A stretch of 64,000 nucleotides of DNA, taken from an uncultured virus (IMG/VR IMGVR_UViG_3300016464_000385) (lineage: Duplodnaviria > Heunggongvirae > Uroviricota > Caudoviricetes). The first letter of the stretch is position 1, and each line of letters begins with the position of its first letter. Positions 1-64,000 of the stretch are shown here, one piece after another. A model generated the notes under the pieces. It saw nothing but the letters and a program-made list of their open reading frames with translations. It did no database searches and was not told where the DNA came from. The position numbers and the translations under genes are program-made. The stretch lies in the IMG/VR virus record IMGVR_UViG_3300016464_000385, one strand, 5' to 3'.

Positions 1-542
1 ATGAATGGGAATTAAAAAGGATGAAAAGAAGATTAAAATCACATCAATATAAACTTCCAAAAAATAGAGTTCAAGCTATGCTCAATGCTGATTCAACAAC
101 AGAATTTTACGAAGAACATGCTCCACTGACTGAAAAAGGTAGAATGTGGTATTTTAGCCCAAGAGCTGGTATAAATTTGAGGCAAATGTGGGAAGAAAGT
201 AATACGATTGAATTCAGACATTTCCCAGGAACTTTAGATGCAACAGAGATGCGGTCTTGTATTACTTGGTGTCAACAATTTCTTGATTCTATTTTAAATT
301 CGCAAGAAGAATTAACCCCCCGCGAAATTTATATGAATGGTTCGTATAAATTCCCTAAATTCCAACCTTATGAATTTGAAACGGAACAAGTATATCAATG
401 GACCAATTTTGACACAAATACAAAAAAACAAATAAAATTCAGGTTGGATGAGTTACGCAGTTTTATAGATATAGATGACGTAAATAATGTTACATCAAAA
501 CAAGTTTATGATATAATTTGTAAATTGAAAGAGGAGGGTTAG
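1..542 (+). CDS. Amidoligase-like (COOH-NH2 ligase type) protein, C-terminal part; 5' end lies outside the window
   Basis: Frame is open from position 3 into the ORF at 21..542; C-terminal motif 'GINL...TIEFRHFPGT' resembles phage amidoligase families; adjacent to DNA-modification genes. Confidence 0.55.
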   Translation, partial: EWELKRMKRRLKSHQYKLPKNRVQAMLNADSTTEFYEEHAPLTEKGRMWYFSPRAGINLRQMWEESNTIEFRHFPGTLDATEMRSCITWCQQFLDSILNSQEELTPREIYMNGSYKFPKFQPYEFETEQVYQWTNFDTNTKKQIKFRLDELRSFIDIDDVNNVTSKQVYDIICKLKEEG

Positions 543-545
543 ATA

Positions 546-977
546 GTGAAAGTTTTATTTGTTTGTCATGGAAATATTAACAGAAGTGCTGCTGGAGAAA
601 TTATTCTTAAGTCAATTAAACCCGAATGGGAAATTAAAAGCGCAGCACTAAAAGAAACAAAGGGGGGAGAGATCACAGCAAAAAAGATGAGAGATGCTTT
701 ATGTGAACTTGGATATAAAACCGAGGGAATCAGATCAACCCCAATAAATCAGCAACTAGTCGATTGGGCCGATATTATATTTTACATGGATGATTCAAAT
801 AAAAACAAACTGGAAGAGAAATTTGGACAACAAATTTTCAAAAAATCAATAAGAATTAGTAGCCTAATTGGTGTACCAAAAATACCAGATCCAAATTTCG
901 CTAAAGATAATGAATTACATAAACAAGTTATTTCTATGTTGGAAAAAGCTTTGATTAATTACATAAATGTTGTATAA
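546..977 (+). CDS. Low-molecular-weight phosphatase (LMW-PTP/ArsC fold)
   Basis: N-terminal 'KVLFVCHGNINRS' CX5R loop, 'WADIIFYMD' and 'IPDP' general-acid motif; GTG start after GAGGAGG. Confidence 0.8.
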   Translation: MKVLFVCHGNINRSAAGEIILKSIKPEWEIKSAALKETKGGEITAKKMRDALCELGYKTEGIRSTPINQQLVDWADIIFYMDDSNKNKLEEKFGQQIFKKSIRISSLIGVPKIPDPNFAKDNELHKQVISMLEKALINYINVV

Positions 978-1983
978 TAAAAATAATAGAAGAGAATTAT
1001 TTATAAGGTGGTATGCTTGGTCTTTGAAGTATAAAGATTGCGATCCAGCTATTTGGTTAGCAAATTATCTTAACGAACGATTTGAACATAACATAGAACA
1101 AAAATATTGGTTTTCTTGGTTGTATGGAAATACATATAATTTACCAACAGCTTGGGTTATGTTCAATGAATTTCCAGATTACGAGTTAGTTACTCAAGAT
1201 AGAATATCTTGGTGGAATGAATCTAATTATAAAAGATTGAGATATCAAACTGATATGAAATACGAGAAAGGAAAATTGCCTGAAAAATTCAATTCGTATA
1301 AAAATTCTTTAGGTAATTCGCAACAAAAAGAATTTTTTTGTAATTTATATTTAGATAATGAAAAGCAAAATTTTGATAATATTTGGAAACATATAATAAA
1401 AAAATTTCACAGATTTGGTAGGTATTCAACTTGGTTTTATATGCAACAATTAAAGTCAACTTGCGGGTTGTTAATTGAACCTACGTCAATGATGTTAAAC
1501 GATTATTCTGGTTCCAAAAGTCATAGAAATGGTTTGTTGCTGGCTCTTGGAATGGATGAAAAATATAACGAGAAATTAACCATTTCTGAATATCTGTATT
1601 TAGAATCAGTTTGTGGAGAAATTTTAAAGGAAACAAGAGAAAGATTCCCTGAGTTGTCGGATGATATCAATCATTTTACTTTAGAGACTGTTTTGTGCTC
1701 TTTCAAAAAAATTTTCAGAAAGAAACACGGGAGATATCTTGGTTATTATTTAGATAGACAATCTGAAGAAATAATACAAATAGAAAAAGACGGATGGTTT
1801 GGTATTGATTGGGATGTTTTATGGCAAGCAAGAAACGAATGTCTTGATTTTAGAATTGCAGGGAAAAATTTAATAGAAGATTATAAATTTTCAGAATTCA
1901 TTGACAATGGATTTTTATCTAGAATGAACTGGATGTTTGACGACGAAAAAGAACTTAAGAATATTTTGGAGTATTTTGTATGA
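967..1983 (+). CDS. Amino acid:DNA transferase, aGPT-Pplase2-like (thymidine hypermodification)
   Basis: Motifs 'DCDPA', 'WLYGNTY', 'FGRYSTWFY', 'GSKSHRNGL', 'LETVLCSFKK', 'RYLGYY'; paired with a downstream P-loop kinase as in known hmU-hypermodifying phages. Confidence 0.75.
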   Translation: MLYNKNNRRELFIRWYAWSLKYKDCDPAIWLANYLNERFEHNIEQKYWFSWLYGNTYNLPTAWVMFNEFPDYELVTQDRISWWNESNYKRLRYQTDMKYEKGKLPEKFNSYKNSLGNSQQKEFFCNLYLDNEKQNFDNIWKHIIKKFHRFGRYSTWFYMQQLKSTCGLLIEPTSMMLNDYSGSKSHRNGLLLALGMDEKYNEKLTISEYLYLESVCGEILKETRERFPELSDDINHFTLETVLCSFKKIFRKKHGRYLGYYLDRQSEEIIQIEKDGWFGIDWDVLWQARNECLDFRIAGKNLIEDYKFSEFIDNGFLSRMNWMFDDEKELKNILEYFV

Positions 1984-2519
1984 GAAAAATCATGGCTATT
2001 GCTGGAGAACCAGGAACTGGTAAAACTACATTAATGTGGTCTTTTATTCGTCAATACGTTTGGGAAACCAGAGAAGAAGTTAAATTAGTTAATACGCTCT
2101 ACAATAAAGAAAAAAATTTATATATTCTCGGGAAATATGAAGAGGGAGAAACTTTTTCCGGTACAGATAGATATTCTATGGCAGTTCAACCTTCAGCTAT
2201 AGAGTTTATAAAGAATAACGAATCAAATATTTTATTTGAAGGCGATAGACTAACTAACAATAAATTTTATGATTTTTTATTAGATTTGCCTAACACCGAA
2301 GTCCAATTTTTAATAGTTACTGCAAATAAAAATACATTAAGCGAAAGGTATAAGACAAGGAATAGCAATCAATCGGAAACTTTTTTAAAAGGAAGAAAAA
2401 CTAAAATTGATAATATTTTGAGTAACTTTTGTTACATGGATTATAGAGAATTAGTTAAAAACGAAGATATTGTGGATCAACAAACAATTTTAGAAAAAAT
2501 TAATAAATTTTTCTCGTAA
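1980..2519 (+). CDS. P-loop nucleotide kinase, probable 5-hmU DNA kinase
   Basis: Walker A 'GEPGTGKTT', 'LGKY...FSGTDRYSMAVQP', 'FEGDRL'; overlaps the stop of the transferase gene. Confidence 0.75.
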   Translation: MRKIMAIAGEPGTGKTTLMWSFIRQYVWETREEVKLVNTLYNKEKNLYILGKYEEGETFSGTDRYSMAVQPSAIEFIKNNESNILFEGDRLTNNKFYDFLLDLPNTEVQFLIVTANKNTLSERYKTRNSNQSETFLKGRKTKIDNILSNFCYMDYRELVKNEDIVDQQTILEKINKFFS

Positions 2520-2545
2520 AAAAGGGGACCGAAGTCCCCTTTATG
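2518..2545. terminator. Intrinsic terminator between convergent genes; C(UUCG)G tetraloop on the minus strand, ending gp23
   Basis: AAAGGGGAC-CGAA-GTCCCCTTT at 2521-2542 with A/T tails on both sides. Confidence 0.9.
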
Positions 2546-2566
2546 TTTTCCCTTATTAGGAATACC

Positions 2567-3865
2567 TTACATGATATTTCTAACAGCGAAGATACGATAG
2601 TAAACGTTGCTGCGAGCATTTAGAACGCCAGCGCCAACATTTGTACCTTCAGCAAATGGGTTTGCTACCATTCCATAACGAGTCTTGAAGCCGATCTTAG
2701 GTTGGAAAGTACCTGGATCAACTGCACGAACCATTTGTAGAGGAACGTATGGGCAGTAGAATAGACCTGCGTCATAAGGAGAAGTACCCTTATAACCAAC
2801 AGTAACTAGTTCAGTACCAGCAGACATACCGCCGAAGTATGGGTCGATGTAAACTTTAATACGGCCATGTAGCATACCGCAGAAAGTATTACCAGTATCG
2901 TCAACTTGTAGATCAGCACTTAGAGCTGGGGTGTAAGATAGAACACCAGCCATTGCTAGAGCAGAAGCTACGTCAGAAGAAACGATAAGTACATTACCTT
3001 TCCCTCTACGGGTTTCTTTCGCAATTACATTAGCTTCTCTTTCGATTTGATAAATTAGACCCTTGAAACGTTCAACTGACCAACGACCATTAGAATCGGT
3101 ATCTAGATCGAATACGCCAGAAGTAACAGTACCCCATTGGCAACCAGGTTTAGCAACAGAGTAGATCGTACGGATAACTTCGCGGTTAATTTCCGCTAGG
3201 ATTTCAGTAGATAGAATGTTGCTTAGTTCGGTTTCAGCGTCTAGACCATGAATTGCTTTTAGGTCTTGAGCTAGTTCTAGTGAGTATTCTGCTTTTAGCG
3301 CACGAGTGTTCGCGGTAACAGTTACTTTATCAATAGAAACAGCCATTTGTGGGAAAGTTCCGGTATCAAGCTGTTCTGCAACAGAAGTCTTGAATCCAAG
3401 ACCAGTAGTAAATGCTGCACTATTAGCAATATTAGCAACTGGATTGTTAGAAGTATCAGATCCGCCAGCATTTTGAGTGCTACCAACAATACCGGAGAAT
3501 ACGGTATTAGCTTCGTTATAGAACGCTTCAGTACCAGACTGACCGTTATAACGAGAACGTAGAGCGAAGATTAGTCCAGTAGGACCAGTCATAGGCTGAA
3601 CGCCAGCAACGTCATACGCAATTAGGTTAGGTAGTGAACGGCGAACTAGGCTGATAAGAATTGGATCGAAGTTAGAAATACCGCCAGCAACGTTAGTTGG
3701 AGCAGTTTCGTTGATCGCGCCTCTTTCAGAGTCCATCGCGTTTTGTTGGTTTTCAAGAACCATAGCAGTAACGGTTCTTTTATATGGGTCTTTAATTGGT
3801 TCTAGTTCTGGATGTTCCAGAATAGGACTCCATTTTTCAACAATTTGGTCTTCGTTTAAGTACAT
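2567..3865 (-). CDS. gp23: Major capsid protein (T4 gp23 family)
   Basis: 'GVQPMTGPTGLIFALRSRY', 'RALKAEYSLELAQDLKAIHGLDAETEL', 'YCPYVPLQMVRA', 'FQPKIGFKTRYG'; AAGGAG RBS. Confidence 0.98.
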   Translation of the reverse strand: MYLNEDQIVEKWSPILEHPELEPIKDPYKRTVTAMVLENQQNAMDSERGAINETAPTNVAGGISNFDPILISLVRRSLPNLIAYDVAGVQPMTGPTGLIFALRSRYNGQSGTEAFYNEANTVFSGIVGSTQNAGGSDTSNNPVANIANSAAFTTGLGFKTSVAEQLDTGTFPQMAVSIDKVTVTANTRALKAEYSLELAQDLKAIHGLDAETELSNILSTEILAEINREVIRTIYSVAKPGCQWGTVTSGVFDLDTDSNGRWSVERFKGLIYQIEREANVIAKETRRGKGNVLIVSSDVASALAMAGVLSYTPALSADLQVDDTGNTFCGMLHGRIKVYIDPYFGGMSAGTELVTVGYKGTSPYDAGLFYCPYVPLQMVRAVDPGTFQPKIGFKTRYGMVANPFAEGTNVGAGVLNARSNVYYRIFAVRNIM

Positions 3866-3894
3866 TGTAGATTTCTCCTTAATATTTTTAAAAA

Positions 3895-5205
3895 TTAAAA
3901 TTTAGTAAGCTTGGTAATTTTATTAACATAAGATGCGATTAAGGGATCGACAACTTTTGTCGTATAATCTTCATCGAGTTCAACTGATTCATTTAAAGAA
4001 TCATAAGTTGCTTGTTTAACCGTATTTGGGAAATAGCTTTCCTTGATAGTTTCAAGCTTTTCGTTAAAATCTTCTTCTGAAACAAAATCTACGCTTTTTG
4101 CGATTGATTTGATTTTCTCAGCTTGAGAAAGAGTTAAACCTTCGCAAATTCCATGAATTGCTTCAAGTTTCTTTTGTTCAGAGATTGATTTCTTAAGATC
4201 AATATTTTTCAGAATTTGTTGATTTACTTGTTCTTCTAAATCTTCAACTTTAGATACAAGTTCTTCGACAACATCAACACTTTCTTCTGGAATATCAATA
4301 TAGTGTTCAACAAACACATTGCGTAGTGCTCCGATGAAATCTTCTACGATTTCTGTACGAAGTCCTTTTTCGATGGCAAGTTTATTTTCTTCCATCCAAT
4401 TTTCAACAACATAGTCAAGATAAGAATCTAATTTGTCTGCAAAATCTTCCTTGACCACTTCTAGAGTTTCTTCAAACTCTTGCGTATATCTTTCTTCTAA
4501 TTCTGCTGCAATTTCTTCAACGCGAGCTTCAACAGCAGCTTCGAAAATCATTGTAGCTTTTACTTTGAAATCTTCAGAAAGATTTTCTCCATATAGCATA
4601 GCATCAATGTCTTCTTTCATCTTTTTCTTGCTCTTAGAAGATTTTGTTTCTTCACCAGACATTTGGCAAACAGCATCTTCTTTACCCATGCCATATTTTT
4701 CAACGAAAGTTTCTTCATCCATTGATTCTAGATCTTCCATAACTTCTTCTTCAGAAGCTTCTTCATATTCTTCATCATCCCATTCTTCCTCTTCTTCACC
4801 TTCAACACAGCAAGGTTTAGATGCGCCTGGATTTGCAGAGAAAGTTTGTTTAGGCATCGGGCCTTTTCCGCGATTTACTTTGGTTTCTTCTGGGGTTTCA
4901 GAACCTTCTGGAGAACCGGATAGATCTTTACGACCAGCAGTTTGTTGCGGTTGAGTTCCAAGTTTCTTCATTGGTTCGGAACCAACTGGAGGTTTTGCTC
5001 CAGGAGGAGTAGCAGTAGGAACTCCTTTAGTAGCATCATAGTTATTGTCTGTAGTTTTGTGGCCAGCAGTACCAATTTCTAATTCAGCTTGCTGAGGAGC
5101 TTTTACGTTTGGTTTATAACCATCCCCAAAAGCAGCTCTTGGAGCACTACCAACAGAACCCTTTAGGATTTCTGCAGCAGCTTCTGATAAATTTAATTTT
5201 GACAT
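3895..5205 (-). CDS. gp22: Prohead core scaffolding protein (gp22) with long low-complexity N-terminus
   Basis: 'LSEDFKVKATMIFEAAV', 'LDSYLDYVVENWMEENKLAIEKGLRTEI'; located between gp21 and gp23. Confidence 0.95.
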   Translation of the reverse strand: MSKLNLSEAAAEILKGSVGSAPRAAFGDGYKPNVKAPQQAELEIGTAGHKTTDNNYDATKGVPTATPPGAKPPVGSEPMKKLGTQPQQTAGRKDLSGSPEGSETPEETKVNRGKGPMPKQTFSANPGASKPCCVEGEEEEEWDDEEYEEASEEEVMEDLESMDEETFVEKYGMGKEDAVCQMSGEETKSSKSKKKMKEDIDAMLYGENLSEDFKVKATMIFEAAVEARVEEIAAELEERYTQEFEETLEVVKEDFADKLDSYLDYVVENWMEENKLAIEKGLRTEIVEDFIGALRNVFVEHYIDIPEESVDVVEELVSKVEDLEEQVNQQILKNIDLKKSISEQKKLEAIHGICEGLTLSQAEKIKSIAKSVDFVSEEDFNEKLETIKESYFPNTVKQATYDSLNESVELDEDYTTKVVDPLIASYVNKITKLTKF

Positions 5206-5244
5206 TTACAATCTCCTTAGATTTAAATATATTTCTATATGATT

Positions 5245-5252
5245 TATTTATA
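5245..5252 (-). promoter_or_regulatory. T4-type late promoter TATAAATA upstream of gp22-gp23
   Basis: Exact TATTTATA on the plus strand, intergenic, 40 nt upstream of the gp22 start. Confidence 0.8.
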
Positions 5253-5277
5253 AAAAATTAATATTTTAACAAATTAC

Positions 5278-5940
5278 TTATAATCTATTAATATAAGTTT
5301 CGAAAATTCTTAAAGCTACGGCTTCAATATCTTTCTTTTTGGTTTTATGGATGGTTTTCTTAGCTTCTTCTTTATATTGTTGAACCCAACCTTGTCCATT
5401 AACAAATACCCAATCTACATCTTCCATAATACCATCTACCCAACAAGAAATTCCTGATGGTTGCAAAACAGCATCAACGCAAGCAATAGTAAAATCGGGT
5501 TGAACAATTTTAATTCCGTTTTCTTCTTTCAAAGAGCCTAATGCTCTAGAAGAACAACCGAACGAAACTCCTCCTTCAATCAACGCTTTAAGCTCTTTTC
5601 CGGCGGCAGTTTCTAAAACTTTAGCTTTACCCCAAATATCACCTTTATCGGTTCCTTTTCGAACAACATTTAATTCTGTAATGATATGAGAAATTTTATT
5701 CTCTGTTACTCTTGGAGATTCTTCATGACCTAATGTACCGACCGCTCTGTTTTTAGATACAAGTTCTTCAATATATTTTTCGACTGCAGGAATCATCACG
5801 TTTTCGTGATATATTCTTCCATTTCTGTTCGGAACCCCAAACTCCATAAATGGACCTTGGATATAATAATTTTTTGCTCCAGAAGCAGTAGATTCAGTCA
5901 AAACTTCAAAATCTTCTATATCTTCTCGTAATAGTTTCAT
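5278..5940 (-). CDS. gp21: Prohead protease (gp21)
   Basis: 'YIQGPFM...NRNGRIY', 'GTLGH', 'GCSSRALGSL', 'DAVLQPS'. Confidence 0.95.
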   Translation of the reverse strand: MKLLREDIEDFEVLTESTASGAKNYYIQGPFMEFGVPNRNGRIYHENVMIPAVEKYIEELVSKNRAVGTLGHEESPRVTENKISHIITELNVVRKGTDKGDIWGKAKVLETAAGKELKALIEGGVSFGCSSRALGSLKEENGIKIVQPDFTIACVDAVLQPSGISCWVDGIMEDVDWVFVNGQGWVQQYKEEAKKTIHKTKKKDIEAVALRIFETYINRL

Positions 5941-5959
5941 TTTAGTTTTCCTTTTTTTA

Positions 5960-6271
5960 TTATAAAGCCTTTCTTTTAGATAATCTTTCTAATTTATTTT
6001 CTAATTCTTTTCTATGACTATCAATTTTTTCTATATTTTGATGAGGGTGTATTATAGAAACCGCTCTTTTTTGAGCATCTATTCTATTGATAGAATCAGA
6101 AGTTATTTGTTCATCTACCGAAAAATCTTCGAAATCCAGAATATTGATAGAAGTTTTCTTTTCTTGTAATTTCGCGAAAACTTTTTCTGATATAATATTC
6201 TTAAGATGTATTTCGGCTTCTGCCAATTTATTATTAGAAAAACATTCTAGTAATTTTTTTATATTATCCAT
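5960..6271 (-). CDS. Probable prohead core protein (gp67/gp68-like)
   Basis: Small helical, charged protein directly upstream of gp21; assignment mostly by synteny. Confidence 0.5.
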   Translation of the reverse strand: MDNIKKLLECFSNNKLAEAEIHLKNIISEKVFAKLQEKKTSINILDFEDFSVDEQITSDSINRIDAQKRAVSIIHPHQNIEKIDSHRKELENKLERLSKRKAL

Positions 6272-6275
6272 AAAT

Positions 6276-6692
6276 TTAAATCTTCTTTAATTGAAAGTGC
6301 ATACCATCAGGAGAATCCCATTCTCCGCCCCAATCGAAACCCGCTTCTTTGAAACAATTTACAAAATCTTCAGACAGAGTTGGAGTTTTTCCCATTTTAT
6401 TCCAAGCCGCGTTTATGTCTATAGCAACTCCCCAAGAATGTAAAGAAGGAGTATCTCCTTGCCTTTTATTTCTTATATTAAAACATCCGTCCCAAGACTT
6501 TAATTCTTCCTGAAGTCCTTTGTTTATTATATTCTTAAAAGCATTAGTTAATGGAGCAACTAAATCTTTATTACAATATATCTTTTTCGGTACTGCTGCG
6601 AATTGTAATTCTCTTGGGACGTTCCATAAAATCATATTAGATTCTTTTACAGGGGTTCCGTATTTGTCGTAACATTGCTTAGAAGTTAGCAT
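6276..6692 (-). CDS. M15-family Zn peptidase, endolysin-like
   Basis: 'GCFNIR', 'SLHSWGVAIDIN' (SxHxxGxAxD), 'WGGEW...DGMHFQ'. Confidence 0.85.
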   Translation of the reverse strand: MLTSKQCYDKYGTPVKESNMILWNVPRELQFAAVPKKIYCNKDLVAPLTNAFKNIINKGLQEELKSWDGCFNIRNKRQGDTPSLHSWGVAIDINAAWNKMGKTPTLSEDFVNCFKEAGFDWGGEWDSPDGMHFQLKKI

Positions 6693-6695
6693 ATA

Positions 6696-7202
6696 TTAAG
6701 GGGTAACGCCGTATGGTCTATAATTGAATGCATTAGGTTCTATTAATTGTCCAGCATCATAGTAATTGTTATCTTTATGCAATTCCACTATAATTGAATA
6801 ATTCCCCAAAGAAACATTACTGGAATATAATCCAATATCGCCTTTAACTCCAGCTCCTGTATTATTATTTGGAATGGCAATCCAATTTCCGGCTGCGTTA
6901 TATTCACCAGCTCCAGACATTGTTATAATAGGTACTTGATTTGCTCCGCTCCATGTTAAATACACGCAAGCACCAGCGTTCAACGATACGTCATACCAGA
7001 CTCTATAGACGGATAATCCGTAATAACTTTTTGCCACAGCACCATTTGTTAATAAGTTATTGTTTGCATCCAAAGCTCTGTATAAAGTATTTGCTACTAT
7101 TCTAGCACTATTACTTTCGTCGGAAGTTAATGCGGTTCCTGTGAGCTTAATAACTGTTTGTTTTGTAGTATCTTTTAATACTTGGTATGTAAAATTAGGC
7201 AT
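6696..7202 (-). CDS. Hypothetical beta-rich virion protein
   Basis: 168-aa ORF co-oriented and tightly packed in the head module; Asn/Gly/Ser rich. Confidence 0.6.
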   Translation of the reverse strand: MPNFTYQVLKDTTKQTVIKLTGTALTSDESNSARIVANTLYRALDANNNLLTNGAVAKSYYGLSVYRVWYDVSLNAGACVYLTWSGANQVPIITMSGAGEYNAAGNWIAIPNNNTGAGVKGDIGLYSSNVSLGNYSIIVELHKDNNYYDAGQLIEPNAFNYRPYGVTP

Positions 7203-7593
7203 CTATTTTTTCCTTATTTTTTACTGAATAAGTCAGGACGTTTAAAAAGTTTTGATCTGATTCTTTTATAAAATTTTCGAATTCTTCTTTTCCTTCATAC
7301 AAAGATTCGTATAGATCTATTATTAAATCGGCGCAATCTTTATTAACATTTAGAGAGATACCATTTTCAAAAGAAATTTCTTGAACTTCTTCTAAATTTT
7401 TTAAATCTTCTATTAAAGAATATTCAGATTCTGTTAATCCAATTCCGTTTTTATTGTATGTTATTGAAAAATATTTTTTCAAAGATTCACAATAATACAA
7501 AGCAACTTTCTGATTCCCAGGAAATTGTTGTACTCCCTTTTTCCGAAAGATAAGGGTATTAGGTAAATCTTTAATATTATTTTCTTTCATCAT
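7195..7593 (-). CDS. Hypothetical head-region protein
   Basis: Overlaps both neighbours; 'RKKGVQQFPGNQKVALYY' resembles a motif in T4-like head-region hypotheticals. Confidence 0.6.
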   Translation of the reverse strand: MMKENNIKDLPNTLIFRKKGVQQFPGNQKVALYYCESLKKYFSITYNKNGIGLTESEYSLIEDLKNLEEVQEISFENGISLNVNKDCADLIIDLYESLYEGKEEFENFIKESDQNFLNVLTYSVKNKEKIDA

Positions 7594-8111
7594 TTTATAA
7601 TATTGTCATAAGGTTTAACTTTTCTGGTTCTTTTTATTATTGCAGATTTTGTCTTTCCTAAAGGTTTATAAAAAAGTTTAGCTTCTTCCAATCCTTCAAC
7701 TTCTTCTTTACGCATTCCGTAGAAAGCTCCAAGAGCCATTTTAATTCTTTCTTCTTTAGATTTACCAGCAAACTTAGGATCGTTTGAATTTACGAAATCT
7801 TTAATTATTTCTGAAGCTGACATATCTGGAGTTATTTTTTCTTCAAGTTCATCAGATTCTTTACGAAGTTTAGCGAAATCTGCCGCCGTCAATTTCCCTT
7901 TTGGTTCAGCTACGTCTAGTTTTTTTTGTTTTCCAACTAATTCTTTAGACTCAGTTACGCCTCTGTTAATCAAATCTTTAGCAACTTCAATCCTTTCTTG
8001 TTCAATTGCATTAATAATTTTATATTGTAAAGCAGACTCAATTTCTGCCTGCATATCAGCAACATTATTATCAAATGCATGATCAACAGCATATTTAACG
8101 TTCTCGTTCAT
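7590..8111 (-). CDS. Prohead core/internal protein (gp67-like)
   Basis: Directly downstream of portal; repeated LEE/VTE motifs resembling gp21 cleavage sites. Confidence 0.6.
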   Translation of the reverse strand: MNENVKYAVDHAFDNNVADMQAEIESALQYKIINAIEQERIEVAKDLINRGVTESKELVGKQKKLDVAEPKGKLTAADFAKLRKESDELEEKITPDMSASEIIKDFVNSNDPKFAGKSKEERIKMALGAFYGMRKEEVEGLEEAKLFYKPLGKTKSAIIKRTRKVKPYDNIIK

Positions 8112-8150
8112 TTTTAAATTCCTCTAAAATTTATAAGTATTTATTATTTA

Positions 8151-9812
8151 TTATTTTACATTATATGGATTATTAGGTTTCATTTGTTGCTCTTGAGGGG
8201 CCGCAGGTTCGTCTCCAGCATTAATTTGAGCTTCTGGGTTTGGATTTAATTCGTTTTGCAGCTCAATCGCCTGTTGTTGCAACATAATCTGTTTTTGTTG
8301 ATCCTCGGATTGTTTTTGATAATCTTCTGCAGATTCTTCATCCATTTCTTTCTGCATTTCTTGCATTTCTATATCGTTAAATCTTAAAACATTTTCAGAA
8401 ATCCATTTTTTAGAATAATACTTACCTGCGTATTGATCTATGATTGCAAGAATACCTAATCTTTCTTGCATTAATTCTGCTTCTTTTAGTTCTACGAAAT
8501 TATTATCTTTTATGAAATCGTAATAGATATTTTCTTTATATAATCCCCATTCTTCTTCAGTACAAACCCCTTTTAAAACTAGCTGTACTCTTAAGGCTTG
8601 ATCAAATATTTCAGAAAATTTTCCTCTCAATTTATCAATAAATTTAGAGAATTTTAATTCGTCTCTTGTTATTTCTGTAGATCTTCCTATTGAAGTCGCT
8701 TGACTAGGATCTAATCTAGTCACGGGAACGTTTAAAGATTTGTATAATTTTCTTTCGAAATAATTCACATCTTCTAATTGCCCTAAATTCTGTCCGGAAG
8801 GTAATGTAGTAATTTCTGTGGATTTTCCGTCGCTTCTGCGAGGCATCCAGAAATCCTCCATCATCGAGAGATGTCTTCTATCATCTCTAACTTCTCCGGT
8901 TTGAGCATCATAAACCAATTTATTTTTATATTTGGTCATAATATCTTTGACGTATTGTTCCGCTTTAATTCTTGGGAGATTACCGACGTCAATATAAAAA
9001 ATTCTTCTTTCCGGCGCTCTACTTAATCTATAGATAACTACAGCGTCTTCAATCATTCTTAATTGATTGAGAGGTTTAATTGCTTTGTGTAGGTATGATA
9101 AAACCATACCTCTTTTTGAATCCATTAGTCCGGAATTAACATTAATAATAGAATCCGGAGCTATTTTAATACCAGCTACAGTAGAACTCATTGGACCGCT
9201 CATAATTCTTTCGGAGTATACAAAATATTCTTGAGTGGTTGTTATGATATCAATACCAGTATTAGTATCTTTTTGTTTCTTTACTTCTCGAACTTTTCTG
9301 ATTTTTCTAGGGTCTATATATCGTAATTCTTGAATTCCTTTTTGCGGAGATTCTATATCAACAATTAAATGATAAAATAACCTACCATCAACATAATATC
9401 TACGGAATATATCAGAACCCATATTATCAAAATTTAATAATCGTAATATAGTTTTGAATTCTTCTTCTATAGCAGTTTTAATTTTGTCTGGTTGTTTGAG
9501 GTCGTCCATGATGATTTTTACGCTTTTTCCAGTATCATCATGGACGATTGCCTCGTTTACTATATCATCAATAGCGGATTCAACTTCTGGTTGCATAGCC
9601 ATTTCTCTGTAACGAGTTATTAGCTCTACTTCGTTTTTAGCTGATCCATCTAAATCAATAGCAGATGTTCCAAATTGCGCCGCAGAAGTAACGGTAAATG
9701 CCCCATCCTCATTATTAGGCGGAGCAAATGATGGTTGTACTAATTGTTCGGCTTCATCTTCTTTCTTTCCGATTCTAAAACCGAAGAGATTGAATCTACT
9801 TTTATCTGCCAT
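8151..9812 (-). CDS. gp20: Portal protein (gp20)
   Basis: 'YLHKAIKPLNQLRMIEDAVVIYRLSRAPERRIFYIDVGNLP', 'EDFWMPRR', 'ITRDELKFSKFI'. Confidence 0.98.
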   Translation of the reverse strand: MADKSRFNLFGFRIGKKEDEAEQLVQPSFAPPNNEDGAFTVTSAAQFGTSAIDLDGSAKNEVELITRYREMAMQPEVESAIDDIVNEAIVHDDTGKSVKIIMDDLKQPDKIKTAIEEEFKTILRLLNFDNMGSDIFRRYYVDGRLFYHLIVDIESPQKGIQELRYIDPRKIRKVREVKKQKDTNTGIDIITTTQEYFVYSERIMSGPMSSTVAGIKIAPDSIINVNSGLMDSKRGMVLSYLHKAIKPLNQLRMIEDAVVIYRLSRAPERRIFYIDVGNLPRIKAEQYVKDIMTKYKNKLVYDAQTGEVRDDRRHLSMMEDFWMPRRSDGKSTEITTLPSGQNLGQLEDVNYFERKLYKSLNVPVTRLDPSQATSIGRSTEITRDELKFSKFIDKLRGKFSEIFDQALRVQLVLKGVCTEEEWGLYKENIYYDFIKDNNFVELKEAELMQERLGILAIIDQYAGKYYSKKWISENVLRFNDIEMQEMQKEMDEESAEDYQKQSEDQQKQIMLQQQAIELQNELNPNPEAQINAGDEPAAPQEQQMKPNNPYNVK

Positions 9813-9844
9813 ATAATTCCTCTATAATATATTGTTTAAATCAA

Positions 9845-10381
9845 TTAACTTGTAATGCCATCTCTTGTCCAATATTGCATAGCAAAAGTAACAGGAAATT
9901 CCATAATAGCATTATTATTTCCCCAGTCTAATGGCATAGCGCCGACGTCTATAGGAAAACATCCAGTCATTTTATAGGTTGCTATTGGACTTCCAGCTTT
10001 ACCATATTGAACTACAGTAGCATCTTTTTGATAGTCTACTGGATTAACATAACCTCCCGCTCTTGTATTTTTTGTGTGAGAATTCATAGAATCCATCCAA
10101 GTTTCTAATATAGATCTTGGACCTATACCTGCACCAAAATCCCCTTCGTCCACTAAAACACTAACAGACCAATCAGCAAAATTTCTATTTCCTGCAAATT
10201 TAACTAGTCTCCCGAAATAATAAGCTCCGACCATTGACATATTAGAGCCTGGGATAGCAGTAGCTTTGGCTCTGATATTAAATGTATCTCCAACATGCGC
10301 AAAAGTAATTTCAAACAGGTTGGGTCTTGCACCATCCTGCCCCATTTTTGTAATAAAATCGTTGACGTTAAATACCGCCAT
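9845..10381 (-). CDS. gp19: Tail tube protein (gp19); start re-called to MAVFNV
   Basis: 'GARPNLFEI', 'FGRLVKFAGNRNF', 'FPIDVG..LDW'; AGGAGA RBS precedes the ATG at 10381. Confidence 0.95.
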   Translation of the reverse strand: MAVFNVNDFITKMGQDGARPNLFEITFAHVGDTFNIRAKATAIPGSNMSMVGAYYFGRLVKFAGNRNFADWSVSVLVDEGDFGAGIGPRSILETWMDSMNSHTKNTRAGGYVNPVDYQKDATVVQYGKAGSPIATYKMTGCFPIDVGAMPLDWGNNNAIMEFPVTFAMQYWTRDGITS

Positions 10382-10406
10382 AATTATTCTCCTTAAATGT
10401 TTTATA

Positions 10407-10414
10407 TATTTATA
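10407..10414 (-). promoter_or_regulatory. Late promoter TATAAATA for gp19
   Basis: Exact match 26 nt upstream of the gp19 ATG. Confidence 0.8.
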
Positions 10415-10437
10415 TGGCCAGGAAAAGCTCCTGGCCA
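10415..10437. terminator. GC-rich hairpin after gp18 (terminator or mRNA-stabilising stem)
   Basis: TGGCCAGGA-AAAGC-TCCTGGCCA perfect 9-bp inverted repeat; no clear U tail on the minus strand. Confidence 0.6.
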
Positions 10438-10451
10438 CTTATATTATTTGT

Positions 10452-13184
10452 TTATAGAACTAAAGTATTGAAATCAACTCCAGATTTAGATGCTATAAAG
10501 TTCAATTGGATGAAATTAATAGATCTAGCTGGTTTAATGTAAATATCTGCAATAAATCCGTTTGAATCTATTACAGAATCGGTATTGTTACTTTCGTCAC
10601 AAACAACTCTGAAATCGTAAATACCTCTTCTGCCTTGAACATCTCTCAAGAAAGGTTCTACGATAGAAACGAATCTTGCTCTTGTATAAGAATCATTCAT
10701 TTCAAACATTTGGAGTTTTGCTGCTCTGGAAATAGTTTTTTCTAGAGTTAAGAACAATCTTCTTACGTTTATTCTATCGAAAGCGCTGACTTTATTATAA
10801 AGCATTTTATCTCCAAATAATAAAGTTCCTTCGCCGGTTTGATATATTACTGGATTAACACCCTTTCTGTATAGAAGATCTCTATTAGTTTTATCAGCGT
10901 TCCAACCCAATTTGGTTACGTTCATGATTTTTCCTCTAGTATATCCTGCTGGAGAATACCAAGGGTCTTGATTTTTATCAGTTCTTGAACATAAACCTGC
11001 AATATCGCCGTTTAAAGGAATCCAGCGATAAATTTTCATCTTAGGATCATATTGATATTTCCAATTGTTATCCATAAAGACATAAGAAGAACTTATACCT
11101 AAATTAGAAACATAATTTAGGATATCATCAGATTCTGATCCATCGTTATCTATAACGTCTCCTGATTTTGGAGAAATAAACATGACGCAATCTTTACGTT
11201 TATCTACAACATTATCAAAAACGTAATTAATCAAAGTCGTATTAGAACTATATCCGCCAGTTAATACTAAATCATAATCATAATTTTCAGCAGATTTTAT
11301 AGAATCCCATCCGTCAATTATTTTAGAAGTATCTGGAGAAGAATTATATCCGCCATTGAAAGATAGATAAACATTATCGGTTTTAGCGAAATTAATTACT
11401 TCATCAATCTTTTTACCCCAAGTTAATTCAGTATTTTTTTGATCTATAAAATCAGAAGCATATATGTAGTCTGAATATTGGTTTATATAATCAACATAAT
11501 AATAATTTCTTCCGTTTGGACCAATTACATCAGAACCTTTGGATAAAGCTGTGAACTTTTCTAATACAGTTCCTGGACTTCCTGTGAACAATCCTTTGCT
11601 ATCTATGACAACAATATGTAATTCGTCGTCTTGTCCATAAATTTCATTAGAAGAATCAGAATAAATTCTATCTTCAACATATTGAGAAGTTCCAGGAGCT
11701 TCGTCGAATAAAGAAGAATAGTCAAAATTAGTCGTCGGGTCTATCCAGCTAGTAAATTTTGCTGAAGAAGAGCAAACGCTAACTCTAATCGAATCTCCCA
11801 TTTTACCAGGATATCTTGCTACGAAAGGACCATACTTAGAATAAGCATCGTTATTAAATATATTTTTAGAATTAAAATCATCAATATTTTTTATGTATAA
11901 ATCGCTGGTATAAGCAACAGATTTAAACGATAATTGTTCTCCGGCAGTTACAGCAATAGGTAGAGTTTCTTGCAATAATACGGAAACGTTGCTTCCGTCG
12001 TTAGTAGCATCTAATACAGTGCCAAGAAGAATTTCTGTGGATAATCTTGCAGTTGTATCATTACTAGTATATTCAGACGGCCCCGAAGTTGCTGAAATTG
12101 CTTGTTCTGCTTGAGCTCCCCACATATATAAACCTTGAGTGGTTCCGTTCCCTGCCCAATTAGTAAATACTGAATTGTTTCCTTGAATAACTCTGAATAT
12201 ATGGAAACCATTATTCGCTGAATCTTCTCCAACGACACCAGTAACAGAACATCTATACCACCCATTACCCGCTGAAGAAATTGTTGCATTATTTGCGTAA
12301 GTTCTTGCTGAACCATAGCTATAAGTATTAGCAACAGTTCCTGTGCTACTTAAAACGAAGTTAGCTCTAAAGCTTGTTCCAGTTTTTTTTGCATTATAAA
12401 GTTGCATAGCTACGTTTGTAATACCCCCAGAAGGTTTTAGATACACTGACCAGCAAATTGGTTTTGTGCTATCTAATGGATATCCTGTAATAACACCATT
12501 ATTTACAGTATATCCTTCTACTGAAATCCAAGAAGCTTGATTAGGAGCTTGCCAACGTTCAATATAATGTTGACTGACTTCGGTATTAGCTAATATTAAA
12601 TCAGAATTAGAAGAAAGATCTGGAGCTGCGGTTCCTGTACTATTAGGAACTGAGATCATCTTACTTTTCCACCAAACCAAATGATCGAATTTTTCTGTTC
12701 TCGTTAAAATATTGTTATAAGGTTTTTTATAAGCTAACATTTCAGGTATAATATTAGCAGTAAAATTATTATAACTTAAAGTGATAATATTTTCTTCTGT
12801 TGTAGCGCTTAATACTGCTGCATTAGAAGTAGTTTTTCCTTCTTTCAGAGTAGTATATATTCCAGATAATCCATAAGAATTTCTAGAAGAATCAGAAGTT
12901 TCTCTTACAACATATAATAAACTAGATCCATATCCAAGAAAATTTGAACAAGTAAAATAAGAACTGCCTATATCAGAAACTGGTAAAGTGTTTGTAGGGG
13001 ATCTAAATAGAGTTGTTAGTTGCCCAGTGCTTGATACTAAAGTTGGTTTGTGTACTGGACCCCAAGAAAATTCTCCGACAAAAGCCCCTATTGTTGGACT
13101 TCCTGGAGCCACAGTTGATTGAGTTAAATCCAATTCGTTTATTACGATACCTGGACTAACTTGGTTTATAACATTTATAGCCAT
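10452..13184 (-). CDS. gp18: Tail sheath protein (gp18), enlarged by an internal insertion
   Basis: 'SPGIVINELDLT', 'FSWGPV', 'ARYPG', 'DELHIVVID', 'PWYSPAGYTRG', 'FDRINVRRLF', 'IKPARSINFIQLNF'. Confidence 0.97.
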   Translation of the reverse strand: MAINVINQVSPGIVINELDLTQSTVAPGSPTIGAFVGEFSWGPVHKPTLVSSTGQLTTLFRSPTNTLPVSDIGSSYFTCSNFLGYGSSLLYVVRETSDSSRNSYGLSGIYTTLKEGKTTSNAAVLSATTEENIITLSYNNFTANIIPEMLAYKKPYNNILTRTEKFDHLVWWKSKMISVPNSTGTAAPDLSSNSDLILANTEVSQHYIERWQAPNQASWISVEGYTVNNGVITGYPLDSTKPICWSVYLKPSGGITNVAMQLYNAKKTGTSFRANFVLSSTGTVANTYSYGSARTYANNATISSAGNGWYRCSVTGVVGEDSANNGFHIFRVIQGNNSVFTNWAGNGTTQGLYMWGAQAEQAISATSGPSEYTSNDTTARLSTEILLGTVLDATNDGSNVSVLLQETLPIAVTAGEQLSFKSVAYTSDLYIKNIDDFNSKNIFNNDAYSKYGPFVARYPGKMGDSIRVSVCSSSAKFTSWIDPTTNFDYSSLFDEAPGTSQYVEDRIYSDSSNEIYGQDDELHIVVIDSKGLFTGSPGTVLEKFTALSKGSDVIGPNGRNYYYVDYINQYSDYIYASDFIDQKNTELTWGKKIDEVINFAKTDNVYLSFNGGYNSSPDTSKIIDGWDSIKSAENYDYDLVLTGGYSSNTTLINYVFDNVVDKRKDCVMFISPKSGDVIDNDGSESDDILNYVSNLGISSSYVFMDNNWKYQYDPKMKIYRWIPLNGDIAGLCSRTDKNQDPWYSPAGYTRGKIMNVTKLGWNADKTNRDLLYRKGVNPVIYQTGEGTLLFGDKMLYNKVSAFDRINVRRLFLTLEKTISRAAKLQMFEMNDSYTRARFVSIVEPFLRDVQGRRGIYDFRVVCDESNNTDSVIDSNGFIADIYIKPARSINFIQLNFIASKSGVDFNTLVL

Positions 13185-13231
13185 AAATCATCTTCTCCTT
13201 TATAAAAAAATGAATAAAAATATACTATTAT

Positions 13232-13239
13232 TATTTAGT
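13232..13239 (-). promoter_or_regulatory. Probable late promoter variant (ACTAAATA) for gp18
   Basis: TATTTAGT on the plus strand about 48 nt upstream of the gp18 ATG; imperfect match. Confidence 0.5.
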
Positions 13240-13259
13240 AAAATGGACTTTTTAACGAC

Positions 13260-13267
13260 TATAAATA
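13260..13267 (+). promoter_or_regulatory. Late promoter TATAAATA pointing into a region with no credible ORF
   Basis: Exact consensus match on the plus strand, divergent from gp18. Confidence 0.7.
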
Positions 13268-13271
13268 ATAT

Positions 13272-13650
13272 AACATAAAGACGACTTGCGTTCGATTTTA
13301 TCGTTCGAAAAATCTAGTACGCCGCCGAAATACCTACCTTTCGGTCAAGAGGACCATTTTTGTATCCTTCCGTAGCCAATCGGTAAATCCTCCTAGACAA
13401 GGAAAACTATTCGAAGGTCGAGGTTTCCTATTGTCAAAAAAAAGAATATATATTTTAATAATTGTTCTGTGTGTTATTAAAATATGCCGCTGGGATACGC
13501 ATAGCAGCAGTAAAAGGTACAGCCCAACCGCCAATTCCTATAAATTAGGTTTGCTTACAGAAAATTCGAATATGGCTCCGTTTAGCATAAAAAGAGAATA
13601 CTTTGTCCGAACTAGGGCATAGTATTCTCCATTCACCGTTTAGCAACGTT
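13272..13650 (+). ncRNA. Candidate large structured non-coding RNA, family not identified
   Basis: About 39% GC by hand count (144/370 over 13281-13650) in an otherwise very AT-rich intergenic context; at least five stems, a possible loop-distal pseudoknot pairing, an upstream late promoter, and no convincing ORF. Confidence 0.65.
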
Positions 13651-13653
13651 TAA

Positions 13654-15360
13654 TTAAAACATAGTTCCATTATTATCAAAAAATGAACTAAGAAATTCAT
13701 CATATGAAGTTTTTGAATTACCAAAAACCCAAACAGAATCATCTTCTATGAAATGAGGAATTTCTCTTCCATTAGTTGGAGAAATAACAGGTAAGTTTTC
13801 TTCATCCGGTACTTCAAAATGTTCAGCTTGTAATTGTTTCCTTAGATCATGTTCTAATATATCTTTAAATACTTTTTGTGTTGATAACCATCCGAATAAT
13901 ACTAGAGTCATTGCTAAATCATCATTACAACCTTCTTCAGCTTTATATGATGGTCCTTCTTGAACAAATGTTGTTAATTCAGATATTGTTTCAAAATCGT
14001 TTATTACAAGTTTATCGTTTTCTATTAAAGTTTTTAACATTGAACAACCGATTCGTTTTACTAATGGAGTCATTTTAACTCCTGAGGCAGTATTTTTACC
14101 CCATTGTAAACAAACTTGTTGAGCTTTCTTATTACCAGATTTTACTCTAAATACATTTTCATATCCTAGATCTTCTATTAATACATCTGCTACTTGAGGA
14201 GTATTATTTACTTCAATTAGTACAAATGCATTATTATAATATTCTGCGCTTGCTTTAATTACAGAAGGATATAATATAGTTGGGATAGAATTATTTCTAT
14301 ATACAGCAACTTGTTTATAAGGCATACAAGAAACATCAATAACAGAAAATGCAGAATAATCTAAATTTTTACCTTCAGATACATCTACGTTAATAACATA
14401 TACATGTTCTTTAGTTTCTAATTTACCTGTATATTCATCATACGTTTCTTTTACTGGTTCTTCATAAACAATCATATCAGAATATTCTGTTAATTGTTCT
14501 TTATAAGGCAGAGAAGCTAATTTTTCTCCGGAAATAAGAGTATTTGTTGAACCTAAAAATTCGCATTCAAATTCTTGATTCCATTGCCTTTGGCTTGTAT
14601 TCTTGATCGTTTGTTCTTTAAACTTTTCATCTCTTCCTGGAACCATTGACCAATGAATACTAAACGTATTATATTCATTTCTTTTCGCCAGAGCATCAGT
14701 CCACATTTTATAGAATAGATTCATACCGTTTGGAGTAGAAACGATAATCATCTTAGTGGTTTTACCCGATGATATTACGGGATAGACAGAGGTAAAGAAG
14801 TTTTCTGCGATACTATTAGGAACGAATCCAAATTCATCAAGAAATACTAGAGTAAAAGATCCTCCTCGGATAGCATTAGAGGAAGTTGCTGATGCTAATA
14901 CTTTTGATCCATTTTCCAATTCTATATTACGTTTATTCCATACTTTAATTCCTTGTTGAAGCCACATAGGAAGATTTTCGTATGCTAATTGGTATCTATC
15001 TAGAATTTCCTGCGCAAGATCTCCTTTATTCGCAAGAATAGCAATATTTTGATCTGGGTTAAATAGAGACAACCATAATATATACGAAACAGAAGAAATT
15101 GTTTTACCAACCTGTCGAGGACATTTAACAATACTGAATCTGTTATTGTTAAAAGTGTTGATCATATCTCTCTGGAAATCCCACATATCAAAAGGAATTA
15201 CGCCTCTATCAACATGGACGATTTTCACATAATTTTCTATGAAGTATATTGGATCATTAGAACATTTAATATATTCAGATAATTGATCTTCATTGAATTC
15301 AAATTGAACCCCCTCTCTTTTTAATAGAGGATTAGCGCGATAGGAACTTTCTACCGTCAT
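13654..15360 (-). CDS. gp17: Terminase large subunit (gp17)
   Basis: 'CPRQVGKT' Walker A, 'LVFLDEFGF' Walker B, 'IIVSTPNG', nuclease acidic motifs 'VDVSEG..LDYS' and 'NDDLAM'. Confidence 0.98.
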   Translation of the reverse strand: MTVESSYRANPLLKREGVQFEFNEDQLSEYIKCSNDPIYFIENYVKIVHVDRGVIPFDMWDFQRDMINTFNNNRFSIVKCPRQVGKTISSVSYILWLSLFNPDQNIAILANKGDLAQEILDRYQLAYENLPMWLQQGIKVWNKRNIELENGSKVLASATSSNAIRGGSFTLVFLDEFGFVPNSIAENFFTSVYPVISSGKTTKMIIVSTPNGMNLFYKMWTDALAKRNEYNTFSIHWSMVPGRDEKFKEQTIKNTSQRQWNQEFECEFLGSTNTLISGEKLASLPYKEQLTEYSDMIVYEEPVKETYDEYTGKLETKEHVYVINVDVSEGKNLDYSAFSVIDVSCMPYKQVAVYRNNSIPTILYPSVIKASAEYYNNAFVLIEVNNTPQVADVLIEDLGYENVFRVKSGNKKAQQVCLQWGKNTASGVKMTPLVKRIGCSMLKTLIENDKLVINDFETISELTTFVQEGPSYKAEEGCNDDLAMTLVLFGWLSTQKVFKDILEHDLRKQLQAEHFEVPDEENLPVISPTNGREIPHFIEDDSVWVFGNSKTSYDEFLSSFFDNNGTMF

Positions 15361-15788
15361 GGAGTAATATCCTTCTCTTTTAATTCTTTAACCATTTTAG
15401 CAAGTTCTGCTGTAGAGCCAACAAACAAAGCGTTTTTTATGGTCGTATTTTCTTTTGTTTTGTGGTTAGTTATTTCGCGGATTTTTTTGTGAAGATCTAT
15501 TACTTTTTCATTTGCGTCTACTACTGTTTTTAGTAGAGTTGCCGCAACTTCAAAATCTCTGCCTCGTTCCGATTCACGAGCTATAGATAGAATATCATCG
15601 AGAGCGTGTTTTCCTTTTTCTATCAATTCGTCTAGGTTTTCTCGAGTTTTTTCATAATCAGCTTTTAGATCTTTTTCTAGATCTTCGAATACTGCTGGAG
15701 GATTCTTTTCATAATTTACAGGAAAATTTTCTTCTTTAGTAGATTCGACATTGAAAAAATTTTCCATTTTTTCATCAAAAGTTTTCAT
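15357..15788 (-). CDS. gp16: Terminase small subunit (gp16)
   Basis: 'DYEKTRENL', 'FEVAATLLK', 'NALFVGSTAEL'; overlaps the gp17 start. Confidence 0.92.
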   Translation of the reverse strand: MKTFDEKMENFFNVESTKEENFPVNYEKNPPAVFEDLEKDLKADYEKTRENLDELIEKGKHALDDILSIARESERGRDFEVAATLLKTVVDANEKVIDLHKKIREITNHKTKENTTIKNALFVGSTAELAKMVKELKEKDITP

Positions 15789-15793
15789 AATAA

Positions 15794-16801
15794 TTAATAT
15801 CCTATTATTGCTGTATTAACTGTCCAATTAGAATTAGCTGTTGCATTAATCGGGTTTAATGTTTGAATTATAGTTACTGCATTAGCAGAACCTTCTGTTT
15901 GACTTTCAACGATAAAATTGGATAAAGTTTGTTGTCCAATTAAAGGTTGATTAACTTTTATATTACCTGTTTGCAGATATAATACCAATATACAATTTAC
16001 AGGATCCCAAGAATAAACTCTAGCGGAAAAATATGAATTATCTAAATTAATCCCTTGATATACCACTTCATTATATTTGTATCCTCCATATCCACCTGAT
16101 GTCATTTTATACGAAAATACTAATTCAGGAGCTTCTATTATATTAGTAGTCATATTTGATGTGAAATGAAGAGTTTGATTTCTTATTATAGAGGAAGAAA
16201 CGTCCTTCATTCCGCCAAAAATAAATGCTTTAGCTGTAAAAGATAAAGTCCAAAAAACAGTTCTGGCTTCTGTATTAAATAGTCCTCCGGAATCTATGAG
16301 ACTTTGTGTTTGATTAAGAATTATTGGTATATTTCTTATTATGCTCAGTTCTGGAACCATATTTATTTTTATGGTATAATCCGGAGTAAAGTAAGGTATA
16401 ATTTGTTCTAATATTTGATTTCCATCTTCTATTGTTCTTGTGTATATAGTTAAAGAAAAATCAAAATCATAAGGAACTGGGTTATATTGAAAGAAGGTTT
16501 TATCTTCTACAGAACCAAACGTCTTGTTATTGGTATTTAATTTTCTACTTGCATCATATCTAAACCCATTGAGTTCATAAGACATCCTGGGTAAAGTTAT
16601 TTGAATCTTCTTATCTAATTCTTGATCGCCTTGTAGACGTTTGATATATTTTTCTTTATCCGCAAATTCGAGAGGAACTATTATTCTTTGATTTTCGCTT
16701 CCATCAGTATTTTCTCTAATTAACATTATATTATTAAACAGAGAAGCAAATCCTGCGGTAATTTTTCTTATGGATTTATGATAGTGAGTTAACGTTGACA
16801 T
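15794..16801 (-). CDS. gp15: Tail sheath stabiliser/terminator (gp15)
   Basis: 'FASLFNNI', 'ITLPRMSYE', 'PVPYDF', 'QILEQIIPYFTP'. Confidence 0.93.
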   Translation of the reverse strand: MSTLTHYHKSIRKITAGFASLFNNIMLIRENTDGSENQRIIVPLEFADKEKYIKRLQGDQELDKKIQITLPRMSYELNGFRYDASRKLNTNNKTFGSVEDKTFFQYNPVPYDFDFSLTIYTRTIEDGNQILEQIIPYFTPDYTIKINMVPELSIIRNIPIILNQTQSLIDSGGLFNTEARTVFWTLSFTAKAFIFGGMKDVSSSIIRNQTLHFTSNMTTNIIEAPELVFSYKMTSGGYGGYKYNEVVYQGINLDNSYFSARVYSWDPVNCILVLYLQTGNIKVNQPLIGQQTLSNFIVESQTEGSANAVTIIQTLNPINATANSNWTVNTAIIGY

Positions 16802-17664
16802 TATAAAGTACCGAATGGGTTATTTTCTGAAGTATCAATAATATCAAAAACTTCGTTCTCAATAACTTTATTATCCCAAACTTCTCTTATTTGAGGATTA
16901 CTAAATTCGTCATATTCTACCATAATATAAGAAGCTCCGCTGGAATTTCCTATGATATTTGAATTAGAAACAAATGTTCCTGATATATTCGTTAGTTTTA
17001 TTGTATTATTTGGAGAGTTCCATTCTTGGAGTATAGCTGTACATATTGCATTTGCGTATGTATTTCCTTGATACACCACTTCTCTTGTTATATAATCTAT
17101 GTTATTTCCAGAACCTAGCGTATATTCTATCGCATAAGCATCGAATTCATTAACAAAATCAATCTCATCCAACCCAGTATCAATCTTATCATGAGAATAT
17201 TTAAATAATTCTATTTCTAATTCCCAACTGTAAGGTTGTTTTCTCCCTAAAGTGAAATAATCTGTTGCATCGTTTACATATTTAATTTCGTATAATTCTC
17301 CAGTTCCTGATAGGAATGGTATATAAATTAAATCCCCTTCTCTTGGTCTAGAATAAGGAACTGAGCTAAACGCTCTTCTGGGTAATTGGACTCTACTATT
17401 GTTTTTTATTTCCAAACCAAATTTCGTGAAGAAGTCATTATTCATTCCAGGGTCTACTGAATTTGATAGATATAATTCTATTGAATACGAATCAGTAAAA
17501 ACCTTCAGAGGATCGTCTCCATATAATAAATCTCTTGACGCTTCATTAGTATTTGGTATGTAATATCCATCAAAACCCATAATACTAACTGCTTCGTGTA
17601 TTAAAGTTTCAACTAAATTTTGTTCTGATTCAGAACTATAATTTCTAAAATATGGAGAAGTCAT
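16801..17664 (-). CDS. gp14: Neck protein (gp14)
   Basis: 'EQNLVETLIHEA', 'FTKFGLEI', 'RPREGDLIYIP', ends 'SENNPFG'. Confidence 0.93.
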   Translation of the reverse strand: MTSPYFRNYSSESEQNLVETLIHEAVSIMGFDGYYIPNTNEASRDLLYGDDPLKVFTDSYSIELYLSNSVDPGMNNDFFTKFGLEIKNNSRVQLPRRAFSSVPYSRPREGDLIYIPFLSGTGELYEIKYVNDATDYFTLGRKQPYSWELEIELFKYSHDKIDTGLDEIDFVNEFDAYAIEYTLGSGNNIDYITREVVYQGNTYANAICTAILQEWNSPNNTIKLTNISGTFVSNSNIIGNSSGASYIMVEYDEFSNPQIREVWDNKVIENEVFDIIDTSENNPFGTL

Positions 17665-17668
17665 TAAA

Positions 17669-18415
17669 TTATCCCATCATAAACTGTGGAGGCAATTCGT
17701 AAGAATTTTGCATTTCGGTTTCTAATTGCAAAATTTCCGCTTTGGCATCTTCATATATTGAATCGCCGTTTAATTGCACGCCGCCAGGGAGAGTTATTCC
17801 TCTAAATTTACGGAGATTTTCGCCCCATTGTCTTTTTATTTGAGCCGTGGCATATCTTTTAATCCACCTATCATCATATACTTTTGTATATACTTCAGGA
17901 TCTATCATTTTATATCCTTCTAAAACTATTACAGTTCCTTCCGGCAATTCAGAACTTCCCCAAGAAAGATCTAGATACACTCTATCCGTATGTCTTTGGT
18001 ATCTGATTGGGATTTCTCCGCTGAATAATAATTCCAGAGAACGAAGGTGTTGCATAGTCATTGTATAGTTGAGCATATTAACAGAAGTAAAGTCCCATAA
18101 TTCATGGAGCCTCAACTGATATCTTATATCCCACATATAAGATTTTGTCCATGTAGAGGAGAGTGGGAATAATCTTGTTATTCCTATGATACCATCATCA
18201 ACAGTTAGATATTTATTTTCAATATCTTGCTGAGTAACTTCGTGCTTCCAATACATAGTTTCCACGGCATCATAGTGATAATCTGTATAATATTGGAAAG
18301 CGTCGGCTATTCTATCTTCTATTTGATCTTCAGATATGTTTATCTCGATTACAGGATACCCTAATCTTCTTAAACAATAATCTTTTAATTCTTGTCTAGA
18401 TCTTATTTGAGCCAT
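17669..18415 (-). CDS. gp13: Neck protein (gp13)
   Basis: 'ELKDYCLRRLGYPVIEIN', 'WIKRYATAQIKRQWGENL', 'LPGGVQLNG'. Confidence 0.95.
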   Translation of the reverse strand: MAQIRSRQELKDYCLRRLGYPVIEINISEDQIEDRIADAFQYYTDYHYDAVETMYWKHEVTQQDIENKYLTVDDGIIGITRLFPLSSTWTKSYMWDIRYQLRLHELWDFTSVNMLNYTMTMQHLRSLELLFSGEIPIRYQRHTDRVYLDLSWGSSELPEGTVIVLEGYKMIDPEVYTKVYDDRWIKRYATAQIKRQWGENLRKFRGITLPGGVQLNGDSIYEDAKAEILQLETEMQNSYELPPQFMMG

Positions 18416-18445
18416 TTTAATTCTTCTATGGTATTGGTAATATAT

Positions 18446-18453
18446 TATTTATA
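18446..18453 (-). promoter_or_regulatory. Late promoter TATAAATA for the gp13-gp17 operon
   Basis: Exact match 31 nt upstream of gp13. Confidence 0.8.
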
Positions 18454-18462
18454 AAAAAGAAA

Positions 18463-18612
18463 TTAGATTATTTCAACGTCAGTTATATTATTAGCAGGTA
18501 ATAATATTTCGACAAATTTTATATAATTTTCGCCGGAAGAATCTTGTATAATAGCTTCTTTTATATATTTTGTATTAGGCGTTTCTGAAATTTTTACAAA
18601 CTTTATGTCCAT
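18463..18612 (-). CDS. Small 49-aa ORF (MDIKFVKISETPNTK...) missed by the ORF track
   Basis: ATG directly follows the TAA of the upstream gene (TAAATG) and the ORF fills the intergenic gap. Confidence 0.5.
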   Translation of the reverse strand: MDIKFVKISETPNTKYIKEAIIQDSSGENYIKFVEILLPANNITDVEII

Positions 18613-18948
18613 TTATTTTGTTATATTTGGTGTTATTTCCAGAGTTCCTTCTACTGCTCTAGTTTTAACTCCAAGAGAACTAGAATATATTAATATATCA
18701 TACATATATTTTCCGGGAGATATATTTGCTGTGGCGCTATATGGTAGAGTTATGGTTATAGTACCATTTGCTGCATCTTGTATATTACAAACGAATGTAG
18801 CAGCTACTTCTTGATTATGAGATTTACGAATCTGAGAATTCGCTATATATCCTGTCAAATCGAATGGAGATTTATTTGAATCTAGAAGAATAACTGTTCT
18901 TTCGTATGTAGAATACTGATCAACAGTTAAATTTTTTACTACTGCCAT
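18613..18948 (-). CDS. Small virion adaptor protein (BppU N-terminal-like)
   Basis: 'NLTVDQ', 'PFDLTGY...QIRKS', 'GKYMYDI', 'RAVEG..EITP' pattern seen in T4-like structural hypotheticals. Confidence 0.65.
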   Translation of the reverse strand: MAVVKNLTVDQYSTYERTVILLDSNKSPFDLTGYIANSQIRKSHNQEVAATFVCNIQDAANGTITITLPYSATANISPGKYMYDILIYSSSLGVKTRAVEGTLEITPNITK

Positions 18949-18980
18949 TTTTATTTCCTGATTAAAACTATATACAATAC

Positions 18981-18988
18981 TATTTATA
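18981..18988 (-). promoter_or_regulatory. Late promoter TATAAATA
   Basis: Exact match upstream of 18613..18948. Confidence 0.75.
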
Positions 18989-19006
18989 TAATTTTATTGG
19001 AGCTTT

Positions 19007-19861
19007 ATGATTGTAGTTACTGGGGCGAGCGGGTTTATAGGTTCAAATTTAATTTTAGAACTTGTCAAAAAAGGAGAAACCGATATCCTTGCGGTGGATT
19101 TTGTGTATAGAAATTATTTTGAAGGTTTACCTGTAATATTTTCTTATGCCGATTATTTTTATGAAAATATTGAAAGTTACAAAGAAAATATATCTATGAT
19201 ATTTCACGAAGGGGCAATATCATCAACTACAGAGACTGATTGGAAAAAATTATTTAATAAAAATGTAAATTGTTCATGGGATTTAATATATTATTGCAGA
19301 ACTAATAATATACCATTACAATATGCATCATCAGCTTCTGTTTATGGGAATCCTTCTATAGATGAATGGAGCAATCCTAATAAAAAACTTAATCCATTAA
19401 ATTTATATGCAAAATCAAAACAACAAATTGATTATGTTGCTGATTTAGTTATGAAATCTAAAAGACCACCGAAACTATTACAAGGATTGAGATATTTTAA
19501 TGTATATGGACCAAATGAAGATCATAAAAAAGATCAATCTAGTCCATATCATAAGTTTACAAATCAATTAAATGAATATGGAAAAATAAAATTATTTGAA
19601 GGTTCTAAAGAATATTATAGAGATTTTATTTCAGTAGAAGAAGTTATTAATAAAAAATTAAAACTAATAAAGGAAAATGGTTCTGGGATATATGATGTTG
19701 GTACTGGAAAACCGAAATCTTTTTATGATGTTGCTGTTGATGTTTGTATAAAAAATGGCATAGAAAATCCAGAACAATATATTCAATGGATTCCTATGCC
19801 AGAAAATTTAAAAGAACATTATCAGAAATATTCTTGTGCTATTTTAGATTATATTAAATAG
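19007..19861 (+). CDS. hldD: ADP-L-glycero-D-manno-heptose 6-epimerase (extended SDR)
   Basis: 'MIVVTGASGFIGSNL', 'IFHEGAISSTTE', 'YASSASVYG', 'PLNLYAKSK' (YxxxK), 'GLRYFNVYGPNEDHK', 'RDFI'. Confidence 0.88.
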   Translation: MIVVTGASGFIGSNLILELVKKGETDILAVDFVYRNYFEGLPVIFSYADYFYENIESYKENISMIFHEGAISSTTETDWKKLFNKNVNCSWDLIYYCRTNNIPLQYASSASVYGNPSIDEWSNPNKKLNPLNLYAKSKQQIDYVADLVMKSKRPPKLLQGLRYFNVYGPNEDHKKDQSSPYHKFTNQLNEYGKIKLFEGSKEYYRDFISVEEVINKKLKLIKENGSGIYDVGTGKPKSFYDVAVDVCIKNGIENPEQYIQWIPMPENLKEHYQKYSCAILDYIK

Positions 19862-21271
19862 AGATTTATTTAATTTTTTTAACGGTTCTTTCCAAGTTCT
19901 CGGAGTTTCTTGTCTGAATAATTTAACATTATCTCCATACCAAGGTGATTGTTCCATAGAATGAGACCAAACGTAGTACGCGGAGATAGGTACGAAAATA
20001 CAAGTCTTTTTACCCATAGCAGCAGAAGCATGTGCAACAGAAGTACAACTTGTAATAACAAGATCTAAATTTTCTATTACAGCTAATGTATCTTCCCATG
20101 AATTTAATTGATCTCCAAGATCAATAAGTCCAGGAAAATCTTCTAATTCTTCTAAACCATTATCTTTTTGCAATGAATAGAAATCTGCGTCTAAATGTTT
20201 TAAAGATTCATAAAACCCCTTTAAATCTACCGATCTATGTAAATCGTTGTCGTAGAACGGATTACCTTGCCATCTAATACCAATCTTTAATTTAGGGCTA
20301 TTTTTTATATAACTCCATTTCTCTATATAATTTTTATCTGCTGTTATGTAAGGGCCATACCACAAATCTTTATATTCTAGGTTTAGATCTATTGGTAAAT
20401 GCATAGATTGAGTATAATAAACGTCTGTATCTGAAACTTCAGATAGTTTTCGTATTACATTAAACCCTTGCCTCTCGAACACTTTTAGTATATCAGATCT
20501 TTCTGGATAAGAATTATACCAATAAGGAATCATTCCTAAATCCGTAAGTCGCTTAATAAATCTGAAATTAATTATTTCATCGCCTATACCCGCTTCAGCA
20601 TGAACTATAATGGCCGCACCAGGTCTAGGAATTCCGTCCCATTTTTTAAATGATTGAGCTTTTAATTTATTATTGAAAGTTTCTAGATTTAAATTATTAT
20701 TCCTAGCAAAAATAGATTCAGTATTCCAAACTTTCATCTTAGCGCCTTCTTCCAAGAATAACCTTAATCCTTTTTGAAATTCGTCTTTGTAGAGGTAATA
20801 CGTCCCAAGATTAAACTTAACTTTGGTCCTAACTTCCTCTGATAATTCGAAATTTGATAATAGATTTTGTAGAATTTCTTCCGCTTCATCCCTTCTGGTT
20901 AATAGATAATATGAATATGCTTTAGCCAATAAATTATCTACATTATTTGGAATAACGTGTTCATTTTGTTCAATATATTTTAATGCGATTTCTGGGTAAT
21001 TTGCATGTTGGTATACGTTGATTAAATTTTCTCTGGCATAATACAGACGTTGACTATCTGGAGCCAAAATTAAAGTTTTTAATCCATATTCTATAGCGGA
21101 ACTATATTCTTTTAATTTGAAGAAACATTTTGCTATATTATCATATTCAGCATATGATCTTGAAATTTTCGCAAAAGTCTCAAGAATTTCAATTGCAAGG
21201 TCTTTTTTCTTTAGTCTTTCAAGAGTTAAAATTATTGGTTCTAAATCAGAAATTCCAATTTTAGTTGCCAT
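19844..21271 (-). CDS. TPR-repeat protein fused to a GT-B glycosyltransferase (GT9/heptosyltransferase-like)
   Basis: N-terminal helical TPR-like repeats; 'EAGIGDEIINFRF', 'KIGIRWQGNP', 'FYSLQK', 'DTLAVIENLDLVITSCTSVAHASAAMGK', 'SPWY'. Confidence 0.8.
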   Translation of the reverse strand: MATKIGISDLEPIILTLERLKKKDLAIEILETFAKISRSYAEYDNIAKCFFKLKEYSSAIEYGLKTLILAPDSQRLYYARENLINVYQHANYPEIALKYIEQNEHVIPNNVDNLLAKAYSYYLLTRRDEAEEILQNLLSNFELSEEVRTKVKFNLGTYYLYKDEFQKGLRLFLEEGAKMKVWNTESIFARNNNLNLETFNNKLKAQSFKKWDGIPRPGAAIIVHAEAGIGDEIINFRFIKRLTDLGMIPYWYNSYPERSDILKVFERQGFNVIRKLSEVSDTDVYYTQSMHLPIDLNLEYKDLWYGPYITADKNYIEKWSYIKNSPKLKIGIRWQGNPFYDNDLHRSVDLKGFYESLKHLDADFYSLQKDNGLEELEDFPGLIDLGDQLNSWEDTLAVIENLDLVITSCTSVAHASAAMGKKTCIFVPISAYYVWSHSMEQSPWYGDNVKLFRQETPRTWKEPLKKLNKSLFNII

Positions 21272-21812
21272 CTTTCACCACAACTAATTTGATTTTAGTA
21301 TCACTATAAACGTTATTAAAGCGTTCTGAAATTTCTTGAATTTCCTCAAATCTTCCTTGTTCTACCAGAGGAAGATATCTATTTTCTATAATATAATCAA
21401 ATTCTAATACTTCAAAATCAACGTCTAACATTAAACCGAATCCAGAAGCTGAACCATATGTATCAATATGCCAACGGTTATATTTTTTACTAAATTTCTT
21501 AAACATTTCAACTGTTATTGGTCTAACGTGAGTAGGATCTCCGTAATAGTTTTCGTGTCTATGGTGAGGAACTTCAATATCAATAATAGCTCCGTCTTTA
21601 CATACTCTATAAATTTCTTGCATCAGAGGCAAGAATCCATCTCCAATATGTTCTAGAATATGATGAGCTTTAATTTCTTCTACTGAATTATCTTCGAATG
21701 GCAATTTATCTTTATTTAAATTTACTAAGAAATCCGGATTAGTTAATGTATCAGAATCCACATTCAAAAATCCATCAAAGCGTTTCAATCCACCGCCAAT
21801 ATTAATTTTCAT
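21261..21812 (-). CDS. Class I SAM-dependent methyltransferase
   Basis: 'KINIGGG', 'LPFEDNSVEEI.AHHILEH', 'EIYRVCKDG', 'DPTH'. Confidence 0.85.
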   Translation of the reverse strand: MKINIGGGLKRFDGFLNVDSDTLTNPDFLVNLNKDKLPFEDNSVEEIKAHHILEHIGDGFLPLMQEIYRVCKDGAIIDIEVPHHRHENYYGDPTHVRPITVEMFKKFSKKYNRWHIDTYGSASGFGLMLDVDFEVLEFDYIIENRYLPLVEQGRFEEIQEISERFNNVYSDTKIKLVVVKDGN

Positions 21813-22170
21813 TTTTATCACCTTGTATTATATAATATGTATTGTTTTCTTTGACCCAATCGTTAATAAAATCTATAATAGTTTGTTCTATATCATTTTT
21901 CATTTTAATAACTTTTAGAAATTGTTTTTTATTTAAGTCAATTTCAACTGATATAAGAACGTTACTTTCAGTAGGTTTCATACAATCTGGAAATAAACCT
22001 TGACTCCATGCACATTGATATTTAGAACAAGTTTCAGGTCTTGTATTATATATTGAACATTTTTTGTTACATAAAAATATGCAAGGTATTCCATTACCAA
22101 ATTTATTTCCATAAGAATTTGAAATCAGCCATCCATCACAACAAGCTGTACATTCTCCGCATTCTTTCAT
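21802..22170 (-). CDS. CxxCxxCC Zn/Fe-S cluster protein (YkgJ-like)
   Basis: 'CGECTACC', 'C.FL...CSIY..RPETC..YQC.W'. Confidence 0.8.
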   Translation of the reverse strand: MKECGECTACCDGWLISNSYGNKFGNGIPCIFLCNKKCSIYNTRPETCSKYQCAWSQGLFPDCMKPTESNVLISVEIDLNKKQFLKVIKMKNDIEQTIIDFINDWVKENNTYYIIQGDKNEN

Positions 22171-22950
22171 TTAATAACGCCAAACTTCTAGGTCTTTGAA
22201 TTTATGTTGAATGTCTGGGGGTAATATCATTTGACGTTCTATCCACTTAACTTCTTTTCTAGTAGTATGTAAACCTTTTACATTAACATCTGCATCAAAT
22301 TCATCATATGATGATTCTACATTATTAAAATCATGTTGATAATATGGTTGATCTATGAAATTATAAATGGCTTTCATCATACCTTCTGGATTTTTACATA
22401 GTTGCTCATATTCAACTAGCATAATCATGTTCTTTTCTGCTGAAGTTATGGCTTGTTTTAGAGATAGATATGCGAATCCAACTGTAGAATCTTCTCTCAT
22501 AAGATAATCGCATCTAGAATAAACTGTAGAAGAATATTCATCAGGAATCATGAGGGATTTGTCATATGGATTTTTTCTATATAGATTTTCGAAGGAATCA
22601 AGAACCCAATTTAAATCTCTTACGCACATAATAAGTTTTGTATAAGGATAAAGATCTTTTATAAATGGAGTTAATAATCCCCAACCTCTATTAGTATCGA
22701 AGAATACTTCTTTATTTGGATTATCGTAATAATTATCAAAGATACCTTCAATGATTTTTTTACGTTTTTCTGGAGGGCATTGATGTCTATATCCAGACAT
22801 AGCTGAAGATTGTTCAATTATAGCTCTAGTAAATCTGGCTAGAGGACCAGAAATAGATGCTTGAAATTTAGGGTTTTGATTTAGAATTGTAGAAAGAAGG
22901 GTTGTTCCCGAACGAGGCAACCCTGAAATAAAATAGTATTTTTTGTTCAT
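22171..22950 (-). CDS. PAPS-dependent sulfotransferase family protein
   Basis: 5'-PSB loop 'ISGLPRSGTTLLSTILNQNP', 'CVRD...VLDS', 'VEYEQL...P'. Confidence 0.88.
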   Translation of the reverse strand: MNKKYYFISGLPRSGTTLLSTILNQNPKFQASISGPLARFTRAIIEQSSAMSGYRHQCPPEKRKKIIEGIFDNYYDNPNKEVFFDTNRGWGLLTPFIKDLYPYTKLIMCVRDLNWVLDSFENLYRKNPYDKSLMIPDEYSSTVYSRCDYLMREDSTVGFAYLSLKQAITSAEKNMIMLVEYEQLCKNPEGMMKAIYNFIDQPYYQHDFNNVESSYDEFDADVNVKGLHTTRKEVKWIERQMILPPDIQHKFKDLEVWRY

Positions 22951-22980
22951 ATAAAATTTCCATGATAAAATTCACAAAAG

Positions 22981-22988
22981 TATTTATA
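22981..22988 (-). promoter_or_regulatory. Late promoter TATAAATA for the sulfotransferase-CxxCxxCC-methyltransferase-GT operon
   Basis: Exact match in the 43-nt spacer, 31 nt upstream of the sulfotransferase ATG. Confidence 0.75.
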
Positions 22989-22993
22989 TCGAA

Positions 22994-24145
22994 TTACATA
23001 TCATCTTTTACTGCAGACATATGCAAATTTCCTATGGAAACTTGTTTCCAATTAGTACCAAGAGCTATAGTTTGTACAGGAGAACTTTTTTTTGTTACTG
23101 AGTTATCTCCTAATTGACCATAAAGATTATTTCCCCAAGTCCATAGAGTACCATCAGTCTTTATTGCTGAAGTAGAAGCAGAACCGGCATCTACTTGTTT
23201 CCAATTATTCCCAAGAGAAACTGTTTGAATAGGAGAACTTTTCATAGTTACTGAGTTATCTCCTAATTGGCCTTCGATGTTATATCCCCAAAGCCATAGA
23301 GTACCGTCTGTCTTTATCGCTGCTGTGTGATCTTTTCCAGCATCTACTTGTTTCCAATTAGTTCCTCCTGATATAGTTTGAACTGGAGAACTCCTATTTG
23401 TTACTGAATTATCTCCTAATCTACCAATATTATTATTTCCCCAAGTCCATAGAGTACCATCAGTCTTTATTGCTGAAGTATGATATCCACAAGAAACCTG
23501 CTTCCAATTAGTTCCTCCTGATATAGTTTGAACTGGAGAACTTCTATCAGTTATTGTATTATCTCCTAATTGACCATAAGTATTTTCTCCCCAAAGCCAT
23601 AAAGTCCCATCGGTCTTTATTGCTGCTGCATGATACCCGCAAGAAACTTGTTTCCAATTATTTCCTCCTGATACTGTTTGAACTGGAGAACTTCTATCAG
23701 TTATTGTATTATCTCCTAATTGACCTTTATTATTTCTACCCCAAGTCCATAAAGTGCCATCGGTTTTTATGGCTGCCGAATAAAATCTTCCCAAAGAAAC
23801 TTGTTTCCAATTATTTCCTCCTGATACTGTTTGAACTGGAGAACTTTTATTTGCTATTGTATTACCCCCTAATAGTCCATAGCTATCTCTACCCCAAAGC
23901 CATAGAGTTCCATCAGTCTTTATTGCTGCTGTGTGTCCATCTTCTGAAACAGAAACTTGTTTCCAATTAGATCCCCAAGCTATCGTTTGAACGGGAGAAC
24001 TTTTTGATGCTGTTGAATTATCTCCCAATTGACCGTAGTTATCTCTACCCCAATTCCACAAACCGCCTTCAGAGAAAATCTCTCTTGATACTAACAAATC
24101 TCCAAGATCAGAACCATCTGAAACCGTAAATCCTATCTTAGCCAT
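22994..24145 (-). CDS. RCC1/BLIP-II repeat beta-propeller protein
   Basis: About 7 blades of 'WKQV..G..H.AAIKTDGTLW.WG.N..GQLGDN.....SSPVQT'. Confidence 0.92.
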   Translation of the reverse strand: MAKIGFTVSDGSDLGDLLVSREIFSEGGLWNWGRDNYGQLGDNSTASKSSPVQTIAWGSNWKQVSVSEDGHTAAIKTDGTLWLWGRDSYGLLGGNTIANKSSPVQTVSGGNNWKQVSLGRFYSAAIKTDGTLWTWGRNNKGQLGDNTITDRSSPVQTVSGGNNWKQVSCGYHAAAIKTDGTLWLWGENTYGQLGDNTITDRSSPVQTISGGTNWKQVSCGYHTSAIKTDGTLWTWGNNNIGRLGDNSVTNRSSPVQTISGGTNWKQVDAGKDHTAAIKTDGTLWLWGYNIEGQLGDNSVTMKSSPIQTVSLGNNWKQVDAGSASTSAIKTDGTLWTWGNNLYGQLGDNSVTKKSSPVQTIALGTNWKQVSIGNLHMSAVKDDM

Positions 24146-24635
24146 TATCCTTTCCTATTAATCTGTATATTTGTACCAAACGTTGATGAGTTAAACTATG
24201 AAATAACCAAGGTCTAAAAATGATTCCTTGATTTGGTTCTAATAATATATTAGTATGAATATCCCAATCAAATAAATTATTATAATCAAATCTATATTCA
24301 TCTAATGCAGTTTTTGCTCCGCTTAAATGATGATATAAATTAAATGTAGTAGGCTCTAATGCTAAAATAAAAATCCATTCTTTCATAGAATCAAATCCCT
24401 CGAAATGTATTCTTAGATTTGGTTTTCTGAATATACCTGAATTTTCTTCATCAACGGATACTTCTTCTCCAACAAATTTAGAAAATACCGGATCTAACCC
24501 TGGTATTACTAGATTAAATTGATCTATTTCAAAGCCGTGTTCTTTTTCTATATATTGTAAATTATTTGTACAATTAAATATATACTCAACTTCAGATTGT
24601 TTATAGAAATTATCAGCTTGAAGAAGTTTTATCAA
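24138..24635 (-). CDS. Probable 2OG-Fe(II) oxygenase-fold protein
   Basis: 'DNFY' start, 'IHFE' (HxE) and distal 'FRPWLFHS...RLVQ' consistent with a facial triad; tentative. Confidence 0.5.
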   Translation of the reverse strand: MIKLLQADNFYKQSEVEYIFNCTNNLQYIEKEHGFEIDQFNLVIPGLDPVFSKFVGEEVSVDEENSGIFRKPNLRIHFEGFDSMKEWIFILALEPTTFNLYHHLSGAKTALDEYRFDYNNLFDWDIHTNILLEPNQGIIFRPWLFHSLTHQRLVQIYRLIGKDNG

Positions 24636-25867
24636 AAATCATCTCCCATTTCTTGGATCGCTGTTATATGATATCCTGATAAAATTGAGCTAGAAACTTG
24701 TTTCCAATTATTTCCCCCAGATACTGTTTGTACAGGAGAACTTTTGCCTGTTATTGTATTATCTCCTAATTGACCTTTACTATTATCTCCCCAACTCCAT
24801 AGAGTACCATCAGTTTTAATAGAAGAAATATTTAAATATCCTGTTGCAACTTGTTTCCAATTAGTTCCAAATGTTATTGTTTGTATAGGGGATTTTTTAG
24901 AAGTTCTTGTATTATCTCCTAATTGACCATAAAGATTATCGCCCCAAGTCCATAAAGTACCGTCTGTTTTTATCGCTGCCGTGTGTGATCCTCCGGCAGA
25001 AACTTGTTTCCAATTAGTCCCGCCAGATATTGTTTGTATAGGAGAACTTTTATTATTGGCCGAACCCGATGTATCATCCCCTAATTGACCGTAAAAATTT
25101 GACCCCCAAAGCCATAAGGTTCCGTCTGTTTTAATAGCAGCTGTATGATCTCTTCCTGCGGAAACCTGCTTCCAATTAGTTCCGCCCGATATGGTTTGAA
25201 CAGGAGAACTCTTGCTATTAGCTGAATTATCTCCTAATTGACCATTAACGTTGTACCCCCAAAGCCATAGAGTTCCATCGGTCTTTATTGCCGCAGTGTG
25301 ATATCCGCAAGAAACTTGTTTCCAATTATTCCCTCCAGTTATTGTTTGAACCGGAGAACTTCTACTAGTTATTGTATTATCCCCTAATTGACCGAATTGA
25401 TTATTACCCCAAGTCCATAAAGTGCCGTCTGATTTAATAGCTGAACTATAAGAAAATCCTGCAGAAACCTGTTTCCAATCATTTCCACCGGATATTGTTT
25501 GTACAGGAGAACTTTTTCCTACTGTTGTATTATCTCCAATAGATGCACCTACTCCCCAACTCCATAGAGTACCGTCTGTTTTTATTGCCGCTGTATGATC
25601 TTTTCCTGCAGAAACCTGTTTCCAATTAGATCCCCAAGCTATGGTTTGAATCATGGAACTTCGGTTTGTTCTTGTATTATCTCCTAATTGACCGTTATTA
25701 TTGTAACCGCAAGACCATAAACCAGCAAATTGTATATTACCCAATCCAGTTAAATATGGATAAACATCAATTAAATATTCTTTAGTGACAAATTTCACCC
25801 CAAGGTCTACGTTATTTTCTGCAGAACTTTCTCTAAAATTGCTGATAAATTGATTATTAGCTGCCAT
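24632..25867 (-). CDS. RCC1/BLIP-II repeat beta-propeller protein
   Basis: Same repeat unit of about 51-55 aa, about 7 blades, with a distinct N-terminal leader. Confidence 0.92.
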   Translation of the reverse strand: MAANNQFISNFRESSAENNVDLGVKFVTKEYLIDVYPYLTGLGNIQFAGLWSCGYNNNGQLGDNTRTNRSSMIQTIAWGSNWKQVSAGKDHTAAIKTDGTLWSWGVGASIGDNTTVGKSSPVQTISGGNDWKQVSAGFSYSSAIKSDGTLWTWGNNQFGQLGDNTITSRSSPVQTITGGNNWKQVSCGYHTAAIKTDGTLWLWGYNVNGQLGDNSANSKSSPVQTISGGTNWKQVSAGRDHTAAIKTDGTLWLWGSNFYGQLGDDTSGSANNKSSPIQTISGGTNWKQVSAGGSHTAAIKTDGTLWTWGDNLYGQLGDNTRTSKKSPIQTITFGTNWKQVATGYLNISSIKTDGTLWSWGDNSKGQLGDNTITGKSSPVQTVSGGNNWKQVSSSILSGYHITAIQEMGDDF

Positions 25868-25879
25868 TTTTTATCTCAG

Positions 25880-26563
25880 TTAGATTAGTTCTGGGGCAGT
25901 TGGTTCCCATATAGGATTATCGGATATTAATTTAACAGCATCTAATTGTTTTAATGTTTTTTTTGAATCAATTTCTTGATATTTACTAGCTTCCCAATCA
26001 AATGCTGCTTGTATGTGATTAGTTACAGCCTGAACAATCAACCCCAAATCCGAATTAGATAAAGATAAAAACTCAGAACCAAATTTCCAATTTATATTAT
26101 CTTTCCCTAATTGATATGCTTGTAGATATAAAGCTCTATCTTCTCTAGTCGTTAATAGATACACTTCTTTATTTTGAATTGTAGCGGTAACTCCCATAAC
26201 TTCATATTTATAACGATTAGCTGCTATTATTGGTTTCAATTCGGATTTTACTGTATCTATAGATTTATCTTGTACGTTATGATACATCTCCGCGTATGTA
26301 TCGAAGAAATTATAATATGGACCGATAATATTTTGAGTTTTTTGATTAAATTCTGAAGTCAGTCCTAAATCCCTTACTGGAATAATTTTAACTTTATCAG
26401 AAACTATTATAACTTCTCCTGTATCGTTTGATAAAGGAACTTTAAAATTTATTTCTAGATCATCTCTTAAACAACTTTGAAAGAAGTTGGGCCTCCAATT
26501 CATAGGACCGAGATGAACTAAATTTGTACCATCTTCTAATTTTTCTACTATTAAATATGCCAT
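25880..26563 (-). CDS. Tail-fibre-associated protein (DUF4376-like C-terminus); start re-called to MAYLIVEK
   Basis: 'AANRYKYEVMG', 'TTREDR', 'INWKF', 'HIQAAFDWE...ID' pattern; ATG lies 2 nt after the upstream stop. Confidence 0.6.
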   Translation of the reverse strand: MAYLIVEKLEDGTNLVHLGPMNWRPNFFQSCLRDDLEINFKVPLSNDTGEVIIVSDKVKIIPVRDLGLTSEFNQKTQNIIGPYYNFFDTYAEMYHNVQDKSIDTVKSELKPIIAANRYKYEVMGVTATIQNKEVYLLTTREDRALYLQAYQLGKDNINWKFGSEFLSLSNSDLGLIVQAVTNHIQAAFDWEASKYQEIDSKKTLKQLDAVKLISDNPIWEPTAPELI

Positions 26564-26565
26564 TT

Positions 26566-27768
26566 TTATAATACCTGTCCTATGTCTGAATATTGAACTG
26601 CTGCTGTATGTAATAATCCGCAATCAACTTGTTTCCAATTAGATCCATTAGATATAGTTTGGACTGGAGAACTCCTATTTACTAATGAGTTGTCGCCTAA
26701 TTGACCATTGCCATTTTGACCCCAACCCCATAGAGTTCCATCAGTCTTTATCGCTACCGTATGAAAAAATGCTGAAGAAACTTGTTTCCAATTAGATCCT
26801 CCTGATATAGTTTGTATCGGAGAACTTTTGCTTGCTATTGTATTATCTCCTAATTGACCAAATGAATTATTTCCCCAAAGCCATAGTGTACCGTCTGTTT
26901 TTATAGCTGCCGTATAATTATTTAGACCTCTGCCACAAGAAACTTGTTTCCATGTAGTTCCTCCTGTTATTGTTTGTATAGGAGAACTTTTGCTTGCTAT
27001 TGTATTATCTCCTAATTGTCCTAAATTATTTCTTCCCCAAAGCCATAGAGTTCCATCAGTCTTTATCGCTGCTGTATGACCTCCTCCGGCAGAAACTTGT
27101 TTCCAATTAGACCCTCCTGTTATAGTTTGTATAGGAGAACTCTTATTATTAGCTGAACCCGATTTATTATCCCCTAATTGACCGTCTCCATTAAGTCCCC
27201 ATGTCCATAGAGTCCCATCAGTCTTTATTGCTGCTGTATGATAATATCCGCAAGCTGCTTGTTTCCAATCAGTCGCAAAAGTGATTGTTTGTACAGGGGA
27301 ACTTTTATGTGCTGTTGTATTATCTCCTAATTGTCCGTAAGTATTATCTCCCCAAAGCCATAGAGTTCCATCATTCTTTATCGCTGATACGTGACGATCA
27401 TTGGGAAAAACTTGTTTCCAATTAGTCCCTCCTGATATTGTTTGTATAGGAGAACTTTTATTATTGGCCGAACCCGATGTATTATTTCCCAATACACCGT
27501 TTGTATTTTTACCCCAAGTCCACAAAGTACCATCAGTTTTTATCGCTGCCGTACTATAATATCCGCAAGCGACTTGTTTCCATGTAGTTCCTCTTGTTAT
27601 AGTTTGTACAGGAGAACTTTTTCTAGTTTGTGTATTATCTCCTAATTGTCCATCAGAATTATAACCGCAAGACCATAGACCTCCTGTAGCATACCTATCA
27701 ATAAGGTCTGTGGTTGTCATGAAATATTTGTCGAAATCGCCGGTTATGGGCGAGTTAAAACCAGACAT
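26566..27768 (-). CDS. RCC1/BLIP-II repeat beta-propeller protein
   Basis: Same repeat unit; start overlaps the tail fibre stop (TAATG). Confidence 0.92.
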   Translation of the reverse strand: MSGFNSPITGDFDKYFMTTTDLIDRYATGGLWSCGYNSDGQLGDNTQTRKSSPVQTITRGTTWKQVACGYYSTAAIKTDGTLWTWGKNTNGVLGNNTSGSANNKSSPIQTISGGTNWKQVFPNDRHVSAIKNDGTLWLWGDNTYGQLGDNTTAHKSSPVQTITFATDWKQAACGYYHTAAIKTDGTLWTWGLNGDGQLGDNKSGSANNKSSPIQTITGGSNWKQVSAGGGHTAAIKTDGTLWLWGRNNLGQLGDNTIASKSSPIQTITGGTTWKQVSCGRGLNNYTAAIKTDGTLWLWGNNSFGQLGDNTIASKSSPIQTISGGSNWKQVSSAFFHTVAIKTDGTLWGWGQNGNGQLGDNSLVNRSSPVQTISNGSNWKQVDCGLLHTAAVQYSDIGQVL

Positions 27769-30700
27769 TATTTGTTCTCCAACTTGTCTAATCTATCTGA
27801 CATTTCTTTTACTGCTCCAATTAAGAACGCAATCAACGATTGATATTCTACAGTTTTTACTTCGTTTACTTCAGCAACCAAGTCTGGTAAAACTTTTTCT
27901 AATTCTTGAGCAATAACACCATAAGATTTTTTACCAGAATCTTTCCAAATATATTCTACAGGACTTATATTATTTATTACTTCAGTTGAATTAGACAAAG
28001 GAATAATATTAGTTTTTAGTGATATATCGGAAAGCGAAGTAAATATTGTTGCCGATAATGTTCCTGTACTTGGTACGAAATATAATTTTGTACTGGAAGT
28101 ATTGGCTGCACTTAAAGTTCCGCTGGTAGCTGATCCTAATAAAGGATAATACGTTGAGCTGCTTGTAGTTTCATTTGTTACAGAAGTTCCTGGAGGAACA
28201 GCTGCCCAAGTTTGATCTCCTCTTAAATAAGTAGCAGAGTTTGCTGTTCCGCTTGCTAATCTCGCTGTAGCAACAGTACCGGAAGATATATTATTAGCAT
28301 TTAATGCAGTTATTAGAGCGCCTGATCCCGAGAAAGAGGTGGCTGTTAATGCTCCGGTATTGGCTGTTCCGGCAACATCTAGTTTATACGCAGGAGAAGT
28401 TGTTCCAATACCAATATTACCTGAAGAATTTGCATGTAATCTACTAATTCCGTTGGTTTTTAAATTTACTGTATCTGTTGCGTTTATACTAAGTGCTTTA
28501 GCTCGAGTAAATATTGAATTATCTGTATCTATACCAATAGTATATAATCTCGCATCCCCTGCACTAAAAGTAAATACAGAATTTGCAGAAGAGTTATTTA
28601 AAGAAATTAGTTCTTGCGCATCTACGTTTGCTGGATTTCCCGCTACGGTTGAAGTTGTATTGATAGCCCTGCTTGATGTAGTTGTTATAGAAAGTTTTGC
28701 AGAAGCGGTGCTAGTAGTGCCAATACCTACACTGCCGGTAGCAGCATTAAATGCGAAAGCATTATTTGCATATACGTTTTCATTTCCAGAAGTTGCGTCG
28801 TATAATGCTGGGTAATAAGTTCCTGTAGTTGCATTAGTTACTGTTTGATATGTAGAAACGTTGGCTGTTAAATTTGCAGCAGTTCCAGTTAAACCAGTAC
28901 CAGCGCCAGAGAAACTTGTAGCTGTTAATGCTCCGGTATTGGCTGTTCCGGCAACATCTAGTCTAAATGCAGGAGAAGTAGTGCCAATACCTACATTACC
29001 GTTTTCGTTAATCCTTATTCTTTCCGCTTGAGAATTGTTAAACGTGGTAAAGAACGATAATCCTGCTGATATTGCTGTGCTAAATGTATTCGCTGCATAA
29101 CCTTGTATTCTAGTTGCAGATTGCCAGTTGCTGCCATTATGACCCCAAGTATTAAATCCGCCTAATAAGTCTCCAGAGGCTACTGAAGTTGGAGATGCAC
29201 TATTCCCTCTAGCTTTATTAAGTTCTACTACTGGGTATCCACTAGTCCCAGCAGTTCCTGCATAATTTGTTATAACTACCCTTGGATATCTATTAGTAGA
29301 TGAGGCGGAATTAGTTATAGTTAAACCTCCATCAGAGTCAGTTTGAGATAGAGATAAATTCCCTGATAAAGTGCCACCAGTTAATGGTAAATAACTACTC
29401 AACGAACTAGCCGCTGCATAATAAGTTCCTTGTTGACCATCAAGTAAATCAGCGTCTAATCCCGAACTAGCACCGTCATTTGCATCTGTCCAAAACTTTT
29501 TCCAAGCAGTTCCGGTATCTGTGCCAGCATTTAACGTTCTGAGGTATAAATTATCTTGATCTATGTCGTGCGCTATTTGGGTAGAGAATGTTGTATCATA
29601 TTGTAAATTTAATAAAGTCCCATATTCATTTGCTTGAGAGTCTGCTGGTCTTCCATTACTTGTACTATTCCATCTATATTTCCCAGAAGTCAATGGGATA
29701 GAATTCAAATTCGCTTCCGGAGAAGTTCCAAATTCTCTAACAAACCCTGTAGAATCTATTCCATCCAATAAATCAGCATCTAAGCCTGAACTAGCGCCAT
29801 CATTGGTATTGCTCCAAACTTTACTCCATGTAGCATTGGCAGAATTTACTGCAGTTGAACCATAATATAAATCAGGACCAGCATAATCCATCCATATACC
29901 ACCCCAACCGCCACCAGCATCACGATTCCCTAATTTAGCAAAGTATCCGTAATTGGAATTTGGTGCTCCTGGTGTATTGGCAATAGTCATACCCAAACCA
30001 GAAATGGCTGTATTAGCCCAGCTGCCAGAAGTCCATGAGGTGTTTGATATAAATCCTTGAGTGCCAGTTTTTCCTATATTTGTTCCGGTTATAAATGAAG
30101 CAGAACCATCTATGCTAGTAATACCTGTTAATGCTAACGCGGCAGAAGCTCTATTTAACGTAACTGCTGTTGTACCAACATATAAAGTGGAATTGGTCAG
30201 TACAGAAGCGGGAATAGTACCAGTTAAATTACCAGCAGTATTATAATAACTTCCGGATTGTCCATCTAATAAATCGGCATTAAGATTTGTTACTAATGCG
30301 CTAGAAGATGTTGTTATTTTACCAAATGATACATTATTTGCTTGGAAATCCGCTATTCTGAACGAAGAATTGCTTGTATCTATAAATGGCGATGCATCTG
30401 GATTTGGTAGATATTGATCAAATACTTTCCAGTAACCATCAGAAGCGTCTCTGAAAATTCCTGTATTTCTGGATATTCCATCATTATATTTTCCGACAAT
30501 ACCTAAATCTGGGTTAGTAACATCAGATTCGGTATTCAGATAAATCATATTATCTCTAATAGCTAAATTATTAGCAGTTACAGTCGTTACATTACCAGAG
30601 AAAGTTACGTTACCAGTAACTGATAATGTTGAACTTATGGTTACTGGGCCACTAATGGTTACAATTCCGCTATTACTAATACGCATCCTTTCGATAGGAG

Positions 30701-33083
30701 CGTTTGAACCGTCTGGAGTAGTGCTGAAAATCAACCTACCAGGCATATCGTTTGCTGAGGGATTGCCGTCTACTTGGCAAAAAATTCTAGCAGCCCCTAT
30801 TTGATTCGTTCCGTCGCTTCCATCAAACTCTATATTACCTAAATCGTCTCCGTTTTGGACAATTGCTCCGGCCCTATCTTTCTTAAAAATAAAATATGTA
30901 GCTGAAGTATTATTTGCGGAAGTCCAAAGTTGTGATTGCGGAGAGTAACTTGCCGAACCTTTTATTACAAGCCCTTCGGTCGTATAAGTTCCGGGATTGG
31001 TTAGTCCTATACCTACTACGCCAGAATTATTTATTACAAAAGGCGTACTATCAGTACTTGCGATATCTTCAACTACCAGAGCATTACCCGAACCAGTCTG
31101 AGTGATTCTAAGTGCATCGCTGCTAGAACTAGATTCTATAATTTGATTTCCGGACACGTGCAATTTTTGAGATGGAGAAGTTGTTCCAATTCCAACATTA
31201 CCAGCAAAATAATTATTAGCAGTACCAGCAGCATAAAAATTCCAATCTCCAGCACCAGAAGCTATACTAGAATAAAATCCAAAATTATTATTGGCTCCGG
31301 TCATAGAGCCATCGGCAACAAAACCATATTGATTGGTTATGGATGAATTCGCGCCAATTGTAAATTGCGCTGCTGAGTAATGCTTCAGGTTAACCAAATT
31401 AAAGGAAGCTGCTTGAGTAGAAAGATATGTACCATACGAAGTATAAGTATTAAACTGCGCTGAACTTACAGTAGTATCATCAAGTATACCGAGTGCAGAA
31501 GTACCAGTAGTTAAACCAGAAGTGCTTCCGCCTATACCTATTCTTTCGCTCCCTGAATATGTTCTACCGAATAATACGTTTTGCGAACTAGTAATCCTAA
31601 ATGCTTCAGTTGGGCTGGATGCGCCATCGCGAGTAGTGCTGAACACCAATCTACCAGGCATGTCATTTGTTCCTGGAGTACCGTCTACATCTCCGGATAT
31701 TTGTGCTGCGAGTATGTAATTTGTTCCGTCTGCGCCCCCCCACCTCAACAACCCGAGTTGATTTCCATTAACAACTGGCGAGTTATTACCAACGGATGAG
31801 CCATTTGACCTATTAAAAGTTAATGTGTGGCCTCCCCCAGAAGGTAAGAAACCATTTAATGACATGGAAGCGGCATTTGTTCCTATTGAACCATCGCCAT
31901 AACCAGTTACTTGAAATTGACCATATGAACTAGCTGCACCGACAACCGCAGTGCCGCCGATTAGAACTAAACCGTCAGAATTAATAATAAAAGGCGTGTT
32001 GTCGGGATTCGCGCTATCTTCAACTCTTAGCGCAGCACCCGCGCCAGTCTGGGTGATTCTTAATGCAGTATTACTAGAATTAGATTCTATAATTTGATTT
32101 CCGGATATGTGTAGCTTTTCGGATGGAGCGTTTGTTCCAATACCAAGATTACCTAAAGAAGATAATCTCATCCATTCGTTCGCAGCATTAATGTTAGTAA
32201 AAATTAAATCTCTAGAAGAACCAGTAGATGAAGTAATACCGCTTTGAATATAATTTGAATTACTTGTTGATATAATTCTTAATAGAGAATTAGAAGATTC
32301 TTGTATAAAAAGAGTTGCAGCACCACTTCTACCAGAAATGGTTGTGGTAGAACCTAAAACAGCATCATTTGCAAAAACTAATGCGCCAGTTCCAGTATCA
32401 TCTGATATAATTCCCGCTAATTCAGCTGCTGTCGTTGTTGCAAACTGAGATAGTTTTCCGGTATTTACTGCCAAGTTAGTTATAGAAGATCCTAATTGGA
32501 CAGAAGAACCGTTTATAGTAATTGCAGAATTTTGTAAAGCTCTATTTGGAACTGAAACTAATCTATCGTTAGGTAAAGTTCCTGTTATTATATTACTAGC
32601 ATTAGTCGAAGAATTTGCTGTATTTATAAGATTATCGTATAAAAATTTTACAGTAGAGGCAGTAGCGGCTTCAGTAGTAGAAGTGCTGGTAAAAGTATCG
32701 TTCAGTTTAACTAAACCAGAAATAGAAGTCGTTGCTATAGCAATAGCAGTATTGCTTATAGAAGTAATTCTTCCATAATTATCTGTTGATATTGTTGTAG
32801 TATGCGTAGAATTTCCATAAGTTCCTCTGACGCTTACGTTAGCCAAAGAATTTAATGAAGTTCCATCAAAATATATCAAAGGTCCAGTGGTAAACGAAGT
32901 TTTATTAGTACCACCTCTGGATATAACCAAAGTCCCTGATGTTATATTTGCAGCATCTTTATAAGTTGAGTCTGTAAAACCTTTTGTTGTTGCATCAGTA
33001 TTAGCCACTGGATTAGCAACATTTGTTATTGTTTGGTTATTATTATCTAACCCATTTCTAGCTATAAATCTTTTTGTAGACAC
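27768..33083 (-). CDS. Long mosaic tail fibre with C-terminal S74-type intramolecular chaperone
   Basis: Repeated 'GNVGIGTTSP', 'ERMRI', 'GLDADLLDG' fibre motifs; C-terminal 'SDISLKTNI...GVIAQELEKVLP.LV...LIGAVKE'. Confidence 0.9.
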   Translation of the reverse strand: MSTKRFIARNGLDNNNQTITNVANPVANTDATTKGFTDSTYKDAANITSGTLVISRGGTNKTSFTTGPLIYFDGTSLNSLANVSVRGTYGNSTHTTTISTDNYGRITSISNTAIAIATTSISGLVKLNDTFTSTSTTEAATASTVKFLYDNLINTANSSTNASNIITGTLPNDRLVSVPNRALQNSAITINGSSVQLGSSITNLAVNTGKLSQFATTTAAELAGIISDDTGTGALVFANDAVLGSTTTISGRSGAATLFIQESSNSLLRIISTSNSNYIQSGITSSTGSSRDLIFTNINAANEWMRLSSLGNLGIGTNAPSEKLHISGNQIIESNSSNTALRITQTGAGAALRVEDSANPDNTPFIINSDGLVLIGGTAVVGAASSYGQFQVTGYGDGSIGTNAASMSLNGFLPSGGGHTLTFNRSNGSSVGNNSPVVNGNQLGLLRWGGADGTNYILAAQISGDVDGTPGTNDMPGRLVFSTTRDGASSPTEAFRITSSQNVLFGRTYSGSERIGIGGSTSGLTTGTSALGILDDTTVSSAQFNTYTSYGTYLSTQAASFNLVNLKHYSAAQFTIGANSSITNQYGFVADGSMTGANNNFGFYSSIASGAGDWNFYAAGTANNYFAGNVGIGTTSPSQKLHVSGNQIIESSSSSDALRITQTGSGNALVVEDIASTDSTPFVINNSGVVGIGLTNPGTYTTEGLVIKGSASYSPQSQLWTSANNTSATYFIFKKDRAGAIVQNGDDLGNIEFDGSDGTNQIGAARIFCQVDGNPSANDMPGRLIFSTTPDGSNAPIERMRISNSGIVTISGPVTISSTLSVTGNVTFSGNVTTVTANNLAIRDNMIYLNTESDVTNPDLGIVGKYNDGISRNTGIFRDASDGYWKVFDQYLPNPDASPFIDTSNSSFRIADFQANNVSFGKITTSSSALVTNLNADLLDGQSGSYYNTAGNLTGTIPASVLTNSTLYVGTTAVTLNRASAALALTGITSIDGSASFITGTNIGKTGTQGFISNTSWTSGSWANTAISGLGMTIANTPGAPNSNYGYFAKLGNRDAGGGWGGIWMDYAGPDLYYGSTAVNSANATWSKVWSNTNDGASSGLDADLLDGIDSTGFVREFGTSPEANLNSIPLTSGKYRWNSTSNGRPADSQANEYGTLLNLQYDTTFSTQIAHDIDQDNLYLRTLNAGTDTGTAWKKFWTDANDGASSGLDADLLDGQQGTYYAAASSLSSYLPLTGGTLSGNLSLSQTDSDGGLTITNSASSTNRYPRVVITNYAGTAGTSGYPVVELNKARGNSASPTSVASGDLLGGFNTWGHNGSNWQSATRIQGYAANTFSTAISAGLSFFTTFNNSQAERIRINENGNVGIGTTSPAFRLDVAGTANTGALTATSFSGAGTGLTGTAANLTANVSTYQTVTNATTGTYYPALYDATSGNENVYANNAFAFNAATGSVGIGTTSTASAKLSITTTSSRAINTTSTVAGNPANVDAQELISLNNSSANSVFTFSAGDARLYTIGIDTDNSIFTRAKALSINATDTVNLKTNGISRLHANSSGNIGIGTTSPAYKLDVAGTANTGALTATSFSGSGALITALNANNISSGTVATARLASGTANSATYLRGDQTWAAVPPGTSVTNETTSSSTYYPLLGSATSGTLSAANTSSTKLYFVPSTGTLSATIFTSLSDISLKTNIIPLSNSTEVINNISPVEYIWKDSGKKSYGVIAQELEKVLPDLVAEVNEVKTVEYQSLIAFLIGAVKEMSDRLDKLENK

Positions 33084-33107
33084 GATTCTCTATCCTCGCG
33101 AAGTTTT

Positions 33108-35914
33108 TTATATTGTTATCGACGTTCTTATAATTTTTGTATTACTAGCAGTATTGGCTACTGGTGTTATCAATAGCTGTACATCGGTCGAAGAAATTGT
33201 TGAATCAAAACTAGCTAATGCGCTACCGGAAGTAAATATAGTTCCGTATTCAGTTATATAAGAATTTTCTCCGTCTTGTATCAATAGTATTTCCGTGGAT
33301 TGATACGAAGTATTTGTAGAAAATTGCACCAAATATTTACAAGATCTGAATTGCGTATTGGAAAACGAATCCAATATTTGATTTGATGTGTTTGTTCTAA
33401 GGTTTATAGTGTTACAGAAAATAACGCTATTGTTTAAAGTTAAAGTATCAGAAACAGTCAAATTCTTTGTTGATACGTTTGATGTGAACGTAGAAGAATT
33501 TGCTGTTATAATATTAGAAAATAGCGTACTGGTATTAACGCTAGTATTGGCTTGGACAGTGTTTAAAGTCAAAGCTGAAGCAAATATAGAATTAGTGCTT
33601 ATTCTATTATTTGCAACAACAAATCCAGAAGTAATACTGTTGGCAAAGATCGAATTAGTGCTTACGCTAGTATTGGCTTGGACAGTGTTTAAAGTCAAAG
33701 CAGAAGCAAATATAGAATTTGTACTTACACTATTGTTAGCAACAACAAATCCAGAAGTAATACTATTAGCAAATGCTGAATTAGTGCTTACACTAGTATT
33801 GGCTTGGACAGTGTTTAAAGTTAAAGCTGAAGCAAATATAGAATTTGTACTTACACTAGTATTGGCTTGGACAGTGTTTAAAGTTAAAGCTGAAGCAAAT
33901 ATAGAATTTGTACTTACACTAGTATTGGCTTGGACAGTGTTTAAAGTCAAAGCAGAAGCAAATATAGAATTTGTACTTACACTATTGTTAGCTTGGACGG
34001 TGTTCAAAGTTAAAGCTGAAGCAAAGATCGAATTAGTGCTTACACTAGTATTGGCCTGAATTGTGTTTAACGTTAATGCTGAAGCAAAGATCGAATTAGT
34101 GCTTATTCTATTATTTGCAACAACAAATCCAGAAGTAATACTATTAGCAAATGCTGAATTCGTACTTACGCTAGTGTTAGCAACAACAAATCCGGAAGTG
34201 ATACTATTAGCAAATACTGAACTGGTACTTAAGCTAGTGTTAGCAACAACAAATTCTGAAGTAATGCTATTGATAAAAGCAGAATTCGTACTTATGCTAG
34301 TATTGGCCTGAATTGTGTTTAACGTTAATGCTGAAGCAAAAATGGAATTTGTACTTACACTATTATTAGCAACAACAAATCCGGAAGNNNNNNNNNNNNN
34401 NNNNNNNNNNNNNNNNNNNNNNNNNNNNNNNNNNNNNNNNNNNNNNNNNNNNNNNNNNNNNNNNNNNNNNNNNNNNNNNNNNNNNNNNNNNNNNNNNNNN
34501 NNNNNNNNNNNNNNNNNNNNNNNNNNNNNNNNNNNNNNNNNNNNNNNNNNNNNNNNNNNNNNNNNNNNNNNNNNNNNNNNNNNNNNNNNNNNNNNNNNNN
34601 NNGAATTGAGTTCAAAGTCAAAGCAGAAGCAAATATAGAATTTGTACTTACGCTGGTATTTGCGACAACAAATCCAGAAGTAATACTATTAGCAAAGATC
34701 GAATTAGTGCTTACGCTAGTATTGGCTTGGACGGTGTTTAAAGTCAAAGCAGAAGCAAAGATCGAATTAGTGCTTACGCTGGTATTTGCGACAACAAATC
34801 CTGATGTGATACTACTAGCAAAAATGGAATTAGTGCTTACGCTAGTATTGGCTTGAATTGTGTTCAAAGTCAAAGCTGAAGCAAATATAGAATTAGTGCT
34901 TATTCTGTTGTTAGCAACAACAAATCCGGAAGTGATGCTATTAGCAAATACTGAATTCGTACTTACACTATTGTTGGCTTGAATTGTGTTTAAAGTCAAA
35001 GCAGAAGCAAAGATCGAATTCGTACTTACGCTAGTATTGGCCTGGACAGTGTTTAAAGTCAAAGCAGAAGCAAAGATCGAATTCGTACTTACGCTAGTAT
35101 TGGCTTGAATTGTGTTTAAAGTCAAAGCAGAAGCAAAGATCGAATTCGTACTTACACTATTGTTGGCTTGAATTGTGTTTAACGTTAATGCTGAAGCAAA
35201 AATGGAATTGGTGCTTACGCTAGTATTGGCCTGGACAGTGTTTAACGTTAATGCTGAAGCAAAAATTGAATTCGTACTTACGCTGGTATTAGCAACAACA
35301 AATCCAGAAGTAATACTATTAGCAAATACAGAGATTGTAGATACATAAGTATTAGCTTTGATATAATCTGTCAACATATTTAATGCTGATATTTGATCGC
35401 TGGATCCTAAAGTATATGTGCTAGTAATTCCTTGTAAAACAGTATTACCGGATATTAATAAAGTTCTTCCTATTAAACTATTGGCATTAGCGGTTCCATA
35501 AATATTTACATTATTATTAAAAGAAGAATTTCCCGAAACCAACAGAGAATTTTGAGTATTAGATAAATGTAGATAATTTATTCTACTTAATCCGCTTGCA
35601 TCTAAAGAATAAATCGTATTATTAGAGTTTGTTAGATATAAAGTTTTTCCTACTTCTGCATTATTCTGTACATATAAACCGCTGCCTATTCCTTGGATAT
35701 CGGTTTCGTTTGTAAACAAAGCTCTTGCATCAGATTGTAATCCGTATACATTAGGATCGCCGCTATCGGCAAAAATTAAAGAGCCAGAGGGTTTGATCCA
35801 TTCATCAAACCCTAGCCCGTTAATACTATTGATCATATTATCGGTAGCTCTTATTAGATCTCCGAATGTATTTGAAGCGTATATATTAGAAAGATATGTT
35901 GGAGTAATTGCCAT
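33108..35914 (-). CDS. Repeat-rich fibre-like virion protein; a single gene spanning the assembly gap
   Basis: Identical 21-aa repeats read open on both sides of the N run; N-terminal 'NTFGDL..ATD' anchor-like motif; C-terminal 'DSF...RSCKYLVQ...TEYG' domain typical of T4-like virion proteins. Confidence 0.8.
33530..35360 (-). repeat. 63-bp (21-aa) tandem repeat array with two unit types
   Basis: Period 63 measured (34988 to 35051); units ANTSVSTNSIFASALTLNTVQ and ANTSVSTNSIFANSITSGFVV; about 25 sequenced units plus the gap. Confidence 0.95.
34388..34602. other. Assembly gap (215 N) inside the repeat array
   Basis: Run of N; true length is uncertain. Confidence 1.
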
Positions 35915-35936
35915 TATTTTATCCGTTTATTTCCTT

Positions 35937-36158
35937 TTAACCTTTTTCTAAAATCTTTAACATCAAATCTTTAATTTCTTTTATATCAGATTTAATATTA
36001 TCCACTTCAGATTTAATAGTATTTATTTCATTTTTTTGGGATGCTAATATATTTCTTCGATTCAAATAATCTGTTAATCCTTGAGAATCTTGATTTATTA
36101 ATGTATTAGTTTCTATATCTTTTACGAAACTAGTTCCTTGTATTTTTACTAATTTCAT
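35937..36158 (-). CDS. Small coiled-coil hypothetical protein
   Basis: 'FVKD.ETNTLIN' then heptads; overlaps the stop of the VrlC-like gene, a common T4-like arrangement. Confidence 0.75.
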   Translation of the reverse strand: MKLVKIQGTSFVKDIETNTLINQDSQGLTDYLNRRNILASQKNEINTIKSEVDNIKSDIKEIKDLMLKILEKG

Positions 36159-39100
36159 AATTTACCTAATTTATCGTTTTCTTTTGCAGGTAAAGCGATA
36201 CACCTCAGATCATATATTTTAGGAACAAAAGTTTTATCTGAAGTAGTCATTAATATTTTAATAGCAAATTCGCTGAATGAAGTTGGATTAAATGTTTCTC
36301 CTAAAGTATTGGTATAAGAAACATAACCTTGATCGACTCCATTTATGCCAGGAGCAAAACTAAATTCAAAAGATTCATTTCTTGTTTTTGAATATAAAGA
36401 ATCGCTGTTTCTTGTTTTAGTCATTAATTGCCAATTTTGATTTTCGAAACGATCGCCATCAAATCTATTTTTTATTTTATAATATACATGAATATCAGTC
36501 CCTTGAGGACGATATGCAGTCAAAAATACAGCCAAATCTTCAGAATCAAAATTAGTATCTAAAACTACCTTTTTAGTAAAATATTTCGCTATTCCAGATC
36601 CACCCGAAGCAGAAGTTTCTCCGTTTACTATAACTGAAACGTTAGAATTACCAGATCTGGTTGTAGAATCAGTTACCGTTATTGTTGGAGTTTCTATATA
36701 TCCATATCCTGGATCTGTTAAATAAATATAATCTATTTTTCCTCCGGTAACATTAGCTTTAGCTTGAGCTGTTTGTCCAAACCTTGCTGTTGGAGAAGAA
36801 ATGGTTACTTGTACAGTATTATTATTATATCCAGTTCCTTGAGAATCTTCATTAATTATAATAATATTATTAGAAAGTTCGCAATTATTTATAATATTTT
36901 CTATGGTATATAATGTTATACCAGCATCAGATATCATTGGAGATATATTATTATCTACAGAAATTAATGTCGCATCCAACGAGAAAGATATAGAAGAATT
37001 GGAACTTAATAATAATCTTTCTCCTCTTCTGTCGTCTAATATAACATCCGTAGGTAATGCTGTTCCATATTTTCCTGGAGTTATGAATTTTGGAGTATCA
37101 TAAACGTTATTTTTTGTTAATGTTCCATATTCATAATACAAACTTGCTGCAGGAGGAATAAAATCTGTTGTCGTAACGTTAAATGCGTCATACAATACGT
37201 TAGAGTTAGAAGCGGCTAGATTTGTATTAACAACGTTTGCTGTACTAATTGTATAGTTTACGCTATCCTCGATAAGAGTTCTTGTAGGAGCCCCTTTAGG
37301 AACAATAAATCTGACTGAAGGATTTTGTGTTATATTAAATTTACAACGATCTATAACGAACATCAAACTTTCGTTTGGATCAGTCACCCAAGTAACAGCA
37401 TTTTGAGATCTGAATATTGAACCAATATATGGAGCAGTTCCAATTATTGGAGTATTAGTTGGAATAGTATCAGTTGCAGAATTTCTGTATGTTGATGGTA
37501 TCATCGTTTTTGAGTTTTGCGCAACATGCAAAAGATATTCTTTGCTTTCTGATTTTAATATAAATGCATATAATTTATCAGGATAGATGTATACTGGAAC
37601 GGAGAATTTAAATTCTGTATAAGCTGAGGAGCTTGTATAGAAAAATTCTTTTTCGTTTGGAGATAAAACTTTAACGTCTTTCTTTTCCTTAGTTACTATA
37701 GAATGATCTAAAGTTTCTCCAGAAGGAATGCCTCCATTGGTAGAAACGACGGATAAAGTAATAGAACTATTATCTTTATCTCCAGGTATACTAGAAAAGA
37801 ATACTTTTATTGAATATAAAAATGTTCCTCTGGGATAATTTTTAGAATCAATCATGAAAGTTTGAGCTAACGGATCGTATGGGTTATAATATTCAAAATT
37901 AGAAGTTGAAGTTTCTGTACTAATTTTTGTTTGTTGTCTTTCGTTTGTTGCAATAAAAGTATTTTTCATAGAAGAAGGGGATCCAGAAACTGCATCCAAT
38001 CTAGTCTTTTGGGTAAATAGTCCTTCAGAATAGAATGTTCCTTCGGCCCAAGTCGAAGAATCAATTTCTTGACCTATTCCTCTGTTATCTACTCTAAATA
38101 CTCTTTGTCCAGTATGGAACGTTCCTGCAGGAACATTAAATACAGCATAATATTTTCCAAACGCATCAGTCGAGAAATTTCCTATTGAATACACATCATT
38201 TGTTGAATATTTCAATTCTTTATCTAAAGTCAAATTTCTGTTTAGAGTATTAAATCCTGTGATGGTCGCATTAGACCCAGCTCCAGTACCTGCTACAATA
38301 TAAAACGTATTCCCTACTATATCAGAATTTATCATATTCTGAGATATAGAAGAATTTGCTTGTAACGATAATTTTACAACATTATTTGGAGTTATTGCGG
38401 AATCTCCAAATATAGATCCTCCCCAATGAATACAAGTTCCATATGTATAAACTCCGTTCAGAGCTATTGATTTATTTACAGGGGAATTTGTACTATCAAA
38501 TTTTCCTACATATATTGTTATATTTGATCCAGTTCTTTCAATACCATAATTCCCATTAGAAGAAATTATATTGGGGTTATTTCCATCGCTTATTACATAT
38601 AGCAATCCAGTTCCATCCCCTGGGGTAGATGTCCCAATAACTTTAGCAGTTGGTTTGAATGTAGTAGAATTAGTATAGTATCCAATAACATCCCCTTCTA
38701 CGAAATTATTAGCTCCTGCGGTTAATTTTATTACGTTAGGTTTTCTCATATAATTATCGACTTTAGTTTTGTCGAAATAATTTCCGAGTCCGTCTGTATT
38801 TTTTAATCCGGTACAACCAACTAAAATTTCTTGAGATCTAACCCAGGGAGCAATACTTATATCATGAACGAAATCCATACTAACGTCGTATGTATTATTT
38901 AATTTAGAATATTCGCCCAATATATTGTTTTGTTGCTGCGTTATTGTTGTAGTATATGTATCTGTAGTAGTTGTTTGAACAGTATGTTTAGAATATCCTA
39001 CAAGATTTCTTGCTTGTTGTTCTGTATATCCTTGGTCTAATAACCATTGAAGGTCTTGTCTGCTAATTTGTTGATTATTAAATTGTCCATGATTTAATCT

Positions 39101-42100
39101 TTCTTGGATTGTTTCTATGGTTTGTTTATCGCTACTTGTTAATTGCGTTGTTCCAGATATTGTTTGATAATCTCCAGTATACATCAAATTAGTTTGACCT
39201 GGAGTAGATTTCCAAATATTTAAATCTCCTTGTAAGGTAACGCTTGCTGCGATTTTATCATCAACCCAATTATCATAATTTGGACTTAAAGAAAGTTTAC
39301 CTTCTCTTTCTACGGAAATTGCAAAAGGATTTACGCTAATTTCGCTATTTAATGTTGCGTAAGGTTGAGAAGTTAATATTTCTGTTGTATATGGTAATGT
39401 GTAATAATTTATAAAATTATCTCTGTGTATTTTATAACTTAATGCGCTTATTTCGGAGTCGGATAAAGCTCCGTTATTATAAACTAAAGCTATATTTTTC
39501 AGAGAAACGTTTTTAATATCTTTAGAACAGCTTAAATACTTTAGCCTTCTGTTTATTGCGGCATTATAATCCGGATTATTTCCGTCTACAGTAGAATAGC
39601 TGGAAAAATCGTCAGTCATAATTCCGTTTTTGAATCTATTCAATCCGTAACCATCGGTTATTTGCATTCTTGTTGCGGATTGTTCGAGCGCACTAAGAGC
39701 TGTGTAATATTCAACCTGATTTATTCTATTCTCCAATCCAGCAATATCAGTCATTCTGTATCTTTTATGTTTGAGTTTTTCAATACTCAAATCTGGAGCA
39801 TAAGAAGTCAATAATTCTCCAGGTATATAACTGGTATAAGGATTATGATATAAATTGGCTATTAATAAAGAACCTTCTGGTTCAGTTGGTAAAGAAGCTT
39901 TTGTAGCTGGAACTCCTTCTAATATTTGGAAAGATTTATCTTTCTTTAATATCAACCTGTCCTTTCTTTCTAAATAAAACGAGTAATCTGTTAAGAAAGA
40001 GTCTGTTGGTATATAAGCTCCTTTTAGATTAGGGTTTGCTGAATATACATTAAACGAAAAAGTTGATAGAGCATTCTTTCTGACTCTTCTGAAATCTATA
40101 CAATCTCTTAAATTATATGAAACGCCAGATGAACTTAAGAATAATGGAATTTCTCTATAATCTTCTGGTTTTGAAGAACCGTCTATGTAAGAATATTTAC
40201 TGAAATATCCATCTCCGCCGCCGTGTTGATAATAGTCTACAAGTACAAGAATATTTCCTGCTGGTTTTGGGCGTCCTGGAATTAATTTTATTGATGCATG
40301 ATCGTAGTATGTGTCTCTTTGTCCATTATCAAACGAATAATTATTTGTTATATCATATGACGAATCCTGCAACATTGCTACAGTAGGAGCAGTAGAAGGG
40401 TTTTTGGTATCAATTATTCTTTTTATATATTTTACATCAGAAAGATATAAAGATTGATTGTTTCCTGCATTTACTAACCCTGCTTTCTTTATGTATATCT
40501 GTCCTGTGGAAACCAACGATCTGTCATCAACATAAGTATTACCTAATCCATCAATATTCGTCATTACTCCAGTTGAAGTTATAGCTTTATTATTAGCTGT
40601 AATTAATTGTTTAGTTTTTACTATACGAGAATCATTAGCGTTGGTAATGAATACTTTAGCTATTACTATAGCGTCGAAGTTATTAGATAAATTTGTAACT
40701 AATGTTAATGTCGTTTGATCGACGCTCAAAGAAGCGCTAACTCCACGAGCATCCCAGGAAATTATATCTCCGTTTTCTATTGTAGTATTAGTTCCTTTAT
40801 TTGTAACTACTATGATGTAATTATTTTTTATAATTTCAGAAGAACTTCCTTCATGTAGGACTGCTCCTCCGAGAGTAGATAAATCTAAATCCGCTCCAGT
40901 AGTTGCATTGAATGTTACATTACGGAAAATTTGAGTAGAGTAATAAGAACTATCTGATAAAGAATTTACGAAAGGGTTTCCTACTTGATAAACTAATTCA
41001 GGTAAATCATTATTTTCTATGAAAGTGAATCCACTAGGAACGCCATCTACCTTACTAGCCAAATAGATATTTGCTTTAGAATTGAATTTTGCTGGGTATG
41101 ATGTTTTATTAGCATAAACTAGACTTTCCGCGTCTTTAACATCGAAATTAAAAATAAATTCTGATGTATTATCTGGATTATATGACCATACTGTATTGAT
41201 ATATGCAGTTTTTGTAGATCCGTTATAGCTTGAAATGGTTGCAAATTCTCCAGCATTAGTCCCTTTTGTTATAAGCATAACAACGCCAACGTATGCATTA
41301 TTAACAGAAGATAATTTTCCAGAATTGAAAAACGTGACGCTATTTGCTGTAGATGAAACTACGTTACCAGTTAAACTTTTTGTATATACATTATCAATAT
41401 AAGATTTATAAACCCAATTATTTGTGTTGCTGCTCCCTAATGTAGAATTAAATTCTATGTTTCTCATAAACGCAGTAGCTACTACTGTTGAATTATAAGA
41501 ACTTGCTGAAGAAAGGCTTACGTTGGCATAATCGACGCAATGTATATCTATTTCTTGTGTAGATGTTACATCAAAAAATGTGGTATTGCCTTTCACATTA
41601 TTTACATATAAAAAACTTCCCGGATCATTTGTTCTGGCAACTGGGTGATTATTTGAAGTTCCTGTAGTTCTAGATCTATTGGATACTAATTCAACTGGAT
41701 ACGGATTTTCTGTTCTATATCCGTTAATATAAGCCAACCCTTTTCCTATATTAAGTATATAAGTGTCTGAATTTGCAGTATTTACCTTAGTTACTAATTT
41801 AAAATCTTCTACTACATAATCTCCGTTACTTTCATATTCCCTTTTTGCAATATAATCATTTATCAAAGAATATTGAGTTTCTTGTACAGTTGGGTATATG
41901 GAACCATTTATAACTCTCACTAATTCTATGAAGTTTTGATCAGTTCCAATAGAAAGGGGTCTGGATGATAATGTTAATTTTATAACATATCTATCTGCTC
42001 CTGGAGCCTGGAAATTGGAAGCTCCTAAAGCTGGGTCTAATAGAGAATTATCATCAACATAATCGTAAACAGTTTCAGATATTTCCAATCCTACTCTGGC

Positions 42101-42688
42101 GCTAGGAGTTTTACTATATTTTGATAATACAATAGTAGATTGAGGAACCTCTACGAAATTACCTTCAACATAAAAAACCCCTTTAGCGATAGAAACTACA
42201 GAAGAAAATCCAGTTGAATTTGATGCTACTGCCAACGCAGCAGCGTTATTATAGGAATATAATGAAAATATTGCATCTCCATCTTTGAACATTTTCCCAG
42301 ACTTATATGAAACTATTATTGTTGGAGGATCTGATTCCCCTGAAGATCCTGTTGCTTCTATTACGGATAATACTTGAGCTATAACTCCACCCGTAGAATC
42401 AGTTACCATTATTCCATCAAAATCATTAACATCTACTAAAACGCCTTCATATTCCGTTTGTAATTTTATATAATGACAAGTGAAATTTGTTGTGATCTGA
42501 CCTCCAGTTACGGGAGAATTTCTCTTGAATATATTATCAGCAAATTTAGTGATTTGATCTTGTAATATACTTTGAGCTTGAGTTAATTCTCTGGCTTGAA
42601 CAGATACACCAGGTTTAAATAAGATTCTATGGAAGTTTTTTGTAGAATCAAAATCGTCGTAATAGGGTTCAGAGTTGAAATTAATCAT
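36155..42688 (-). CDS. Very large virion structural protein, VrlC/DUF4815-like
   Basis: 'FNSEPYYDDFD..KNFHRILFKPG.SVQARELTQ.QSILQ', 'APGADR', 'RFKNG..TDDF', 'DPLAQTF', ends 'DLRCIAL'. Confidence 0.85.
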   Translation of the reverse strand: MINFNSEPYYDDFDSTKNFHRILFKPGVSVQARELTQAQSILQDQITKFADNIFKRNSPVTGGQITTNFTCHYIKLQTEYEGVLVDVNDFDGIMVTDSTGGVIAQVLSVIEATGSSGESDPPTIIVSYKSGKMFKDGDAIFSLYSYNNAAALAVASNSTGFSSVVSIAKGVFYVEGNFVEVPQSTIVLSKYSKTPSARVGLEISETVYDYVDDNSLLDPALGASNFQAPGADRYVIKLTLSSRPLSIGTDQNFIELVRVINGSIYPTVQETQYSLINDYIAKREYESNGDYVVEDFKLVTKVNTANSDTYILNIGKGLAYINGYRTENPYPVELVSNRSRTTGTSNNHPVARTNDPGSFLYVNNVKGNTTFFDVTSTQEIDIHCVDYANVSLSSASSYNSTVVATAFMRNIEFNSTLGSSNTNNWVYKSYIDNVYTKSLTGNVVSSTANSVTFFNSGKLSSVNNAYVGVVMLITKGTNAGEFATISSYNGSTKTAYINTVWSYNPDNTSEFIFNFDVKDAESLVYANKTSYPAKFNSKANIYLASKVDGVPSGFTFIENNDLPELVYQVGNPFVNSLSDSSYYSTQIFRNVTFNATTGADLDLSTLGGAVLHEGSSSEIIKNNYIIVVTNKGTNTTIENGDIISWDARGVSASLSVDQTTLTLVTNLSNNFDAIVIAKVFITNANDSRIVKTKQLITANNKAITSTGVMTNIDGLGNTYVDDRSLVSTGQIYIKKAGLVNAGNNQSLYLSDVKYIKRIIDTKNPSTAPTVAMLQDSSYDITNNYSFDNGQRDTYYDHASIKLIPGRPKPAGNILVLVDYYQHGGGDGYFSKYSYIDGSSKPEDYREIPLFLSSSGVSYNLRDCIDFRRVRKNALSTFSFNVYSANPNLKGAYIPTDSFLTDYSFYLERKDRLILKKDKSFQILEGVPATKASLPTEPEGSLLIANLYHNPYTSYIPGELLTSYAPDLSIEKLKHKRYRMTDIAGLENRINQVEYYTALSALEQSATRMQITDGYGLNRFKNGIMTDDFSSYSTVDGNNPDYNAAINRRLKYLSCSKDIKNVSLKNIALVYNNGALSDSEISALSYKIHRDNFINYYTLPYTTEILTSQPYATLNSEISVNPFAISVEREGKLSLSPNYDNWVDDKIAASVTLQGDLNIWKSTPGQTNLMYTGDYQTISGTTQLTSSDKQTIETIQERLNHGQFNNQQISRQDLQWLLDQGYTEQQARNLVGYSKHTVQTTTTDTYTTTITQQQNNILGEYSKLNNTYDVSMDFVHDISIAPWVRSQEILVGCTGLKNTDGLGNYFDKTKVDNYMRKPNVIKLTAGANNFVEGDVIGYYTNSTTFKPTAKVIGTSTPGDGTGLLYVISDGNNPNIISSNGNYGIERTGSNITIYVGKFDSTNSPVNKSIALNGVYTYGTCIHWGGSIFGDSAITPNNVVKLSLQANSSISQNMINSDIVGNTFYIVAGTGAGSNATITGFNTLNRNLTLDKELKYSTNDVYSIGNFSTDAFGKYYAVFNVPAGTFHTGQRVFRVDNRGIGQEIDSSTWAEGTFYSEGLFTQKTRLDAVSGSPSSMKNTFIATNERQQTKISTETSTSNFEYYNPYDPLAQTFMIDSKNYPRGTFLYSIKVFFSSIPGDKDNSSITLSVVSTNGGIPSGETLDHSIVTKEKKDVKVLSPNEKEFFYTSSSAYTEFKFSVPVYIYPDKLYAFILKSESKEYLLHVAQNSKTMIPSTYRNSATDTIPTNTPIIGTAPYIGSIFRSQNAVTWVTDPNESLMFVIDRCKFNITQNPSVRFIVPKGAPTRTLIEDSVNYTISTANVVNTNLAASNSNVLYDAFNVTTTDFIPPAASLYYEYGTLTKNNVYDTPKFITPGKYGTALPTDVILDDRRGERLLLSSNSSISFSLDATLISVDNNISPMISDAGITLYTIENIINNCELSNNIIIINEDSQGTGYNNNTVQVTISSPTARFGQTAQAKANVTGGKIDYIYLTDPGYGYIETPTITVTDSTTRSGNSNVSVIVNGETSASGGSGIAKYFTKKVVLDTNFDSEDLAVFLTAYRPQGTDIHVYYKIKNRFDGDRFENQNWQLMTKTRNSDSLYSKTRNESFEFSFAPGINGVDQGYVSYTNTLGETFNPTSFSEFAIKILMTTSDKTFVPKIYDLRCIALPAKENDKLGKL

Positions 42689-42712
42689 TTTATTTCCTTA
42701 AAATATTTTTAT

Positions 42713-42720
42713 TATTTATA
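42713..42720 (-). promoter_or_regulatory. Late promoter TATAAATA for the VrlC-like/fibre operon
   Basis: Exact match 25 nt upstream of the ATG at 42688. Confidence 0.75.
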
Positions 42721-42721
42721 A

Positions 42722-44581
42722 TTAAAATTTCAATAATAATTTAAATAATTCTATAGAATCTTCAGATCTTTTGACTTCTTCTATATTATCTATGTACATT
42801 ATTCGCCCAGAATATTTTATAATATTCGAAACAGTTACTGTTAAAATTTTTCTAGATACTCCTGTATTTTTCCCGGATAAAGAAGCTCCTATTTTATAAG
42901 AACCTTTTGAATTTGATAATATAAGTTTATTATATGCAGGACTATAATCTACGCAAGTTGCGGAAAAATATGCATTTGAATAATTTGTAGTTGATTGATA
43001 TACTATTTCTCCCCTTTCATATGTATCGCTCCCAGGGGATACATACACAGTTGTAGCTGCTAATATATTATCGCTTCTTTCGTGATTTGGATAAGATTGA
43101 GTAGAAACAATTCCTGAGATTAATCCATATTGTCGTATTTCTAAATCTACAGGAAGTTTTGTATCAGTTTCATCAAAACTTCCTACTACGAATATTCTAT
43201 CGCATCCCAATTCAGATAATACGTCGCTTGCATTTCCTCCAATAGAAGATATTAAAGGAATATGTTTAAATCCTGAACCAAAAGTCGAATTTATAGAAAC
43301 ATTTGCGTAAGTATAATTTTTCCCTGGATTTGTCACCACTATTCTTGATATAGTATTTGTTGTATTATTTACTTGTACTGTTGCTGCAGCTCCTGTTCCA
43401 TCTCCAGTAATAATAGCAGAAGAAATCCTAGGTTCTCTTACTGAGTTATATCCAGAACCTCCATCCAACAAAGCAATAACTTCTATACCTCCACATCCTT
43501 CTGTTGCCGTATAAAGATCCGGTTGATCTGATAATAAAACAGGCATCCATTTTTCGTCTAAGAATTTTTGGATTTTGGCCATAGGTAAAGTATACATATA
43601 CTTCCAACTATATCCATCAACTTCGGTATAAAATATATCGGAATCTACATTATAATGCCCAGGTATAAAATAAGGTTCTTCTAAAGAAGGGAAGCCTTTA
43701 TTATTCCATAAACATTTAAATACTTGATTATAACTATTTAAAACATAATATTTATATCTTAAATTCCCATCGGAATCTTTTTCTCTAATATTAATATCTT
43801 CTGAATAATAATCATAAACTGTACCCGATTTCCAATCTATTCTTTGTATTACAGGAGACATATCATCTTCTAATATTTTCTTAAAATATATTATATCATT
43901 ATAAACTTGTCTAATATATTTTGTTGTATCTTTCGGCTTTGGTGGATTATTGTTATCGTTAAAAATCTTTATTGTTGATGAGGTCGTTAACGGAGGATAA
44001 TCATTGAATGGTACATCTACTGTTAATGTTCTCGTTTCAGGATCATACCCTATAATGTTTCTGGTATATGTTAATCCACCTATTTCATTAGTGACATCAA
44101 CAAATAAAGAATAATCGTTGTAAAAATTTGTAACATTAGATAAAGCTAGACTTGAATTTTTTTCGTTTATAGTTATTAAAGAATTTTGATTTAATCCGAT
44201 AAATTTAGCATTACCGAAATAATTATTTGCTGAATTTTTGTTTATGTATAAAGATAAATTATTTTCATTTAAAGCAGTTACATAAGTATTTGCTGGAAGG
44301 TAATCAGATACTACTTTCATTCCAACAAAGAAATCGGATAAAGAATTATCATTCGCGATGAAAATTATGTTGGAATTTTCCGTAGCAGCAATTTTTTTGG
44401 TTACTATTGTATCAGATACATTACTGGTCAGAAGAGTTTCGTCCCATGGAGTTTTGTAAGATATAAAAGCGTATAAAGATGTTAAATATTCCCCAGCGAC
44501 CGTAATATCGGGGGAATAATAATAATTAGTTAACTCGAAAACTTTACTGTCCGAAGTTAATATGCTGTTGTTTTTTATCAT
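42722..44581 (-). CDS. gp8: Baseplate wedge subunit (gp8-like, extended)
   Basis: 'VIQRIDWKSGTVYDYY', 'YVLNSYNQVFKCLWN', 'DGYSWKYMYT', ends 'KYSGRIMYIDN...R'. Confidence 0.85.
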   Translation of the reverse strand: MIKNNSILTSDSKVFELTNYYYSPDITVAGEYLTSLYAFISYKTPWDETLLTSNVSDTIVTKKIAATENSNIIFIANDNSLSDFFVGMKVVSDYLPANTYVTALNENNLSLYINKNSANNYFGNAKFIGLNQNSLITINEKNSSLALSNVTNFYNDYSLFVDVTNEIGGLTYTRNIIGYDPETRTLTVDVPFNDYPPLTTSSTIKIFNDNNNPPKPKDTTKYIRQVYNDIIYFKKILEDDMSPVIQRIDWKSGTVYDYYSEDINIREKDSDGNLRYKYYVLNSYNQVFKCLWNNKGFPSLEEPYFIPGHYNVDSDIFYTEVDGYSWKYMYTLPMAKIQKFLDEKWMPVLLSDQPDLYTATEGCGGIEVIALLDGGSGYNSVREPRISSAIITGDGTGAAATVQVNNTTNTISRIVVTNPGKNYTYANVSINSTFGSGFKHIPLISSIGGNASDVLSELGCDRIFVVGSFDETDTKLPVDLEIRQYGLISGIVSTQSYPNHERSDNILAATTVYVSPGSDTYERGEIVYQSTTNYSNAYFSATCVDYSPAYNKLILSNSKGSYKIGASLSGKNTGVSRKILTVTVSNIIKYSGRIMYIDNIEEVKRSEDSIELFKLLLKF

Positions 44582-44599
44582 ATCTTCGTTAACCTTTAA

Positions 44600-45037
44600 T
44601 TATTTTGGTTCTTCTGGCCAAATTACATTTTTAGGAAACTCTTCCTGTTGAGGAACATCTCTTAATTCTTGTCTATATTTTGCCCAAATCGTTTTTAATC
44701 CTTTTGGTACATCAGGTAATTGAGTCCAATCGCTATTTTTTAATAAATTATCTCTATGCGACCTAATTTGCATTTCTAATTTTTCTGACGAAACTTCTTC
44801 TGGTATAATTTCTTCCCAAACATTCGGAGAAATATTTTTCCAATTTTTTAAACCTTCTTTTGGCCAATTTGAATCTATCTTTTTAATTTCATCGTTTTCC
44901 CTAATGAAAGTAAAACCTTCGTGAGACATATAAAACGCCATCTCCCTATGTTCGTCTTCCGTTATCTCTATCATATTTTCACTTTCTTCTGGAGCAAAAT
45001 ATCCAAATTGGTTGTCTGGGGTAAAATGAACAAACAT
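44600..45037 (-). CDS. Tail fibre assembly chaperone
   Basis: C-terminal 'RDNLLKNSDWTQLPDVP...WAKYRQELRDVPQQ..FP..VIWPEEP'; directly follows a fibre gene. Confidence 0.85.
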   Translation of the reverse strand: MFVHFTPDNQFGYFAPEESENMIEITEDEHREMAFYMSHEGFTFIRENDEIKKIDSNWPKEGLKNWKNISPNVWEEIIPEEVSSEKLEMQIRSHRDNLLKNSDWTQLPDVPKGLKTIWAKYRQELRDVPQQEEFPKNVIWPEEPK

Positions 45038-45062
45038 ATATTTTTCCTATAATTTTTTATAA

Positions 45063-47294
45063 TTAATTTCCAATAGCTATATAATAAAAATATGCATCTG
45101 AATCTAGATTAGCTTTATATGCATTAATTCTAAATTTTGTTCTATCTATTATAGTTACTTGTTGATTTTCGAGCGTTGCTCCGGTAGAGCCTGCTTGAGT
45201 TACGCTAACATTGACTAAAGCGTTTGGCATAGCTACAGCAAGATTTACTAATGTCTGTATAAATTGAGTTCCTCCTGCCGCATCATACCACCTAAAACTC
45301 CCCCAAGACATACGGAAACCTCCCCTTAGATCAATATAATTAGATGAACCGCTTCCGCCAATTAATCTATTTAGATCATAAACATACATATTAGTTGAAT
45401 TTGGATTTGAACCTCCCCATAAATGAGTAGGGAATCCGCCTGGATCGTACCATTGAAAAGACTTACCATCAAAATAATTCAATCCAGTAGATCTTACATG
45501 ATGCGCTAATAAACCGCCGGATGCTGAATATAAACCCCAAGCCCAGGCGTCATTAAATATATACGCTGGATTTTGACCAGCTCTACTCGCGCCGATGGAA
45601 CCCTCTGAGTTAGTCGCTTGGGTAAAAAATGATCCACTAGTGGATGTATCTGCATAGGTAGATCTATTAGAAGTTCCAGTTATGTTGATATTCCAAACGC
45701 CGGACGCCCCAGAACCAGTTGGAGTTGGAGGAGTATAACCTAATCCTGTTGTTATTTGAGAAGAAGTAATCGGTCCAGTATAATTTCCAGTAATAGAAGC
45801 AGCTGTTCCACTTATGTTGATGCCCCAAACTCCGGTAGCATTAGACCCATCAGTTTTTGCTGGCGTATAACCTAATCCAGTTGTTATTTGAGAAGAAGTA
45901 AGTGGTCCAGTTAGAGTAGTGGCAGAAGCCGCAGAACCAGTAATACTAATTGGCCAAACTCCGCTGGCGTTTATTCCGTTATCTTTTGCTGGCGTATAAC
46001 CTAATCCAGTTGTTATTTGAGAAGAAGTAAGTGGTCCAGTTAGAGTAGTGGCAGAAGCCGCAGAACCAGTAATACTAATTGGCCAAACTCCGGATGCTCC
46101 AGTACCAGTTGGAGTTGGAGGAGTATAACCTAATCCAGTTGTTATTTGGGGTTTAATTAGAGGTCCAGTATAATTTCCGGTAATAGAAGCCGCAGAACCA
46201 TTAATGTTTATCGACCAAACTCCAGTGGCGTTACTTCCATCAATTTTAGCTGGCACGTAACCTAATCCTGCTAGTATTTGAGCGGATGTAAGAGTTCCAG
46301 TGAGTTTAGCAGCAGAAGCTGCGGAACCAGTAACGCTAATTGGCCAAACTCCTCCTGTGGTATTTGTTCCATCTGCTCTGGCTGGAGTATATCCCAATCC
46401 ATCTGCTACTTGAGAAAACGTAAGAGTTCCAGTGAGTTTAGCAGCAGAAGCTGCGGAACCAGTAACGCTAATTGACCAAACCCCAGATGCTCCAGTGCCA
46501 GTTGGAGTCGGAGGTTCAAACCCCAACAGAGATATTATTTGAGCTCTGCTAACATTGGCTTCTCCTGTACTTGAAGAAGCGCCTGTGATATTAATATCCC
46601 ATGTACTTTTTGGGACTACATTTGTTCCGTCTGCCTTAACCGGAGTATATCCTAGTCCTGTTGTTATTTGAGAAGAAGTAAGGGGTCCAGTTAGAGCAGC
46701 AGCAGAAGCTGCAGAACCAGTAATGTTAATTCCCCAAGTTCCTGAAGCTCCAGTACCAGTTTTTGTTGGGGCATAAGAATTATAATTTTGTGCATGTAAT
46801 ACAGTATTAGAACCATATAATAACGCCGGAGCAGATAATGGTCCGGACATACTTCCTCCGGATAATTTTACGAAAGTAGAATTCGCTCCGGTTAAAGTGT
46901 ATGTATTATTTGCTCTATCGTTTGCTATAGCAGCTTGAGTATAAGCTAAATTTGCTCTAGCATGAGCTAAATTTGCTTGGTTATAACCTGATCTTGCTAT
47001 ACTTATCGTAGTATTATCGCTTATTGTTATTGTGTTTCCGGAATATATAGTTTTACCAGAGATATTATCTATAGTAATTCCGCCGCTAGTGTTAATAGTA
47101 AAAAATGCCTGGTGATTAGGATCTGCGTAAAATTCTGCAAAATATCCAAGCAAAGAATTTAAAGAAACTCTTTTGGTTGACATAGTCTGCGCATTAACCA
47201 CAACAAACCAGGTATTCTTTGGATCGCCAGGTAAAGTTGATTGCGTTGCTTCTTGTAATTGTGATATTTTTATTTGTGGTGCTAAAGTTGCCAT
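45063..47294 (-). CDS. Tail fibre with about 43-aa shaft repeats
   Basis: N-terminal 'IKISQL', about 8-9 repeats 'GVWPISITGSAAS...QITTGLGYTP', tip motif 'GGFRMSWG'. Confidence 0.85.
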   Translation of the reverse strand: MATLAPQIKISQLQEATQSTLPGDPKNTWFVVVNAQTMSTKRVSLNSLLGYFAEFYADPNHQAFFTINTSGGITIDNISGKTIYSGNTITISDNTTISIARSGYNQANLAHARANLAYTQAAIANDRANNTYTLTGANSTFVKLSGGSMSGPLSAPALLYGSNTVLHAQNYNSYAPTKTGTGASGTWGINITGSAASAAALTGPLTSSQITTGLGYTPVKADGTNVVPKSTWDINITGASSSTGEANVSRAQIISLLGFEPPTPTGTGASGVWSISVTGSAASAAKLTGTLTFSQVADGLGYTPARADGTNTTGGVWPISVTGSAASAAKLTGTLTSAQILAGLGYVPAKIDGSNATGVWSININGSAASITGNYTGPLIKPQITTGLGYTPPTPTGTGASGVWPISITGSAASATTLTGPLTSSQITTGLGYTPAKDNGINASGVWPISITGSAASATTLTGPLTSSQITTGLGYTPAKTDGSNATGVWGINISGTAASITGNYTGPITSSQITTGLGYTPPTPTGSGASGVWNINITGTSNRSTYADTSTSGSFFTQATNSEGSIGASRAGQNPAYIFNDAWAWGLYSASGGLLAHHVRSTGLNYFDGKSFQWYDPGGFPTHLWGGSNPNSTNMYVYDLNRLIGGSGSSNYIDLRGGFRMSWGSFRWYDAAGGTQFIQTLVNLAVAMPNALVNVSVTQAGSTGATLENQQVTIIDRTKFRINAYKANLDSDAYFYYIAIGN
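45670..46770 (-). repeat. About 129-bp (43-aa) tandem repeats in the fibre shaft
   Basis: 45855-45963 and 45984-46092 are identical 109-bp copies, period 129. Confidence 0.9.
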
Positions 47295-47306
47295 AGTCTA
47301 AACCTG

Positions 47307-50300
47307 TTAAAAAGAAATTCCTGATTCTACTAGAGCCGAAATAATATTATTGGATTCATCAAAGAAATAGAATAATTTCGCATTACTATCCATAATTCCT
47401 TTATTAGAAAGTGTTATGGTATAATTATTTATACCTATTATTTTCGTATTTGATGGTATATTATAAAGTTGTATGTAATTTTCAAATAATGTTGGAGATC
47501 CGCCTTCATAATGAACTGTATTAGAAATAACATTACCTGTTGCAGTATTTGACATTAATATAGTAGAATTTCCAGGATAATAAGATATTATTGAAGTATT
47601 GCTTGGTATATATCTTCCGGAAATAATTTGTCCAGAACGCACGTTTCCGTAAACTTTTACTGAAGTTAATTTATTACTTAAATAAGTAACATTTGCGGAA
47701 ATAGTAACAGGCTCTGAAGTTACTATTTGACCGTTAGAAATCCCAGATAATATGGAAGAATAATCTCCAATTATTCTGATCGTATTATTACCAATAGAAG
47801 TATTACCTCTAACTGCGGAGACGGAGTAGATATAATTTTCTGGATAATTTGCATTATCTCTTACAGTTAATACTTGCGATAATGTATTTTGAGTACAATT
47901 ATTCGATATAGTAATATAATTACCATCTAAAGAAATTGTTTGTATTATACTGTTGTTTGGTATTCCATACCCTTCTATTATTTGTCCAACAAAAATAGTT
48001 GAAGGGAATTCTCTTAATTTTATTGTATTGTTGGATGTCCATTGACCATATTTTGGTACGGAAGAATCAAACAATAATGTATTATAATTTTCGTCCGCAA
48101 TTACATAATAAATATACTGATCAACGATATTTAATTTATTTGAATAATAAATATCAAAATTAGTTGGATGATCCACATAAGAATTTATTCTAGCTTGGCC
48201 TATTAATCTGCTACCAGCTGGGTGTAATAATTCGTAAATCCATTTTCTATATTTTGATATATCTTTTTCTACAGATAAAATATAACTAAAATCGTTATAA
48301 TTTTTATTTTGTAATATAGAGAAAGAACTTAATTGACCTCTATCAGATATGTATCTACCTTTTCCTATTTTTAATCCATTTAAGAATTTGGCATTAGCTT
48401 TTGCAGAACCATCTCCGAAAGTAACAACTCCTAGATGACTTTTATCTGTGCCTTGATATCCTTCAGGGAAATTATAGGTTTTTTCAATATTTAAGTTATA
48501 TGTATTCGCTGTATTTGGTTGAGCAAGCCTTAACGTCAATACAGAATTTATATCAACTAATTTATTGTAGTTATAACTTCTTATTATATATTTTGATAGA
48601 GATGGATTAATGTTGCTTTCTACTAAAGTTATAGAATCTACATAAGATTTATAATTAGATTTTACATCAACGTTTCCTTGATACAGAAGGTCTCCGCTGC
48701 TAGGAAGTTTTGTTATATTTAAATTAGATACAGCTATATCTTGGATTTTTAAAGAAACTCGTGGTTCAAAATTATAATCTTCTCCATACTCAGAAACTTT
48801 TATGGTAGTTATTGATCCAATTCTATCTGTGGTAGAACTTAATTGAGCAGCTTCCCCTAATATACATTCAACGTATAACGAAGCTCCAGTCCCAACTAAA
48901 TTATATGTATTTGATATATAAGTTGCTGTTGCGTTATTAGAAATTAATACACTATTATTTCCTGTATATATTGTAGTTATTAGGGTATTACTTGGTATAC
49001 CATTGCCTGAAATCGTTTGTCCTATTTTAACATTATCTAAAGGAGAAGCTGAAGTTATAACGACTAACTTACTATTATTAGCAACGGTGGCAGTCTTTAT
49101 TTTTGGTTGTATACTAATTTTTGGTAAATTGCTGGAATAATATCCAAATCCGCCTGGAGGGGCGAAAACGTTTGCCTTTTGATAATAGGAAACTGATATT
49201 ATTTCTCCATTAGAACCAACAGAAGATACATTAGCAAATGCACCAGAACCAACGGAACCAGAAAAAATTAATTCATCTCCAACCTCATAAGATTTCCCTG
49301 AAATTAAACTGCCAGTTAATGGATTTTTTTGTATTTTAATTGGCCCTAATATGCCTAATAATGGTAATTCTGCGCACTCATAATCAGAATCAAATGTATA
49401 TCTATCGTCGTAATAAGGAGCTCCTGTGTCTAGATATTTGTTTGTTTCATATGTTGAAATGGCTTTGATGATCGGAACGGAAGAGAAACTGGAGCTTTTT
49501 GTTATAATAAGAGATTTTAATGGATGCGTATTAAAAGAGGAAAATGAAAACGCATCACTCATTCTTGTATTAGAATTCGCTTTAGGTAATGTAGAAAATC
49601 CATAATCGCAGTCAGAATTCGTAGAATATCCCGTATTTGCATCACAATACAATATTTTATTTCTGTGGAATTCTAAACTATCTTTTATTATATAATTTAG
49701 AGGTATTGTATTAGAAGTATCTATTTCAGAAACATCAATAGTGGTATATTTCTGAGGGTCTGGATTTAATGTGACTTTAGTATAAGGTAATCTATATCCA
49801 TGATTCCCAGGTAAACTTGGATTAGTAGTTACTGTTAATAAATATCCTGGCGTCACTTCTCCTACTGTAGCAACAGCACCAATCCCTCCTTCATCAAGCC
49901 CTTGATAAAATACTACAGGATTTCCTGTTTGATAAAAATTTCCTCTATTTTTTGGATTAATGTCTACTGATGATATAGGAGATAATAATCTTGCCCTTAA
50001 TAAATCTCCTTGTCCCTCAGATACAACATTTCCATCTTCATCAAAATATAAATCTTTGAAGTTGTAATCTACAACTCTTACATATTCACTAACCGCAAAA
50101 GTTCTTTTTATATCTGAAAGAAATACTTCAAGTTTATCCCCAACTAAATTTACTCTTTCTATTTTAGCTACTGAACTTGATGTTTCTCCTGCTATAAAGT
50201 AATCTTCAATATTTAAAAACCTGGGGTCTGATGATCTAAGTTTTACTGATTTCGGAGAAAACCAAACTCCGGAAGAAGGTATTAATACGAAGTCTTTTGT

Positions 50301-50663
50301 TTCAAATATTTCACAATCAGATCCATACAAAGATTTAAATAAGAATTTGTATGAAGATATAGTGCCTTTAGTCTGATATATTTCTCTGGAAAATTTAAGT
50401 AATTTTCTTCTATCGCAAATTATGTCCTTCGGAAAAGAAGGCATAAATTCGTTATAGAAATAATCAATAAATTCGTCTAATGTAGAATCTATAGTTTGAT
50501 ATTCTAATAGATTTTTAGTCTCTCCATAAACTTGCCCTTGCTCTTCCATCCATTCATAATATGCTTCTAAAAAAGAAACGAAAGAAGAATAATCGGCTTC
50601 TTCGCTTATAAACGAAGGAAGTTGCGAAGTTATTAGATTTGATATTTTTGTTAAATCTTTCAT
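47307..50663 (-). CDS. gp7: Baseplate wedge initiator (gp7-like)
   Basis: 'SQLPSFI...FVSFLEAYYEWME', 'YQTKGTISSYKFLFK.LYG', 'QN..YNDFSY', 'LLHPAG'; follows gp6. Confidence 0.8.
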   Translation of the reverse strand: MKDLTKISNLITSQLPSFISEEADYSSFVSFLEAYYEWMEEQGQVYGETKNLLEYQTIDSTLDEFIDYFYNEFMPSFPKDIICDRRKLLKFSREIYQTKGTISSYKFLFKSLYGSDCEIFETKDFVLIPSSGVWFSPKSVKLRSSDPRFLNIEDYFIAGETSSSVAKIERVNLVGDKLEVFLSDIKRTFAVSEYVRVVDYNFKDLYFDEDGNVVSEGQGDLLRARLLSPISSVDINPKNRGNFYQTGNPVVFYQGLDEGGIGAVATVGEVTPGYLLTVTTNPSLPGNHGYRLPYTKVTLNPDPQKYTTIDVSEIDTSNTIPLNYIIKDSLEFHRNKILYCDANTGYSTNSDCDYGFSTLPKANSNTRMSDAFSFSSFNTHPLKSLIITKSSSFSSVPIIKAISTYETNKYLDTGAPYYDDRYTFDSDYECAELPLLGILGPIKIQKNPLTGSLISGKSYEVGDELIFSGSVGSGAFANVSSVGSNGEIISVSYYQKANVFAPPGGFGYYSSNLPKISIQPKIKTATVANNSKLVVITSASPLDNVKIGQTISGNGIPSNTLITTIYTGNNSVLISNNATATYISNTYNLVGTGASLYVECILGEAAQLSSTTDRIGSITTIKVSEYGEDYNFEPRVSLKIQDIAVSNLNITKLPSSGDLLYQGNVDVKSNYKSYVDSITLVESNINPSLSKYIIRSYNYNKLVDINSVLTLRLAQPNTANTYNLNIEKTYNFPEGYQGTDKSHLGVVTFGDGSAKANAKFLNGLKIGKGRYISDRGQLSSFSILQNKNYNDFSYILSVEKDISKYRKWIYELLHPAGSRLIGQARINSYVDHPTNFDIYYSNKLNIVDQYIYYVIADENYNTLLFDSSVPKYGQWTSNNTIKLREFPSTIFVGQIIEGYGIPNNSIIQTISLDGNYITISNNCTQNTLSQVLTVRDNANYPENYIYSVSAVRGNTSIGNNTIRIIGDYSSILSGISNGQIVTSEPVTISANVTYLSNKLTSVKVYGNVRSGQIISGRYIPSNTSIISYYPGNSTILMSNTATGNVISNTVHYEGGSPTLFENYIQLYNIPSNTKIIGINNYTITLSNKGIMDSNAKLFYFFDESNNIISALVESGISF

Positions 50664-52750
50664 TATAGTTTAGGAGTTACATTGACTACAATAGAATTAG
50701 AATCTAGAGTATCTATAGTTAATAACCTTTTTCTTGAAGAAGATAAAATTGTACTTCTTGGATTTGCCGATATTGTTAACCTATTTAGCAAACTATTTGG
50801 TACTTCTAGCGGAGCAAAATTATACAAGTATATTATGCCTTTCTCGTAATCTACTATACCAGTATCTGATGAAAATATTGTTTTTTGTTGTTTATCATTA
50901 TAATATATTGTTCTAAGGTTTCCATATCTACCCGCAATCGAAGCATATGCTTCTGCCCCATATCCATCACCAACAACCTTTACTGTAGCGTAACTATAAT
51001 TATTTCCTGGATTATCCAATACGACAGATCTTAAACTTCCATTAACTATAACTGCGTGAGCATTTGCTCCAGTTCCATCTCCAGTAATTTCTATTGTAGG
51101 AATTGTCGTATAGTTATATCCTGGTACTGAAACTAATATGGAATCTATTCCTCCTAATGCAGTGGGAAGTTCTTCTATCTGCGCTCCATATATTTTAGTT
51201 ACTCCAGAAGATTTATCATAAAAAGTCATTCCCGGATAAGAAGTTATTCCAGAAATAACAGAACCTCTTTCTAGAGGGCAACCAAAATCCAATACATAAT
51301 TAGTGCCAACTTCCAAATTAGGGAAAAATTTCTTTTCTATATAAATATCCCCATCATTAGATATAATAGAAACATCTGCAGTTTGTATTTTGTACAATAA
51401 AGTAGGATAACTTAAAGTTGAATCGAATGAATTTAATGTTGAATTACAAAAATCGTAAATAGCTTCTCTGACTTTCGTTTGTATTTGAGAAGGGCTTAAT
51501 TTAGTTTTTTTAGGATCATACAAAACGTTGGAAATAATTCTTAAATAAACGTAATCTGGATCTACTATTTGAGGATCAACAGTAATCACACTTATTGGTT
51601 TTATGATTTTGTTTTTTACTACTTCTTTTTGAGCCTCCGTTAATGTATATGCTCCAGAAGGCTTCAAGCATAAAAATACTTGTCCGTATATAGGAGGATC
51701 GTTTTCTTGACCTCCCCAAACATTAATAGCATCAAAAGAAAAATTGAAGTTGTTATTATTTAAAGCGTATATGTAATCTTGATAAGTTACTGCTCTTCCT
51801 TGTGCAGAATAATGTCTTGGTGCATTAAATTTAATAGAAGATACAGATTCTCTAGCAGTTCCGCCAAATGCTGTATCTACCGTTGTGATTACCGGAGAAT
51901 CTGAATTAAACGGAAGTTTATCTAATAATTTAAATTGATTATCGCTGCCTGCTCCATAACTAGCAATCCCCGAACTTACAACGTAAGTCATAAGAACTAC
52001 ATTTCCATCCTGAAGCAATTTACCAAGAACTCCGTCTCCAAAAATTAATTCATAAAAACCTTCGTTATTTTCTTCTATAAAATAAACTAAAGATTCTGGA
52101 CCAAGATACCCTAAATTTTCTGCATTATAATAATATTCGAAAGATGTATCTGTTACTGATTTTTGTACTCTTACTTCTAGCGTATTTAAATCTACGTCAG
52201 TATCAGGAATTAAAAATCTAGAATCTGGATTATTTTTTCTATAATATATTTGTCTAATTGATATTGGTTCTCCTTCAATCAATCCAATATTTTTTATTTC
52301 TATACTTGTGTTACCAACAGGTTTATTTTTATAAACATCTTCTGTTGTAACGAATGTATAATACTTATCGTCTATTTGTTCAGAAACAAATTTTGTATAT
52401 TTTGGTATTAATAGGTATGTATCGTTATTGCTGACCCCCGATATAGACATATTTATGGTGGCTATACAAGAATGAGTCGATTTTGGAACATAACCAAGAA
52501 GTTTAGCTTTAGATACTACAGAGTTTCTTTTTGTTGCTGTATCCAAAAACATTTCATTAGCAAGCATATTCAAATAATATGAATTATAATGCGTATTGTA
52601 TGCGAGTACATCTAGCAAAACAGAAAGGACGCTTCCTTCGTAATCTGCATCAGCTAATACATTTTGACCTTTTAAAAATTCCTTTAGGTTACTTTTAATA
52701 TTATCAAAATCTAAATCGGTAAGTTGTATATTTGAATTTGCTTGAGCCAT
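50663..52750 (-). CDS. gp6: Baseplate wedge subunit (gp6)
   Basis: 'LDFDNIKSNLK', 'LDVLAYNTHYN', 'NEMFLDTA', 'FGDGVLGK', 'AQGRAVT..DY'. Confidence 0.95.
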   Translation of the reverse strand: MAQANSNIQLTDLDFDNIKSNLKEFLKGQNVLADADYEGSVLSVLLDVLAYNTHYNSYYLNMLANEMFLDTATKRNSVVSKAKLLGYVPKSTHSCIATINMSISGVSNNDTYLLIPKYTKFVSEQIDDKYYTFVTTEDVYKNKPVGNTSIEIKNIGLIEGEPISIRQIYYRKNNPDSRFLIPDTDVDLNTLEVRVQKSVTDTSFEYYYNAENLGYLGPESLVYFIEENNEGFYELIFGDGVLGKLLQDGNVVLMTYVVSSGIASYGAGSDNQFKLLDKLPFNSDSPVITTVDTAFGGTARESVSSIKFNAPRHYSAQGRAVTYQDYIYALNNNNFNFSFDAINVWGGQENDPPIYGQVFLCLKPSGAYTLTEAQKEVVKNKIIKPISVITVDPQIVDPDYVYLRIISNVLYDPKKTKLSPSQIQTKVREAIYDFCNSTLNSFDSTLSYPTLLYKIQTADVSIISNDGDIYIEKKFFPNLEVGTNYVLDFGCPLERGSVISGITSYPGMTFYDKSSGVTKIYGAQIEELPTALGGIDSILVSVPGYNYTTIPTIEITGDGTGANAHAVIVNGSLRSVVLDNPGNNYSYATVKVVGDGYGAEAYASIAGRYGNLRTIYYNDKQQKTIFSSDTGIVDYEKGIIYLYNFAPLEVPNSLLNRLTISANPRSTILSSSRKRLLTIDTLDSNSIVVNVTPKL

Positions 52751-52765
52751 TAGTATTTCTCTTTA

Positions 52766-53182
52766 TTAAAATATGTTTCCTGGGAAAGGAATTTTTAAAT
52801 TATTTACTTCGTCCGAATTTAATAGATAATAAGATATATCAGCTATAACACTATTTTCATCGTCTTCCGAATAATAAACGTTTATTGAAATTAAATTTAC
52901 TCTAGGTTCAAAGTTTTTTATAACATTGTAAATTTCTTTTTCTAGAACATTTGTAGTAAAACTCCCATTCAATTCGAACAATAATTTTCTAACGTTACAG
53001 CCTATTTCTGGATGAAATAGTCGTTCATAATAATTCGTCAATAATAAATTTCTTATAGATTTGTTTATTGCATCAGCCCCTTTATTTGTAGTTAAATCTT
53101 TCTTTATTGGGTGAATCTTAAATAATAAATCTAAATCGGAGTACGATAATTTATCAGAAGTTTTGTTTATATTTATTTCCAT
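52766..53182 (-). CDS. gp25: Baseplate wedge subunit / sheath initiator (gp25)
   Basis: 'YSDLDL.F..HP', 'SIRNLLLT...ER.FHPEIG', 'NFEPRV'. Confidence 0.95.
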   Translation of the reverse strand: MEININKTSDKLSYSDLDLLFKIHPIKKDLTTNKGADAINKSIRNLLLTNYYERLFHPEIGCNVRKLLFELNGSFTTNVLEKEIYNVIKNFEPRVNLISINVYYSEDDENSVIADISYYLLNSDEVNNLKIPFPGNIF

Positions 53183-54654
53183 TAGTATATCGAATTTTTA
53201 GATTTTAACGAATTTAATTGAGTATTGTTATTATCGAAATCGGTCAATCCAGGAGCTTCCTCTAACGTATCGTAATAAGAATCTTTTCTTATTTCTAATA
53301 CTGTTTTAAAATCTCCAGTTTTATTTATTACATGCCTAAGAGCGCTGACTAAATAAAATCCAGATAAAAATTTATTTTCTGGTTTAGTAGAATTATTTGT
53401 ATCTATAGTGGTCTGAGGTAAATTTACTTTCACAATCATACCAACGCTAACATTATGGTCCCCTGGTATTACTATTTTTAATACGTTAGTATCAAGTAAA
53501 CCGAATTGAGCTGCTCTATGTGGAAGGGTATATTCTATGTTTATATCTTTTATTTCGTTTTGATTAGTTTTGACAAACTTATTATCTATTTGTCCAGTAT
53601 TGGTTGGTATAACTTTTACAACTCCTTCGCTATATTCATTATATTTTTTACCAAACCTATCTTGCGCATTCGACATTATAGAATATTTATTTTCTGATTT
53701 ATACAAATCAATATTCGATTTAGTATAGTTTTCATAATTTTCGTAATTGAAATCTGTACTTCTATAAGTCCTTGTTAACGGATCAATCGTAATCAATTTA
53801 TTAGCAAAAATTCCTTTTTTGATATTTTCAATAGAATTATATGATTTAAGTATATTATAAGAAATTATTTGTTCGCTGTCTCTAATTTTACTAGAGTTTG
53901 GAGTTTTTGATCCTATCATTCTGCTACTATCGACATTTTTTACGCCATACCAATAGCCGTGACCAGTATTCTCCCATCCTTTATAAAAATATGTGTCCTT
54001 ATTTTTAAAAATTTCTAATAAAGATTTAAAAAAATAACCGTATCTGTTTTGCCAGAATAAATAAGTTGCTCCGCTTTCTCTGCTATTTGGTAGATTATTA
54101 GATATTGCATAATTACATAACCAATTTATAGCCTCATATGGTCTTAAATTAGGTATAGTTATATTATGAGTTCCATAAGTCATTTCTATATTTTCATCTA
54201 AAAATTCTTTAGGATCTATTTTTAAATATTGAAATGCTATATCTTTTACAATTTCATCTATTCTTGAATTTTTATATGTTTTACTTATTCTTATTTTCTG
54301 CGCTAATAATAATTCCTCGGAACAAAAATTCAATATATAATTTTCATTGGTTTCGCTAGTGGTTACTCTATTAGACATAGAATAAATTTTACAAACCTTT
54401 TTTATGATAGTATCATCATCCGTTTTTCCAAAAGACAAAATCAAATATTCGTCTCCAGACCAAGAATATTTGTTGTGTAAAGAAGAAGAATCGTTTATTA
54501 ATAGATTCCCTGATATGGAATTTGAAAAAATGTCTTCATAATAATTTAACTCAACCAGTACTGGCATCATTTCCAATACACCAACAGAAGAAACTATTTT
54601 ACATTCCTTTATATAAACATCTATTATAGATTGAGTAATACTTAAATTAGACAT
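53182..54654 (-). CDS. Probable baseplate hub protein (gp27-like)
   Basis: 'YEDIFSNSISG', 'IPNLRPYEAINWL', 'IPGD..VSVG', 'LSGFYLVSALRH'; located after gp53. Confidence 0.7.
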   Translation of the reverse strand: MSNLSITQSIIDVYIKECKIVSSVGVLEMMPVLVELNYYEDIFSNSISGNLLINDSSSLHNKYSWSGDEYLILSFGKTDDDTIIKKVCKIYSMSNRVTTSETNENYILNFCSEELLLAQKIRISKTYKNSRIDEIVKDIAFQYLKIDPKEFLDENIEMTYGTHNITIPNLRPYEAINWLCNYAISNNLPNSRESGATYLFWQNRYGYFFKSLLEIFKNKDTYFYKGWENTGHGYWYGVKNVDSSRMIGSKTPNSSKIRDSEQIISYNILKSYNSIENIKKGIFANKLITIDPLTRTYRSTDFNYENYENYTKSNIDLYKSENKYSIMSNAQDRFGKKYNEYSEGVVKVIPTNTGQIDNKFVKTNQNEIKDINIEYTLPHRAAQFGLLDTNVLKIVIPGDHNVSVGMIVKVNLPQTTIDTNNSTKPENKFLSGFYLVSALRHVINKTGDFKTVLEIRKDSYYDTLEEAPGLTDFDNNNTQLNSLKSKNSIY

Positions 54655-55291
54655 TTTGTATATTAGAAATCAAAGTGTTTAAAGATTTTACGGCGTCCAG
54701 TTTATATTCTTCTTTCAATAATTTTATATTTCGTTTTTCTTCATTTACTTCCATTTCTCTTTGATATATCGTTGTTATATTTTTTTGTAAATCGTACGAA
54801 ATTTCTTCAAAATTATCAACAAAAAATTTAGTATATGTTTGAGTTAGTTCATACGTGCGTTTATCAATATTATAATAATTTTTTCGTAGAACGGTATTTG
54901 TTGATATATTTGTAATAGTTATTATTTTTTGATATCCATATACAGGGTCTGGAGTTGTTAATGCATATTTATATCCGCTAATGTTTAACTCATCTCCTTG
55001 CGTTTTGTATTTGTTATTAATATAATTATTAAACGCAACAGAATTCATCGGTAAATCAAAATTAGGGTTTAATATACCATTAGTTAATAGTATAATCCAA
55101 TGTAGAGTGGAATCTCCATAATATTTATTTGCAATAGTGTCAGGAGTGTCTATATCTTGATAGGTATAATCATAATATAATAAGGGGTCTTTTACCCAGT
55201 CGAATTCGCTATATTTTACTCTAGCTGAAATATCAGTTAATAATACATTATTATAAAATATCTTAGGAATTTTTTGAAAAAATGGAATCAT
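54647..55291 (-). CDS. gp53: Baseplate wedge protein (gp53, LysM-like)
   Basis: 'FFQKIPKIFY', 'DTPDTIANKYYGD...HWIILLTN', 'NEEKRNIKLLK'. Confidence 0.92.
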   Translation of the reverse strand: MIPFFQKIPKIFYNNVLLTDISARVKYSEFDWVKDPLLYYDYTYQDIDTPDTIANKYYGDSTLHWIILLTNGILNPNFDLPMNSVAFNNYINNKYKTQGDELNISGYKYALTTPDPVYGYQKIITITNISTNTVLRKNYYNIDKRTYELTQTYTKFFVDNFEEISYDLQKNITTIYQREMEVNEEKRNIKLLKEEYKLDAVKSLNTLISNIQNV

Positions 55292-55292
55292 A

Positions 55293-56363
55293 TTAGAACC
55301 CTTCTTCTACATCTTGTCTTGTTATTTGTTCAATTTCTTTAAACATCAGAGACATTTCAATGGCAGCTGGCATACCATCTACATAAGTAGACCAACCTCT
55401 TGGCGAATAATTAACGGTACAGTCTCTCAACACGCAAGTTTTAATTTTTGGTATTTTTGTATTAGTTTTGCCTTTATGAAAAACTTCTATATCGAACGTA
55501 GAAGGAGCTAAATAAAACCTAGAAGTTCCGTATAAGAGTTCTGGGGATGAGTGAAATCTAAAAGTTTTTATTATATTTCTGATATTTCTTGATTCTTTTT
55601 CATTACTAGGAATAAATACAAACTGGAATTGGAATTCTCTTAGGGCAGCTATACCTCTAAACATAACTAAAATATTAGGATTAGTTGCAACCCCAGCAGC
55701 GCCTTTTACAATACTTCCTATATCACCAAGATTTGCTCCAGCTTTATTAGCTAAATCTGCGCCTCTTCTAGCAGCTTCTGCAGCGGCTGTTACAGTCCAT
55801 CCGTAATTATCGGAAGAAAAAGTTGACAAAGCACTATCTAATTTTTCCCCATTTCTGAATCTATCTGCCAAACTCCCGAGATATTTTCCTGTTTGGGCTG
55901 CTCCTTGTATTAAAGCGCCAGCATTTCCAAATGCTGCAGTACGATCAACGTTAGCCCAATCGAGACTTGTTCCGAAAGTTAATCCGGAAGAAGGAACGTA
56001 TAACGAGATTGCTTTATTAATTCTTTTATATAAGGGTCTTATCGGACCAGTACTTCCAAAGTTTCCACTCAATCCCTTAACTGCGTCAAATTTTGTTGGA
56101 ATTTTTCCGGAAACAGTACTCTTCAAGCCAAAAAACCCTGCTCCGTCCGGAACAGAATATGTATTGTTAATATTCCAAACACTCTTCTGACCATCAATAT
56201 AAGAACTTTTTTCATGAACATTTATATAAAAATTCATATAATGTCCATTTCCAGTTATGTCATCTATAATTTCAGGAAATTTAGCATAACTAAAATCGTA
56301 TTTTCCTTGGCCTGAAGATAAAGAATATAAAGAATCCAGCGGAGATTTTATTCCTAAGTCCAT
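55293..56363 (-). CDS. gp48: Baseplate tail-tube cap (gp48)
   Basis: 'ISLYVP', 'NPN..VMFRG...REFQFQF.F.P', 'IIKTFRFHSSP', 'MSLMFKEIE'. Confidence 0.88.
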   Translation of the reverse strand: MDLGIKSPLDSLYSLSSGQGKYDFSYAKFPEIIDDITGNGHYMNFYINVHEKSSYIDGQKSVWNINNTYSVPDGAGFFGLKSTVSGKIPTKFDAVKGLSGNFGSTGPIRPLYKRINKAISLYVPSSGLTFGTSLDWANVDRTAAFGNAGALIQGAAQTGKYLGSLADRFRNGEKLDSALSTFSSDNYGWTVTAAAEAARRGADLANKAGANLGDIGSIVKGAAGVATNPNILVMFRGIAALREFQFQFVFIPSNEKESRNIRNIIKTFRFHSSPELLYGTSRFYLAPSTFDIEVFHKGKTNTKIPKIKTCVLRDCTVNYSPRGWSTYVDGMPAAIEMSLMFKEIEQITRQDVEEGF

Positions 56364-56383
56364 AAAATTTATTTAAAATGTGT

Positions 56384-56403
56384 TATAAATAATATTATTT
56401 ATA
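56384..56403. promoter_or_regulatory. Palindromic pair of late promoters serving divergent gp48 and gp4
   Basis: TATAAATA-ATAT-TATTTATA perfect 20-bp palindrome in the 51-nt spacer. Confidence 0.8.
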
Positions 56404-56414
56404 TAACATTTTTT

Positions 56415-56858
56415 ATGGCTGGTAAATCATATCCAAAACCTAAATTATGGTCCCCAAAAAATCCGCAAAAATATACAGGCGATTCATCCAATATATGGAT
56501 AAGATCTTCATGGGAATTGAAAGTTTATAAATGGATGGATTTAAAAAGTAATGTGATATCCTGGAGTTCTGAAGAAATAGCTATTCCATATTTGTCTCCA
56601 GTAGATAATAGATGGCACAAATATTACCCTGACGTTTTAGCTAGAATTGATGTTGGGAATAAAATAATAACTTTTTTGGTGGAAATAAAACCATATAATC
56701 AAACGATAGAACCTAAAATTAAAAAAAGAATAACTAAAAATTATATAAACGAAGTTTGTACTTGGGGAGTAAATTCCGCCAAATGGAAAGCTGCGGAAGA
56801 ATATTGTTTAGATAGAAAATGGAAATTTAAATTGTTAACAGAAAAGGATCTATTTTAA
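56415..56858 (+). CDS. gp4: Head completion nuclease (gp4, TnsA-like)
   Basis: 'PKNPQKYTGD', 'RSSWE', 'WSSEEIAIPY.SPVDNRWHKYYPD', 'VEIKP', 'AKWKAA'. Confidence 0.95.
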   Translation: MAGKSYPKPKLWSPKNPQKYTGDSSNIWIRSSWELKVYKWMDLKSNVISWSSEEIAIPYLSPVDNRWHKYYPDVLARIDVGNKIITFLVEIKPYNQTIEPKIKKRITKNYINEVCTWGVNSAKWKAAEEYCLDRKWKFKLLTEKDLF

Positions 56859-57589
56859 TGCCTTTTACAAAAAATTATTCTTTATTCCATACGGTAAATT
56901 ATAAAGATAAAATGTATATATTTGATCCATTTGCCTTTGGTATAGGCTCATGGAAAATATATCACCAAAATTCCGGTAAAATGGGGATAAGCGTTGAAAA
57001 ATCCCTACAAAGAGAATTAAATGAATTAATGTTTGGTAATGGAGAATTACCAAATATGTTAGAGAGACTTAAAATAGCAAGCGAAGAAGAAAAACAAAAT
57101 TTTAAAGAAATAGCTTTAACTTGGCTTCAGCTAAAAGTAAGAGGATTAAAAGAAAGGAAAACAGTCGAGGGAATGAAAACTACATCAGTTTTTGTTCCTG
57201 GAGGAATGTATTATTATTCTTATGATGCAAAATATAAAGATATACTTCCTATTTGGGATAGATTTCCTCTTACCATAATTTTAGAAATCTATGGAGATGG
57301 ATTTTTGGGTTTGAATTTACATTATATAGAACAAGAAAAGAAAGCTGCTATTTTATCATATTTAGTTGAACATTTTGGTAATTTAAATGAAAATAATTCT
57401 ATATTAAAACTAGCTATAACTTATAAAATAATTTCTTCAATTTCTTATAAGACTGAATTTTCTCCTTGTATAAAAAGGTATTTATTTTCTCATGTAAATT
57501 CTAAGATTTTACCAGTAGAACCGCACGAATGGGCGTATTCCATTTGGATACAAGCTCAAGATTTCCAATATAATCAAGGTAAAAGATAA
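56858..57589 (+). CDS. gp2: DNA end protector protein (gp2)
   Basis: 'GGMYYYSYDAKYK..LP.WDRFPL', 'GFLGLNLHY', 'PCIKRYL'. Confidence 0.9.
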   Translation: MPFTKNYSLFHTVNYKDKMYIFDPFAFGIGSWKIYHQNSGKMGISVEKSLQRELNELMFGNGELPNMLERLKIASEEEKQNFKEIALTWLQLKVRGLKERKTVEGMKTTSVFVPGGMYYYSYDAKYKDILPIWDRFPLTIILEIYGDGFLGLNLHYIEQEKKAAILSYLVEHFGNLNENNSILKLAITYKIISSISYKTEFSPCIKRYLFSHVNSKILPVEPHEWAYSIWIQAQDFQYNQGKR

Positions 57590-58236
57590 TGTCAAATGTC
57601 AAAAATTTTATATCAAATTTTAAGAAAACCGAACTTGCTAGACCATATAATTTCGATGTTAGTTTTTATCCATCCGAATCAGTAATTTCTACTATAATAA
57701 GCCCTTCTTTGGCAGGGAAGGCTTTGCAATTAGAATTACTGAAAAATGGAAGAGATTTTAAAATGAAATGCGAACAAGCAGAATTACCTGCTAGAACATT
57801 TTCTACAGTAGAACAAAGAATATATGGATATACAGATAAATTTCCAATATCAACTTCATACGAACCTATTACATTAGTCTTTATATGTTCGGATGATATG
57901 AACGAAAAATTATTTTTTGATTTGTGGATGGAAGTTATTTCCATGACTAACCCTATTGGTATTGCAGTTTCTGCAATAGCAGACGTAGCAGAGAATTTAT
58001 TAGGTATTGATACAGGTTTTGGAACTAGATTCGACCTTCAATATAAAGATAATTATTCTTGTATGATAGAAATCACTCAATATGATTTGACAGGAAAAGC
58101 CTCGTATAAAGTAATGTTGATAGCAGCTTTCCCAAGATCCGTAAATCAAATGCCTTTACGTTGGTCTGACACAGGTTCTTATCATAGGATAGCGGTTACT
58201 TTTGAATATAAATATTTCATGATTGTCCCTTTATAG
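57589..58236 (+). CDS. gp54: Tail-tube-fold baseplate protein (gp54-like initiator)
   Basis: 'LARPYNFDV', 'CEQAELPAR', 'FFDLWM', 'IEITQYD', 'AFP.SVNQMPL.W'. Confidence 0.75.
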   Translation: MSNVKNFISNFKKTELARPYNFDVSFYPSESVISTIISPSLAGKALQLELLKNGRDFKMKCEQAELPARTFSTVEQRIYGYTDKFPISTSYEPITLVFICSDDMNEKLFFDLWMEVISMTNPIGIAVSAIADVAENLLGIDTGFGTRFDLQYKDNYSCMIEITQYDLTGKASYKVMLIAAFPRSVNQMPLRWSDTGSYHRIAVTFEYKYFMIVPL

Positions 58237-58272
58237 ATGATTGATATCTTAAACTAATTTCGGAGTTATAAA

Positions 58273-58998
58273 ATGTTACCTAAAATTGATTCGCCCGTTT
58301 TTGAATTGACTTTACCAATTTCAAAGCATAAAGTTTCTTACAGGCCTTTTTTGATTAAAGAGCAAAAAATATTATTAATGGCCGGTGAATCTGATGAAAA
58401 AGATTTTCTTTACAAAAACGTAAAACAAATTATATCAAATTGTTGTTTATCTGAAATAAATGTAGAAGATTTGTCTATTGTTGATATTGAATATTTCTTT
58501 TTACATTTAAGAGCAAAGTCTGTTGGAGAAATTGTTGATACGAAATATAGATGTCAACATTACATCGAAGAAACTGAAGAATATTGTAATAATTTAATGG
58601 ACGTTTCTTATAATATCCTTGATACAGAAATAGATACAGAAAATTATAACGAGTTAATACAATTAACCGATAATATGGGAATAAAGATGAAATACCCAGA
58701 TTATAAAACTATTGAAACTGCTTATGAAAATTCTGGGTCTGATGAAGAAGATGTATTTGGAGTTATAAAATCTTGTATTGATTATATTTATGATCAAGAT
58801 AACGTTTATAGCTTAAAAGAAGCGACGAAAGAAGAAATAGATGAATTTTTTGATTCATTAAGCGTTAAACAAATAAAAGAAATTAAAGATTATTTTAATA
58901 ATTTACCAACGATCAAAAAAGAAATAAAAGTGAATTGTAATAAATGCGGTTTTAATCACGAGATTAACGTAAAGGGGTTAATGAATTTTTTCGATTAA
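58273..58998 (+). CDS. gp26: Baseplate hub assembly protein (gp26)
   Basis: 'MLPKI..PVFELTLP', 'YRPFLIKEQKILL', 'LRAKSVGE', 'MKYP', ends 'C.KC....GLMNFFD'. Confidence 0.93.
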   Translation: MLPKIDSPVFELTLPISKHKVSYRPFLIKEQKILLMAGESDEKDFLYKNVKQIISNCCLSEINVEDLSIVDIEYFFLHLRAKSVGEIVDTKYRCQHYIEETEEYCNNLMDVSYNILDTEIDTENYNELIQLTDNMGIKMKYPDYKTIETAYENSGSDEEDVFGVIKSCIDYIYDQDNVYSLKEATKEEIDEFFDSLSVKQIKEIKDYFNNLPTIKKEIKVNCNKCGFNHEINVKGLMNFFD

Positions 58999-59171
58999 TT
59001 TTTAGTCATGAAAACTTGAGCAATTATTATAAGGTTAATTTTATTTTGATGCATCATCACAAATACAGTTTAACTGAATTAGAAAATATGCTACCGTGGG
59101 AAAGAGAAATTTATATTATACAATTAGAAAATTACATAAAAGAACAACAAGATAAATCCATCACTGGATAG
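58986..59171 (+). CDS. gp51: gp51-like baseplate assembly segment in the -1 frame of gp26 (missed by the ORF track)
   Basis: Reads 'SHENLSNYYKVNFILMHHHKYSLTELENMLPWEREIY...' to TAG at 59169-59171; first in-frame ATG (59049) lies inside the conserved-looking segment. Confidence 0.8.
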   Translation, partial: FFRLIFSHENLSNYYKVNFILMHHHKYSLTELENMLPWEREIYIIQLENYIKEQQDKSITG

Positions 59172-59180
59172 GAAAAATAA

Positions 59181-62100
59181 ATGTCAATATCAACAGTTCT
59201 GAATCAAATTAAAAACGTCAATCGAGATTTTCATGTAAATCCTTCTGCGCCGATAAACATAAATTTATCAGAAGGGTCTATGTTGCCAAATCAAAACGAG
59301 GGCATTTCGGAAATTAAATCGGAAATTAGAGATTTAAGGACTACTATTGATAATAATTTATTTGGAATAAATTTACAATTAAACCAAATGAGAAATGTGT
59401 CAGGAGCGCAAAGCGACATACAAAACGTACAACAATTGAGTGGATCTACTATTGCTTCCGATATAGCATCAATGAGAGAAGATATTAATTCTATGGCAAG
59501 AAGAAGCGATTCATCATCAACAGCAGTAAAAGAGAACGATCAAGGGTTTTCTTGGATGAATGCTTTAAATGTTGCTGGTAGTGTTGCTACAATAGGAACA
59601 TTAATATCTAAATTTGTTGATCTTAATGCCGTATTCAAGGATATAAAAAATTCTATTGGCGGAATTATAGAAAATCTAACAAATGAGGGTTCCGGAGGTC
59701 TATTAGGCGGATTAAAGGAAATGATAAGAAAATCTTTTTCTGATTTTTTTAGCGAATTAAAATCGGATTTAGAAAATTTTAAAATACAGCCTTATATAGA
59801 AAATTTTAAAAAGGAACTTGAAAAATTTAGTATAAAAGATATTCTTTCTTCGCCAATTAAATCAATAGAAAATTCTTTATCTGAAATTTCCGGTATTGAT
59901 TTTACCGGAACTCTTTCTAACGTAAGGGACGAAATATCAAGAATTAATTTTAAAGAAGATGTATTCAAACCAATGTTTGATTCTTTAAATAAAGTTTTTA
60001 TAGAATTATTTGATGTAGATCTAAAAAGAAGTTTAAAAAGTTTTGTACAAATTATAGACAATACATCTGAAATTATGAAGAAATCTTTGGTAAGTTTTGG
60101 GAAAATTTTAGACGATATTTCTCTAAAGATTTACGAGATAACTAATCCAATTGATAATATGATGTACAATAGAAATAGAAGCATTTCTCAAGATCCTTTT
60201 TATCCAGATTTCGTCAGAAATTCAGCTATGGGTAGAATGGAAGAAATGAGAAGGTCTGGGGATGCTCCTCCTGAAAGACGTTTCGAGCAAGAAGCTGCGA
60301 ATTTACTGTACTCAACTCCTTCAGCAATGAGTCCGGCTCAAAGAGAAAGATGGGCCGCTAAAAACCCAGAACTTGCTGGAGGATTTTCGACTCCGGCTCC
60401 AACAGGAACTCCAGCACCAGCAACCACTGCGACAGCTTCAGGAACTCCAGCACCAGCAGGAAACTTAACTCCCGGAACATCTTCTAAAAACTTATCCAGG
60501 TATACTAGCGGAAATGCAGATATATCGAAACTTAATCCAGATTTTGCGGAAAAATTAGCAGCCTTTCTAGATAGTGCTCGTGCAGAAAATAAACAAATAA
60601 GAATATTTTCAGCATATAGATCACCAGAACACCAGAAAGAATTATTTGATAAAGCTGTTAAAAAATATGGTTCTGAAGCAAAGGCGAGGAAATGGGTTGC
60701 TCCTCCTGGAAAATCTAATCACAATAAAGGGTTGGCAGCAGATTTAAGATTTTTAAGTTCTGGATCAAAAGAGTGGGCGCATTCTAATGCAAATAAATTC
60801 GGTCTAGTTTTCAGAATGAGTTATGAACCTTGGCATATTGAGCCAATAAATGCTAGTTCAATGTCTGATGGGGTAGAAGAAAGAGGTATTTTTGGACATG
60901 AAGCGAGTTCTCCAGAAAGCGAACCAGAAACTGCAAATAGAGAAAGCGGATTGCTTGCTTCCGCTTCTTTATTTTTAGGCTCTGTAATAAAACCAGCGCT
61001 TGCATTTGATGAAAGAAGTCAAATGACTCCTGGAGTATTCGGCGTTGATAATGATACAGCCCAAAGAACTCCGCAACAAGAAACTTCCGATACTCCTGTG
61101 GGAACAGCCGTCCCTGAATCTGCAACATCTCCAGATTCAAAAAAACCTTTATCAGCTTTTGGTCCAGTTAATCAAGAATTTGCGGATGCTATTAATAGAA
61201 TATCTAAAAAATACGATTTAGATCCAAAAGAGTTAGCTTCTGTTATTGCATCAGAAAGCGGATTTAATCCTAAAGCCAGTAATGAAAAAAGCAAAGCTGC
61301 TGGATTAATACAATTTATGCCAAGTACCGCTAAAGATTTAGGTACTACTACAGAAAAGATATTAAAAATGTCTGCAGCCGAACAAATGGAACTTGTTGAT
61401 AAATTTTTCTCTAAAAATAATCTTCCAAGAGGGGCAGATGCAGCGACAATATATGCTACGATAGTTGCTCCAGCTAGAAAGAATGAGGAAATTTTATACA
61501 AAAAAGGAACCGGATCATACGAACAGAATATAGGATTGGATGTAGATAAAAGCGGAGACATATCTAAATCCGATTTAAATAAAACTTTATACGCTAAAGG
61601 AAAAGAATATAATGTTCCAGGAATGGGCGGTGGAATTTTTAATAAATTAGCTGGAGCTGTTGAATCAGGAATTAATACTATAGCCAAGTTAATTTCAGGA
61701 ACAGCAAATGCAGCAGGAACTGAAACCGATCAAGGTTCAGAATTTTCTATACAAAATATGATAAAAGAGGGGATAAAATTTGCTGAAGGTACTGATATAA
61801 AAGGTACATTGTCAGAACTTTACGGTAAAACTGTAGGGTTTTTAGGAGAAGGTTACGATAAAACCAAAAATTATTTAACTAAAGAAAATCAAGATAAAAT
61901 AAAATCTCTAAGAGAAAAAGCTGAAGAATTAAGAAAATCCGGAGACATCAAACGAGCAGAAATTTACGAAAACGCTGCTAACAGATTAGAAAAAAGAAAA
62001 GAAGAAGGCTCGTTTAATTTAAACGATGCACTTCAAACTGGATTGACCGGATCTATGTTAGGTTCTTTAGGGAAAGATATATCAGAAGGAATAGAAGGCT

Positions 62101-62807
62101 TTTCGTCATTCAAAGAATTATATTCTGGAGATAGCAAAGAAAGCGAAAGGTTTAGAAAAGAAATCGCAAAAATTGTATCGTTGGATAAAGCAGAACCCCT
62201 TATAGACAAAGGGAAAGAATTAATGGCTGCTGGAAAAACTAAACTTGCTGAACTATGGGAATCTTTATCTAATCAATACGAAATGTTTAAAAAGAATCCA
62301 TCAGAATCAATAAAAAAATTAAAAGAAACTGCAAAAAATTTATTTGATAAAGGGGAAAAAGAAGCGGCTGAAATATATAATCAGTTTATACAGAAACTTG
62401 AAGAATTTAAATCTTCAGGAACTGCGGAAAAAATAAAAGATAAAGCGGTAAATTTCATTACAGGAGATTCTTATAAAACTATTCAAGAAGCATTCGGTTC
62501 TGTTGGAGGAGCGCTTTCTTCTATGATGGAAGGAACTGAGGATTTTACTAAAGCAGTTCAAGGAAATTTCCTTTCGCTTCCAATTTCTACATTACCAAAA
62601 GGAGCCGAAAACGCTACAGGAAATGCTCCGATAATTAATATGATTGCTGGACAAACTCAAACAGCGCCTCAAACACCTGTAGTAGTCTCAGGGGGGGGAG
62701 GAGGATCTTCATCAAATCCAGAATATGCTATTCGTAACGAAGATCCAGCTTTCTTAAAGATTTTATATGCTGACTATAATACTGGGGTTTCTTCTTTACT
62801 TGGATAA
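59181..62807 (+). CDS. Tape-measure-like protein (gp29 position) with M15 peptidase and lytic transglycosylase domains
   Basis: Long helical N- and C-terminal regions; 'SAYRS...APPGKSNHNKGLAADL...EPWH' (VanY/M15) and 'IASESGFNP...AAGLIQFMPSTA' (SLT-like). Confidence 0.8.
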   Translation: MSISTVLNQIKNVNRDFHVNPSAPININLSEGSMLPNQNEGISEIKSEIRDLRTTIDNNLFGINLQLNQMRNVSGAQSDIQNVQQLSGSTIASDIASMREDINSMARRSDSSSTAVKENDQGFSWMNALNVAGSVATIGTLISKFVDLNAVFKDIKNSIGGIIENLTNEGSGGLLGGLKEMIRKSFSDFFSELKSDLENFKIQPYIENFKKELEKFSIKDILSSPIKSIENSLSEISGIDFTGTLSNVRDEISRINFKEDVFKPMFDSLNKVFIELFDVDLKRSLKSFVQIIDNTSEIMKKSLVSFGKILDDISLKIYEITNPIDNMMYNRNRSISQDPFYPDFVRNSAMGRMEEMRRSGDAPPERRFEQEAANLLYSTPSAMSPAQRERWAAKNPELAGGFSTPAPTGTPAPATTATASGTPAPAGNLTPGTSSKNLSRYTSGNADISKLNPDFAEKLAAFLDSARAENKQIRIFSAYRSPEHQKELFDKAVKKYGSEAKARKWVAPPGKSNHNKGLAADLRFLSSGSKEWAHSNANKFGLVFRMSYEPWHIEPINASSMSDGVEERGIFGHEASSPESEPETANRESGLLASASLFLGSVIKPALAFDERSQMTPGVFGVDNDTAQRTPQQETSDTPVGTAVPESATSPDSKKPLSAFGPVNQEFADAINRISKKYDLDPKELASVIASESGFNPKASNEKSKAAGLIQFMPSTAKDLGTTTEKILKMSAAEQMELVDKFFSKNNLPRGADAATIYATIVAPARKNEEILYKKGTGSYEQNIGLDVDKSGDISKSDLNKTLYAKGKEYNVPGMGGGIFNKLAGAVESGINTIAKLISGTANAAGTETDQGSEFSIQNMIKEGIKFAEGTDIKGTLSELYGKTVGFLGEGYDKTKNYLTKENQDKIKSLREKAEELRKSGDIKRAEIYENAANRLEKRKEEGSFNLNDALQTGLTGSMLGSLGKDISEGIEGFSSFKELYSGDSKESERFRKEIAKIVSLDKAEPLIDKGKELMAAGKTKLAELWESLSNQYEMFKKNPSESIKKLKETAKNLFDKGEKEAAEIYNQFIQKLEEFKSSGTAEKIKDKAVNFITGDSYKTIQEAFGSVGGALSSMMEGTEDFTKAVQGNFLSLPISTLPKGAENATGNAPIINMIAGQTQTAPQTPVVVSGGGGGSSSNPEYAIRNEDPAFLKILYADYNTGVSSLLG

Positions 62808-62810
62808 AAT

Positions 62811-62832
62811 CGAGGGGGATTTATCCCCCTCG
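62811..62832. terminator. Hairpin terminator between convergent tape-measure and gp32 genes
   Basis: CGAGGGGGA-TTTA-TCCCCCTCG perfect inverted repeat. Confidence 0.85.
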
Positions 62833-62841
62833 TATTAGTTT

Positions 62842-63735
62842 TTATTCATCTTCTAGAAGTTTAGAAAAGTAATCCAAATCATCATCAGATTCATCCGAAT
62901 TAAATACGGATTCTACTTCTCTTTCTTTATCTTCAATCCTTTGAGCCTTAACAGCTTCAAAAGTATTTGACCTAGAAACGGTTGGAGAAGTTACTCCAAG
63001 AACTCTATCTAGGCGAGTCTTCAACTCATCATAAGTCTTGAAATTTTTCTTATCAAGAATATCTTTCAAAGAATGTTCTTTTTTCCATATAGCTTCCATT
63101 TTATCGTCGTCATCAAACAAAGGACCGCTAGAATCAAATTCTGAAAGGTCATAATTTTGATATCCGTCTACCTTACGAATCTTTAGTTTGAAGTTTGCGC
63201 CGTTCCAAAAATCAAAAGGATCAATTGCAGTATCATCTTCGAACTGAGGATTCATTGCCTGAGTAATCTTTTCAAAGATCTTCTTCCCATAACGGAAAAG
63301 TTTAACTTGACCTTCGTTTTCTGGATTCTTAGGATCCTTAATGATATAGATATTAGAAACGTAATGTAAACGACGTTTTTGTTTACGAGCAATTTCTTTA
63401 TTAGCTTCAATACCAGTAGCCCAAAGTTCTGAGTTATACTCACCCAGAGGATCTTTTTCATTAATTGAAGTTAGAGACTTTTCGATATACCAACCACCTG
63501 GACCTTGGAACCCGTGATCATAATACTTAACCCAAGGAAGTCCATCACCTTCATCAACAGGAGGAGAAGGAAGAAATCGGATAACTGCATATCCGTTAGA
63601 AGATTTATCTAGTTCGCACTTCCAGTACTTATCGTCGTCCGAATTATAATTAGAAGAACTCATAGACTCAACTGCCTTAGACAGTTTCTCGAGACTGGAA
63701 CCAGAAGATCTTTTTAGATTAGAAAAACTTGACAT
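62842..63735 (-). CDS. gp32: Single-stranded DNA-binding protein (gp32)
   Basis: 'NGYAVIRFLP', 'HGFQGPGGWYIE', 'FRYGKKIFEKI', 'PFDFWNGANFKLKIRKV', acidic tail 'DDDLDYFSKLLEDE'. Confidence 0.97.
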   Translation of the reverse strand: MSSFSNLKRSSGSSLEKLSKAVESMSSSNYNSDDDKYWKCELDKSSNGYAVIRFLPSPPVDEGDGLPWVKYYDHGFQGPGGWYIEKSLTSINEKDPLGEYNSELWATGIEANKEIARKQKRRLHYVSNIYIIKDPKNPENEGQVKLFRYGKKIFEKITQAMNPQFEDDTAIDPFDFWNGANFKLKIRKVDGYQNYDLSEFDSSGPLFDDDDKMEAIWKKEHSLKDILDKKNFKTYDELKTRLDRVLGVTSPTVSRSNTFEAVKAQRIEDKEREVESVFNSDESDDDLDYFSKLLEDE

Positions 63736-63802
63736 ATATATTTACCTCGTATAACAGTGTATAACAACTTAAAACAACTTATCCAAAAACGCATAATATA
63801 TT

Positions 63803-64000
63803 TTATTTAGCGTACTTTTTAATTTCCATCTTAAGAATTTCTTTCATTTTAGTTTGATCAAATTTCACGAAAGGAAAATATTTGATACATTTCAAACGAA
63901 AGTCTTTCCAAATAAGATCGTCCTTGATCTTATTATCCCACACACCAAAGAATTGTAATATAGAATTTAAAATAAGTAAAGTCTCTATCTTAATTTTGTT
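63803..64000 (-). CDS. gp59: Helicase loader (gp59), C-terminal fragment cut by the window edge
   Basis: Hand translation 'NKIKIETLLILNSILQFFGVWDNKIKDDLIWKDFRLKCIKYFPFVKFD...'; lies directly upstream of gp32 as in T4. Confidence 0.8.
   Translation of the reverse strand, partial: NKIKIETLLILNSILQFFGVWDNKIKDDLIWKDFRLKCIKYFPFVKFDQTKMKEILKMEIKKYAK

Follow-up and report, generated by a model that had tools for sequence, protein, structure and literature searches.

GOLLD and ROOL, two RNAs of 500-800 nt that occur in phages and prophages, are both represented in Rfam and have no known function. They are the nearest analogue in kind of the RNA family described here, since they too are large, intricately folded RNAs of phages and mobile DNA that are not bound to one neighbouring gene. 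The family nevertheless gives no match to their covariance models, has another architecture, is smaller (about 300-400 nt) and is hosted by aquatic T4-like myophages. The same broad group of phages harbours a further structured RNA gene, the two-piece tmRNA, which is reported, together with a glnA riboswitch, from Melnitz-like phages and T4-like pelagimyophages (PMC9004378). Unlike that RNA, the family gives no tmRNA or tRNA with ARAGORN and no Rfam match to tmRNA or glnA, and Melnitz shows no match to the family RNA beside its GIY-YIG gene.

RNAs that accompany nucleases provide another set of comparisons. TnpB reRNAs overlap the 3' end of the nuclease ORF, and like the omega (re)RNAs of TnpB and IscB, the canonical RNA of the family lies 3' of a small nuclease ORF, partly overlaps it and is pseudoknotted. 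However, its neighbours are GIY-YIG or PD-(D/E)xK rather than RuvC nucleases, RNA and nucleases each occur without the other, neither transposon ends nor a guide segment were seen in the family, and no HEARO or omega-RNA model matched. Type III antitoxins (ToxI-like) and phage pseudo-ToxI are likewise pseudoknotted RNAs adjoining a nuclease gene, and phages do carry RNA mimics to defeat host systems. In contrast to these, the family RNA forms one unit of at least about 300 nt without an array of short tandem repeats, it lies downstream and not upstream of the nuclease gene, and the nucleases have DNA-nuclease folds. The group I introns of T4-like phages, which often neighbour GIY-YIG genes, have a similar size and a pseudoknotted core, but the family RNA splits no host gene and does not match Intron_gpI even at permissive thresholds. 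Full-text searches of the literature gave no description of the family RNA. A 2023 catalogue lists about 10,000 candidate structured RNAs, drawn from viral contigs and left without names, and it may already include this family (PMC10690425).

The window analysed here is a 64,000-nt stretch of the genome of an uncultured freshwater T4-like phage. Its largest gap between ORFs of at least 80 aa measures 469 nt (13185-13653; the next largest is 347 nt) and lies between two minus-strand genes, those for the tail sheath (gp18-like, 10452-13184; phrog_23, E 2.7e-114) and the terminase large subunit (gp17-like, 13654-15360; phrog_5989 and phrog_2; 52% identity to a cyanophage TerL). Of 74 relatives with both genes, 71 have a junction of 34-93 nt at this place. 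A sequence-only reading had described the gap as unusually large, as a tract of 39% GC and as free of credible ORFs, and all three descriptions hold: GC content is 38.1% for 13268-13650 compared with 32.5% for the whole window, a stop-free frame of 117 codons is interrupted in a 94%-identical relative (L001), and the best PHROG match of any ORF in the gap reaches only E 0.014. Contigs of two other studies contain the whole stretch at about 96.5% identity. Among 80 terminase loci the RNA is present in one, which belongs to a twin of the window phage itself; a gp17-gp18 gap of about 433 nt in two further relatives (L093 and L100) proved not to hold a copy.

Established RNA classes do not account for the gap. 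At gathering scores, Rfam 15 gave no matches in the window or in 20 related loci. When the threshold was relaxed to E<=10, the gap returned only six matches at chance level, every one of them on the minus strand, and at E<=0.1 there was none in 20 further loci. ARAGORN found no tRNA or tmRNA in the window, nor did it in 40 loci of the family, and blastn searches of GenBank phages with the gap and three family members returned only a 39-nt match (E 0.5). Thus, the initial impression that the RNA resembles neither tRNA, tmRNA, RNase P nor group I or II introns stands, as does its novelty with respect to Rfam 15.

The sequence-only reading had also tentatively suggested that a segment of the gap (13512-13532) looks like a conserved core and resembles a motif of other uncultured large phages. 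This proved correct: the 17-mer core was found in 17 related viral loci (plus three chance matches), and a degenerate form of the pattern occurs in at least 120 loci, where a family HMM matches 115 of 120 among the matches listed for that pattern. At less than 93% identity, at least 59 representatives from viral contigs remain, and overall the family is represented in more than 100 contigs of aquatic phages, its T4-like carriers being abundant, and in a genomic island of one bacterium. Covariation was assessed in 58 non-redundant relatives, with the window left out. A structure of nine helices with two pseudoknots is paired in 89.0% of cells in this set, as against 34-48% when the partners are slid; its covariation score is 0.549 (0.08-0.17 with slid partners), and 517 cells carry changes on both sides of a pair (71-116 in the slid controls). 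The observed pairing and covariation values were reached by none of 500 shuffles. Homologues with compensatory changes are therefore at hand, and a covariance model built from the 58 relatives (R1) aligns from end to end with positions 13446-13571 of the window on the plus strand (34.4 bits, E 1.4e-5), the sole match on either strand of the 64 kb. Consistently, a sequence-only HMM built without the window matches 13511-13557 (E 9e-7), and the duplicated 3' motif of the family is present as well, with its copies 58 nt apart and hence within the family range of 49-66 nt. The window RNA is a divergent member of this family.

The strand of the fold is indicated by wobble pairs. G-U pairing specific to the plus strand had been noted in the window, and in the family one pair is U-G in 58/58 relatives and another in 40/58. 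Because these conserved G-U/U-G pairs and the R1 match both point to the plus strand, this is the folded strand. Folding energy does not discriminate between strands, since z is -2.37 on the plus and -2.36 on the minus strand, with 1/100 shuffles as good on each; a comparison with shuffled sequence shows folding only moderately better than chance and is silent on orientation. Judged by sequence comparison together with the R1 match, the proposal of a genuine structured RNA, non-coding and read from the plus strand, is supported.

How is the window RNA built? Its core (13446-13571) contains a 12-bp hairpin at 13450-13485 that corresponds to family helix H4, and the family equivalents of this hairpin (helices 2 and 3) covary and are paired in 91% and 83% of cells. 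The loop contains TTCTGT (13465-13470), which is fully complementary to ACAGAA (13557-13562) and pairs with this strand about 90 nt downstream to form pseudoknot 1. The sequence-only reading had offered this pairing as a possibility; the equivalent helix (helix 4) turns out to be the best-covarying of the family, with both-side changes in 7/7 pairs and 90.6% of cells paired, and was chosen unaided by RNAalifold. A short helix (13506-13509/13552-13555), located by cmsearch alignment to the model, closes a three-way junction with H6 and H7, and its family counterpart (helix 7) shows both-side changes in 4/4 pairs. H6 (13510-13536) is a short stem by which the junction presents a near-invariant 13-nt loop, with the 17-mer core GGTACAGCCCAACCGCC at 13516-13532, a segment also recognised by the HMM. 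Across the family, this stem (helix 8) is 96.6% paired and covaries; in the window only 3/6 pairs form, and the two outer pairs are lost. H7 is the hairpin CCTA/TAGG at 13537-13549, whose family helix (helix 9) is 95% paired with both-side changes in 2/3 pairs, and whose loop carries insertions of about 30 nt in some relatives. In most relatives, the H6 loop enters a kissing interaction with the loop of H5, the hairpin before it, and this forms pseudoknot 2 (helix 6): a variable dinucleotide plus AAC in the H6 loop pairs with the bases at the start of the H5 loop, 94.5% of cells are paired, and it is the two variable pairs that covary. The window aligns poorly to R1 around H5, the family register of pseudoknot 2 appears not to be retained there, and by eye only a GGG:CCC pairing in a shifted register could be traced.

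Upstream of the core, the presumed transcript starts with a 5' part (13268-13445) for which three hairpins are predicted, each of them both read in the sequence and present in the MFE fold: GCCGAAA/TTTCGGT (13324-13330/13339-13345), GAGGA/TCCTC (13349-13353/13388-13392) and GACAAGGAAA/TTTCCTATTGTC (13396-13435). An HMM of the family 5' domain found no match in the window, and for the 5' 170 nt no homologue was detected outside the near-identical L001; homology of this segment to the family 5' domain was suggested by MAFFT and was not upheld by the HMM. Accordingly, all stems originally read by eye do exist as complementary segments, but their support is uneven: the 12-bp hairpin, the pseudoknot, CCTA/TAGG and the core are conserved and covary in 58 relatives, whereas the three 5' stems (13324-13435) find no support beyond L001. 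By eye (alignment A4), the window copy lacks the internal-loop motif of family H3 as well as the helix that closes H8 and H9; a plain long hairpin (13396-13435) takes the place of H3, and H9 has an extension of its own.

The 3' part comprises two hairpins and a 10-nt motif, CCGTTTAGCA, that is present twice, 58 nt apart. The H8-like hairpin (13571-13589; 6 bp and one bulge) carries the first copy (13578-13587) and was read in the sequence at a position that would match the variable hairpin of the family. It is followed by a long H9-like hairpin, GAGAATACT/AGTATTCTC (13594-13629), which appears in both the MFE and the centroid fold, and whose inner part resembles the family hairpin while its outer 9 bp are lineage-specific. 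Family H9 has both-side changes at 3/6 pairs (14 cells) and 33 one-sided changes that are largely G-U/A-U. The second, exact copy of the motif (13636-13645) implies that the RNA extends to at least 13645, and the two copies are the only matches in the window when up to one mismatch is allowed. Elsewhere in the family, a lineage-specific stretch of at least 7 nt is shared at the same two 3' places in 32 of 57 representatives, compared with a mean of 4.4 and a maximum of 11 in a swapped-tail control. No complementary target of the motif was found elsewhere in the window. The idea that the motif pairs with one set position of the 5' domain was considered and discarded, as a sequence's own motif paired at 0.865 and that of another sequence at 0.838. 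Pairing between the 3' tail and the H3 loop, together with a permuted arrangement in the window, was drawn by eye in a few sequences and, being inconsistent across lineages, was discarded. MAFFT aligned the variable hairpin poorly, and a model of the 3' domain was dropped.

The window RNA is faced by an exact T4-type late promoter box, TATAAATA, at 13260-13267 on the plus strand, opposite to the flanking genes, as the sequence-only reading had pointed out; it is kept in L001. The box as such is not over-represented (18 found and 19 expected in the window). However, 8 of the 18 fall into the 3.6% of the window outside ORFs, and seven of these precede the start of a co-oriented ORF by 23-39 nt, the eighth being the box of the RNA. 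This placement suggests that the box is active and that the window RNA is probably transcribed late in this phage. The idea of an RNA with its own late promoter can nonetheless be retained for this copy only, with its well-placed T4-type box: TATAAATA was not found upstream of family members elsewhere, and late expression is therefore at most a trait of the window copy. A looser form, NATAAATA, occurs in no more than 3 of 103 family loci anywhere 250-450 nt upstream of the core, and a different motif is shared about 250-300 nt upstream of the core in 39/103. As a hint of expression, one RNA-library run contains a 151-nt contig identical to 13416-13566, at a depth of 2.5, strandless and possibly derived from contaminating DNA; it is the sole exact piece within 12700-14200, where uncovered parts are uninformative either way.

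From a wider perspective, the window is an unusual address for the family. Elsewhere in T4-like myophages the RNA usually sits just 3' of a small nuclease gene: among 31 diverse canonical loci, 25 have a co-oriented upstream gene for a domain-only GIY-YIG protein (PF19835), and three have one for a PD-(D/E)xK protein (PF24608); the PD-(D/E)xK gene also lay upstream in the first three loci examined. Two unrelated nuclease folds thus precede one RNA. Conceivably, the RNA is a partner of this nuclease, be it as guide, activator, inhibitor or antitoxin, and the window copy is an orphan or serves a nuclease encoded elsewhere. Presence of the gene in 28/31 loci could mean that the RNA is not autonomous there, and in PD-(D/E)xK loci the sequence match begins within the ORF, about 45 nt before its 3' end, as for TnpB reRNAs. 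Yet the association is obligatory in neither direction. At E<=1e-3 the window contains no homologue of either nuclease, there is none upstream of the bacterial copy, the RNA is detected (E<0.01) in only 36 of 80 PD-(D/E)xK loci, and Melnitz, S-ShM2 and P-SSM3, the cultured phages whose GIY-YIG genes come closest, have no match to the RNA. In addition, no variable guide-like segment was identified, and synteny is not confined to the nuclease: a gp46-like gene lies upstream of canonical loci, and downstream of the RNA we find phrog_10325 in 9/29 loci, a baseplate hub gene in 9/29 and no family in 11/29. Since synteny extends to both sides, a conserved genome slot with interchanging analogous nucleases explains the pattern, and we consider a partnership unlikely. 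Alternatively, the element might act in cis or as an antisense device, with plus-strand transcription from TATAAATA into the terminase gene tuning gp17 and gp18, or with its minus strand serving as a long structured leader of the sheath mRNA. The gap indeed lies between two late minus-strand genes, the sheath gene lacks an exact TATAAATA, no terminator-like site was found 3' of the RNA, and the RNA ends 8 nt from the terminase stop. The strand evidence, however, puts the fold on the plus strand, 34-93 nt suffice for this junction in nearly all related phages, and a 300-nt double-pseudoknot fold with invariant loops would seem to exceed what antisense pairing needs. Relatives, moreover, are co-oriented with unrelated neighbours at other genome positions. 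Downstream genes vary from phrog_10325, a nucleotidase or phrog_34507 to a hub gene on the opposite strand and, in the window, the terminase gene in antisense, and no constant position upstream of functionally related genes, as for a riboswitch or cis-leader, was found. Such a device is, in our view, highly unlikely.

Size and double-pseudoknot core would also suit a mobile or self-processing ribozyme (intron-like, self-cleaving or self-ligating), as both fall within the range of known ribozymes. A ribozyme would fit the occupation of different insertion sites and the frequent GIY-YIG neighbours, reminiscent of phage group I introns, and the lineage-specific direct repeat, which flanks a segment of 49-66 nt, would then mark processing or junction sites. 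But no host gene is interrupted: both flanking genes are complete in the window, and a group I intron or split-gene arrangement was rejected because the two ORFs flanking the RNA in related loci come from families unrelated to each other. Nor did any intron or self-cleaver model of Rfam match at the permissive thresholds given above. The repeat, for its part, shows concerted evolution across lineages, which speaks for a function and against a target-site duplication, and a ribozyme of this sort appears very unlikely. Finally, a near-invariant core of 17-24 nt beside nuclease or recombinase genes would be compatible with a DNA site for replication, recombination or nuclease recognition, without any RNA. 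Against this, nine helices, two of them long-range, keep pairing across the 517 cells with both-side changes, G-U pairs occur on one strand only, and hairpin loops tolerate 30-nt insertions; maintained pairing, one-strand G-U and loop insertions are the signature of a folded single strand, which leaves a DNA site with hardly any probability.

We favour the reading that positions 13260-13645 (+) constitute an autonomous structured-RNA gene of about 370 nt, a divergent member of a large, unnamed family found mainly in aquatic T4-like myophages, and put its probability at roughly two in three. Autonomy is implied by two copies: the standalone copy in the window, at a normally tight junction and antisense to both neighbouring genes, and the bacterial copy, which resides on the Candidatus Njordibacter chromosome beside a serine recombinase and 8-9 kb from two integrase genes. 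The protein downstream of this latter copy was considered as a relative of phrog_10325 and is unrelated. The sequence-only reading had linked the RNA to packaging or assembly. This link finds no support, as terminase adjacency is restricted to the lineage of the window and the rest of the family adjoins a small nuclease gene far from the terminase. The ribozyme-like or anti-defence role that it had also proposed is a conjecture. We envision a scenario whereby the gene was inserted antisense into the terminase/sheath junction and is transcribed on its own from the T4-type late promoter, and whereby the RNA, as its varied neighbourhoods suggest, acts in trans as a folded molecule instead of regulating its neighbours in cis. 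With the two pseudoknots keeping them in place, the invariant nucleotides of the loop might form a binding or catalytic pocket, and the duplicated motif might provide two equivalent pairing or binding sites, used either for a helix swap or for two copies of one partner.

What might such an RNA do? Its movement between genome positions and into a bacterial island suggests that it probably has a function of its own. Because it moves between positions, phages and the island independently of any one protein gene, we tentatively guess at a role in phage-host conflict or host takeover, although this is the less probable outcome. To our knowledge, few large RNAs combine several covarying pseudoknots with invariant loops, and nearly all known roles are those of ribozymes, riboswitches and RNP cores. 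Quite unlikely is that the folded, double-pseudoknotted RNA is the RNA subunit of a novel type of RNP, in which it programs or switches the small domain-only GIY-YIG or PD-(D/E)xK nucleases; the duplicated lineage-specific motif would then be a specificity element, and standalone copies would be exchangeable specificity or decoy modules traded by phages and genomic islands. The alternation of two unrelated nuclease folds beside the RNA raises the question of whether a conserved RNA gene serves small nucleases or is preyed upon by them, and the family is defined well enough to be a target for structural work and for the study of RNA-based interplay between phages and their hosts.

The reading best supported by our findings is that the window has, on its plus strand, an autonomous gene whose product is a folded RNA acting in trans. 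The gene would lie in the 469-nt gap (13185-13653) between the large terminase (15360..13654) and tail sheath (13184..10452) genes; these belong to a minus-strand, T4-like structural module, which also includes a gp15-like gene (16801..15794), the small terminase (15788..15357) and the tail tube (10438..9845). The sequence-only reading had pointed to this large intergenic space, and it is the largest gap in the window, the runner-up measuring 347 nt (34008-34354, between long ORFs, with short plus-strand ORFs covering part of it). Direct reading of the window recovered every element listed there at its position, and GC content is 38.1% in 13268-13650 versus 32.5% for the whole window. The claim that the gap holds no credible ORF also stood, as a 117-codon open frame is broken in the 94%-identical relative L001; none of the gap ORFs has a convincing protein family. 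Folding z-scores are nearly equal for the two strands (plus, -2.37; minus, -2.36), and thermodynamic folding by itself is weak evidence for the RNA. Cultured cyanomyophage terminases share no more than 52% identity with the terminase of the window, and the sequencing runs containing the stretch carry the labels freshwater, estuary, aquatic, riverine or groundwater metagenome, with rows from 11 studies.

The sequence-only reading had suggested a conserved core, with a similar motif in other uncultured large phages. The exact 17-nt core (13516-13532) is indeed found in 20 viral-contig loci, 17 of which are related, with similar flanks, the other three being chance matches in GC-rich sequence. 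A degenerate core pattern gave at least 120 loci, and the family HMM matches 115 of the 120 listed. With two locus sets pooled, at least 152 loci match the HMM at E<1e-6, corresponding to at least 98 distinct sequences and to at least 59 representatives at <93% identity. The suggested cmscan search of Rfam 15 left the window without a match, as it did 20 family loci at gathering scores and 20 further loci at E<=0.1, and the gap at E<=10 gave chance-level noise alone; the family thus matches none of the Rfam 15 families. ARAGORN bore out the absence of tRNA and tmRNA, with none predicted in the window or in 40 family loci, and neither the gap nor three family members gave a meaningful blastn match among about 50,000 GenBank phage records. 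Full-text literature searches turned up no account of the family; a list of about 10,000 unnamed viral-contig candidates (PMC10690425) may include it already.

The fold was evaluated on A5, a core alignment of 58 representatives from which the window and its twin were left out. RNAalifold, unaided, ranked highest a helix between a hairpin loop and a far-downstream strand, which is the family equivalent of the TTCTGT:ACAGAA pseudoknot proposed from the window alone; changes on both sides occur at 7/7 of its pairs. In pseudoknot 2, the loop of the next hairpin pairs with a variable dinucleotide plus AAC within a near-invariant loop. The structure scored, written by hand, comprises nine helices, seven nested and two pseudoknots. 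Standard pairs account for 89.0% of cells, 517 cells are changed on both sides and the covariation score is 0.549, as against 34-48%, 71-116 and 0.08-0.17 when partners are slid by 1-3 columns, and 0 of 500 column shuffles attained the observed values. Because MAFFT shifts some rows by one column, these counts are conservative, if anything. Invariant or common U-G/G-U pairs set the folded strand, as had been argued from G-U pairs in the window. In A4, another family alignment, the strands before helix H8 and after H9 co-vary by eye (TGTG/GTGTGA, TGCG/GTGCGA, TACG/GTACGA), which would fit a closing helix with tandem G-U pairs swapped for G-C or A-C. TGAC, possibly a repeated protein-binding motif, recurs by eye in three loops (5' hairpin, H3 inner loop and H8) of many members, and is absent from the window copy.

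The window copy is a divergent member of this family. R1, a covariance model derived from A5 (122 positions, 27 pairs), gives a single full-length match on the window at 13446-13571 (+), with 34.4 bits and E 1.4e-5, and the match of a sequence-only HMM, trained with the window left out, is confined to 13511-13557 (E 9e-7). Two outer base pairs of stem H6 are missing from the copy, the pseudoknot 2 register of the family is not kept and, by eye in A4, the copy also lacks the internal-loop motif of the preceding hairpin and the helix closing the two 3' hairpins. No homologue was detected for the first ~170 nt of the RNA, which contain the first three stems of the sequence-only reading. At the 3' side, a lineage-specific motif of at least 7 nt is present twice, in the variable 3' hairpin and in the tail, in 32 of 57 representatives (mean 4.4, maximum 11 when tails are swapped), its copies being spaced 49-66 nt apart. 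In the window both copies are an identical 10-mer (13578-13587 and 13636-13645; spacing 58 nt); the RNA therefore extends to at least 13645, 8 nt short of the stop codon of the terminase gene, and no terminator-like site was found 3' of it.

How might the RNA be expressed? The box TATAAATA shows no overall enrichment in the window (18 observed, 19 expected), and 8 of the 18 copies fall in non-ORF DNA, which makes up 3.6% of the window. Seven of these eight precede a co-oriented start codon by 23-39 nt; the remaining one, at 13260, points into the gap on the plus strand. Such placement indicates that the box is the late promoter of this phage, and in related phages it also precedes the baseplate-hub gene. 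The copy at 13260 is a predicted late promoter well placed for the RNA, which is probably transcribed late. A 151-nt contig from one metatranscriptome run, identical to 13416-13566 and the only exact piece within 12700-14200, has a depth of 2.5 and is strandless; it is a hint of transcription, DNA carry-over being possible. Upstream of the sheath gene (13185-13260, minus strand), TATAAAGG overlaps the ribosome-binding site and no exact TATAAATA was found, so sheath expression may rely on transcripts that read through from the terminase operon, crossing the RNA gene in antisense. Elsewhere in the family, 39 of 103 loci (e.g. L173, L181, L232) share a CTAAYAYARRC-type motif ~250-300 nt before the core, where the RNA is presumed to begin, sometimes with 2-3 tandem similar 10-nt units in front of it; a different class of promoter and an array of binding sites are both possible readings.

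The packaging role initially proposed is unsupported, because the terminase neighbourhood is peculiar to the window lineage: the terminase-sheath junction measures 34-93 nt in 71 of 74 relatives containing both genes, and R1 detects the RNA in 1 of 80 terminase loci, that one being the window's twin. Within the lineage the insertion is stable, since the full stretch is found at ~96.5% identity in DNA contigs of two further studies. Two terminase relatives (L093, L100) have a gp17-gp18 gap of ~433 nt, which gave no R1 match and is not this RNA. In ten loci from ten viral contigs (L086-L099), the large-terminase match is restricted to residues 1-266 (84% identity), and the C-terminal part restarts ~1.5 kb on in all seven loci with enough DNA; the gene looks split by inserted DNA, for instance an intein, an intron or an endonuclease gene.

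The main rival to an autonomous RNA gene is a functional partnership with adjacent nucleases. Elsewhere, family RNAs are co-oriented with their neighbours in one syntenic slot of T4-like myophages, where a gp46-like gene is followed by a small nuclease gene and the RNA lies directly 3' of the latter. In 25 of 31 diverse loci the upstream gene encodes a domain-only GIY-YIG protein and in 3 a PD-(D/E)xK protein, the latter type also being upstream in the first three loci examined. These nucleases are unrelated, the GIY-YIG resembling T4 endonuclease II/SegE and the PD-(D/E)xK being T5 D14-like, and their alternation at one slot looks like non-orthologous replacement. Attractive as it is, a partnership is weakened by synteny on both sides of the RNA, and by co-occurrence that is not obligatory in either direction. 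Downstream, 9 of 29 loci have phrog_10325, another 9 have the baseplate hub on the opposite strand and 11 have no recognised family. Among 80 PD-(D/E)xK loci, the RNA is found in 26 by HMM and in 10 more by R1 at E<0.01, and by neither in the remainder; no such RNA was found in cultured phages with the nearest GIY-YIG genes, and no homologue of either nuclease in the window. Alternatively, the nucleases may be homing-type genes targeting a conserved RNA gene. With one genome per prokaryotic species, six pattern matches included one true copy (L311), on a Candidatus Njordibacter chromosome. There it occupies a gap of 890 nt next to a serine recombinase; two genes for tyrosine integrases and one for an inverse autotransporter lie within ~9 kb. 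This copy scores 85.6 bits, and the ~20 kb around it form a genomic island in which several ORFs belong to no family. The RNA is therefore found with either of two different nucleases or with no nuclease, in two orientations with respect to the adjacent genes, and also outside phages.

What might a trans-acting RNA of this kind do? We envision that the two pseudoknots, by holding invariant loop nucleotides, might form a binding or catalytic pocket, and that the concerted duplication of a short motif would provide two equivalent pairing or binding sites, serving a helix swap, dimerisation or the binding of two copies of one partner. Its mobility and its company of nucleases, recombinases and variable slots weakly suggest a role in phage-host conflict.
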